DNA from: a virus | Taxonomy: Duplodnaviria > Caudoviricetes | IMG/VR virus record: IMGVR_UViG_3300032335_000635 | Coordinates: 1 to 30,417 of that record | DNA length: 30,417 nt | Strand: one strand, 5' to 3' | Shown here: in pieces, positions 1 through 30,417 of the stretch | How the letters are laid out: every line of letters starts with the position of its first letter | How positions within the stretch are numbered: the first letter of the stretch is position 1 | Notes under the pieces: generated by a model | The model's database searches: none | Seen by the model: only the letters and a program-made list of their open reading frames with translations | What the model was told of the DNA's origin: nothing | Made by a program: the position numbers and the translations under genes

Positions 1-226
1 CTCTCTGCGGCGTGTAGTGTCACAGCGTGTCACGGTCCCGTGCGGTATCAACAAAGACAAGTCCCCGTGTTTGTCCCGCTCGGGAACTGTCACTTTTCGA
101 CAGCTTCTTTCAGTAGCGGAGTGTGGCGGTTGGCATTATCGCGGTTTCGTAATAGTGGTGTTCGTCGTTTCGCGGCGGCTAGGCGTCGAATCTGCGGTGC
201 GCTATCTTGCGAGCGTGTGATTATCG

Positions 227-262
227 TGGGCTATACGGAACGGTAGAAACACTGGTTCTCAC
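227..262 (+). mobile_element. attI-like integron recombination site (crossover G/TT at 255-257)
   Basis: TATACGGAACGGTAGAAACACTGGTTCTCAC: AAAC(247-250)-N4-GTT(255-257) simple-site layout with no attC-type hairpin upstream. GTTCTCAC is the exact reverse complement of GTGAGAAC (547-554), the R'' box of the next attC. Confidence 0.6.
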
Positions 263-264
263 GT

Positions 265-591
265 TTACGGCTCGTCCCGCCAGTCGCACAGGTCGCACAG
301 CGGCAGACGGACGCCGTACCCGTTCTCTGCTGTCAGGTCTTCCGTAACGCCAACGTCCCCAAACCTAGACACCATGACGAGTTTGACCGTGCTGCCAGCA
401 GGAATGGGAATTTCCACTTCCTTGCTGTCTCGCAGGTGCAGCATCAAAACGTCGCGTTTCAGTGTCGCGTATCGGTGCGGCCAAGTTTCCGGCTTGTGCG
501 GCATCCAGCCGCGAGACATGGCATGGTGTTCGGCGGCGCGGTCGAAGTGAGAACCAAGCATTGGAGCAGACCCGTCAGCGTCCTGTTTCAT
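265..591 (-). CDS. cassette 1 ORF, hypothetical protein (108 aa, MKQDADGSAPMLGS...VMVSRFGDVGVTEDL)
   Basis: RBS GAAAGGA 7 nt before ATG at 591, both inside attC-A. The stop lies a few bp from the attI-like GTT, so the ORF fills the cassette. Confidence 0.7.
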   Translation of the reverse strand: MKQDADGSAPMLGSHFDRAAEHHAMSRGWMPHKPETWPHRYATLKRDVLMLHLRDSKEVEIPIPAGSTVKLVMVSRFGDVGVTEDLTAENGYGVRLPLCDLCDWRDEP

Positions 592-633
592 ATCAACGTC
601 CTTTCTCGGGCTGCTCAATGCAGCCGTTCTGTG
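547..633 (+). mobile_element. attC site A
   Basis: R'' gtgagAAC (AAC 552-554) ... GTT (626-628). Arms GCATTG[G]AGCAG[A]CCCG / CGGGCTGCTCAATGC pair with two extrahelical bases, the classic attC layout. Confidence 0.85.
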
Positions 634-638
634 GCTAC

Positions 639-962
639 TCAAAAGCAAAACGCCTGCGCCCATCTCAACGCCCAGTATGCCGCTTCGGCAACCTTCATCC
701 CGTTGCGCCTATGTGATCGGTATGCCCTGACGAAAACAACAGGAGCCGCCGCAGTTCTCAGAATCGAACCTCCGCACACCGCCCATCGCGGGACGGTTCC
801 GATGGCCTCTAGCAACATCACTTGCTGCCGGTGCGTGAGAGACTCAAACAATTCGCGGGTGGTGATTGCGGTCGCCATGTCATCCGGCCTGCCAGTGGAA
901 ACAACCCGCACAGAACCAAGCGATGCAACGGACGGCGGGTCAATGTCGTTTGGTGTTGTCAT
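639..962 (-). CDS. cassette 2 ORF, hypothetical protein (107 aa, MTTPNDIDPPSVASLGS...)
   Basis: ATG lies inside the attC-B loop and the stop lies just inside the cassette boundary next to attC-A R'. Confidence 0.6.
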   Translation of the reverse strand: MTTPNDIDPPSVASLGSVRVVSTGRPDDMATAITTRELFESLTHRQQVMLLEAIGTVPRWAVCGGSILRTAAAPVVFVRAYRSHRRNGMKVAEAAYWALRWAQAFCF

Positions 963-1000
963 GCCTTGCGTTCGCCGCTCCTGATCCTGCGTGTTCTCAG
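909..1000 (+). mobile_element. attC site B
   Basis: cacagAAC (914-916) CAAGCGATGCAACGGAC ... CCTGATCCTGCGT GTT (993-995). Its R'' CACAGAAC is complementary to GTTCTGTG at 626-633. Confidence 0.8.
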
Positions 1001-1102
1001 GGTGTCCCCAAACTCATGGCGCACACAGGGCGGTCGGTCAACGTCGTTCCGCTCCTGCTATCGAATGCTCTCCGATTGCTCGGCATATTGACCATCGAAT
1101 CA

Positions 1103-1198
1103 ACACCCTGAGAACCACGCGATGCAGCGGACCCGCGATGCCGCCGTCTGGTTGTAGTTTCGTCAGCGGTCGCGGGCCGCTGATCTCTGGCGTTCAGT
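1103..1198 (+). mobile_element. attC site C
   Basis: ctgagAAC (1113-1115); arms GAT[G]CAGCGG[A]CCCGCGA / TCGCGGGCCGCTGATC; GTT at 1192-1194. ACACCCTGAGAAC (1103-1115) is a perfect 13-bp reverse complement of GTTCTCAGGGTGT (993-1005). Confidence 0.88.
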
Positions 1199-1412
1199 GC
1201 AACAGGTTCACCAATTCGTGTGGCACCATCGCTCGCACCGCCTCCAGTGCGTGCGTCTCGTCCACGCCGGGCGAGCCGTGCTTCAGCCGGCCGCGACAGT
1301 GCTCGTCTATCAGCTCCAGGGCGATCAGGGCATCACGGCCCGCGAGAGCGTAGCGGTGCTCTCTATCGTCATCTGGGTCGCTCAAATCGAATCGGAGGGT
1401 GGCTGTTGCCAT
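1194..1412 (-). CDS. small phage hypothetical protein (72 aa, MATATLRFDLSDPDD...)
   Basis: Protein-like ORF directly preceded by a promoter. Its stop codon overlaps the R' GTT of attC-C. Confidence 0.8.
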   Translation of the reverse strand: MATATLRFDLSDPDDDREHRYALAGRDALIALELIDEHCRGRLKHGSPGVDETHALEAVRAMVPHELVNLLH

Positions 1413-1419
1413 GGGTCAG

Positions 1420-1447
1420 ATTCTACCGCCTTGCCTAGCAGGCGCAA
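1420..1447 (-). promoter_or_regulatory. sigma70-like promoter, probably producing a leaderless mRNA
   Basis: TTGCGC-16 nt-TAGAAT, then 7 nt (CTGACCC) to the ATG at 1412; no SD sequence. Confidence 0.6.
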
Positions 1448-1553
1448 TGCCGTTTTGTGTCCGGTTTGTCGGCCGTCATTGTGTGATGAATTCGCACCAG
1501 TTTTTCGTACCAGAAACGGTGCACAACTGGCCGATGTTGGCCGCAAGTTTGTC

Positions 1554-1783
1554 CGGTACGGCATCCTATTTCGCGGTTATTGCCCGTCAGGCAATCAGCC
1601 GGAAATGCCGTACCGACTCAACACTGGTGCAAGAGCGCACCGGCAGGTGTGCCACTGGGGCGGCCCACTCGTCGCCAAGCCGTTGTCGGGCTGCGTTACG
1701 TCTCGCCCCGACCCGCCGTCATCCGCTGGCTATGAGGGCAGCGTCCAGTTGGCCGGATGTGGCGTCCGACCGGTATGACGGCG
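1554..1783. other. non-coding cluster of inverted repeats / hairpins
   Basis: 11-bp perfect IR 1554-1564/1605-1615 with a paired interior; hairpins 1624-1643 and 1685-1712; 9-bp IR 1714-1722/1775-1783 enclosing two small hairpins. No convincing ORF. Confidence 0.5.
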
Positions 1784-1923
1784 AGCAAAGTGTTTTGTCC
1801 GTCTCTAAGGTGAAGAGCGTCACTATCGCGACTTGATGACCAGATACAACAGGCAAAGAGTCTGCAAAACGTCCCGCACCTCGCGGAGAAACTGCGTGTC
1901 GGTCAGCAACCACGCCAGTCCCG

Positions 1924-2424
1924 TCACGGTTGCAGCGACTCCCACAGCGCAATGTCAGCGGCGTAGATCAGCCTGACCGCCGCATCCTGCCCTGGCGTGA
2001 GCGTCGGCTTTTCGGCCTCGTCGCTCTCAGCAAGAATCGGGATCGGAAGCGTGAGGCCCAGCCACTCGGCACACGCCTGGAGCTGATCCTCAAAGCGGAA
2101 GTAGTTGGTAAAGGGTAGTTGAGGGAGCGCGCCGTACATCGGTGCGGCGATCTGCTCATCAACCGACAGTCCGTGCCTTGCAACCATAGAGCGGAATCGC
2201 TCTACAGGGTTGCGAACAATCACCGCAAGCGTCGCGCCCGATGGCAAATCGGCAGCGGATATCTGATCTTGCAGATACCGCGCCGGGTGCATTCCGCCCT
2301 CTTGCCACGCAGCGTGATTGCTTGGCTCAAACTGTTGCAGCCATGCGGCGACTATTGAATGGGAGCCACTGCGAGTTGCAAGCGCCAGATGCCGGTTGTT
2401 CGTTCCCTTCAAAATGCTGCCCAT
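1924..2424 (-). CDS. sulfotransferase-family (Sulfotransfer_2-like) protein
   Basis: 5'-PSB-like RSGSHS, 3'-PB-like IVRNPVERFRS and FRFED motifs. Confidence 0.6.
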   Translation of the reverse strand: MGSILKGTNNRHLALATRSGSHSIVAAWLQQFEPSNHAAWQEGGMHPARYLQDQISAADLPSGATLAVIVRNPVERFRSMVARHGLSVDEQIAAPMYGALPQLPFTNYFRFEDQLQACAEWLGLTLPIPILAESDEAEKPTLTPGQDAAVRLIYAADIALWESLQP

Positions 2425-2436
2425 GCGTGTGCCTTG

Positions 2437-3861
2437 CTATGTGAAGTAGAGAACCACAGCACCGGCGCCGCTCGGCGTGCCCGCGATGCTTAACCCGCCT
2501 GCCGCTGCAACGCCGCCGCCGCCAAGTCCCGCAGTGCGGGCAGGACCGAACTTCTGATCTGCGCCGCCGGAGCCGAACGCCGCTCCTGTCGCGCACGTTT
2601 CGCTTGTGGAGACGCCAGCCAGAGTGAGCGCCGCGAACAATTCGCTCACGTTCGTTGCAGGCAGGCGTCCGCACGCGGCCCTCGTTCCGTTGCCGCCGAC
2701 AGCGCCGCCGCTTTGCCCGTAATCCCCCCAGCCGCCGCTTGTACCAGCGCCGCCCGTAGTGCCGCCGTCGCCGCCTGAGAACGAGCCTCCAGCCGTCGTG
2801 CCGCCGCCGTTGCCGGTGATCGTCGTGCCTGAGTACGTGACGGTCGTGTTGGCTCCCGCCTGAGTGCCGCCTGTGCGTGCTGCACCGACGCTGTAACTCA
2901 CAGACGTGCCACCAGACACCGACCACGTTTTGAAAGCGCAGCCACCCGCAGCACCAGCAAGATTGCCGACGCTGCCACTGCCCACTGCCCACGCCTTCAT
3001 GCTCGTCGCGCCTGCGGGCACGGTGTACGAGGTGCCAGAGGTCAGCAGCACGGCGGCTGGCGTGAATGATGGCGCGGCGGGCGTCGATGCACCCAACCTG
3101 GCAGAAAGGTCAATGCCCGATCCAGCATTGTATAACGCTGTTACTTCCGCCTCAGAGAGCGCGCGGCTCCACTTCGCCACCTCGTCAATGTAGCCAGTGA
3201 AATACTCCAGAAACCCGGAGAACGAGCGGCGGCCGATGTTGAATTGCGTGGAAGTTGCGGAAAACGATTTGCCGCCAGCGCGTGTGGCTGTTGCCACCGA
3301 AGTGCCGTTTTCGTACAGCGTCACAGCGCCTGCGTTATTAACAAGCGTGTAGTGCCACCATTGGTTAATAAAACTGGCGTTGGATCTATTGGCAGGCGCT
3401 GTCGCAGTTATGAATGTGCCATCTGTATGAAAAATGTTTATGTCCACGCGATTCGCGGTGCCGACGCTATCAAACTGCACCCGGAAGCTGACTTCTCTGC
3501 CGCCAGACTCATCCTTGCCCATGACATGCTGAAAGCCTGTCGCGGTCGCCTGCGGAAACATCCACCAGCTCATCGACCAGTTGCCGTTTCCAAACTGAAC
3601 GTCTGCCCGGCTGGTAATGGAAAGCCATTCGGTGTTCGCCGCCGTGAACTGCCGGGCGTTGTTTACCTTGCCCGCAATGCTCGGCACGGTGTTATTGCTG
3701 GTGAGGTCGTTACCCCTGCCGCTGTTGTCCACCGCCGTCACATCACCAGAGGCAGCCGATTCATTCAAAGGCCAATAGGCCACAAGGCCGCTGCGGAGCG
3801 TCGGGTAGCGGAAGCCGCCAGAGGCTCGGGGCCGCAACAGTCTCGGGCTCATCGGGGACAT
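2437..3861 (-). CDS. LamG/concanavalin A-like domain plus Gly-rich C-terminal domain; probable virion adhesion or decoration protein
   Basis: GLVAYWPLNE, DNSGRGN, WWHYTLV, FTGYIDEVAKWSRALSEAEVTALYN (LamG-like), followed by TSGTSYTVPAG...GAGAVVLYF Gly-rich module. Confidence 0.85.
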   Translation of the reverse strand: MSPMSPRLLRPRASGGFRYPTLRSGLVAYWPLNESAASGDVTAVDNSGRGNDLTSNNTVPSIAGKVNNARQFTAANTEWLSITSRADVQFGNGNWSMSWWMFPQATATGFQHVMGKDESGGREVSFRVQFDSVGTANRVDINIFHTDGTFITATAPANRSNASFINQWWHYTLVNNAGAVTLYENGTSVATATRAGGKSFSATSTQFNIGRRSFSGFLEYFTGYIDEVAKWSRALSEAEVTALYNAGSGIDLSARLGASTPAAPSFTPAAVLLTSGTSYTVPAGATSMKAWAVGSGSVGNLAGAAGGCAFKTWSVSGGTSVSYSVGAARTGGTQAGANTTVTYSGTTITGNGGGTTAGGSFSGGDGGTTGGAGTSGGWGDYGQSGGAVGGNGTRAACGRLPATNVSELFAALTLAGVSTSETCATGAAFGSGGADQKFGPARTAGLGGGGVAAAGGLSIAGTPSGAGAVVLYFT

Positions 3862-3894
3862 ATGAACGACGCTCTTGTAGGTGATGTAGTGCGG

Positions 3895-4158
3895 TCAGTT
3901 CGCCGCGTCGGTGTCGGGCATGCGGGCCGCTGCCGATCGTCCTGGCTGCATGGCGTAGAGCAGGCGGGTCTGCTCCTGGATCGCCTTCGAGATGTCCTGC
4001 TGCGTCTCGCCCAGCTGCTCCACGAACTGCTTGTGCGACTGTACCAGCGGCAGCAAAACGTCTTGCCTCAAAACCCACATGGCGACAATGGCGACCAAAG
4101 TGGGAAAGCCCCACCGCTCCATAATGCCGAACAGGGTGCCTTTCACTTCGTCGGTCAT
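3895..4158 (-). CDS. holin-like small membrane protein (87 aa)
   Basis: Start re-assigned to MTDEVKG (ATGA overlap). One N-terminal TM segment (WGFPTLVAIVAMWVL) followed by a coiled-coil. Confidence 0.55.
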   Translation of the reverse strand: MTDEVKGTLFGIMERWGFPTLVAIVAMWVLRQDVLLPLVQSHKQFVEQLGETQQDISKAIQEQTRLLYAMQPGRSAAARMPDTDAAN

Positions 4159-4496
4159 CGTCGCATCTCCGTTTGCCACCCTAACATCAGTGCCCGATTG
4201 CTGGCAGATTGCAGCCACCACCGCAGCACAGCCTTCACGATCTCGGATAGCAGGGCCGACAGCACGAGCGTGAGGATCACACCCATGCCGTAGTTCTGCC
4301 GTTCGCTTCGTTCGATGCTGCGTGCGATCTCGTGCATGACCATGTCGTAGGACTCGGGCCGGGTCTGCGACATGACCAGGTGCGGGAACTTGCGGACCAC
4401 TCGCTTGGTCAGCCGGGCCACGAGCGGGCGGCCTGCGGCATAGCGGCGCGGTGACAGCTGCGACCACACGTAGGCGTCGAGATCCTCGAGGCTCAT
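4155..4496 (-). CDS. hypothetical membrane protein
   Basis: Start MSLEDLD (ATGA overlap); C-terminal hydrophobic stretch GVILTLVLSALLSEIV. Confidence 0.7.
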   Translation of the reverse strand: MSLEDLDAYVWSQLSPRRYAAGRPLVARLTKRVVRKFPHLVMSQTRPESYDMVMHEIARSIERSERQNYGMGVILTLVLSALLSEIVKAVLRWWLQSASNRALMLGWQTEMRR

Positions 4497-4783
4497 GGCT
4501 TGCAGGCTCCCGTGGTGCAGGTGCCTGTAACCAGCACAGACTTCGCACGCTTGCCGGTGCCTTTGCACACTGGGCACGTCATCACGATCCGGCCGTCGCC
4601 GATCTTCCCGGTGCCGTCGCAGTTGTCGCACTTGTCCGAGGCCGGGGTCATCTGCTGACCGAGCTGCACGGCCATGCGGGCTGTCTCACACGCCAGGTCG
4701 GCAACGATGTCGGGCCGATCAACGGCGGTTGCGTTGACGCAGCCGGCGACGAAGGCCAGGAGCAGGATGCGGGAAAGCCTCAC
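4493..4783 (-). CDS. predicted lipoprotein with a DnaJ-type CxxCxGxG zinc finger
   Basis: GTG start (GTGA overlap); signal MRLSRILLLAFVAG-C (lipobox); CDNCDGTG and CPVCKGTG. Confidence 0.7.
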   Translation of the reverse strand: MRLSRILLLAFVAGCVNATAVDRPDIVADLACETARMAVQLGQQMTPASDKCDNCDGTGKIGDGRIVMTCPVCKGTGKRAKSVLVTGTCTTGACKP

Positions 4784-5691
4784 AGAACGCCTCCCGTCCA
4801 ATCGGGCAGCATGCGTGGCGGGAAGCCTGCGTATCCGCTCAGGGCGAACGAGTCTTCCCCCGAGAGCATCGACGTGCAGGTGGCAGCATCCACCCAGCCG
4901 GCCGACTTCTGGAACTGCGGCGGCAGGTTCGGATCGACGCTGCCCGAGTAGCAATCGCCCCAGCTGTTCACACAGAGCAGGGCAGGGCGTGGCTTCCATC
5001 GCACGCCGGCGAACATCATGCAGTGAGCCCACTGGCCCATCGGCGTCAGGTATCCATCTCGCAGCGTCATTGAGAACCCACGCATGGAGCACACGGCCAC
5101 GGGGTAGCCGTTCTGAATGCTTTTGGCGGCATCCTCAAACGTCTTCACCAGGGCCACGCTCGACACGGTTCGCTTGGCGGCGAACGGCTCAAACCGATCT
5201 GGCACGCCGTCGCGGCCCCATTCCTTCTCGCGGCTGCCGCTGTTGTCGGTGAACGTGACGCCGTCATAGTTCTGCCCATAGTGCAGCGTGCCGCACTTCG
5301 TGACCGCCTTCGCCGCCGCGCCGCCATAGGAGCCGTCGCCCCCGAGGTTCCGGCCGCCACGCACTTCGACGCGAGAGAAGGCGTAGATGCTGGCCTCAAG
5401 CACCCGGCCGCCGTAACTCTCCGACTCACGGCGTAACAGGATGTCACACGCGGCGAGGATGTCGCACGACAAGGCCCAGCCCCAGCCGACGCAGCTGCCG
5501 ATCTTCTGGGCACCACGCTTCCAGCCAGGATCGCAGGCGAGCAGGTACTGCCCGAGGAACACGTCGCGGCTTTCGTCCAGCACGAGATCCGGCCCGGCCT
5601 GGGCGAGCGTCGGGCGGGCGAGCGTGGCCAGGAAGTCATCGGTGCCCTTGCGATCGGGCGCGTACCCCATGAGTGGCAGGAAGTCGGCCAT
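4780..5691 (-). CDS. papain-like (C1-family) cysteine protease
   Basis: QKIGSCVGW (oxyanion Gln, catalytic Cys), AHCMMFAG (His) and VNSWG (Asn). Start at MADFLPL (TGATG overlap). Confidence 0.8.
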   Translation of the reverse strand: MADFLPLMGYAPDRKGTDDFLATLARPTLAQAGPDLVLDESRDVFLGQYLLACDPGWKRGAQKIGSCVGWGWALSCDILAACDILLRRESESYGGRVLEASIYAFSRVEVRGGRNLGGDGSYGGAAAKAVTKCGTLHYGQNYDGVTFTDNSGSREKEWGRDGVPDRFEPFAAKRTVSSVALVKTFEDAAKSIQNGYPVAVCSMRGFSMTLRDGYLTPMGQWAHCMMFAGVRWKPRPALLCVNSWGDCYSGSVDPNLPPQFQKSAGWVDAATCTSMLSGEDSFALSGYAGFPPRMLPDWTGGVL

Positions 5692-6299
5692 CAGCCCCTC
5701 CCGTAGCCAGCCCACGCAATCGCACGGCACGCCTCGGCATACCGCCGCTTCATCTCTGCATCAACCGGCTTCACGTCCAGGCCCACGGCCTCGCTCATGA
5801 CGGCCTCGACGGCTTCACGAAGCCCCGGCATGGTGCCAGGCTGAACGCCAGCCATACGCCGCCAGGCGATGTCGAGCGACAAGACGGTGAAGCCACGCAG
5901 CGAGCGGCTGTCGGTGAAGACGGGCTCCTTCCCCTCTGGGGCAGCGACCACCACAGCGGCCTTCTCCCACACTGATGCCCAGATGGCACGCTCGGCGGGA
6001 TTCGCCCCGGCCAGTGCTCGAGCAACGCCCGCCACTCTCGTCTGCATCTCCACGCTCGGCGTCTCCACGGTGATCGTCGGCACAGGCATGCTCGGCAGCT
6101 GCGGCAGCCTCGGCAGCTGCACGCCAGACGCTACAGCGAGCAGCAAGAGCACCGCGCCCCAACGCATCAGCCCGCCGCCGCTGGCTCGCACGGCCTTGGC
6201 GGCGCGCTCGGCCGCAGCTCTGATCTCCGCCCAGTACGGCGAAGCTGCGAGAGCAGCTGCGGCAACGACACAGCAGGCGCGTAGGAGCGAATCATTCAC
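5691..6299 (-). CDS. hypothetical membrane protein
   Basis: GTG start (GTGA overlap); two hydrophobic segments, then a Pro-rich linker and a helical domain. Confidence 0.7.
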   Translation of the reverse strand: MNDSLLRACCVVAAAALAASPYWAEIRAAAERAAKAVRASGGGLMRWGAVLLLLAVASGVQLPRLPQLPSMPVPTITVETPSVEMQTRVAGVARALAGANPAERAIWASVWEKAAVVVAAPEGKEPVFTDSRSLRGFTVLSLDIAWRRMAGVQPGTMPGLREAVEAVMSEAVGLDVKPVDAEMKRRYAEACRAIAWAGYGRG

Positions 6300-6604
6300 T
6301 TCGCGGCCTCGGCTTGCAGCAGCAGGAACCTGACGAGGTTTTCGCCTTCCTTCGTCTTCAGGATGTCGGCGAGGAGCCGCACGAGCTGATCGTCTACCTG
6401 AGCGCTTGTCTTGCTTGCGAGCCATTCGGCGGCGTCACTCACTACGAGGCTTTTGCGGTACGGGTCGATCTCATTGACGAAGCGTTGGCCATATCCGATG
6501 AGCGGAGCCCAAGCCTGCAGGAGTTGCAGCTGGCGCCAAATGTTGAGATTCGTTCCGTACCGTGCGTACTCGTCGGCAGTGCCCTGGTAGTTCGGCGTGC
6601 TCAT
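6296..6604 (-). CDS. hypothetical protein (MSTPNYQG...)
   Basis: ATGA overlap with the upstream gene; GAGGAGG RBS. Confidence 0.75.
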   Translation of the reverse strand: MSTPNYQGTADEYARYGTNLNIWRQLQLLQAWAPLIGYGQRFVNEIDPYRKSLVVSDAAEWLASKTSAQVDDQLVRLLADILKTKEGENLVRFLLLQAEAAK

Positions 6605-6873
6605 GTGGCGTCCTCCTCCCCCGATTGTGCCGAGTCGCCTCCCGTCTCTGGCAGAGGCCACACGCACGTGTCCGAAACGAACTGGTACACGTCCTGCCAA
6701 CAATCCCCGGCCTCTTCGTGGGCGTCTTTCCGGTCGAGCAAAAAGGGCTGCGTAAACACTTCCTCAAAGCCCGGCACCAGCTTGCCGTCAGCGTCCTGCA
6801 TGGTCAGGTAGACGTACCGCCGGCCGTACTCCACGACGATCCGCCGCTCGATGTGGTCCTGGTGCTGCATCAC
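6601..6873 (-). CDS. hypothetical protein
   Basis: Coupled in the operon by 4-bp overlaps on both sides. Confidence 0.7.
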   Translation of the reverse strand: MMQHQDHIERRIVVEYGRRYVYLTMQDADGKLVPGFEEVFTQPFLLDRKDAHEEAGDCWQDVYQFVSDTCVWPLPETGGDSAQSGEEDAT

Positions 6874-7229
6874 TCGTCCTCAAACTGGCCGAACGCTTCG
6901 CGGGCCTCGTCGGTCATCTCGACGCGCCGCAAGTGGACGTGCTGCGTCTTGATCACCGCCCGCTCTTCACGGGTGCGAGCGTCCCACTTGGCCTGTATCT
7001 CTTTGCACGCCTGGATGATCTCGCGTGGCGTCGGGTCGCGCATGTCGCAGCGCTTAGGCTTGAAACGCAGCCGCCGGTCATTGCGCAGCGGCAGGTGCCA
7101 CACGTCGCGGAGCCTCAGAACTTGGTCCTTGGAAATAGTCCACCGCTGGCACAGTGCCGCAATGGGCATGTGCGTTTCCCAATCGGCGCGAAACGCCGTC
7201 ACGCTAATCGTGGCCGTTACGCCCGCCAT
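6870..7229 (-). CDS. HTH-like protein with DPTPxEI motif
   Basis: Start MAGVTAT; PIAALCQRWTISKDQVLRL resembles an HTH; similar layout to 9787-10113. Confidence 0.65.
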   Translation of the reverse strand: MAGVTATISVTAFRADWETHMPIAALCQRWTISKDQVLRLRDVWHLPLRNDRRLRFKPKRCDMRDPTPREIIQACKEIQAKWDARTREERAVIKTQHVHLRRVEMTDEAREAFGQFEDE

Positions 7230-8133
7230 CGCTCGGCTCCATCCAGTGCATGACCGTTCGCATGGCAGGGTCGAGATAGAGACGCAGCCCCGTCCGCTCT
7301 GCCATCGTCCGATGAAAACCCACGTGCTCGCAGTCGGCACCGTCGTACGTGCCCTTCAGGTAGGCGTACGTGTCGTAGATGGCCATGCCGCCGAAGGCCG
7401 ACACGACATGCACGGGCGGGCTGCCAACGGGTGGAATCCATTGGTGCTTCCAGCCACCAAGGCCAGCGGTGTAATCGTCAAACGATGAGTTCAACCGCAG
7501 ACACCACGCGTCATAGTGCGTCCACGCCTTTGTCAGCGTCGGCTGCTGGTCCTCGCCCATCGTGAGCGTCGGATGCTCGATCAGCGACACGCTCGCCATG
7601 CCTGCGGCGTCGGGCGTCATCAGCAGGCGTCCCACGCCGTGCATGAATCCAGCGTGCGACCAGCCGCCCCATGCGTCCCAGTCGATGACCACGACGTAGT
7701 CGGCATACCTCGCGTTCTCCCGCACCCACGTCTGGCACGCTGTGCGGTACTCGGCGAGCGCTTCCGTGCGGCGGCCGGCGAACTCCGTGGTGTACTGCTT
7801 GCGTCCTAGCCGCTGGCTGTGGAACGTCGCCTGTGGGAACTCACGGCAGAAGTCCATGAGCACCTGGTCGGTGGCGTCCGTGTTGTCGTTCGTGACGCAA
7901 TGAAACCGCCACTCTCTGCACCGTCCCGCGAGCATTTGCAGCCGCCCGAGGTTGTCGGCCAGCCAGCGGTCGCAGTTGCGGGCGAGCCCCACGAAGACCA
8001 CGCTGGCGTCTGCGAGCTCGCTCTCGCCGATCTCGACGTGCCGCTGGAAGTCAGCCGCGAACGGCTCCAGCGGATAAACGAGGTGCTCAGGCACCGTCAC
8101 AGAGCGAGCGGATTTTTCCGAGTCGGTCGCCAT
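7204..8133 (-). CDS. GT-A glycosyltransferase (CAP59/GT69-like)
   Basis: VVFVGLARNC, NDNTDAT, LAEYR, DYVVVIDWD (DxD), VVSAFGGMAIY and DCEHVGFH motifs. Confidence 0.75.
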   Translation of the reverse strand: MATDSEKSARSVTVPEHLVYPLEPFAADFQRHVEIGESELADASVVFVGLARNCDRWLADNLGRLQMLAGRCREWRFHCVTNDNTDATDQVLMDFCREFPQATFHSQRLGRKQYTTEFAGRRTEALAEYRTACQTWVRENARYADYVVVIDWDAWGGWSHAGFMHGVGRLLMTPDAAGMASVSLIEHPTLTMGEDQQPTLTKAWTHYDAWCLRLNSSFDDYTAGLGGWKHQWIPPVGSPPVHVVSAFGGMAIYDTYAYLKGTYDGADCEHVGFHRTMAERTGLRLYLDPAMRTVMHWMEPSDGGRNGHD

Positions 8134-8704
8134 ATTGCGTCACGTGTAGGAACCGTGGCGCATCGACTCGCCGCCGATCGGCCGGGTGATGATTCCACGT
8201 CGGGTCGAGAAACTTCGTCAGCTCGTACAGCGTGGTCGGCTTGTCAAGCGTGGAGCGTACGCCGTCCACCCGGTAGCCCATCTGCTCGAGCAGCGCCGCC
8301 TGCTCCCACCATGGGTGATCGACGCAGTGCTCGGCGTTCCACACGTCCACGAGCACGGGCAGCATCTGCTGAGCGACAACCCACACGCCGCAGTTGGGCA
8401 CCAGGCCGCACTCTGTCTCGTGCTCCACGATACCCTGCCACGCACTGCCAAGCTCGCTCACGATGTTCGCAGAGCCGTCGAGGATCACCACGTCGGCGTC
8501 GATCCACGCCACACGCTCGTGCGTCTGCAGCGCCTGCATGATCGCGCGCACCTTCATCCACGACGCCGGCCGCTCGCCGGCCAGGTTCGCACACCCGCAG
8601 GCCAGCCCATGCCGGGCAGCGTAGGCGTGGATGCGTGGCAGCGTGTGAGCTGCGATCTGGGCGAACTCCACGCCAGCCCAGCCGGTCAGCACTAGGTCAG
8701 GCAT
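8087..8704 (-). CDS. glycosyltransferase, GMA12/MNN10 (GT34)-like
   Basis: YAARHG, SWMKV, AWIDADVVI (DxD), NCGVWVV, WWEQAAL and FLHV motifs. Confidence 0.8.
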   Translation of the reverse strand: MPDLVLTGWAGVEFAQIAAHTLPRIHAYAARHGLACGCANLAGERPASWMKVRAIMQALQTHERVAWIDADVVILDGSANIVSELGSAWQGIVEHETECGLVPNCGVWVVAQQMLPVLVDVWNAEHCVDHPWWEQAALLEQMGYRVDGVRSTLDKPTTLYELTKFLDPTWNHHPADRRRVDAPRFLHVTQYGDRLGKIRSLCDGA

Positions 8705-9218
8705 GGCCGACGAACAACGCCCGCCCCTGCGTGTCGGTTGTCACCGTGTGCCGCTGGAAGCGTCTGGCCACGGCGTCCTGCGACGAGCTCGACAGCTGCT
8801 CCCAGTCGTGGATCGCCAGCATGCTGGTGATGCCAGCCGCCGTCAGGTACTCGGGCAGCACCGCGTCGCCGTGGGCTGCGTCGTGGAAGATCAAATCCCA
8901 CGAGTCGAGATGCAGCTGGCAATCCCGCAGGAACCGCCCTGCGTCATCGGCCACCGGCTGAATGTTGGCCACGCCAAGCGTCTCCCAATACGCCACGCGG
9001 CTGGCCTCAGGCATCGTGTCGCAGAGATCGACGCTCACGATGGTGGACTCAGGAGCGGACATCGCCATGGCAGCCGTCGAGATCCCGGCATGGCTGCCGA
9101 GCTCGAGCACGCGCCACTCCCGGCCCTGCACGATCTCGCACAGTTCGGCGATGTGCTCTCGCGCCGTGGTCATGTGGTGCGAGTAGTCCACCGTTGCCAG
9201 GTACTCTTGCCACGTCAT
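8697..9218 (-). CDS. class I SAM-dependent methyltransferase (Methyltransf_24-like)
   Basis: VLELGSHAGIS motif I, IVSVD, DLIFHDAAH and AIHD. Confidence 0.85.
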   Translation of the reverse strand: MTWQEYLATVDYSHHMTTAREHIAELCEIVQGREWRVLELGSHAGISTAAMAMSAPESTIVSVDLCDTMPEASRVAYWETLGVANIQPVADDAGRFLRDCQLHLDSWDLIFHDAAHGDAVLPEYLTAAGITSMLAIHDWEQLSSSSQDAVARRFQRHTVTTDTQGRALFVGHA

Positions 9219-9619
9219 GTGATCCGCACCGTAGTGCGCCCCTCCGTGCCGTAAGACTTTTCCACCACGAGCCGCCGCACTTGCGTGTCATCGACCCAGG
9301 CCACGCCGTTGAGAGCGTCGAGCACAGCCTTGGCGACGTTGTCCACGTCCTGGCGTGGGATCTCCGGTGCCGTCTCCTTCACGCCTCGCTTCGTCCGGTG
9401 GTACTTGGGCCGCACGAAGACCGCGTCGATTACCACGTTCACCATGCCCCGGCCCGCCGTCGCCCCGGCCTTCATCGCTTCAAAAGCAATCGCACGGCGG
9501 TACGCATGCACTGGATGCTTCTGCGGCACGTACGCTCGAGCGAATCCGCCACGAGTTGAGACGCGCGGCCGTGGCTGTGGCACAGGATCGCCAGGCACAG
9601 AGAACGTCAGGGCCATCAT
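9215..9619 (-). CDS. rusA: RusA-family Holliday junction resolvase
   Basis: PGDPVPQPRPR N-terminus; DVDNVAKAVLDALNGVAWVDDTQV catalytic signature. Confidence 0.9.
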   Translation of the reverse strand: MMALTFSVPGDPVPQPRPRVSTRGGFARAYVPQKHPVHAYRRAIAFEAMKAGATAGRGMVNVVIDAVFVRPKYHRTKRGVKETAPEIPRQDVDNVAKAVLDALNGVAWVDDTQVRRLVVEKSYGTEGRTTVRIT

Positions 9620-9765
9620 CCGGCCCTCGCCGCCAAGTAAAGGCCGACGTTAGCGAATGCGTACCCGAGGTACGCCAGACCCAGCCCCGCTTTGCCATGC
9701 AAGGCCAGGTCTGCCGCCACCACGAGATAGATGCCGCCGGTCAGTGCGATCAGCCACGGTGCCAT
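9616..9765 (-). CDS. small two-TM membrane protein (49 aa, MAPWLIALTGGIYLVVAA...GYAFANVGLY)
   Basis: Translated by hand (below the ORF-track cutoff); fills the gap and overlaps the rusA start. Confidence 0.7.
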   Translation of the reverse strand: MAPWLIALTGGIYLVVAADLALHGKAGLGLAYLGYAFANVGLYLAARAG

Positions 9766-9786
9766 GCACGCAGCATGGCGACGGCG

Positions 9787-10113
9787 TCAAGCGTGACGGC
9801 CTCCGCTTGGCTGGCAGATCCCGGCCCGCCACTTCGACACCTTCGAAGTGGTCGAGCAGTCAGGCTCGGCCCGCCTCTGTGCATAGTGCCGCTCCCGGCA
9901 CTGCCTAGCACGCTCTGCAATCTCGTCGGGCGTCGGGTCGTTGCCGTGCTGGTTCTTGTCACGCGGCCGTGGCGGAAGCTTGTGCCGCGCCACGAGCCGC
10001 GTGAGGTGCGTAGGGCTAATGCCAAGCATGGCCGACACCTTCACGCGGGTCAGCGTGTGGTCGTTCCACAATTGGTACAGCTTCGCCAGGTCAACGTGTC
10101 GCACGATTGGCAT
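9787..10113 (-). CDS. HTH-like protein with DPTPxEI motif
   Basis: TRVKVSAMLGISPTHLTRL HTH; DPTPDEIAERA. Confidence 0.7.
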   Translation of the reverse strand: MPIVRHVDLAKLYQLWNDHTLTRVKVSAMLGISPTHLTRLVARHKLPPRPRDKNQHGNDPTPDEIAERARQCRERHYAQRRAEPDCSTTSKVSKWRAGICQPSGGRHA

Positions 10114-10117
10114 CGGT

Positions 10118-11221
10118 TCACTCCGCTGCCATCGGCATGACCACGCCCGTGTGGCAATCCGTTCGCAGGATCACCGCCGACTGCCCGTCCTTCGCCTGGA
10201 CGCTCACCGTGGGCTCGCCGTCCGCCGGCAGCCCTTCGAGCCACTGCCGCACATACCTGGGGTCCAACTTCACCGTGCAGGCAGTGCCAGCCTCCACGAG
10301 TTCGCACGTCACGCTCGACTCGCCGGCCTCGCTCGACTTGCCGTGCAGCCACAGGCCCTTGTCGGAGAAGGCAAAGTCGATGCCCCGGCTGGCCTCGGTG
10401 GTGACGATCGCCGCAGCCTTGACCGCAGCCAGCAGCTGCTCGGCGAGCACGGTGGTCGGCTCGCAGTCGAGATCAGGCACGCCGTCGCGCCACCGGGGGA
10501 AGCGGCCTTCGATGAGCCGGGCGGTCACAGTCGCCGTGCCGATCGTGGCCACGATCTCTTTGCCCGTGGCCTCCAGCTGGATTGACCCATCGGAGTCGGC
10601 CAGTGCGAGCCGCGACAGGATCGCCATCACACGGCTAGGCACCAGAGTCTGCGAGTCATCAACCGCCAGGTCGTGTTCGCACTCCACGAGCGAAAGCCGC
10701 CGGCCGTCCGTTGCGACAAAAGACACCGTCTCGCCCTGCACCTCGATGAGCACCGCGCCCAGGGCGAACCGGCTGGAGTCATCGTCGGTGGCGAACACCA
10801 CGCCACGCACAGCACGCACGAACTGGTCCGCAGGCAGCCGCGTCACCGGCTTGGCGTCGGCCGGTTCCCACAGCGGGTACTCGCTGGCGTTTTCCGTGGG
10901 CAGCGTCCAAGTGCCAGAGCCCGCCCGCACCACGCAGCTCGTGGCGCCCGGCTCCAGCGTCACCGTGTCGCCCGTCGCGGCCCCGAGGATCGCTGAGAGC
11001 CTGCCGTGTGGCAGCAGGATCGCGTCACCGTGGTAGTCGATCGCCACGTCGATGCGCACTTCGCCATCCGATCCCGTCAGCAGGCCGTCGCCCAGACGCA
11101 CGGCCTGGTAGATCGGCTTCGGGCTGCGCGTCGGCACAGCCGGCGAGACTGCGGCGAGCGCAGCCTTCAGATCAGACGCCGCCAGTTCAATCCCGGTTCT
11201 CTTCTTCGTTGCGGTTCCCAT
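10118..11221 (-). CDS. dnaN: DNA polymerase III beta sliding clamp
   Basis: Full-length three-domain clamp: TGSDGEV, EYP, SRFALGAV, FVATDGRRL, ARLIEGRFPRW and C-terminal GVVMPM. Start MGTATKK. Confidence 0.92.
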   Translation of the reverse strand: MGTATKKRTGIELAASDLKAALAAVSPAVPTRSPKPIYQAVRLGDGLLTGSDGEVRIDVAIDYHGDAILLPHGRLSAILGAATGDTVTLEPGATSCVVRAGSGTWTLPTENASEYPLWEPADAKPVTRLPADQFVRAVRGVVFATDDDSSRFALGAVLIEVQGETVSFVATDGRRLSLVECEHDLAVDDSQTLVPSRVMAILSRLALADSDGSIQLEATGKEIVATIGTATVTARLIEGRFPRWRDGVPDLDCEPTTVLAEQLLAAVKAAAIVTTEASRGIDFAFSDKGLWLHGKSSEAGESSVTCELVEAGTACTVKLDPRYVRQWLEGLPADGEPTVSVQAKDGQSAVILRTDCHTGVVMPMAAE

Positions 11222-11327
11222 AAGAATCCCTTCTTTTGAGTGAACAACCGACCAAAATCCCAATGCCGAACGTCAGCAGCAGGACAATCTCTCCAAGGCT
11301 CAACATGACGAAGTCGCGCACTGTCAT
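11187..11327 (-). CDS. small single-TM protein (46 aa, MTVRDFVMLSLGEIVLLLTFGIGILVG...)
   Basis: Translated by hand; ATGA overlap with the upstream gene. Confidence 0.6.
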   Translation of the reverse strand: MTVRDFVMLSLGEIVLLLTFGIGILVGCSLKRRDSYGNRNEEENRD

Positions 11328-11518
11328 CGCGTCGCCTCCGCTCGTTCGAGGTGCAGCGCCTGGCGGACCAGCCGCTGCATCAGGTGCCGGATCGTGTCGG
11401 CCGCGAACTCCAGACGCAGCCGCGTGTCATCGTCGATCTCGTCATCCCACGCGCGCTGAGCGCACAGGTCAGCCACGATCGACGGCGGCGGCAGCTCGTA
11501 CGGGTTGTCGCAGCTCAT
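11324..11518 (-). CDS. hypothetical protein (MSCDNPYELPPP...)
   Basis: GGAGG RBS; ATGA overlap. Confidence 0.65.
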   Translation of the reverse strand: MSCDNPYELPPPSIVADLCAQRAWDDEIDDDTRLRLEFAADTIRHLMQRLVRQALHLERAEATR

Positions 11519-11757
11519 GCGTCCACCTCCTGCAGAGGTCGCATCGTGCGAGCGTGGCCGTCCGCCCACGTCAGGAATCCCTTGCGACGCAAAGGCCGCA
11601 GGTGGCACATGGCACCCTCGGTGGAGGCGAAGCCGAACGCTAGGCACAGCTCCCTGATGGTGGGGCTGAACCCGTGGCCGGCGATGTAGTTCACGATCCA
11701 GCGGTAGATCTCGCGCTGGCGATCTGTGAGCGGACGTATTGGGGTCGTGGTGGTCAT
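11515..11757 (-). CDS. stand-alone LexA-type N-terminal DNA-binding domain protein
   Basis: LTDRQREIYRWI...GFSPTIREL...FGFAS...HL..LRRKGFL...ART; no peptidase domain. Confidence 0.85.
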   Translation of the reverse strand: MTTTTPIRPLTDRQREIYRWIVNYIAGHGFSPTIRELCLAFGFASTEGAMCHLRPLRRKGFLTWADGHARTMRPLQEVDA

Positions 11758-12584
11758 AGGCCCTCCTTGGCGGCTGCAAACTTTCTACGTGTACGTTCAA
11801 GCGCTTCGCGGTCTTCGCCGGTCCACTCCTTCGGAGGCGGCGGCGTGTTGCCGAGGTCACGGCCAGACCGCTCGCCCCTTGGGCTGTCAAACGAGCCGCC
11901 GAGAACCTTGTGAGCCCAGCCGGGCTTCACGAACTGAATCAGCGTCATCGGGGTTTTGAAGTACCGGCACTCGCCGATACGGCCGATGGCTTCGATAGCG
12001 ACCTCGAGCCATCCGGGCTCGGCTAGCCGTTCAGCCCAGCCGTCAGGCGGTGTGGCCGGCGTCCACTTCCGGCCCTTGCCTGCGTTCCACGCCCTCTGGA
12101 ACTTTTCCCAAGCCTCACGCGGATGATGATGAACTTCTCCTCTTATCTCATCTCCTCTGCGGCGCTCGTGCGCCGGATCGTCCGGCGCGTCTGCGCCGGA
12201 AGGCTCTGGTCTTCGTTTGCGGCCGGGATTCCGCTCTTCGTGCTCCCGGCTGCGGTCGGCGTGCTGGGCTCTCGACTTGGCCGCCTGGCTGAACCGGCGA
12301 TCCCATCCTGGGACAGCAACGGTAGCGGCCGTCTGGTCGATCTCCAGCCAGCCCACGCTGGCCACTGCGTTCCAAAAGTCCTCTGTCGCCCCGCAGGTTC
12401 GCACCAGACGGGCGATCGTCATGCGGGCCGTGCCATCGGCACAGTGCATCGAGGCCCAGCCCCAAAGGTTCAGGAGGTTAAACACCACGTCCTGCACAGG
12501 CAGGCCCGTCGTGTCAATGAGCTCCTGCACCTCGGGCTTCTGAGGTAGGGCCAGGTCGTAGGCGATCCATTCACCCGCCATCAC
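11754..12584 (-). CDS. phage replication initiator-like protein
   Basis: MAGEWI...KPEV...LLNLWGWA...VGWL N-terminal domain, charged linker and C-terminal helical domain; located next to dnaN. Confidence 0.65.
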   Translation of the reverse strand: MMAGEWIAYDLALPQKPEVQELIDTTGLPVQDVVFNLLNLWGWASMHCADGTARMTIARLVRTCGATEDFWNAVASVGWLEIDQTAATVAVPGWDRRFSQAAKSRAQHADRSREHEERNPGRKRRPEPSGADAPDDPAHERRRGDEIRGEVHHHPREAWEKFQRAWNAGKGRKWTPATPPDGWAERLAEPGWLEVAIEAIGRIGECRYFKTPMTLIQFVKPGWAHKVLGGSFDSPRGERSGRDLGNTPPPPKEWTGEDREALERTRRKFAAAKEGL

Positions 12585-12913
12585 GCAAGCCTCCAGGCCG
12601 TGGCAAACCTTCCGCTCTTCGCCTTCCGTGTCCCGGCCTCCACGACTAGGCCGCGCCGCACGAGCTCGATCCGCCGTGGCCTCTGCGTGCTCGGCGGCAT
12701 CGGTATCCCCAGCTGCATTTCCTCGTCGGTGGCACCGTGGTCGCCGCGTGCCCGCAGGAAGGCCACGACGCTGCGTTGCAGGCTGTTGAGCCGGTCGCCG
12801 TCCATGGAGTCAGCCGCCGCCATCGACGTGCGGCTGTGCTGCTGGGCAGGGGCCGCTCGAGGTGCCGTGAACAGAGGCAGATCTGCCACGCTTTCGCTGT
12901 AGTAGTCGCTCAT
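12581..12913 (-). CDS. winged-helix DNA-binding protein
   Basis: GATDEE...RPRRIELVRRGLV...RKAKSGRFATAW; start MSDYYS after the ACGAAAGGG RBS. Confidence 0.75.
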   Translation of the reverse strand: MSDYYSESVADLPLFTAPRAAPAQQHSRTSMAAADSMDGDRLNSLQRSVVAFLRARGDHGATDEEMQLGIPMPPSTQRPRRIELVRRGLVVEAGTRKAKSGRFATAWRLA

Positions 12914-12920
12914 CCGTGAG

Positions 12921-12931
12921 CCCTTTCGTGT
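12921..12931. repeat. 11-bp direct repeat CCCTTTCGTGT, copy 1
   Basis: Identical to 13805-13815; abuts the stop codon of the recombinase gene. Confidence 0.7.
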
Positions 12932-13797
12932 TAAACCAGCGCGGGAGTTTTCGGCGTGTTCTTCCTGAGCTGCGACCAATCGCAATATGCCTGCTCAAAC
13001 AATGCTGGCGACCGATGGCCGAGGTGCAGGCGTCCGGCACCTGGCCGCTCCATCTCGCAGTGAGTCGCACCGCTTCGCCTGAGCCACTTCGAAGATCCGC
13101 CAACGCCAACGCCGTCGAGCAGCTGCCGCATGTGCCTCATCGCCATGCGCCGGCCGCAGGCCCATCCGAGGATCGTGCCGTTTGGTGACGCGGCCAGCAT
13201 CCCGTCGATCGCATCGAGACAAGCGGGCGTCAGCGGCCGCGACAGCGGGTCGCCTGTTTTCGATTGCGTCCACGACAGCGTGTCGCCGTCTAGGTGCTCG
13301 CGGCTGAACGACATCACGTCGCCGAACCGTGCCCCGCACTCGTAAGCGAGCAGCACCCAGCAGCGGAGAAACAGCCCGAGGTCTGCACCAGACCGCAGCT
13401 TGCGGCCGTTGTGTGCTTTGGTGGCCTCAATCAGCAGCCTCAGCTGCTCAATCGTCCACGCTTTTGTCGGCTTCTTTCGGGCCTTTACACGCATCACTCC
13501 GCGCGGGGCCTCGTCAATCAGGCCTGTTTCGTAAGCCCAGCAGTACAGCGTCAGCAGGATCGTGCGTTCTGACCGCACGGTCGTGCTCTCAAGCTGCTGC
13601 GCCCGGTCACGCAGGTATGCGTTCACGCGCTCTACGCTAATGCGGCCGCATCGCTCCGCGATCCTGAGCACGTTGCTGGCGTAATGCGTAGAGACGATCC
13701 GCTCGGCCAAGTACTTGTCGGCAACGCCCTTGAAGTTCAGGATCGCGTCGGCCGTTGCGTCTGCGACGCGACAGGCCAGGTTCTTTCTTCGTGCCAT
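12931..13797 (-). CDS. tyrosine recombinase no. 2
   Basis: YECGARFGD (R), QSKTG (K), KWLRRSGA (HxxR variant KxxR), HLGH and FEQAY (Y). Start MARRKN. Confidence 0.85.
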   Translation of the reverse strand: MARRKNLACRVADATADAILNFKGVADKYLAERIVSTHYASNVLRIAERCGRISVERVNAYLRDRAQQLESTTVRSERTILLTLYCWAYETGLIDEAPRGVMRVKARKKPTKAWTIEQLRLLIEATKAHNGRKLRSGADLGLFLRCWVLLAYECGARFGDVMSFSREHLDGDTLSWTQSKTGDPLSRPLTPACLDAIDGMLAASPNGTILGWACGRRMAMRHMRQLLDGVGVGGSSKWLRRSGATHCEMERPGAGRLHLGHRSPALFEQAYCDWSQLRKNTPKTPALV

Positions 13798-13804
13798 CGT
13801 TCTT

Positions 13805-13815
13805 CCCTTTCGTGT
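13805..13815. repeat. 11-bp direct repeat CCCTTTCGTGT, copy 2
   Basis: Identical to 12921-12931; contains the recombinase RBS, 7 nt from the ATG. Confidence 0.7.
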
Positions 13816-13958
13816 GTATTGGCGGCGTGTCGTGCCGCATCCGGCCGCTTTACCCTGGGAGGCAGAGCTGCGGCTGCAGTGGTTACGCGCCACTCCTGCT
13901 TGGCGGCGAATGCGGCCCAATGCTCAGGCCGCTGTGGCAATCGCGTGCCGGCTGTGAT

Positions 13959-14222
13959 TCACCATTCCCCGCCGTAGCGGGCTTTCATTGCGTTGCTGTA
14001 CTCGTCATCCATGCCCAGCTCGTAGGCACGACGAGCGTGCTGATAGCCAGGCTTGATCGCCAGCTCGGGCTTGGGCGGCGTCTTCGGCTCGAGCACCTTC
14101 CCAAGGTCCGTTTCCATGGTCGCCCGCTCGGCTGCGATCTCTGCGGCCAGGTCATCGAGATACTTCCAATCTCGACGCTGGGCCTGCATGCGGTCTTCGT
14201 CTGGCTCAATTTCGTGGCTCAT
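13959..14222 (-). CDS. hypothetical protein
   Basis: ATGA overlap with the RecT-like gene; GGAGG RBS. Confidence 0.7.
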   Translation of the reverse strand: MSHEIEPDEDRMQAQRRDWKYLDDLAAEIAAERATMETDLGKVLEPKTPPKPELAIKPGYQHARRAYELGMDDEYSNAMKARYGGEW

Positions 14223-14881
14223 GCGCGGGCCTCCGCTTCGATCTCGGCTGCGTCGAAGTGCTCCACGTCGGTGTCGATGGCCTCGGCCTCGACGTGCTCA
14301 ATCCGCTGCACAGCCGGCTTGGGCTGCGTCACACGCACGGCAGGCTGCGGCCTGGCCGTCTGGTAGTCCTGCGCCTCTTCGGCCGTCACGAGGCCACGCA
14401 GGATGTCAGGGAACGCATCCCGTAGGGCGAACCCACGGGCACGCAGCTGCAGCATTCGCTTTGGGTACTGCGTCCACGGGCCTTGCTTGCCCCACAGCCC
14501 GGCACGCTTGGCGTCTTCCACGCTGAAATCGACACGGACGGGGGCCTGACCGCGACGCTTGGCGATGCACACAGCCTTCGGGTTCGGCGTGCCCTCGCCC
14601 TCAATCGTCTCAGTGATTTCCTCGCACACGGGCGAAGCTAGGCAGAGCGCCTTGGCCGAGTCGCCCCAAATGCTCGGCCTGCCGTTGATGTTGGCGATGC
14701 ACTGCAACGCCTGCATGGGGGCCAGCCCCAACTCGGCACCGAAGGCGATGGCCCCGGCACACTTCTCGGGCTGGTTTTGGTAGTCCTTCGGAACAAGCCC
14801 GCTCGACGCGGCGATCTTGCCCAGCGTCATCAGGTCGCCGACGGTGTTTACCCGTAGGCCAGTTGTCATATCCGTGCTCAT
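14219..14881 (-). CDS. RecT-like single-strand annealing / recombination protein
   Basis: GAELGLAPMQALQ, INGRPSIWG, AKRAGLWGK.GPWTQYPKRML..RARGFALRDAFPD. Confidence 0.75.
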   Translation of the reverse strand: MSTDMTTGLRVNTVGDLMTLGKIAASSGLVPKDYQNQPEKCAGAIAFGAELGLAPMQALQCIANINGRPSIWGDSAKALCLASPVCEEITETIEGEGTPNPKAVCIAKRRGQAPVRVDFSVEDAKRAGLWGKQGPWTQYPKRMLQLRARGFALRDAFPDILRGLVTAEEAQDYQTARPQPAVRVTQPKPAVQRIEHVEAEAIDTDVEHFDAAEIEAEARA

Positions 14882-14985
14882 CTGTCGCGTCCCTTTCTGC
14901 GTTGAATGAATCCCGGCTCCGCGTCCTGCATTGCCGGGGTAGTCCCTTCCGTGGCTTACCCGTCTCCGACGGGCTCCTGTGTTTC

Positions 14986-15246
14986 TCAGAACGGCACCGC
15001 CTGATCCGCCGTGACGGCGTAGTGGGCGTTGCCCTGATCGGGCACGTGGCGGCGAACGTGGTACGTGTCCTCCGCGAGCACATCGACGACGACGCCTCGC
15101 AGCGTGTGGCCGCCTTCAAGCCAGGCGATGCGGTCGCCGACGGCGTAGGTCGTGACGGGCTGGCCGTCCCGCAGTTCGGTGCGTCCGCCGTAGGTCTCCT
15201 GCATGCCGGCGACGGCTCCAAGAAATTCTTTTTCGTGTGCGTCCAT
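14986..15246 (-). CDS. hypothetical protein with a beta-barrel (SH3/Tudor-like) C-terminus (MDAHEKE...)
   Basis: YAVGDRIAW...GVVVDV...YHVR; AAGGAG RBS and its own promoter. Confidence 0.7.
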   Translation of the reverse strand: MDAHEKEFLGAVAGMQETYGGRTELRDGQPVTTYAVGDRIAWLEGGHTLRGVVVDVLAEDTYHVRRHVPDQGNAHYAVTADQAVPF

Positions 15247-15274
15247 GTGAGGGGGTCTCTCCTTTGGGTCGGGG

Positions 15275-15302
15275 AATATACGCATGTTCAGTCGTGAGTC
15301 AA
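15275..15302 (-). promoter_or_regulatory. sigma70-like promoter
   Basis: TTGACT-16-TATATT with an upstream A-tract. Confidence 0.65.
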
Positions 15303-15352
15303 TCAACCGAGTCGGAATTTTTTTCGGACCAACGGCGCCGGGCTTTTTGCCG

Positions 15353-15397
15353 TATCGGTAGCGGTAGGTAGGCTATCGGCTATCGGTAGTTCGTCAA
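15353..15397 (-). promoter_or_regulatory. sigma70-like promoter with tandem TACCGATA operator-like repeats
   Basis: TTGACG-16-TAGCCT; TATCGGTA at 15353 and 15381, TATCGGCT at 15374. Confidence 0.55.
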
Positions 15398-15537
15398 GAG
15401 AAGAATCGGGCGAGCGTGCCAAGGGCGAAGTCGATCCCGTGGGCGATGGTCTGGGCCAGCTCGCTCGAGGTGCCGAGTTCTTGGCCAAGCCTGACGCAGA
15501 GAAGGGCGTGCAGGGCTGCGTTCCATCGTTTGTTCAT
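15394..15537 (-). CDS. small hypothetical protein (47 aa, MNKRWNAALHALLCVRLGQELG...)
   Basis: Translated by hand; GGAGG RBS. Confidence 0.65.
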   Translation of the reverse strand: MNKRWNAALHALLCVRLGQELGTSSELAQTIAHGIDFALGTLARFFS

Positions 15538-15556
15538 TGTGTCCTCCGTGACGGTG

Positions 15557-15600
15557 AAAGAAGTGCCACCCGTTTTGCAGCTTGCGGCAGGCCGGGTGGC
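15557..15600 (-). terminator. putative intrinsic terminator/attenuator
   Basis: GCCACCCG/CGGGTGGC stem followed by ACTTCTTT on the minus strand. Confidence 0.45.
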
Positions 15601-15617
15601 CCCACCTTGTGAGTTGG

Positions 15618-15881
15618 TCAGGCGATCCCGCAGGCCGTTTGAATCATGCTGCGGATGGCGTCGGTCTTGTATGCGGCCATGGCAGCCTCAACCGTTGAAA
15701 ACCGCTTGCCCATTCCACGCCAGGCACGATTCATGGCGTTCTGCACCACGACTTGCGCGTAGTTGGTTGCGCCACGGCAAACCACCACCAACGCTGCGTG
15801 CTTGCCGCACTGCATCTCGACGTACAGGTAGTCGTTCCCGAGGGCGGTCTGGCGGCTGGTCTCGGTGATCATGGCGTCCAT
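15618..15881 (-). CDS. hypothetical protein (MDAMITE...)
   Basis: GGGAG RBS; first gene after the promoter at 15933-15961. Confidence 0.7.
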   Translation of the reverse strand: MDAMITETSRQTALGNDYLYVEMQCGKHAALVVVCRGATNYAQVVVQNAMNRAWRGMGKRFSTVEAAMAAYKTDAIRSMIQTACGIA

Positions 15882-15932
15882 CTTTCGTCTCCCGGTTTGC
15901 GTTGCGTCAGGTCTCATGTGCCTGACGTGATT

Positions 15933-15961
15933 ACTGTAGGGTATCGGTAGTTAGGCGTCAA
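15933..15961 (-). promoter_or_regulatory. sigma70-like promoter with a TACCGATA site in the spacer
   Basis: TTGACG-17-TACAGT with an upstream A-tract; shares AACTACCGATA with the 15353-15397 promoter. Confidence 0.7.
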
Positions 15962-16007
15962 GGGGATGAATCGGGATTTTTTTGGGGCGTTTTCTGCGGG
16001 GAAAACG

Positions 16008-16277
16008 CTACTTCTTCCGCTTCGCCTTCTTCCGCTGTGCGGCAGGACGCTTGGCGAGGTGCCGTTTGGCGTTGGCCCTGGTGGTCAAGGCTTCTCGAGC
16101 TTCCCGGCAGGCGTCGGCCGGGATCAGCCAAATACGCTCACCGAACCGCCGGCCACGCAGCTTTCCCTCGCGGAGCAGCATGCGGACCCAACCCTCGGTG
16201 CAGCCGATCGCGTCCACGGCCTCAGAGACCGTGAGGTATTCGCCGCCGTCGATCTTTTGCGGGCTCATCGTGACCAT
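16008..16277 (-). CDS. excisionase-like HTH (HTH_17/MerR-type) DNA-binding protein
   Basis: YLTVSEAVDAIGCTEGWVRMLLREGKLRGRRFGERIWLIP; divergent from the integrase. Confidence 0.85.
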   Translation of the reverse strand: MVTMSPQKIDGGEYLTVSEAVDAIGCTEGWVRMLLREGKLRGRRFGERIWLIPADACREAREALTTRANAKRHLAKRPAAQRKKAKRKK

Positions 16278-16284
16278 CCCTCAG

Positions 16285-16312
16285 ATACTACCGGCAGCCG
16301 TCAGTTGGTCAA
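16285..16312 (-). promoter_or_regulatory. sigma70-like promoter, leaderless, for the HTH gene
   Basis: TTGACC-16-TAGTAT, then 7 nt (CTGAGGG) to the ATG. Confidence 0.6.
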
Positions 16313-16378
16313 CCTGGCCGGATTTGCCGTCCCGGCGCAGCCCGCCGTACCATACTGAACAGACCAAACAGCGGAGGG

Positions 16379-16413
16379 CATGGTGGTTGTACGTTTGTAC
16401 ACCATGCTACACT
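16379..16413 (+). promoter_or_regulatory. palindrome overlapping the extended -10 promoter of the integrase
   Basis: CATGGTG...CACCATG with inner TGTAC/GTACA; TGcTACACT at 16405-16413. Confidence 0.45.
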
Positions 16414-16438
16414 CCGCATTCAAAAGGGAGGATTTGAA

Positions 16439-17326
16439 ATGCTGCTGAGGGACTTTCTGAATGACCGTTACGCGGTGCTCCACAACCTGAAGCCGCGCAC
16501 CGTTGAGATCTTCGGACACTCTATCGACCGGCTGCGGGACTTTCTCGGGCGCGAGCCTGAACTAGCTGATTTTGACGATTTGACCATCGGCAAGTTCCTG
16601 CGGTGGCGGGCCGTCACGCCGCACCGTGGGCGGATTTGTGCCGCCGCCAGCGTTGCCAAAGATAAGGCCCACCTGGTCAGCCTGTGGAACGCTGCCGCCC
16701 GCAAGCGGCTTGTGGAGGTGTTCCCAGACCTGCCACGTGGCATCGTCAAGGTGCCGCACCGCTCGCCGTCTGCTTACACCGTGGACGAGATCAGCCGCAT
16801 GGTGCAGCAGGCCAGGCGGCGGTCAGGGCTGATCGGCCCGTGCCCGGCTCCGTGGTTCTGGACAACGCTGCTGATGTCGAACTGGTACACGGGCGAGCGG
16901 ATCGGGTCGCACCTCGAGACGCGGTGGGAGCAGGTCGACACGGCCCGCCGCACGATCACGTTTCTCTCCGAGCACCGCAAGGGGCTCGGGCGAACGATTA
17001 CACGGGCGATCACGCCGCAGCTGGCGTCCATGCTCCAGGCCGGGCGGCGAGCCTCTGACGATCTTGTGTGGCCCTGGACAGACCACAGGGCAGCGAACTC
17101 CATCTACCAGCGGATTAGGTACATCTGCCGGTCAGCGGGCGTGAAGCCGCGAGGCTTCCATGCAATTCGCAAAGCGGCCGGGTCGTACCTGAAGGCTGCC
17201 GGAGGTGATGCCACGGAGTTCCTGACGCACAAAGACTCAAAGACGACGCGGGATCACTACCTAGATCCCAAGATCGTTGGCGAGGCGTCGGCCCTGGACT
17301 TCCTGCCACCGCTCGACATTGGATGA
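16439..17326 (+). CDS. tyrosine integrase no. 1
   Basis: WYTGERIGS (R), HRKG (K), FHAIRK (HxxR), LTH and TTRDHY (Y); GGGAGG RBS. Confidence 0.9.
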   Translation: MLLRDFLNDRYAVLHNLKPRTVEIFGHSIDRLRDFLGREPELADFDDLTIGKFLRWRAVTPHRGRICAAASVAKDKAHLVSLWNAAARKRLVEVFPDLPRGIVKVPHRSPSAYTVDEISRMVQQARRRSGLIGPCPAPWFWTTLLMSNWYTGERIGSHLETRWEQVDTARRTITFLSEHRKGLGRTITRAITPQLASMLQAGRRASDDLVWPWTDHRAANSIYQRIRYICRSAGVKPRGFHAIRKAAGSYLKAAGGDATEFLTHKDSKTTRDHYLDPKIVGEASALDFLPPLDIG

Positions 17327-17403
17327 TCCGCCGGAAACGTCTACCGCTTGAAGCCTAGAGCGTCCCGGCCTTACTGTGGGCCATCACCCTGAAAGGAGTG
17401 GCA

Positions 17404-17622
17404 ATGCGTCTACTGTGTTCGTTTCTGATGCTCGCCGGCCTGGGGGCCGTGGCCAGCTCGGCGTTGCCGTCGGCCGGCGAGTCGGTCGCAAAGTGTGTCG
17501 GTGCCGATCCGTGCTTAGCCTGCAAGAGTTGCGAGAAGTGCTCGCACTGCCGTGGTGGCAAGACGTGCGGCGCGTGCAAGAAGCCCGAAAAGAAGACTAT
17601 GGCACAGGCGACTTGTTACTGA
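17404..17622 (+). CDS. small exported Cys-rich protein (72 aa)
   Basis: GAAAGGAG RBS; signal peptide MRLLCSFLMLAGLGAVASSA; C-x5-CxxCxxCxxCxxC-x5-CxxC. Confidence 0.75.
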   Translation: MRLLCSFLMLAGLGAVASSALPSAGESVAKCVGADPCLACKSCEKCSHCRGGKTCGACKKPEKKTMAQATCY

Positions 17623-17632
17623 GCCCAAGCAA

Positions 17633-17682
17633 GCGGGGAGGCGACGCGGGGGAAAGGGAGACCCTGCGCCGCCTCGACCCGC
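17633..17682. terminator. long GC-rich hairpin between convergent genes
   Basis: GCGGG-GAGGCG-CGCGGGG pairs with CCCTGCG-CGCCTC-CCCGC; no U-tract. Confidence 0.45.
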
Positions 17683-17690
17683 CGCCCGGC

Positions 17691-17867
17691 TCATGAGTCC
17701 ACTCGCCGAGCCCGCTCCACGGCGAGCTCGCCCTTCGTGCGGCTCAGCTCGGCCAGCAGACGCATGACGTGGGCCGCCAGCGTGCCGCTCGTGCCCGTGT
17801 ACGCCCCGGAGAACTTGCGGGCGTCAAACTCGCACTGCTGTAGGTAGGCGTCACTCAGCGGTTCCAT
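17691..17867 (-). CDS. small hypothetical protein (MEPLSDAYLQQCE...)
   Basis: GAGGAG RBS; last gene of the late operon. Confidence 0.7.
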   Translation of the reverse strand: MEPLSDAYLQQCEFDARKFSGAYTGTSGTLAAHVMRLLAELSRTKGELAVERARRVDS

Positions 17868-18225
17868 CACGCTCCTCACGGTGCAGCAGCAGTGCCAGGA
17901 GCGAGTAGCTGGCGAGGTCGAAAAGGTTGTCCTCGAGGCTCTCATTCTCAAGCCGGCCAGTGGCGTTGTAGGCAGCCAGCCTCGTTACCTTGTCTGACAG
18001 GCGAACCATCGCACCTTTCCACGACGGGATGCCGACGAACCGCGCCCCGTTGCGAATGTTTGCCAGCGGATCTTCGCCGCTCGGGCAGCCATAGTCTCGG
18101 CTTTTTTTCCGGTGCATCTCCTTGAGCGCGTCGCACAGGTCGAAGAACGCCTGGCTAGTCGGGTGAACGTCTTCCGCCAGGAGCGAGTCGCCGAGGCATC
18201 GCCCCTCACAATATGCCGCTGTCAT
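17851..18225 (-). CDS. Nmad1/DUF1599-like nucleotide-modification-associated protein
   Basis: KKSRDYG...DPLANI...VRLSDKVTRL...ESLEDNLFDLASYSLL signature. Confidence 0.75.
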   Translation of the reverse strand: MTAAYCEGRCLGDSLLAEDVHPTSQAFFDLCDALKEMHRKKSRDYGCPSGEDPLANIRNGARFVGIPSWKGAMVRLSDKVTRLAAYNATGRLENESLEDNLFDLASYSLLALLLHREERDGTAE

Positions 18226-19301
18226 TTGGTTCCCTTTCGTAAGTCTCTGTCGCAGTAGATCGGCATGGCCTTTGTGACTTCGTGCCGGCCGTGGTCAATG
18301 ACGATGGCCGCTTGGCACGGTGGCTCGTAGGCCGCCTTGATCCGAGTAGCGTAGGCCGAGTGTCCAATCACGCTGCCGTTCGCCACGTAGCGCCCCGCAC
18401 GCAACCACTGGAACTGATGCCAGTGTCCGAAGCAGGTTAGGTCGGCACGCTCGATGGCATCCCACGCACCGATCGCCTTATTCGTCGGGATCGTGATGCC
18501 GCCGATACCGCCGCCGTACTTCACGGCGTGGCCGTGATGGAACCGCACACGGAAGCCATCAAGATCGACGTAGTTCAAGTATCCGGTGCCGATCTGCCAG
18601 CGGACGTTCTTGCGGGCCTCGGCCGCAGCCATCGTCAGATACAGGTGCTGCTCAAACGAATGATCCATCTCGGTTCCCACTCGCAGCTTTTCCGTTGACC
18701 GACCGTGGTTGCCGCTGTTCGTAGCCACCACCACTTCGCGGGCCGCGTCAGCCACCTGGTCGATGAAGGCACGCATGATGCCGCCGATGAACCGGCACGC
18801 AGAGAGCGGGGCCAACTGCGCCATCTCGGCCGTATCTGGGTGGATATGGCCCGAGATCAGATCCCCACCCAGCCACACCACCACACGGTCAATCTTGGCC
18901 AGCTGCCGCTCGTGCTCGAGCAGGACGAAGAACCGCTCCTGCAGCTCGGCCATGCGTTGCTCGCACACGTCGAGATCGTAGGAGTTTAGGCCGTTGACTG
19001 TCTCAGGGTCCACCCGCTCTTCGCAGTGAATATCCGAGAGCAGCACCACCATCGTGGCGTCGTGTGGCTTGGCCTTTGCCGACTTGCTGGCTGGCCGCTT
19101 CGTGGCCGTGATGCCAGCCAGACCGGCGATAGCGTCGGCCCTCGCTCGTTCGGCGTCGATCGCCTGCAGCGCCGCCTTGTAGCGGCTCTTCAACGTGGCC
19201 ACTTCGGCACGCAGCCTGGCGAGCTCGGCATCTGCGGCCAGCTGCGTCGCCGCGTCCATTCGGCTCGCCACGTCTTCGACTAGCGTTTTCCGTTTAGCCA
19301 C
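18222..19301 (-). CDS. calcineurin-like metallophosphoesterase with N-terminal coiled coil
   Basis: LLSDIH, LGGDLISG, SGNHGR, HHGH and GHWHQ motifs; GTG start MAKRKTL. Confidence 0.88.
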   Translation of the reverse strand: MAKRKTLVEDVASRMDAATQLAADAELARLRAEVATLKSRYKAALQAIDAERARADAIAGLAGITATKRPASKSAKAKPHDATMVVLLSDIHCEERVDPETVNGLNSYDLDVCEQRMAELQERFFVLLEHERQLAKIDRVVVWLGGDLISGHIHPDTAEMAQLAPLSACRFIGGIMRAFIDQVADAAREVVVATNSGNHGRSTEKLRVGTEMDHSFEQHLYLTMAAAEARKNVRWQIGTGYLNYVDLDGFRVRFHHGHAVKYGGGIGGITIPTNKAIGAWDAIERADLTCFGHWHQFQWLRAGRYVANGSVIGHSAYATRIKAAYEPPCQAAIVIDHGRHEVTKAMPIYCDRDLRKGTK

Positions 19302-19534
19302 GCGATCACTCCGTTGACGCCAGCCGTGTCCCAACCGCGCTCGCGTGCGGCTGCCATGATCGCTTCGCAGTAGGCCCGCTTCTGATGCACGTTCGGATCG
19401 AACGCCTGCCGAACGGCATCGAGCTCGGCCTGCGCGTCTTGCGGCAGGCGGTCAAACCACGTCTTGAATCCCGGCCGCCGGTTTGCTGTGCGAGACAGCA
19501 CGTCATCGAGCAGGCTTGCTTTTGCCTTTGCCAC
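19280..19534 (-). CDS. hypothetical protein (MAKAKASLLDDV...)
   Basis: AAGGGAG RBS before a GTG start. Confidence 0.7.
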   Translation of the reverse strand: MAKAKASLLDDVLSRTANRRPGFKTWFDRLPQDAQAELDAVRQAFDPNVHQKRAYCEAIMAAARERGWDTAGVNGVIAWLNGKR

Positions 19535-19694
19535 GCTTGGCTCCCTTCGTGGGCTTGGCGGCATCGCGCCGCAGAACCATGTTCCCGTCGTCGTCCAAGA
19601 TGCCGAGGCCCGTTGGCTCGTCGTCCTCGAAGTCGAGCTCGGCGAGATTAGGACGCTGGGCCTTCGGCTGCGGCTTGCTCGGCTTCTTTGGCAC
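19503..19694 (-). CDS. small charged protein (MPKKPSKPQ...DFEDDE...)
   Basis: GGAGG RBS 6 nt before a GTG start; overlaps both neighbours. Confidence 0.55.
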   Translation of the reverse strand: MPKKPSKPQPKAQRPNLAELDFEDDEPTGLGILDDDGNMVLRRDAAKPTKGAKRGKGKSKPAR

Positions 19695-20091
19695 GACGGG
19701 CCTCCGCTTTGCGGGCGTTGTGGATCGCACGCTTCACGAGCAACCTAGCGGCGATGTCAACAAACGGCAGGCCGCGCTCCTCGGCAGCTTCCCGCAGGAA
19801 GCCAATGATCTCGGCCATGCCCTCGGGCGACTCGCACCAGTCGCAGCCCTTTGCGTCCATGTAGGCGGCGCGGGATGTGCATTTACAGTCAGGCGTGGCG
19901 ACGATACGGAAGGGCCAGCCGGCGAGCAGTGCTTTGAGTTCTGCGCCTGGGCCGGCAGTTGGTTTTGGTGCTGGCGCATTGCGCAAACACTTGCATTCAC
20001 ACAAGTGAGGCAAAGTAGAGCTTTTGCACGCCACGCCGCAAGCACGGCACACGTATGAATCACCAAATCTTTCTAATCCCCTAACGATCAT
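19648..20091 (-). CDS. Cys-containing hypothetical protein (GPGAELKALL...CKC...GCDWC)
   Basis: ATGA overlap with the 20088-20660 gene. Confidence 0.75.
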   Translation of the reverse strand: MIVRGLERFGDSYVCRACGVACKSSTLPHLCECKCLRNAPAPKPTAGPGAELKALLAGWPFRIVATPDCKCTSRAAYMDAKGCDWCESPEGMAEIIGFLREAAEERGLPFVDIAARLLVKRAIHNARKAEARRAKEAEQAAAEGPAS

Positions 20092-20660
20092 AGATATACG
20101 ATTGTAATGGAATTTATGGTGAATGTCGCGCCGCCGCACTCCAATTCGGACGAACTCCAGGAACTTCCCGAGCCATGACTGATATTTCCATTACGTCTGT
20201 CCCATGAACTAGACGCCGTGTCTGTAACGCAACAATTTCCAGCTTCATTGTTTTCGCTCTGCAAAACAACATTTGCGCTCACGCCAGACACCCCAGTGTC
20301 GCTGCACAAGATGTTACGAAATGGCGATCCGCAACAGCTGCCAGAACTTGCATTACTGAACCACTGGCGAACAAAACTGAAAACAAAACGATAGGCAGTT
20401 TCTATATTTACGAACCCAAATGAACTGTTGCAGGTCATTGCGCAATTGGCTCGCAACACGCATCCGCTGCTGCTTGTAATGTTTTGATTGACGACACGCC
20501 AGCCGTTGGCAGCATTTAAAATAAATGCATGATTCCACGTTGCCGGGCAAGCGTCGACCACAAGGGTTACGTTAACGGCCACATAATCAACGTTACACGA
20601 GGAACTGGGGCCAAACTGCCCAGAACTGCAACTGCATTGCTTGCTGCAACAACACGCCAT
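20088..20660 (-). CDS. Cys/Ser-rich tail-associated protein in an AT-richer segment; candidate receptor-binding module
   Basis: MACCCSKQCSC N-terminus; last of the distal tail genes; composition visibly lower in GC than the flanks. Confidence 0.7.
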   Translation of the reverse strand: MACCCSKQCSCSSGQFGPSSSCNVDYVAVNVTLVVDACPATWNHAFILNAANGWRVVNQNITSSSGCVLRANCAMTCNSSFGFVNIETAYRFVFSFVRQWFSNASSGSCCGSPFRNILCSDTGVSGVSANVVLQSENNEAGNCCVTDTASSSWDRRNGNISHGSGSSWSSSELECGGATFTINSITIVYL

Positions 20661-20662
20661 GC

Positions 20663-21184
20663 CTACACCTTAAGCCGCAGGAAGGTAGAGGTAAACGTGG
20701 CCGAAACAATCGTGACCGAACTTGTCACAAGCGTCTTGCCAATACTGATAGTGCAGGCAGACGTGTTTAGCGAAGCCGACAGCATCACGTCTGTCATAAC
20801 CGACGTGGACGATGTAGCCCCTACAAAAACCGCCGTGGCCGTCTCAAAGGGCACGTCAATCAAAAACCACGCCGTGCCGTCCTTGGCTATCGCACAGTCG
20901 CCGGCCGCAGCCGTTTTCGCGATCGGATAGAACAGGTTCATCGCCGACGCGGTGTTCGGCGTCGCGGTTTGATACTTGAACGTGACAACCTTTTCGACGC
21001 CGGTCGGCCATGCGCCCGTGAAAGTGCAGACGCGGAAAATCTTTCTGTTGCGGAAAAAATCTTCGCGGGCAAACGACAGCGGCTTGGCGGCCGGTGACGC
21101 GAGCTCAGCCGCGCGCACCACGTTGGCGATCCGCTCGGCGCTCTCTAGCGTGAATTGCGTTGGGTCGCGCGGGCTTGCCATCAC
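20663..21184 (-). CDS. putative distal tail / tail-tip protein
   Basis: Synteny; Thr/Ser-rich, beta-strand-like C-terminus. Confidence 0.65.
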   Translation of the reverse strand: MMASPRDPTQFTLESAERIANVVRAAELASPAAKPLSFAREDFFRNRKIFRVCTFTGAWPTGVEKVVTFKYQTATPNTASAMNLFYPIAKTAAAGDCAIAKDGTAWFLIDVPFETATAVFVGATSSTSVMTDVMLSASLNTSACTISIGKTLVTSSVTIVSATFTSTFLRLKV

Positions 21185-22068
21185 GGCGTCCCGAATGTGG
21201 AAAAGTCTGCCCGTGGGTTGACGCGTCGCGTCAGGATCGCGGGAGCGCCAAGGGTCTGGCCGCCGCTGCCATCAAGGCCGACAGGGTTTGGGCTGGCGAT
21301 CCATTCGCCGTTCTGAAAGTCAAACACCATCGCTCGGCGCTTTTCGCCGCCAGCAATGAAGTTGAAGCCCACGTCGGGCAGCAAAAGATTGTGCCCAGAC
21401 TGACGAAAGGCCAGCGTCGCGGTCGTGGCGAAGTACGTCACCAAAGAGTTGCTGAACTCCTCAGTGACAGATGAAGCGTCGATGCCGACAACCTTCACGG
21501 TGTCCTGCCCGCACCCAAGAAACGACGATGAGTTGACGTGATTCTGGAGCGACAGCCATGCGCTGGGGTAGGTGGCGAAATTCTTCGTGACCTTGATTTG
21601 CACCAGGCTCTCTTCGGTCGTAAGGCCTGGGAAATAATCGTACGCGCTGTTAGTCAGCGGCGCGTCAGGGGGCCACGTCGTGTTCGAGTTGTAATACGCC
21701 AAGGCAGGCACGCTGCCGGGCCGCGACTCAAAAGCCCACGTGGAAGGCCGCGAGGTAGGCGTCAGCAACTCGGCAGAAGTCACGACGCTGTATTCGGCAG
21801 TCACCTCCAACGCGTACGGGTTGTCCTCGAACCGCTCGTTTACCGAAACCTTTCGCAGCCGCAGTGCGGTATGCACCGGGTGATACGCACCGAACGAGTT
21901 GCCGGCCGTGGCTGTCATGATGTCGGTGATGCCTGGCGGCCCGCCGGCCGTCAGCGTGTCATCGCTCAGCATGCACACCCAGCGACGATTGGCCGTGCCG
22001 CCGGTCGAGCCCACTTCGTTCTCGAAGGTGCGGGCAAGTTCTTTTGTTGCGACGATTGTGCCTGGCAT
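21181..22068 (-). CDS. putative tail protein following the tape measure
   Basis: Synteny (TGATG-coupled to the tape measure gene). Confidence 0.7.
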   Translation of the reverse strand: MPGTIVATKELARTFENEVGSTGGTANRRWVCMLSDDTLTAGGPPGITDIMTATAGNSFGAYHPVHTALRLRKVSVNERFEDNPYALEVTAEYSVVTSAELLTPTSRPSTWAFESRPGSVPALAYYNSNTTWPPDAPLTNSAYDYFPGLTTEESLVQIKVTKNFATYPSAWLSLQNHVNSSSFLGCGQDTVKVVGIDASSVTEEFSNSLVTYFATTATLAFRQSGHNLLLPDVGFNFIAGGEKRRAMVFDFQNGEWIASPNPVGLDGSGGQTLGAPAILTRRVNPRADFSTFGTP

Positions 22069-24818
22069 CAGTTAACCCCTGCGAGACGTGCGCCGCCGAC
22101 AATGGCGACGGGCGTATTGAAGTAGTTACTTGCGGCCTGGCCGATGCCTTGTGCGATGATCTGCAGCTGCTTGGTCTGCAGTCTGGCCTCGATCAGCGCC
22201 GGGTCTTGCGCGTTTGCCGCGAGCCCGAGGACCAAGGCCTGCCCTTCCTGCGTGCGAATGTCGGCCGTGTTCACCGTGCGAGAGCCGATGGTATTGAGCT
22301 CGGTGATGCGGGCCACCTGGCGGTTGTATTCGGCTTCCTCGGCCTTGCGGCGTTCCTCGGCAAAGCGGGCCTGCTCTTGGGCGGCTGCCTGTTGCTGCTG
22401 CTGCTGGACCTTGGCAGCCTCTTCCTGCTGCTTGATGAATTGCTCTTGGAATAACTGGCGCTGCCTAGCGGCACCGCTGGCAATGTCTTCTTCCTTGGCC
22501 TTGACTTGGTCGAGCTGCTGCAGGCGAGTCAGGGCAGCCTGCTGGGCTTCGCCGTCGCCGGCCTTGCGGGCCTCGGCGGCTGCCTGCTCGGCGCGAGCAA
22601 TCTCAGCGTTGATCGCCACGAGGTTCTGGGCGGCTGCGATGCGCTCCTGATCGCCACCGACTTGCTGCTGCTTGATGAGGTTGTTGACCAAGTCTTCCTG
22701 CTGCAGCCGAACCTTAGCGGCATCTTCTTCGGCTTTCTTGCGATCCGCAATCACCTGCTTTTCGTTGTTGATGCGCTGATCAAACAACTCCTGCTGGCGG
22801 GCCACTTCGGCTTCGTACGCCGGTTGCGTCAGGATGCCGGCTTCTGCCTGCCGCTGGGCTTCGGCAATCCCCTCAGACAACTGCAGTGCCGCGTCGAAGC
22901 CGGCCTGGCCAAACTCTGTGGCCTTTTGGATGGCGGTATCAACGGCTCTGTCGGCCCCCTCAAAAGCCTGCTCAAAGCCTTGGCCGAAGCCCTGCTCGAG
23001 GGCCTGCTGCTGCTCTTCAAGCTTTGCCTTCAATGCGTCGAGCTCGGCCAGCCTTGCCTTTGCATCCTCGCCGCCCTGCTCGGCGACCGCAGCCCGCTGC
23101 CGCTCAACAGCGGCCAGGTCTTCCTCGAGCTTGCTGGCGGCGTCACCGGTCTTCAGTAGGGCATCTACACGCTTACCGTCTGCCTCGGCCTGTGCGGTCG
23201 CGGCGTCCTTAGCCGCCTGCCGCGTCTGAAGTTCTTGGTCAAGCTCAGCGTTCACGTTCTGCATGAAGCCGTTCATGATCCTAATCTGGTCAGCCGTTAG
23301 CCCGCCCTCTTCGGCCATTCGCTGAAACGTGTCAAGCGTGGCCGTGGACTGCTGCAGGAACTCCGACGCACCCTCTGTGCCGCTGGCCAGGAACTGCTGC
23401 AGCCGCTGCTCGGTCTCTTCGAGGTTTGTAGTGATCTTCACCTCGGGTGCCTGGCTGGCCTCGACCGTCGCACGGAACCCGCGAACGTAGGCAGTCGCCG
23501 CCCCTTCGCCTCGGGCCGTCGCGGAGCCGTCGCCTTCGCCCAAGCCGACCGCATTCAGGCCAGACTGGAATGAGTTGGCACCGGCTTCCAGGAACTCCTG
23601 CTGATTCTTTGCCAGCTCGGCAGATGCAGCTGCGGCCAGGTCCGCACCGTACTGCTGCAGATCGTCCGACACCCACGAGCCAATCGCCTCGAGCAGCTTG
23701 GCAAAGCCTAGCGTCAGCCCGTTGCCGATCGTTTCAAACAGGTTGAAGACCTGCCGCAGCGATTCGGTGATGGCCGTGAAAGCGTTTGCCACAAACTGAA
23801 AAACTGCACTGGCGTTTTCGATCGACGCCGTGAAGCCGCTGAAGTTGCCGACGAACTGATCGAACACGCCTGCGAAGATCTCGGCACCTTGTAGCAGCAC
23901 GTCCGTAATTGCGTTGGCGATCCCCGTGCCGCCTTCGCCCTGAGCGCCGCTCCACTCTTCCACGAACTTGAGAAACTGGTTCGTCACGTCCGTGACGGCC
24001 GGGGCAAGATTGCCGATTACCTGGCCGATGATTCCTTCAATGGTGGCACTCACCAGGTCGAAGGCGTCATTCATATCGGCCACGTTGTTGATCTGCGTTT
24101 CGCTGACGATGATGCCTAGGCGCTCGGCCCTGGCCCGCAGCTCTTCAATGCTGGCAGCCCCCTCGCGGAAGAGCGGGGCAAGCGCCGCCCCCTGCTTGCC
24201 AAACACTTGAACAGCAGCGGCAGCCCGATCGGCAACCGTGGGCAGCTGTGCGATGGCGTCGCCGATCGCCGAGAACTGCTGCTCCGGTGCCAGCGCCTTC
24301 AGTTCGGCCACCGAAAGCCCGATGCCACGCAGCGTTTTGTCGAAGGCGTCCCCGGCATTCGCCTTGCCGATGTTCACGGCCAGCTTCTGAATGGCCACGC
24401 CAAACTGCTCGGTGTCCACGCCGGCCATCTTGGCGGCCAACGAGTAACCCTGCAGCGCCTCCACGCCAATGCCCGTGCGGGCACTCAGATCATTTAGCGA
24501 GTCGAGCGACGAACTTACATTGCCGGCTAACGTCAGCACATTCTGTGCTGCGCTCGTGAACGCACTGCCGAGGGCCGTAAACCCGTCCACTAGCACCCGG
24601 CCGATCTCGATGGCGCTCAGCGTGCTCACGCCCCGGTTCAGCTTGTCGAGGCTTTGCGTGGTCTTATCGGCCTCGCCCGTGAAACGCTGCAGGCTCTTCT
24701 GGTTCTGGTCGACGATCTTCTGCAGCAACTGCAATGCCTTATCGGCGTCTGACAGACCCTTGGTCATGCCAGAGGCATTGGCAGTCATCTGCATGCCTAC
24801 GCCGATTACAGTCGCCAT
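22068..24818 (-). CDS. tail tape measure protein
   Basis: 916 aa, Ala/Gln-rich and helical; LNDLSARTGIGVEALQ and AAAVQVFGKQGAALAPL motifs; follows the chaperone. Confidence 0.92.
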   Translation of the reverse strand: MATVIGVGMQMTANASGMTKGLSDADKALQLLQKIVDQNQKSLQRFTGEADKTTQSLDKLNRGVSTLSAIEIGRVLVDGFTALGSAFTSAAQNVLTLAGNVSSSLDSLNDLSARTGIGVEALQGYSLAAKMAGVDTEQFGVAIQKLAVNIGKANAGDAFDKTLRGIGLSVAELKALAPEQQFSAIGDAIAQLPTVADRAAAAVQVFGKQGAALAPLFREGAASIEELRARAERLGIIVSETQINNVADMNDAFDLVSATIEGIIGQVIGNLAPAVTDVTNQFLKFVEEWSGAQGEGGTGIANAITDVLLQGAEIFAGVFDQFVGNFSGFTASIENASAVFQFVANAFTAITESLRQVFNLFETIGNGLTLGFAKLLEAIGSWVSDDLQQYGADLAAAASAELAKNQQEFLEAGANSFQSGLNAVGLGEGDGSATARGEGAATAYVRGFRATVEASQAPEVKITTNLEETEQRLQQFLASGTEGASEFLQQSTATLDTFQRMAEEGGLTADQIRIMNGFMQNVNAELDQELQTRQAAKDAATAQAEADGKRVDALLKTGDAASKLEEDLAAVERQRAAVAEQGGEDAKARLAELDALKAKLEEQQQALEQGFGQGFEQAFEGADRAVDTAIQKATEFGQAGFDAALQLSEGIAEAQRQAEAGILTQPAYEAEVARQQELFDQRINNEKQVIADRKKAEEDAAKVRLQQEDLVNNLIKQQQVGGDQERIAAAQNLVAINAEIARAEQAAAEARKAGDGEAQQAALTRLQQLDQVKAKEEDIASGAARQRQLFQEQFIKQQEEAAKVQQQQQQAAAQEQARFAEERRKAEEAEYNRQVARITELNTIGSRTVNTADIRTQEGQALVLGLAANAQDPALIEARLQTKQLQIIAQGIGQAASNYFNTPVAIVGGARLAGVN

Positions 24819-24821
24819 AAC

Positions 24822-25130
24822 TCACCCGCCGAAAAAGTTCTTCAGTTGCTTGATCTGATCGACCATCTGCTGCTGATGCTGCGGCGGTTTTTCGAGCGGC
24901 ACGAAGTCTTCAGCCCGTGGTGCCTTACCCTTGGCCGAATACGGGGCAAGCACCGCGCTTGCTATCAGTCCCGTCTCCCGCCACGAATCCGGCAACGCCT
25001 CGAAGTACCTCGTGTACGCCAGCCACTCCGCAAACTCGACGGCCGACATGCGCCGCTCGAGCTCGCCCACCGTCATCTTCAGGTGCCCCGCCAGACGAAA
25101 CAGGAAACGCCTCGTCGGGCGGATGCTCAG
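24822..25130 (-). CDS. tail assembly chaperone, -1 frameshift extension (gpGT-like)
   Basis: The -1 frame is open from the slippery site: LSIRPTRRFLFRLAGHLKMTVGELERRMSAVEFAEW. Confidence 0.8.
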   Translation of the reverse strand: MSIRPTRRFLFRLAGHLKMTVGELERRMSAVEFAEWLAYTRYFEALPDSWRETGLIASAVLAPYSAKGKAPRAEDFVPLEKPPQHQQQMVDQIKQLKNFFGG

Positions 25131-25471
25131 TTTTTTGCCAGTTCCTCTACGTCCTTCTCCGTGATTGCGTTGTGTGCAGCTGCCTTGTCGAAGAGCCGGC
25201 CGACAACCTTGGCCGACTTTGCCGCCAGCTGCTCAACCTGCTCATCACTGAAGAGCCGCTGGCCAGCCTGGTCGCACAGACAGCGTGCCAAGAACTTCGC
25301 ACGGAAGTTGTCCACGCCCGTCTCGCGCTTGCCGACCCATTCCTTCTGGTAAGCGTCGAGCTCGCCCACGGTCATCACGCGGATGTAGACTTCGCCGCCC
25401 CACTCCCTCACGCTGACCTTTAAGAGTCCGAGATCGTCGGCCGCCAGGATCTGCTCTGCCGTCAGTGCCAT
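25127..25471 (-). CDS. tail assembly chaperone (gpG-like)
   Basis: EWGGEVYIR...ARCLCDQAGQRLF...ELAKN; ends in a slippery sequence. Confidence 0.85.
   Translation of the reverse strand: MALTAEQILAADDLGLLKVSVREWGGEVYIRVMTVGELDAYQKEWVGKRETGVDNFRAKFLARCLCDQAGQRLFSDEQVEQLAAKSAKVVGRLFDKAAAHNAITEKDVEELAKN
25130..25136 (-). promoter_or_regulatory. -1 ribosomal frameshift heptamer A AAA AAC
   Basis: GCA AAA AAC TGA at the 3' end of the chaperone gene. Confidence 0.8.
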
Positions 25472-25473
25472 CG

Positions 25474-25794
25474 TTACTCCTTCACGATTTTGAACGTGGC
25501 CGAATACCGGGCCACATCATTGACCTTCCCGGCGAGCTGCAGCGATTGGCAGATGGCCTTCGTGGTGAAGGTCATGCCACCACCGGACAGATCAAGCACA
25601 GCCTTCAAGCCGTGCTGGGCCATCGTGATGTTTGCAGTCGCAAGGCACGCTATCTCTATAGTGCCTGCGTCAAGCGCAAACGTGCTGTCTCGGCCGATCG
25701 GCAGGCTGCCACCGGCGACCACCTTGATGTCGGTGACTTCGCCGAACGCCGTGGAATTCCACGTCGCGGTAACGCCTGCGCACTCGGTAGCCAT
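25474..25794 (-). CDS. tail tube-like protein 2
   Basis: Position; N- and C-terminal similarity to 25813-26196. Confidence 0.6.
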   Translation of the reverse strand: MATECAGVTATWNSTAFGEVTDIKVVAGGSLPIGRDSTFALDAGTIEIACLATANITMAQHGLKAVLDLSGGGMTFTTKAICQSLQLAGKVNDVARYSATFKIVKE

Positions 25795-25812
25795 GACGGT
25801 CCTCCGTCTGGC

Positions 25813-26196
25813 TTAGTAGCGCGCGACCTTGAAGGTGACCTGGCCCCGCACGGCGTCGTTGGTGGCGAACGTCAGCGTGGACGCAGAGACGGTAGCGGCA
25901 GCACTGATCGCAGTCGATCCGCCGACAGTCAGGGAAAGCGTGCCCGTGCTGGCATCCTTGATGATGTTCGTGCCGAGGTAGTCCACCACAACTTCGCGGC
26001 CCGTGTCCGTCGCCGAGCCCTGCAGCGGGCGGCTGATGGTGCGGACGCTGTTGCCCGTGGTCAGGCCGAGATGCGAAACGTCGATGGTGTCATCGGCGGC
26101 CGGATCCGTGTTGCTGACCACGATGTTCGTGACGGTGAACGCGGTGCCACCGAAAGAAAACGTTGTCCCTGATCCATCATGCGGCGTTGCGGACAT
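25813..26196 (-). CDS. major tail tube-like protein 1
   Basis: DTIDVSHL motif, DTG, C-terminal QVTFKV; follows the tail terminator. Confidence 0.7.
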   Translation of the reverse strand: MSATPHDGSGTTFSFGGTAFTVTNIVVSNTDPAADDTIDVSHLGLTTGNSVRTISRPLQGSATDTGREVVVDYLGTNIIKDASTGTLSLTVGGSTAISAAATVSASTLTFATNDAVRGQVTFKVARY

Positions 26197-26199
26197 GCT

Positions 26200-26610
26200 C
26201 TAAGTCTCCTGCCAGAGGACGTTAAAAGTCTGTGTTACCTGGTACACCGGAGGAAGGTCGCCGCCGGCCAGCTGCACGAAGTCGTCGGATTCCTGCTCCA
26301 ACGACGCATGCTTCACTTCTGTATTGTTCACGGTGCCCCCGTAGCCATCCAGAACCACACGCACGGCGTCGGCCAGTTCCCGCACGTCTTCGTAGGTGGC
26401 GGCGAATGATTGCATTTCCACGCTCACGTTGGGCACTCCCATCGGCCCGGCCAGCGTGTGCTCCCGGCTGATCGCCGAACGCCGCCAGGTGATGAACGGC
26501 AGGGCCGCAGTCTTCGGGGCCAGCAGCGGGTAGACGCGGCTGCCCACGATGGATGACGTGACGGTGCTTGTCACCAGGGCGGAGCGAAGGACGGCTTCGG
26601 GGGATTTCAT
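26200..26610 (-). CDS. tail terminator (DUF3168-like)
   Basis: VGSRVYPLLAP...LPFITW...ADAVRVVLDGY. Confidence 0.8.
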   Translation of the reverse strand: MKSPEAVLRSALVTSTVTSSIVGSRVYPLLAPKTAALPFITWRRSAISREHTLAGPMGVPNVSVEMQSFAATYEDVRELADAVRVVLDGYGGTVNNTEVKHASLEQESDDFVQLAGGDLPPVYQVTQTFNVLWQET

Positions 26611-26622
26611 GGCGTGGCCTCT

Positions 26623-27333
26623 CTAGCCGAAGAGCCGGTCAAGGATCTTCTTTTCCCGGTACGAGTTGTAGGTGGTCTGCAGCCCGCGCTTCGTGCGGCC
26701 CTCGAGCTCATCCCACGCCTTCTCGATGCGAGCTCCGAGCTGCAGCCGAAGTTCGGCTTCCATCGCTGGGCGGGCTCGGTTAAATGCCGTCTTCACAGGG
26801 GGCACGCCCGTGCGGCCACCCACTGGCATCTTGCCAAGCTTTACCTTCTGGCCAGCTTTTGCAGACTTAAAGAACGCTTTCGGGAATGGCTTTGTCCGCA
26901 TCCGGCCTGCACCGCGCCCGCGCTTTGGCGTGACGATCTGGAACGGCCCGGCGCGTTCTGGCGTCTTGCTTTGGAATGTCGAAGCAAGCCGCCCCTTCTT
27001 TGTCTCTCGCTCCTTAGTGCCGAACTCAATGAATCCTTGGTGGTACCCCTTGGAGTCTCCCCCCCACGAGTAGCCAACCAGACCAACGGCAGAGCCGTTT
27101 CTCGGGTAGGTCTTCACCTTGGTCTTAATGCTTTTCCTTAGGTTGCCGGTCGGCCCCTTAGGAGTGGCCTGCCGCAGGGCTGTGAGCCCAGGCTGAATAG
27201 CCCTGCGCAAAGCCGCGCCGAAATGCTTGGCGGCCAGATTGGTCGGCAACTTTTTCAGTTCTGCGCGCAGTTCTTCCATGTCTGGGAAGTACATATCCAC
27301 GCGAAGCGTGGAATCAGGCTTGGGCTTCGCCAT
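26623..27333 (-). CDS. HK97 gp10-family neck/tail component
   Basis: PKGPTGNLRKSI and GFIEFGT motifs. Confidence 0.8.
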   Translation of the reverse strand: MAKPKPDSTLRVDMYFPDMEELRAELKKLPTNLAAKHFGAALRRAIQPGLTALRQATPKGPTGNLRKSIKTKVKTYPRNGSAVGLVGYSWGGDSKGYHQGFIEFGTKERETKKGRLASTFQSKTPERAGPFQIVTPKRGRGAGRMRTKPFPKAFFKSAKAGQKVKLGKMPVGGRTGVPPVKTAFNRARPAMEAELRLQLGARIEKAWDELEGRTKRGLQTTYNSYREKKILDRLFG

Positions 27334-27651
27334 CTACTGCTGCTCCTGGCAAATGGCTTCGTGCTCGCTGCGGTTGCCGTGCTCGAGCAGGCTGACGATC
27401 TCAAGCGTGCGGGAACGCCAAGAGAAGCGGTGCTGGCTCGTCAGGCCCGGCAGGTAACGGAGCCGCACCCGGTGGCTCACGGTCGTTTCCTGCTGGCCAG
27501 AGATCAACGCCTCGCGTGCGCTCACGCCTTCGACACTCGCCCACACGGCAGACGAGTCGCCCCACGTCAGCACCGTTTCGCCGAGGGTATTGGTCGCGCC
27601 GCTGGCGATCTGCACTGTGACACGCTCGCGGAGTTTGCCGGGGTCGATCAT
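27334..27651 (-). CDS. head closure protein (SPP1 gp16-like)
   Basis: MIDPGKLRERVTVQ...VWASVE...HRVRLRY; ATGA overlap. Confidence 0.88.
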   Translation of the reverse strand: MIDPGKLRERVTVQIASGATNTLGETVLTWGDSSAVWASVEGVSAREALISGQQETTVSHRVRLRYLPGLTSQHRFSWRSRTLEIVSLLEHGNRSEHEAICQEQQ

Positions 27652-28256
27652 CGGTAGGAGCCCCACTTCTGCGAGTCCAGAAGCGACTGCACGCCGAAGG
27701 GGATCTCGTTGCCACTCATGGAGTCGGCCGCCATCCGGCGCTCGTACCACATGCCCACAAGCATCAGCATGGCGTGCCGGATCGCAGCCGGAACACTCGT
27801 GCCGCTCGACCCGTAACCGCCCCACCAGGTCACGCTGATCGCGTTATCGTCCTGCAGGTGCGGCGGCCAGGTCTGCCCGTACAAGGTCTTCACGGTGCCC
27901 GGCACGCCGTCCCGGTCCACGCGGTAGCTGGCAGTCGAGTAGGTGGCCGTGGTGCCGTTCTCGTACGTGAACGTCAGGGCCACCGCCGTAGTCGTGCCGG
28001 CCGTAGCCATCGGCGGGCGTGGCAGCTCGATGTCGTGCGTGCCGTCAGGCGGGAAGCTGTCGAACCGCATCACCCACTGCGTATGCACCAGCGTGCGGTC
28101 CAGGTACTGCTCGCACCACTCACGGGCCGCAGTGATAAGCGAGCCGATGTAGGCATCGTCCGTGGCCGTATCGACTCGCAGGTGGGCCTTGGCCTCCGAG
28201 AGCGTCACAGGCTCAACGGCTGGGGCGACCTGGCGAGTCAGGCTTCGATATTGCAC
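27648..28256 (-). CDS. head-tail connector protein (gp6/gp15-like)
   Basis: EPVTLSEAKAHLRVD...DDAYIGSLITAARE...VPAAIRHAMLMLVGMWYERR. Confidence 0.9.
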   Translation of the reverse strand: MQYRSLTRQVAPAVEPVTLSEAKAHLRVDTATDDAYIGSLITAAREWCEQYLDRTLVHTQWVMRFDSFPPDGTHDIELPRPPMATAGTTTAVALTFTYENGTTATYSTASYRVDRDGVPGTVKTLYGQTWPPHLQDDNAISVTWWGGYGSSGTSVPAAIRHAMLMLVGMWYERRMAADSMSGNEIPFGVQSLLDSQKWGSYR

Positions 28257-28449
28257 GGCGGCGTTTCCTCGGGGTGGCGTCGGCCGTTTCGGCTTCGTGC
28301 TCGACGGCTGCCGTTTCGATCAGTTGGCCCTGCGTCTCCTCGACAGCCACGCGCTGGGCGAGCAGCTGCGCGGCCAAGCCGCCGGAGATGTCTACGGTCT
28401 GCCCCTTGCGGTATGACCGCCACGCGCGGGTGAATGTGATTTTCGTCAC
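28213..28449 (-). CDS. small capsid-associated hypothetical protein
   Basis: GTG start (GTGA overlap); YRKGQTVDI...AAQLL pattern typical of post-capsid small proteins. Confidence 0.65.
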   Translation of the reverse strand: MTKITFTRAWRSYRKGQTVDISGGLAAQLLAQRVAVEETQGQLIETAAVEHEAETADATPRKRRRAISKPDSPGRPSR

Positions 28450-29180
28450 TGGGGCACACTCCATGCAGTTTCGGGCTTCTTGCTCGTGTTCGTGAAATCA
28501 GTTGTCCATTGGAAAACAGGCTTGCCGAGATCCCGGCCAGGCCACGTCACCACGTACTCGCCATGCCCGAGAACCACGCGGGGCGTGACGAAAACACGGT
28601 TCCCGCTCTCGCGCCAATTGCGCCAGTAAAAAATGTCTGGGTCGGTTCTGCCGTCAGACCACCCTCCGCTTGGGTCTGGCTTGCTCCAGAACCACGGTTT
28701 CTTCGCACGCTTTAAGGCGGCCGTGGAGATGACGGTAAGCCCGAAGTGGGCCGTGTCCACTTCCTGCACAGGCTCGGCGAACCACGACGCAGGCAGGCTT
28801 GTGGTGCCGCCCTCGGGCGGATTGTCTAGCGTGCCCTTCAGCGTGAGCATCGGGCGGCCGTCTTCACGCTTCGTCTGCAGCCCGGTGATTGCGTCGCACT
28901 GAAACGTCATTGCCAAGGCAAACAGGTGCTCCACGTCTTCCTTCGTGAAAAACGTGTCGTAGTCGATCGTCAGCAGATACTCGGCCTTGTCGATGAATTG
29001 CTCCATGACGCGGGTATTCACCTGGTCCCAGAACGCACCAGTGCCCATCGTGGGGCGAATGCCCAAAGGCATGAGTGCCTGAGCCCACGCAAAGTGATTG
29101 GCCGTAAAAGACAGCCTCGGCATCGACAGGATGGCCTCCACCCGGATGTCGGCCTCGGTGCCACCAACTCGCACGATCAT
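28446..29180 (-). CDS. GT-A glycosyltransferase-like protein
   Basis: EYLLTIDYD (DxD), VDTAHFGLTVI, KPWF, DPDIFYW and VVLGH; start MIVRVGG after GGAG. Confidence 0.7.
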   Translation of the reverse strand: MIVRVGGTEADIRVEAILSMPRLSFTANHFAWAQALMPLGIRPTMGTGAFWDQVNTRVMEQFIDKAEYLLTIDYDTFFTKEDVEHLFALAMTFQCDAITGLQTKREDGRPMLTLKGTLDNPPEGGTTSLPASWFAEPVQEVDTAHFGLTVISTAALKRAKKPWFWSKPDPSGGWSDGRTDPDIFYWRNWRESGNRVFVTPRVVLGHGEYVVTWPGRDLGKPVFQWTTDFTNTSKKPETAWSVPQ

Positions 29181-29190
29181 GCGTGACTCC

Positions 29191-29229
29191 AAAAGAGAGC
29201 GGGCCGCCCCGTAGTGGAGCGGCCCGCCC
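29191..29229 (-). terminator. intrinsic terminator after the capsid gene
   Basis: GCGGGCCGC/GCGGCCCGC stem followed by TCTCTTTT on the minus strand. Confidence 0.7.
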
Positions 29230-29258
29230 AGTTTGCACATCACGTCAAGCCGTCAGGC

Positions 29259-30416
29259 TCACGCACCCACGAGGCCGATGATCGGGCCGGCGACGCTCGA
29301 GGAGCCCAAATTTGCATGCGTAATTGCAACTCTGGCAACGGCGCGGATCACGGTCTGGTCGCTCAAGAAGTTCACCTGATCGCTGGACGCGATCTCGATG
29401 GCCTGGCGGATGCCGTAGTAGCTCGAGTTCGCCATGTTCCCGTAGAGGGCCATGATCGCACCCGTGGAATCCGCACCGCTCGGGAGCCGGTCGGTAAGGA
29501 CCACTTCCGAGCCCAGGAACGTCGGACCCATGCCCTGCGACAGACCCACCGACCCGCCCTGGGCGAGGTCGAGATTCTGCATGCAGGTAGCGAAGAAGAA
29601 CGGCGAGCAGAACCACTTGGCACCCTGACGCGAGTGCTGCGGAACCGCAGCCATCATCGCCAGCAGGTTGGCCTTCGTGACCTCGTCGGGCGTGTCGCCC
29701 GCAGCGGTCACAAGCGACGCCGCGTAGGTGGCAGCCGAGCCAGCGAGAAGGCCACCCGTGTGGCTCGTCACAAGACCGGCCACGCCAGGGGCGTTGCTCG
29801 GGTTACCGGACCACGCAGCCGCTTCCACGGCGTTGCTGAGCGTCAGGGCGAGCTCGGCAGCGATCCAGTCGGCGATCGACACGATGGAGTCCTGCAGGAG
29901 CTCCGACGCGATGACCACCGCACCCGTCACCTTCTTCGCCGTCAGCGTCACCTGGTTGCTGGTGGGATCGCTGGCAGTGATGGCGGCGTTCTCGTCGATC
30001 CAGTACGCGGTCGCACCGGCAGTCCGACGCGGGAACAGGAGCACGTCGCTCGGCATCACCACGTTGGTGGCGTTCTGAGCAAACGCGGAGTACTGGTCAA
30101 CCAAGCGAATCACGGCCGATGACAACGAATCCGGCACAAATGCAGATCCGGTCGTAGCGCCGGTGGAGCCCTGGGCGCGAGCCTCGACGCCGTGATCCTG
30201 GCACCACCGCTTGGCCTCGGCGTCGCCGCTCTTGGCCTTCAGCCACATGCCCACCGAGTAGGCGTCGCGGGCGTTCTCAAACGCACGGAGCCGGCCCGAG
30301 AACGGAACCGCCTCGATGCGGACGTTCTCGCTGCGCTCTTCCTTCACCTCGGGAGCCGGCGAGCAACGCTCGACCACGCTGCGGAGATTCTTGGCCGACT
30401 CGACCACCTTCTTCTC
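29259..30416 (-). CDS. major capsid protein, HK97 fold (5' end outside the window)
   Basis: GSAFVP, AYWIDE, QVTLTAKK, IASELLQDS, ALYGNM and QTVIRAVAR; the frame stays open to the window edge. Confidence 0.93.
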   Translation of the reverse strand, partial: EKKVVESAKNLRSVVERCSPAPEVKEERSENVRIEAVPFSGRLRAFENARDAYSVGMWLKAKSGDAEAKRWCQDHGVEARAQGSTGATTGSAFVPDSLSSAVIRLVDQYSAFAQNATNVVMPSDVLLFPRRTAGATAYWIDENAAITASDPTSNQVTLTAKKVTGAVVIASELLQDSIVSIADWIAAELALTLSNAVEAAAWSGNPSNAPGVAGLVTSHTGGLLAGSAATYAASLVTAAGDTPDEVTKANLLAMMAAVPQHSRQGAKWFCSPFFFATCMQNLDLAQGGSVGLSQGMGPTFLGSEVVLTDRLPSGADSTGAIMALYGNMANSSYYGIRQAIEIASSDQVNFLSDQTVIRAVARVAITHANLGSSSVAGPIIGLVGA

Positions 30417-30417
30417 A

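What the first reader, a model, noticed from the sequence alone, without database searches (positions are those of the whole stretch)
227..1198. Phage-borne integron cassette array with inverted genes (attI-like site plus three attC sites)
Seen: three 80-90 bp imperfect palindromes bounded by AAC...GTT; A and C show the two extrahelical bases of attC sites clearly and B is more degenerate. The key evidence is that every cassette's left GTT end matches its own attC R'' rather than the site it sits in: GTTCTCAC(255)/GTGAGAAC(547), GTTCTGTG(626)/CACAGAAC(909), GTTCTCAGGGTGT(993)/ACACCCTGAGAAC(1103). Established: this is the footprint of circular cassettes integrated at G/TT by IntI-type recombination, and cassette ORFs normally lie on the attC top strand facing away from attI. 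Here the top strand is + but the ORFs are on -, matching phage transcription. Inference: the phage uses integron recombination as a gene-shuffling platform with cassettes built in reverse polarity.
Basis: partly seen in the sequence, partly recalled or inferred. Interest (0 to 1): 0.92.

Follow-up and report, generated by a model that had tools for sequence, protein, structure and literature searches.

The report
Phage integron platform with backwards cassettes
A tailed phage carries an integron-type docking site and three swappable gene cassettes whose recombination sites match those of planctomycete integrons, but its genes lie on the opposite strand and two are predicted to start inside the sites; it likely borrows the host's integrase to shuffle them.

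Summary
Observation confirmed. A covariance model built only from integrase-linked Pirellulales attC sites finds the three sites (70, 50, 39 bits) with the minus strand as bottom strand; genes A and B lie on that strand and start inside their attC. The site at 255 matches host attI: a profile from other phages scores it 30 (next GTT 1.8) and ranks the host site beside intI first in 5 of 6 loci. Relatives swap cassettes at G|TT. In 151 phage cassettes the gene is on the bottom strand in 120, the top in 0 (31 unclear); host cassettes are mostly top-strand. No intI lies on this contig or 13 related phage records, so host IntI in trans is the likely engine (inferred). One host integron holds a phage-type inverted cassette at attI. 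Corrections: the GTT/AAC match does not itself give polarity; site B is a poorly folding hybrid; attC bodies also get exchanged, so homologous recombination probably contributes. Phage CALINs are published, but the two I checked are canonical; nine searches found no inverted array. This scan reported the layout before on other DNA, including this attC family. New variant of a known kind.

The parts
200..261 (+). attI-type docking site; crossover G255|T256; GAAC-N3-AGAA-N6-GTT register with TAT(N)C repeats upstream
   Evidence: Conserved up to GTTCT in 4 phage contigs with 4 different cassettes behind it; profile from 29 other phage sites scores it 30.4 versus 1.8 for the next of 703 GTT; same register at host attI next to intI
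255..625 (+). Cassette A (371 bp)
   Evidence: Found behind attC sites instead of attI in L133, L134, L135, L140 with boundary at G|TT and in runs X4, X8 starting at 255
265..591 (-). Gene A, 108 aa, no Pfam/PHROG family; ATG in the attC loop 8 nt after AAGGA; first 14 codons encoded by the attC
   Evidence: synonymous changes dominate in this frame in 6 of 6 comparisons
548..632 (+). attC A (top strand +)
   Evidence: 50.4 bits; z -2.1
626..992 (+). Cassette B (367 bp)
   Evidence: Body 623/625-933 present with 2-7 differences in contigs of 6 of the 7 other runs laid, in other contexts; homologue L316 is also a cassette, with compensated ends
639..962 (-). Gene B, 107 aa, no family; ATG in the attC loop
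910..999 (+). attC B, hybrid of two subtypes (left arm and loop as in L317, right arm of another subtype); folds poorly
   Evidence: 39.0 bits; z +0.7
993..1191 (+). Cassette C (199 bp): short ORF 997-1095 (32 aa, minus, stop on the crossover heptamer), coding doubtful; contains a decayed attC half at about 1049-1072
   Evidence: (D10); body found in runs X3, X7, X16
1109..1198 (+). attC C, host-like subtype without loop ATG; 96% identical to an attC of the host integron in L220
   Evidence: 69.9 bits; z -3.7
1194..1412 (-). Gene D, 72 aa, fixed (non-cassette) gene whose stop codon overlaps the last GTT; 37 of 38 homologue loci have no attC within 4 kb
1420..1447 (-). Promoter-like boxes TTGCGC-N16-TAGAAT pointing into the array from the attI-distal end, 7 nt before the ATG of D
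   Evidence: Both boxes kept with variable 16-nt spacers in 10 of the 10 closest D loci, 6 of the other 28; missed by the sigma-70 scan; function untested
110..136 (-). 8-codon remnant of a second D-family gene beyond attI
   Evidence: full D-family genes at this place in L180, L182
16439..17326 (+). Phage integrase-type tyrosine recombinase, not IntI
   Evidence: PF00589, phrog_1; no TIGR02249
12931..13797 (-). Second tyrosine-recombinase-like gene, not IntI
   Evidence: phrog_1; no TIGR02249
14219..14881 (-). RecT-like annealing protein (candidate for attC arm exchange)

Best explanation
This is an integrase-less integron platform in a tailed phage, a host-type attI followed by three attC cassettes with genes on the attC bottom strand, which is likely shuffled by the IntI of a planctomycete (Pirellulales-type) host acting in trans. 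Shown: site anatomy, match to host attI and attC, bottom-strand coding, cassette swapping at G|TT among related phages, absence of intI. Inferred: host IntI excises cassettes by attC x attC and inserts circles at attI by attC x attI during infection or lysogeny (the phage has integrase, excisionase and repressor genes); the array is read from a promoter at the far end (before gene D) towards attI, so new cassettes join the end of the operon rather than the start; long phage attC loops supply the ribosome-binding site, start codon and first 14-20 residues, with the upstream gene's stop on the crossover, which would couple translation; opposite polarity would keep host-type cassettes silent on the phage and phage-type cassettes silent behind the host's cassette promoter. 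A secondary route, probably homologous recombination in the shared attC arms, exchanges attC bodies.
For: Host-trained model hits all three sites, minus = bottom. Phage cassettes: bottom 120, top 0, unclear 31 of 151 by codon score (longest ORF 128 vs 23); genome-collection cassettes: top 49, bottom 14, unclear 34 of 97, and 9 of those 14 lie on three short binned contigs (L203, L222, L241) whose cassettes mostly match phage loci. Stop codon within 12 nt of the crossover in 107 of 120. RBS plus in-phase ATG in 108 of 146 long phage attC versus 3 of 161 host (five suspect loci left out). attI arm at 30 of 73 phage array starts; 36 profile hits in phage loci, 34 followed by attC, 0 preceded; host site beside intI ranks first in 5 of 6 loci. 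An attI-only pattern retrieved 32 metagenome stretches (25 distinct): 9 have intI sequence in the locus, 25 have attC downstream, none upstream; of intI-less ones with 3 kb upstream 5 of 6 distinct have a bottom-strand first gene. 173 cassette contexts form 156 clusters; 20 of 22 homologous pairs have different right neighbours, identity falls off after GTTCT; 8 pairs sit behind attI in one phage and attC in another, which share only GTT(CT). Own attC co-travels (10 of 20 at least 80% identical, background 7.8%), left attC does not (1 of 8). No IntI in window or phage loci nor in 13 of 13 related records, 9 at least 90% complete (control rang in 2 of 2). Host contig L220 (intI TIGR02249, chromosomal neighbours) holds a phage-type inverted DUF551 cassette first at attI.
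Against: No recombination was assayed and no circular or exact-deletion form was seen (only contigs available). The window is 78% complete, so an intI elsewhere is not excluded. 8 of 9 near-complete relatives and the window carry a generic tyrosine recombinase. 46 of 128 gene pairs carry attC under 80% identical (many near the threshold, some host pairs), clear swaps breaking 5-20 nt after R''. Site B folds no better than shuffles. The attI profile was seeded with a motif seen in the window and host sites, so it is partly circular; L252's host attI ranked 18th. The promoter motif was found after only 4 of 57 array ends. The codon model scores the window's own B and C ORFs below zero, though B is supported by conservation. 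Host evidence for cross-capture is one cassette of 98.
Confidence: 0.8

Rival explanations
1. One of the phage's own tyrosine recombinases (16439-17326 or 12931-13797) moves the cassettes, mimicking IntI.
For: Window has two; 8 of 9 near-complete array-bearing relatives have a PF00589 match.
Against: Neither matches TIGR02249 or the host IntI; they lie 12-16 kb away in a lysogeny/replication module; attI and attC are those of host intI-linked arrays; IntI needs an extra domain for folded single-stranded attC (recalled, not tested here).
Confidence: 0.08
2. The sites are now mainly homology patches: RecT-type homologous recombination between co-infecting phages does the shuffling and the attC/attI features are inherited relics.
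For: RecT in window; hybrid site B; attC bodies exchanged on one gene; D-family genes flank many arrays and could move them whole.
Against: attI and attC share only GTT(CT), yet the same cassette sits behind either (8 pairs); R'/R'' match follows the cassette (122 of 151 with at least 7 matches versus 23 for the site it sits in); L''/L' arms covary (8.1 of 9 pairs across 45 arm types versus 6.5 shuffled).
Confidence: 0.07
3. A piece of a host integron was captured once and is decaying; the antisense ORFs are incidental.
For: Site C is 96% identical to a host attC; cassette C looks degenerate.
Against: Cargo is phage-type (18 of 106 DUF551, methylases), under purifying selection on the bottom strand, and 156 clusters in 173 contexts show continuing turnover.
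Confidence: 0.03
4. The array is an assembly chimera through attC repeats or host DNA joined to a phage contig.
For: Unitigs break at the attC repeats and none bridges site C.
Against: Even depth 25-36 over 1-2500 in the source run; attI-A bridged by one unitig; 61 other phage loci show the same layout. The exact order A-B-C-D could still be mis-joined without changing the conclusion.
Confidence: 0.02

Closest known systems
Phage CALINs (clusters of attC sites lacking an integrase), Qi et al. 2023, PMC9892861 (main text parts 1-4 of 7 read, supplement passages)
   Same: attC arrays in phage genomes without intI; five such attC were shown there to recombine with IntI1.
   Different: In the two isolates I checked, TJE1 and PH101 attC1, genes lie on the attC top strand (canonical). 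Here genes are bottom-strand, start in the attC loop, and the array has a host-type attI. The parts read do not describe inverted genes; attI is reported there only for temperate phages that carry integron pieces.
Sedentary chromosomal integrons of Pirellulales/Planctomycetota (loci L209, L212, L220, L227, L243, L252, L261)
   Same: Same attC family (bottom-strand extra bases C and T, 5/6-nt spacers), same attI register, same G|TT crossover and cassette-end match.
   Different: Host arrays have intI (same strand as the attC top strand, attI downstream of it), longer cassettes (median 643 vs 361 bp), top-strand genes, and almost no RBS+ATG in the loop (3 of 161).
Class 1 integron attI1/attC paradigm (PMC5027507 and PMC8946536, passages)
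   Same: Bottom-strand hairpin with extrahelical bases, crossover in the AAC/GTT triplet, attI with direct repeats.
   Different: There strand selectivity serves to put genes under Pc next to attI; here the same selectivity puts genes facing attI, read from the opposite end. First extrahelical base is C, not G.
CALINs as hitchers of integrons (PMC4889954, PMC11389934, passages)
   Same: Cassette arrays proposed to be mobilised in trans by an integrase encoded elsewhere.
   Different: Those are bacterial, thought to arise by integrase loss; this one is a phage-specific cassette pool with its own polarity.

Membership tests
attC site | R''-L''-L'-R' imperfect palindrome with AAC/GTT triplets and 5/6-nt spacers | tested here: met
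attC site | Bottom strand folds with extrahelical bases | tested here: met
   A and C fold with the two extra bases; B does not fold better than shuffles (z +0.7)
attC site | Recombined by IntI as a folded single strand | not testable with these tools
   needs an attC x attI assay
attI site | Non-palindromic arm ending at G|TT at the head of the array, constant while cassettes behind it vary, matching attI beside intI | tested here: met
Complete integron | intI gene next to attI | tested here: not met
   window 78% complete
Complete integron | Cassette promoter beside attI reading genes on the top strand | tested here: not met
   genes are bottom-strand; candidate promoter lies at the far end
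CALIN | At least two attC on one strand within 4 kb, no integron integrase nearby | tested here: met
   definition from PMC4889954 passages
Gene cassette | Unit from G|TT to next G|TT moves whole, with its right-hand attC | tested here: met
   exceptions with swapped attC
Gene cassette | Free circular intermediate | not testable with these tools
   only contigs of runs were available

The most novel reading that the evidence does not exclude
Planctomycete phages keep their own cassette pool minted from ordinary phage genes by an attC joined in frame to the gene's 5' end as a portable start signal; phage and host share one recombinase and docking site, but opposite polarity silences each side's cassettes on the other. 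This would be a natural cassette-birth route and a host enzyme exploited by phages. Support: gene A's attC-led forms (94-88% identical, three attC types) sit in a shallow group among relatives lacking the attC-coded N-terminus, two of them (L136, L137) with no attC at the gene's start, but the tree does not resolve monophyly (46% of bootstrap trees).
Probability: 0.3. Interest if true: 0.92.

Novelty: new variant of a known kind. Interest (0 to 1): 0.74.

Why it matters
Integron strand selectivity is taught as a device to express cassettes from the promoter beside attI. Here dozens of phages keep host-type attI and attC but invert every gene and turn the hairpin loop into a translation start, apparently using a host enzyme that in other bacteria stocks anti-phage cassettes. 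It gives a concrete, testable case of phage-host cassette traffic (one inverted phage cassette sits at a host attI), a candidate route for how cassettes are born, which reviews list as open (PMC8618304, passage), and a reason why tools that assume top-strand genes would misannotate these arrays and why many small phage proteins share a spurious N-terminal motif.

Tried and rejected
Rfam has no match in the window; IntegronFinder/HattCI are not available, so a host-trained model was built instead. blastn of site C against 50,697 GenBank phages: no match. Exact attI pattern of the window in metagenomes: 0. Sigma-70 scan: 0 promoters in 1-2000; strict promoter motif after only 4 of 57 array ends. 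Pfam/PHROGs give no family for A, B, D or the 1924-2424 gene; Atlas look-alikes of A are unnamed. No RNA holder listed; run X19 is probably DNA, so expression is untested. Joints have unknown sequence between the sides and were not counted as excisions. IntI search of viral contigs found 1 distant locus (L314, 43%) with a different attC type. Gene D as a fourth cassette: rejected, no own attC and 37 of 38 homologue loci lack attC. Reverse polarity (crossover at R''): rejected as the rule by model strand and co-travel, though it may explain some attC swaps. Tree of gene A did not resolve cassette forms as one clade (P0017, P0018 left out, no core motif). Literature searches listed no paper on inverted phage cassette arrays; the library lacks most subscription journals and bioRxiv supplements were not seen. 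Passages of PMC13108822, PMC8876359 and 10.1101/2022.09.11.507474 did not bear on inverted cassettes.

Full report
Setting. The window is a whole 30,417-bp contig, 78% complete by CheckV, of a tailed phage: major capsid, tape measure, head-tail adaptor, RusA, beta clamp, RecT, a repressor, an excisionase-like gene and two tyrosine recombinases. Nearly all genes run on the minus strand.

Observation. The three palindromes and the three end matches are present as stated. A structural grammar finds A and C only, with 0 hits in 10 resampled windows; a two-arm profile finds all three, 0 in 20. For an independent test I aligned 24 attC sites from six host loci that carry intI, whose structure covaries at 13 of 19 pairs, built a covariance model and searched the window: 69.9, 50.4 and 39.0 bits for C, A, B, all with minus as bottom strand; the best other hit is 11.1. 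C and A fold well, B does not (z +0.7); B joins the left arm and loop seen intact in L317 to the right arm of another subtype.

The family. A 21-mer from the sites occurs in about 170 IMG/VR stretches (133 returned) and a 19-mer in about 200 genome stretches (131 returned), the listed ones largely Planctomycetota. In all, 261 distinct sites in 183 phage loci and 192 in 131 genome loci (loci overlap). Among 151 distinct phage cassettes the left end matches its own R'' over at least 7 nt in 122, the site it sits in only in 23. The best ORF by a codon model trained on the window's genes is bottom-strand in 120, top in 0, unclear in 31; by length alone 128 versus 23. Genome cassettes give top 49, bottom 14, unclear 34 of 97; 9 of the 14 are on three short binned contigs whose cassettes match phage loci in 8 cases. 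For the window's own genes, synonymous changes dominate in the bottom frame for A (6 of 6 comparisons) and that frame is best for B. Stops lie within 12 nt of the crossover in 107 of 120. Long phage attC carry an RBS and in-phase ATG in the loop in 108 of 146 cases, host ones in 3 of 161 (five suspect loci left out). A and B are of this kind; C is the host-like subtype (96% to an attC in L220) and bounds only a 32-codon ORF. Cargo is small (median 104 aa) and phage-like: of 106 representatives 18 DUF551, two clear DNA methylases, one HNH, most unknown.

The attI site. The arm left of 255 is conserved in three other phage contigs and identity stops at GTTCT, with a different cassette in each. 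Of 73 array starts in phage loci, 30 carry this arm. A profile from 29 of them, window left out, scores 255 at 30.4 and the next of 703 GTT at 1.8; its 36 hits in phage loci are followed by attC in 34 and preceded in 0. Thirteen genome loci had integrase motifs; in six where the first cassette's end could be placed downstream of intI, that site ranks first in five. The selection used a motif visible in both window and host, so this is partly circular. A pattern for attI alone, composed from phage and host sites, retrieved 32 metagenome stretches (25 distinct): 9 with intI sequence, 25 with attC downstream, none upstream; intI-bearing ones have top-strand or unclear first genes, and 5 of 6 distinct intI-less ones with 3 kb upstream have bottom-strand genes.

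Mobility. Cassette A follows an attC in L133, L134, L135 and L140 with the boundary at G|TT. Bodies of A, B and C occur separately in contigs of other runs. 173 contexts form 156 clusters; in 20 of 22 homologous pairs the right neighbour differs and identity drops after GTTCT; the right-hand attC co-travels (10 of 20 versus 7.8% background) and the left does not (1 of 8); 8 pairs sit behind attI in one phage and attC in another. Against a pure site-specific picture, 46 of 128 gene pairs have attC under 80% identical, the clear cases breaking 5-20 nt after R''; gene A occurs with three attC types.

The enzyme. Host IntI from L220 (TIGR02249, 443 bits) has no tblastn hit in the window or phage loci and none beyond two 60-residue generic matches in 13 related records, 9 at least 90% complete (two more not held; control positive). 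Most relatives do carry a generic tyrosine recombinase (8 of 9), so that rival is weakened, not excluded. L220, a Planctomycetaceae contig with chromosomal neighbours, has as first cassette at attI an inverted DUF551 gene with a short phage-type attC: one case in 98 host cassettes, but what is expected if host IntI handles these cassettes.

Mechanism. Most likely host IntI in trans inserts circles at the phage attI and excises between attC sites. IntI expression is tied to SOS in other bacteria (PMC8946536, passages), which would coincide with prophage induction (inference). Transcription probably starts before gene D, where two boxes are conserved with free 16-nt spacers in 10 of 10 close relatives, and runs towards attI; this motif was seen after only 4 of 57 array ends, so it is not general. 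Each long attC would act as stop-hairpin-RBS-start module. The platform is accessory: 37 of 38 gene D loci lack attC.

Comparison. Phage CALINs are published (PMC9892861), but TJE1 and PH101 attC1 have top-strand genes. Strand selectivity as guarantor of orientation is from PMC5027507 (passages). Nine searches listed no report of inverted arrays with host attI. This scan's notes hold 37 findings with the same words on other genomes, including this attC family; they are not independent support.

Verdict. A real CALIN with attI, not a complete integron; works like an integron with reversed expression logic. New variant of a known kind, interest 0.74.

Noticed in passing
window 1-19, 1623-1636, 1801-1818; L142-L180: A second family of about 21-bp intergenic sites (inverted 7-bp arms of the CGCTCTT/AAGAGCG type around a few fixed 7-bp spacers), absent from genome loci; each core has 13-16 distinct left and right flanks in 16-17 contexts, usually a stop just upstream on the coding strand and often an RBS-like end. 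Could be a second shuffling system (phage tyrosine recombinase?) or operators.
   Followed up: partly
window 83-105 and D-relatives: Mini hairpins AAC-stem-loop-GTT of about 25-30 bp stacked between the second-family sites, like empty mini-cassettes.
   Followed up: no
L220:484-821: Host Planctomycetaceae integron with a phage-type inverted DUF551 cassette in first position at attI.
   Followed up: yes
L209, L212, L220, L227, L243, L252, L261: Pirellulales-type intI lies on the same strand as the attC top strand with attI downstream of its stop, unlike class 1.
   Followed up: partly
window 1194-1412, 110-136; L054, L075, L180-L182: D-family small genes flank arrays on one or both sides in many phages; the window keeps only 8 codons of a second copy beyond attI.
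   Followed up: partly
L138: Gene A with its own attC but no att site on its left, in a complete 40-kb phage without a PF00589 match: possible orphan or pre-cassette.
   Followed up: no
L001-L132: Very short attC sites (about 45-55 bp, almost no loop) are common in phage arrays and rare in host ones.
   Followed up: partly
L203, L222, L241, L192: Short contigs filed in bacterial genomes carry phage-type inverted cassettes and are probably mis-binned phage or prophage DNA.
   Followed up: partly
L314: A 42-kb viral record with an IntI homologue (43%) and an unrelated attC type.
   Followed up: no
window 12931-13797 and 16439-17326: Two tyrosine-recombinase genes in one phage, one inside the replication/recombination operon next to RecT.
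   Followed up: no

Follow-up and report, generated by a model that had tools for sequence, protein, structure and literature searches.

An integrase-less cassette array in a phage genome, with an attI-like module and inverted genes that probably start inside attC sites

We analysed a phage record of 30,417 bases over its whole length (referred to as the window) and find that it carries an attI-like module followed by three cassettes, with no IntI and with genes on the bottom strand of their attC sites. We consider it likely that this is an integrase-less array in which the loops of two attC sites start translation of the cassette genes and an IntI of the host acts in trans. The sites have regular attC anatomy and a single orientation, their reading frame is biased, the ends of the cassettes match, and the array keeps a fixed polarity towards the attI-like motif. 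A host enzyme would recombine the sites, the phage would transcribe the array, and ribosomes would initiate within two of the sites.

Results

Three attC sites delimit three cassettes

The long ORFs of the window lie mostly on the minus strand, and an HK97-type capsid, a RecT-family protein, a beta-clamp and two tyrosine recombinases are encoded. Three attC sites (A, B and C) of the Planctomycete type are present, with AAC (R'') and GTT (R') cores, paired L''/L' boxes and spacers. The features discussed below are:

113-261, plus strand: attI-like module, with an L box at 243-249, a 5-nt spacer at 250-254, the crossover at G255/T256 and TTAT-type direct repeats upstream
256-626, plus strand (crossover to crossover): cassette A, gene inverted; its ends form an 8-nt inverted repeat (255-262 with 547-554)
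548-632, top strand plus: attC-A, R'' at 548-554 and R' at 626-632; start-bearing subtype
265-591, minus strand: ORF A, 108 aa, its first 12 codons within attC-A
599-605, minus strand: GAAAGGA, a Shine-Dalgarno-like (SD) sequence on the edge of the attC-A loop, 7 nt ahead of the ORF A start codon and predicted to be largely unpaired
627-993, plus strand: cassette B, gene inverted; ends complementary over 8 of 9 nt (626-634 with 908-916)
910-999, plus strand: attC-B, R'' at 910-916 and R' at 993-999; ATG in the loop, SD displaced, weak hairpin
639-962, minus strand: ORF B, 107 aa, its first 15 codons within attC-B
994-1192, plus strand: cassette C, 110-nt body; 13-nt perfect inverted ends (993-1005 with 1103-1115)
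1109-1198, plus strand: attC-C, R'' at 1109-1115 and R' at 1192-1198; start-less subtype, strong hairpin
1194-1412, minus strand: ORF D, 72 aa, an ordinary phage gene with its stop codon in R' of attC-C
12931-13920, minus strand, and 16439-17326, plus strand: divergent tyrosine recombinases

We assign the plus strand as the attC top strand because the extrahelical G and A lie on its left arm (in attC-A and attC-C), a polarity found equally in chromosomal-array sites; the strand logic follows the available text of PMC5027507. The minus strand is ruled out as top strand by the extrahelical bases, the chromosomal arrays, the side of the attI-like module and the join to ORF D, and matched cassette ends are uninformative on this point. 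A two-arm attC pattern picked out attC-B and attC-C and nothing in 100 shuffled versions of the sequence, and a structural attC scanner stayed at 0 hits over 334 kb of shuffled DNA. With three attC sites and no IntI the array is a CALIN, and it is not a complete integron, as no intI gene adjoins it. Neither an Rfam search of the window nor a search of the GenBank phage collection with window 180-1220 returned a match. The plus-strand ORF 436-984 had no Pfam hit and is treated as a shadow of the minus-strand genes.

Cassette genes are inverted relative to bacterial integrons

In a canonical cassette the gene lies on the top strand with attC at its 3' side, and the viral arrays depart from this rule. 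Among the matches listed, a bottom-strand ORF of at least 60 aa had its start within or close to 77 of 82 viral and 18 of 37 genome sites; top-strand ORFs of at least 100 aa ending at R'' were found at 11 of 82 viral and 21 of 37 genome sites, again among the matches listed. The genome loci come largely from records named Planctomycetota (31 of 37), and in six chromosomal regions adjoining IntI hits a top-strand gene ends near R'' at 26 of 39 sites. Since bottom-strand ORFs dominate at the viral sites and top-strand genes at the chromosomal ones, the phage genes are inverted with respect to the same site family in bacteria. Homologues of ORF A and ORF B confirm the minus-strand proteins of the window. 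The preliminary description had remarked that canonical attC sites lie 3' of the ORF; here they lie 5' because the genes occupy the attC bottom strand, and not because the sites have been displaced.

The chromosomal integrons of Planctomycetota (L427-L432) have the attC family in common with the window (84-87 nt, AGAAC/GTTC cores, extrahelical G) and are adjoined by IntI hits, above the TIGR02249 cut-off in 3 of 5 genomes. They differ in that their genes lie on the top strand and that bottom-strand SD+ATG is present in 0 of the 39 attC sites of the six regions.

An attI-like module borders the array

The array extends leftward to an attI-like site at 243-261, which the preliminary description had not noted. 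An attI comprises L and R boxes with optional direct repeats and sits, on the top strand, at the 5' end of its array; the spacing of the boxes in attI1 was used for comparison. Window 113-255 is 81% identical over 143 nt to the array end of another viral locus (L067). We collected 75 array ends on the top-strand 5' side and dropped 10 as undetected attC; most of the 63 distinct others carry an L-like box at -13 to -7, a 5-nt spacer and TTAT-type repeats, although a few of the 63 still look attC-like. A scan with the attI-like motif alone gave 32 loci, with attC within 900 nt after the motif in 21 of 24 and before it in 0 of 31; at least 10 of the 32 contigs were already in the earlier set, so that the scan is only partly independent. 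The attI direct repeats DR1/DR2 are taken from the accessible part of PMC8946536. Motif, position and polarity fit an attI, and the module may function as one.

attC-C joins ORF D exactly at the R' crossover (G|TT). We found 38 loci related to ORF D, and 10 of the 37 homologues examined end in the same TGAAC, followed by non-attC sequence resembling window 112-84; ORF D is likely the target into which the array was joined. The left border of the attI module, compared with the empty alleles, has no clean GTT crossover, and no empty attI, running straight onto the target gene, was identified. Two loci without detected attC (L439, L442) nevertheless open with a typical cassette end.

Several further features were seen around these borders. 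TTCAGT occurs at 107-112 and at 1193-1198, at both ends of the inserted attI-plus-array block. In several of the loci L433-L464 the far side of the attI-like module abuts a gene start resembling that of an ORF D relative or of window ORF 9215-9619, which we take to be RusA-like. A second family of short repeats, of the ACACGCCGCAG type, is found in window 1-112 and in L271-L307, after ORF D homologues and the array; these repeats often lead into a purine run and an ATG and are possibly another start-associated repeat.

Cassette ends match and leaders are exchanged

Across 91 adjacent viral pairs (among the matches listed), R'' agrees with the R' at the other end of the body at 2.80 of 4 free positions, against 1.40 of 4 for the R' of its own site and 1.42 ± 0.11 for shuffled partners. 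In the window the cassette ends are complementary over 8, 8 of 9 and 13 nt, the match by which integron cassettes are recognized. The body of cassette A lies between other sites in L001-L003, and a contig of run X3 matches it from exactly 255; that of cassette B (625-933) has other neighbours in contigs of runs X2, X3 and X6. Cassette C has no other copy among the viral loci, and contig pieces cover it in runs X2 and X6. Joints in run contigs with unknown letters between were left out.

Body families were built from DNA-level pairs, protein-level comparison being too loose (some families share only a C-terminal module). Among 158 complete bodies we found 10 near-identical pairs in 6 families, of which 4 vary in the 5' site and 4 in the 3' site; start-bearing bodies retained start-bearing sites and start-less bodies start-less ones. 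In the ORF A family the leader switches within 2 nt of R'', which is the cut position of top-strand recombination in the text available from PMC5027507. By adjusted mutual information, the spacer beside R'' follows the subtype of the site (0.47) and not the body (0.08). In runs X2 and X6 the leader switch of ORF B falls within the left arm, where identity stops at 933, and not at R''. Leader exchange is not expected from bottom-strand recombination alone; either top-strand recombination or short-homology exchange may account for it.

These data bear on the possibility that the sites give starts but now spread by homologous recombination of their arms through the phage RecT, like the PeSL elements of T4, with an integron origin that is historical and an IntI that is inactive. 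We regard this as unlikely. A RecT-family protein is encoded in the window, both flanks of the bodies change about equally often, one leader switch falls inside the left arm, IntI is absent nearby, and start-bearing hairpins are weaker than start-less ones (predicted energies of -14.7 vs -23.7 kcal/mol), all of which homologous exchange would accommodate. It needs, however, neither the body-specific matching of R' and R'' nor the retained extrahelical bases, both of which site-specific recombination predicts. A conserved attI-like site always on the same side, the join to ORF D at G|TT, and orientation, which was never mixed within one of the 255 loci with sites (among the matches listed), are likewise expected from site-specific recombination.

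attC sites as putative translation-start modules

The preliminary description placed the ribosome-binding site and ATG of ORF A inside attC-A and the ATG of ORF B inside attC-B. Both placements are borne out: GAAAGGA (605-599) and ATG (591-589) lie 7 nt apart within 548-632, and the ATG at 962-960 falls within 910-999. GGT TCT is the reverse complement of R'' in all three sites, and the three left-arm peptides (GSAPMLGS, PSVASLGS and GSAASRGS) translate as it had claimed. Because attC-C lacks an ATG in the GSAASRGS frame (frame 0), this peptide cannot be counted as a third N-terminus. The proposal that attC supplies the ribosome-binding site, the ATG and about 15 residues is supported as regards the start and some 12-18 residues (12 before GS in A, 15 in B) and is not borne out by the poor SD of attC-B or by the start-less attC-C; a textbook SD+ATG is present in only 1 of the 3 window sites. 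In attC-B the SD candidate is AGGAG at 982-978, 15 nt from the ATG, while all 17 members of the attC-A subtype have an in-frame SD+ATG. Nor does each cassette carry its own start, as had been proposed: a frame-0 ATG is absent from attC-C and from all 95 of 95 mini sites, and in 4 of 6 families one gene body is found behind different leaders.

ORF A has no hit in Pfam, NCBIfam or PHROG, and a protein search at E ≤ 0.001 returned 19 proteins including itself (18 relatives). In the alignment, distant relatives begin about 9 residues before a conserved HxM motif; this motif lies upstream of the first internal Met of ORF A, and no start codon lies between R'' and that Met. Homologues without attC start on their own at the same place (L004, L005 and L007; 7 of 9 loci viewed), and L003 carries the ORF A body with the same junction and a different attC leader. 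In L004 the gene after the ORF A homologue opens with TDRDHFA, as does the attC-free ORF A homologue, which represents another shared N-terminal module. For ORF B no family hit exceeded the cut-off, and the protein search at E ≤ 0.001 returned 32 proteins; 24 aligned sequences (23 of the 32 hits and the window protein) show several different attC leaders on one body. In cassette C, frame 0 of the bottom strand runs without a stop from R'' as far as a TGA at 999-997 and contains only an internal Met. Window 997-1113 (minus strand), which ends at the usual -3 stop behind the start-less attC-C, may be silent or may be an internally started gene of 32 aa.

We determined the frame of SD+ATG across related sites. 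Pattern scans for attC gave at least 140 viral and at least 122 genome loci; filtering by stem and length removed 8 of the 146 viral sites and 59 of the 120 genome sites, after which 135 and 61 distinct ones were left. An SD+ATG with no stop in between was found in frames 0/1/2 at 110/17/0 of the 135 viral sites and at 4/1/0 of the 61 genome sites (both among the matches listed), and three of the four frame-0 genome sites look phage-type by eye. The preliminary description had named a lack of frame conservation and starts downstream of R'' as observations that would speak against it, and the 110 of 135 listed viral sites that keep the frame point the other way. Frame 0 is open for at least 40 codons in 113 of 129 cases, against 46 and 55 (among the matches listed). 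Phage-type start-bearing attC sites also lie in the bacterial genome bins L187, L241 and L262, which are prophages or mis-binned contigs and could point to the host.

Two more scans and a structural scanner enlarged the set to at least 349 distinct sites in 255 of 296 loci. Here, SD+ATG lies in frames 0/1/2 at 179/29/1 of 239 long sites and in frame 0 at 0 of 95 mini sites (both among the matches listed). Mini attC sites, which measure 44-53 nt and have hardly any terminal loop, occur commonly in these phages (L001-L003, L309-L377). The sites are related, so that the independent count is about 16-19 subtypes and not hundreds. Sorted in this way, 39 long subtypes comprise 20 without a conserved SD+ATG, 15 with frame 0, one with frames 0 and 1, and three with another frame. 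The ATG lies 10, 12, 13, 15, 17 or 18 codons before R'', that is, at six offsets in one frame. In the 12 larger start-bearing subtypes the frame is kept in 184 of 184 members tested, and in 6 subtypes there are 1-nt length variants upstream of the ATG.

The strongest point for a start module is the comparison of start-less with start-bearing sites. Of 137 bodies that follow a start-less site, 77 contain an SD and start of their own, spread over the frames as 28/25/24, whereas only 11 of 169 bodies behind start-bearing sites contain an SD-preceded ATG or GTG in the first 25 codons. Frame 0 reaches the far end in 65 of 81 complete bodies behind a frame-0 start and in 11 of 53 behind mini sites. 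Cassette bodies of 349 and 265 codons (L049:2001 and L115; L018), which by eye we take to resemble DNA methyltransferases, begin inside attC leaders.

That the genes start downstream of R'', with leaders that are gene-caller extensions through a purine-rich, stop-free attC bottom strand, has in our estimate only a slight chance of being correct. The left arm is open in all three frames, leader residues are under little selection, and this copy of ORF B could alternatively start at its internal Met (878-876), the position from which P0024 is called; attC bottom strands are purine-rich in the available text of PMC5027507. Mere extension does not account for a site family that in bacteria has SD+ATG in only 4 of 61 listed matches and in none of the 39 IntI-adjoining sites, nor for an ATG at six offsets in one frame. 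Many ORF B homologues have no Met from the GS of R'' to the conserved core, and conservation of ORF A begins upstream of its first internal Met. A role of attC as a putative translation-start module is well supported by these comparisons.

Leader peptide and hairpin

The preliminary description also pointed to a shared N-terminal peptide and to possible gating of translation by the attC hairpin. In the leader loops, variation at codon positions 1/2/3 is 0.10/0.17/0.17. With 102 synonymous and 199 non-synonymous changes, a function of the peptide is doubtful. Leader variation lies little above drift, and the shared residues therefore most likely reflect the conserved DNA arm; protein-level selection on the leader appears weak at best.

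attC-C is predicted to fold into a full hairpin (about -26 kcal/mol as DNA; RNA z -3.32). In the minimum-energy fold of attC-A the L stem forms and the R pairing is absent, and the attC-B hairpin is weak (RNA z 0.12). The SD is predicted to be open in eight subtypes, including that of attC-A (unpaired 0.56-0.82), and buried in the L stem in two common subtypes (unpaired 0.05 and 0.20), so that the predicted gating by an mRNA hairpin would fit the two common subtypes and not the eight others. Stop codons are found no further than 18 nt from R' at 325 of 347 sites (among the matches listed), mostly at -3 or -8, and coupling to the upstream gene is therefore the likely way in which a buried SD would be opened. 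The accessible text of PMC8876359 describes termination-reinitiation of short top-strand ORFs at attC; deletion of attC in class 1 arrays had mostly small effects in that of PMC11511950.

Discussion

We found no IntI in the window with an IntI model and none in 1.65 Mb of viral loci by tblastn with three full-length queries, and for this reason we infer an IntI enzyme rather than observe it. It is very improbable that a recombinase of the phage itself moves the cassettes, be it one of the two window tyrosine recombinases, which have relatives in 5 array-bearing loci, or a small one in related phages, since neither window enzyme matches IntI, by the IntI model or by tblastn with three full proteins, the distance to the array exceeds 11 kb for both, and attC sites of this family accompany IntI in planctomycete chromosomes.

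In the mechanism that we propose for an array served in trans, the host, probably a planctomycete with its own integron, would supply IntI. The enzyme would recombine the folded bottom strand at R' and add cassettes at the phage attI, which would be the far end of the phage transcript. This transcript would come from ORF D and read the bottom strand of the array; each upstream gene would stop at R', and the ribosome would re-initiate or load at an SD+ATG 25-45 nt further on. Two cassette designs would coexist: (i) a start-bearing attC with a headless frame-0 gene and (ii) a start-less attC with a gene that has its own ribosome-binding site. Leaders would be exchangeable between gene bodies, as nearly all end in the same frame at R'', and the leader of 12-18 residues would be a tolerated by-product of the DNA site.

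A more far-reaching version is possible but doubtful. Here the phages would own half an integron, consisting of a phage-specific attI and phage-only backwards cassettes, would rely on the host for the integrase, and attC loops would have become interchangeable start modules with a common reading frame at R'', top-strand recombination at R'' moving starts of differing strength from gene to gene. If this were true, R'' recombination could replace a native start and turn an ordinary phage gene into a cassette, and cassette genesis would gain a traceable route.

Phage CALINs, that is, attC clusters without integrase, were published by Qi et al. 2023 (PMC9892861), and phage attC was recombined there with attI1. 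These arrays likewise combine several attC sites and small genes in a phage in which IntI is absent. They differ from the window in a typical bacterial layout, and the available text reports no bottom-strand genes, starts in attC or frame locking; it describes an attI in a Shewanella prophage and no recurrent attI-like site in CALINs of virulent phages. Recombination sites with translation signals, as found here, are also represented by ORF-11 in attI1 and short ORFs in attC (PMC8876359, PMC11511950, accessible parts): termination-reinitiation at the short ORFs links neighbouring cassettes, and attC hairpins can lower downstream translation. Those are separate top-strand ORFs coupled to the gene that follows, whereas the window attC would contain the bottom-strand start and N-terminus of the gene itself.

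Two phage systems resemble the arrays in other respects. PeSL elements of T4-type phages are stem-loop repeats with an SD and a start codon at their end; they lie on either side of small accessory genes and shuffle these via mini-circles; in the text available from PMC2839356 they have promoters and lack R/L boxes, matched ends and leader coding. A scan of window 1-2500 gave no sigma-70-like promoter match, and hence neither a promoter of the PeSL kind nor a candidate Pc directed into the array on the top strand, although it may not cover the promoters of this host. SAS/ESAS of cluster K mycobacteriophages place a repeated SD motif and an inverted repeat upstream of unrelated genes and, in the accessible part of PMC3203893, are not attC-like and have neither cassette ends nor a coding leader. 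Our literature search, which covered listings and the openings of abstracts outside subscription journals, found no published description of the inverted layout with starts in attC.

Integrons are usually regarded as devices of bacteria, and of late as reservoirs of defences against phages. In this case phages seem to maintain an insertion site and cassette pool of their own, with genes read from the phage transcript, and such cassette genes would be antisense to Pc if a host integron captured them. Recombination, ribosome binding and coding would all be served by one stretch of DNA. Many unrelated phage proteins have in common an N-terminal tag with [SG][AV]xxxGS at its end, which derives from DNA and can mislead protein clustering. 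The origin of new cassettes is described as an open question in the available text of PMC4889954. Genes that occur both with a native start and as attC-started cassettes allow a direct comparison that bears on cassette genesis.
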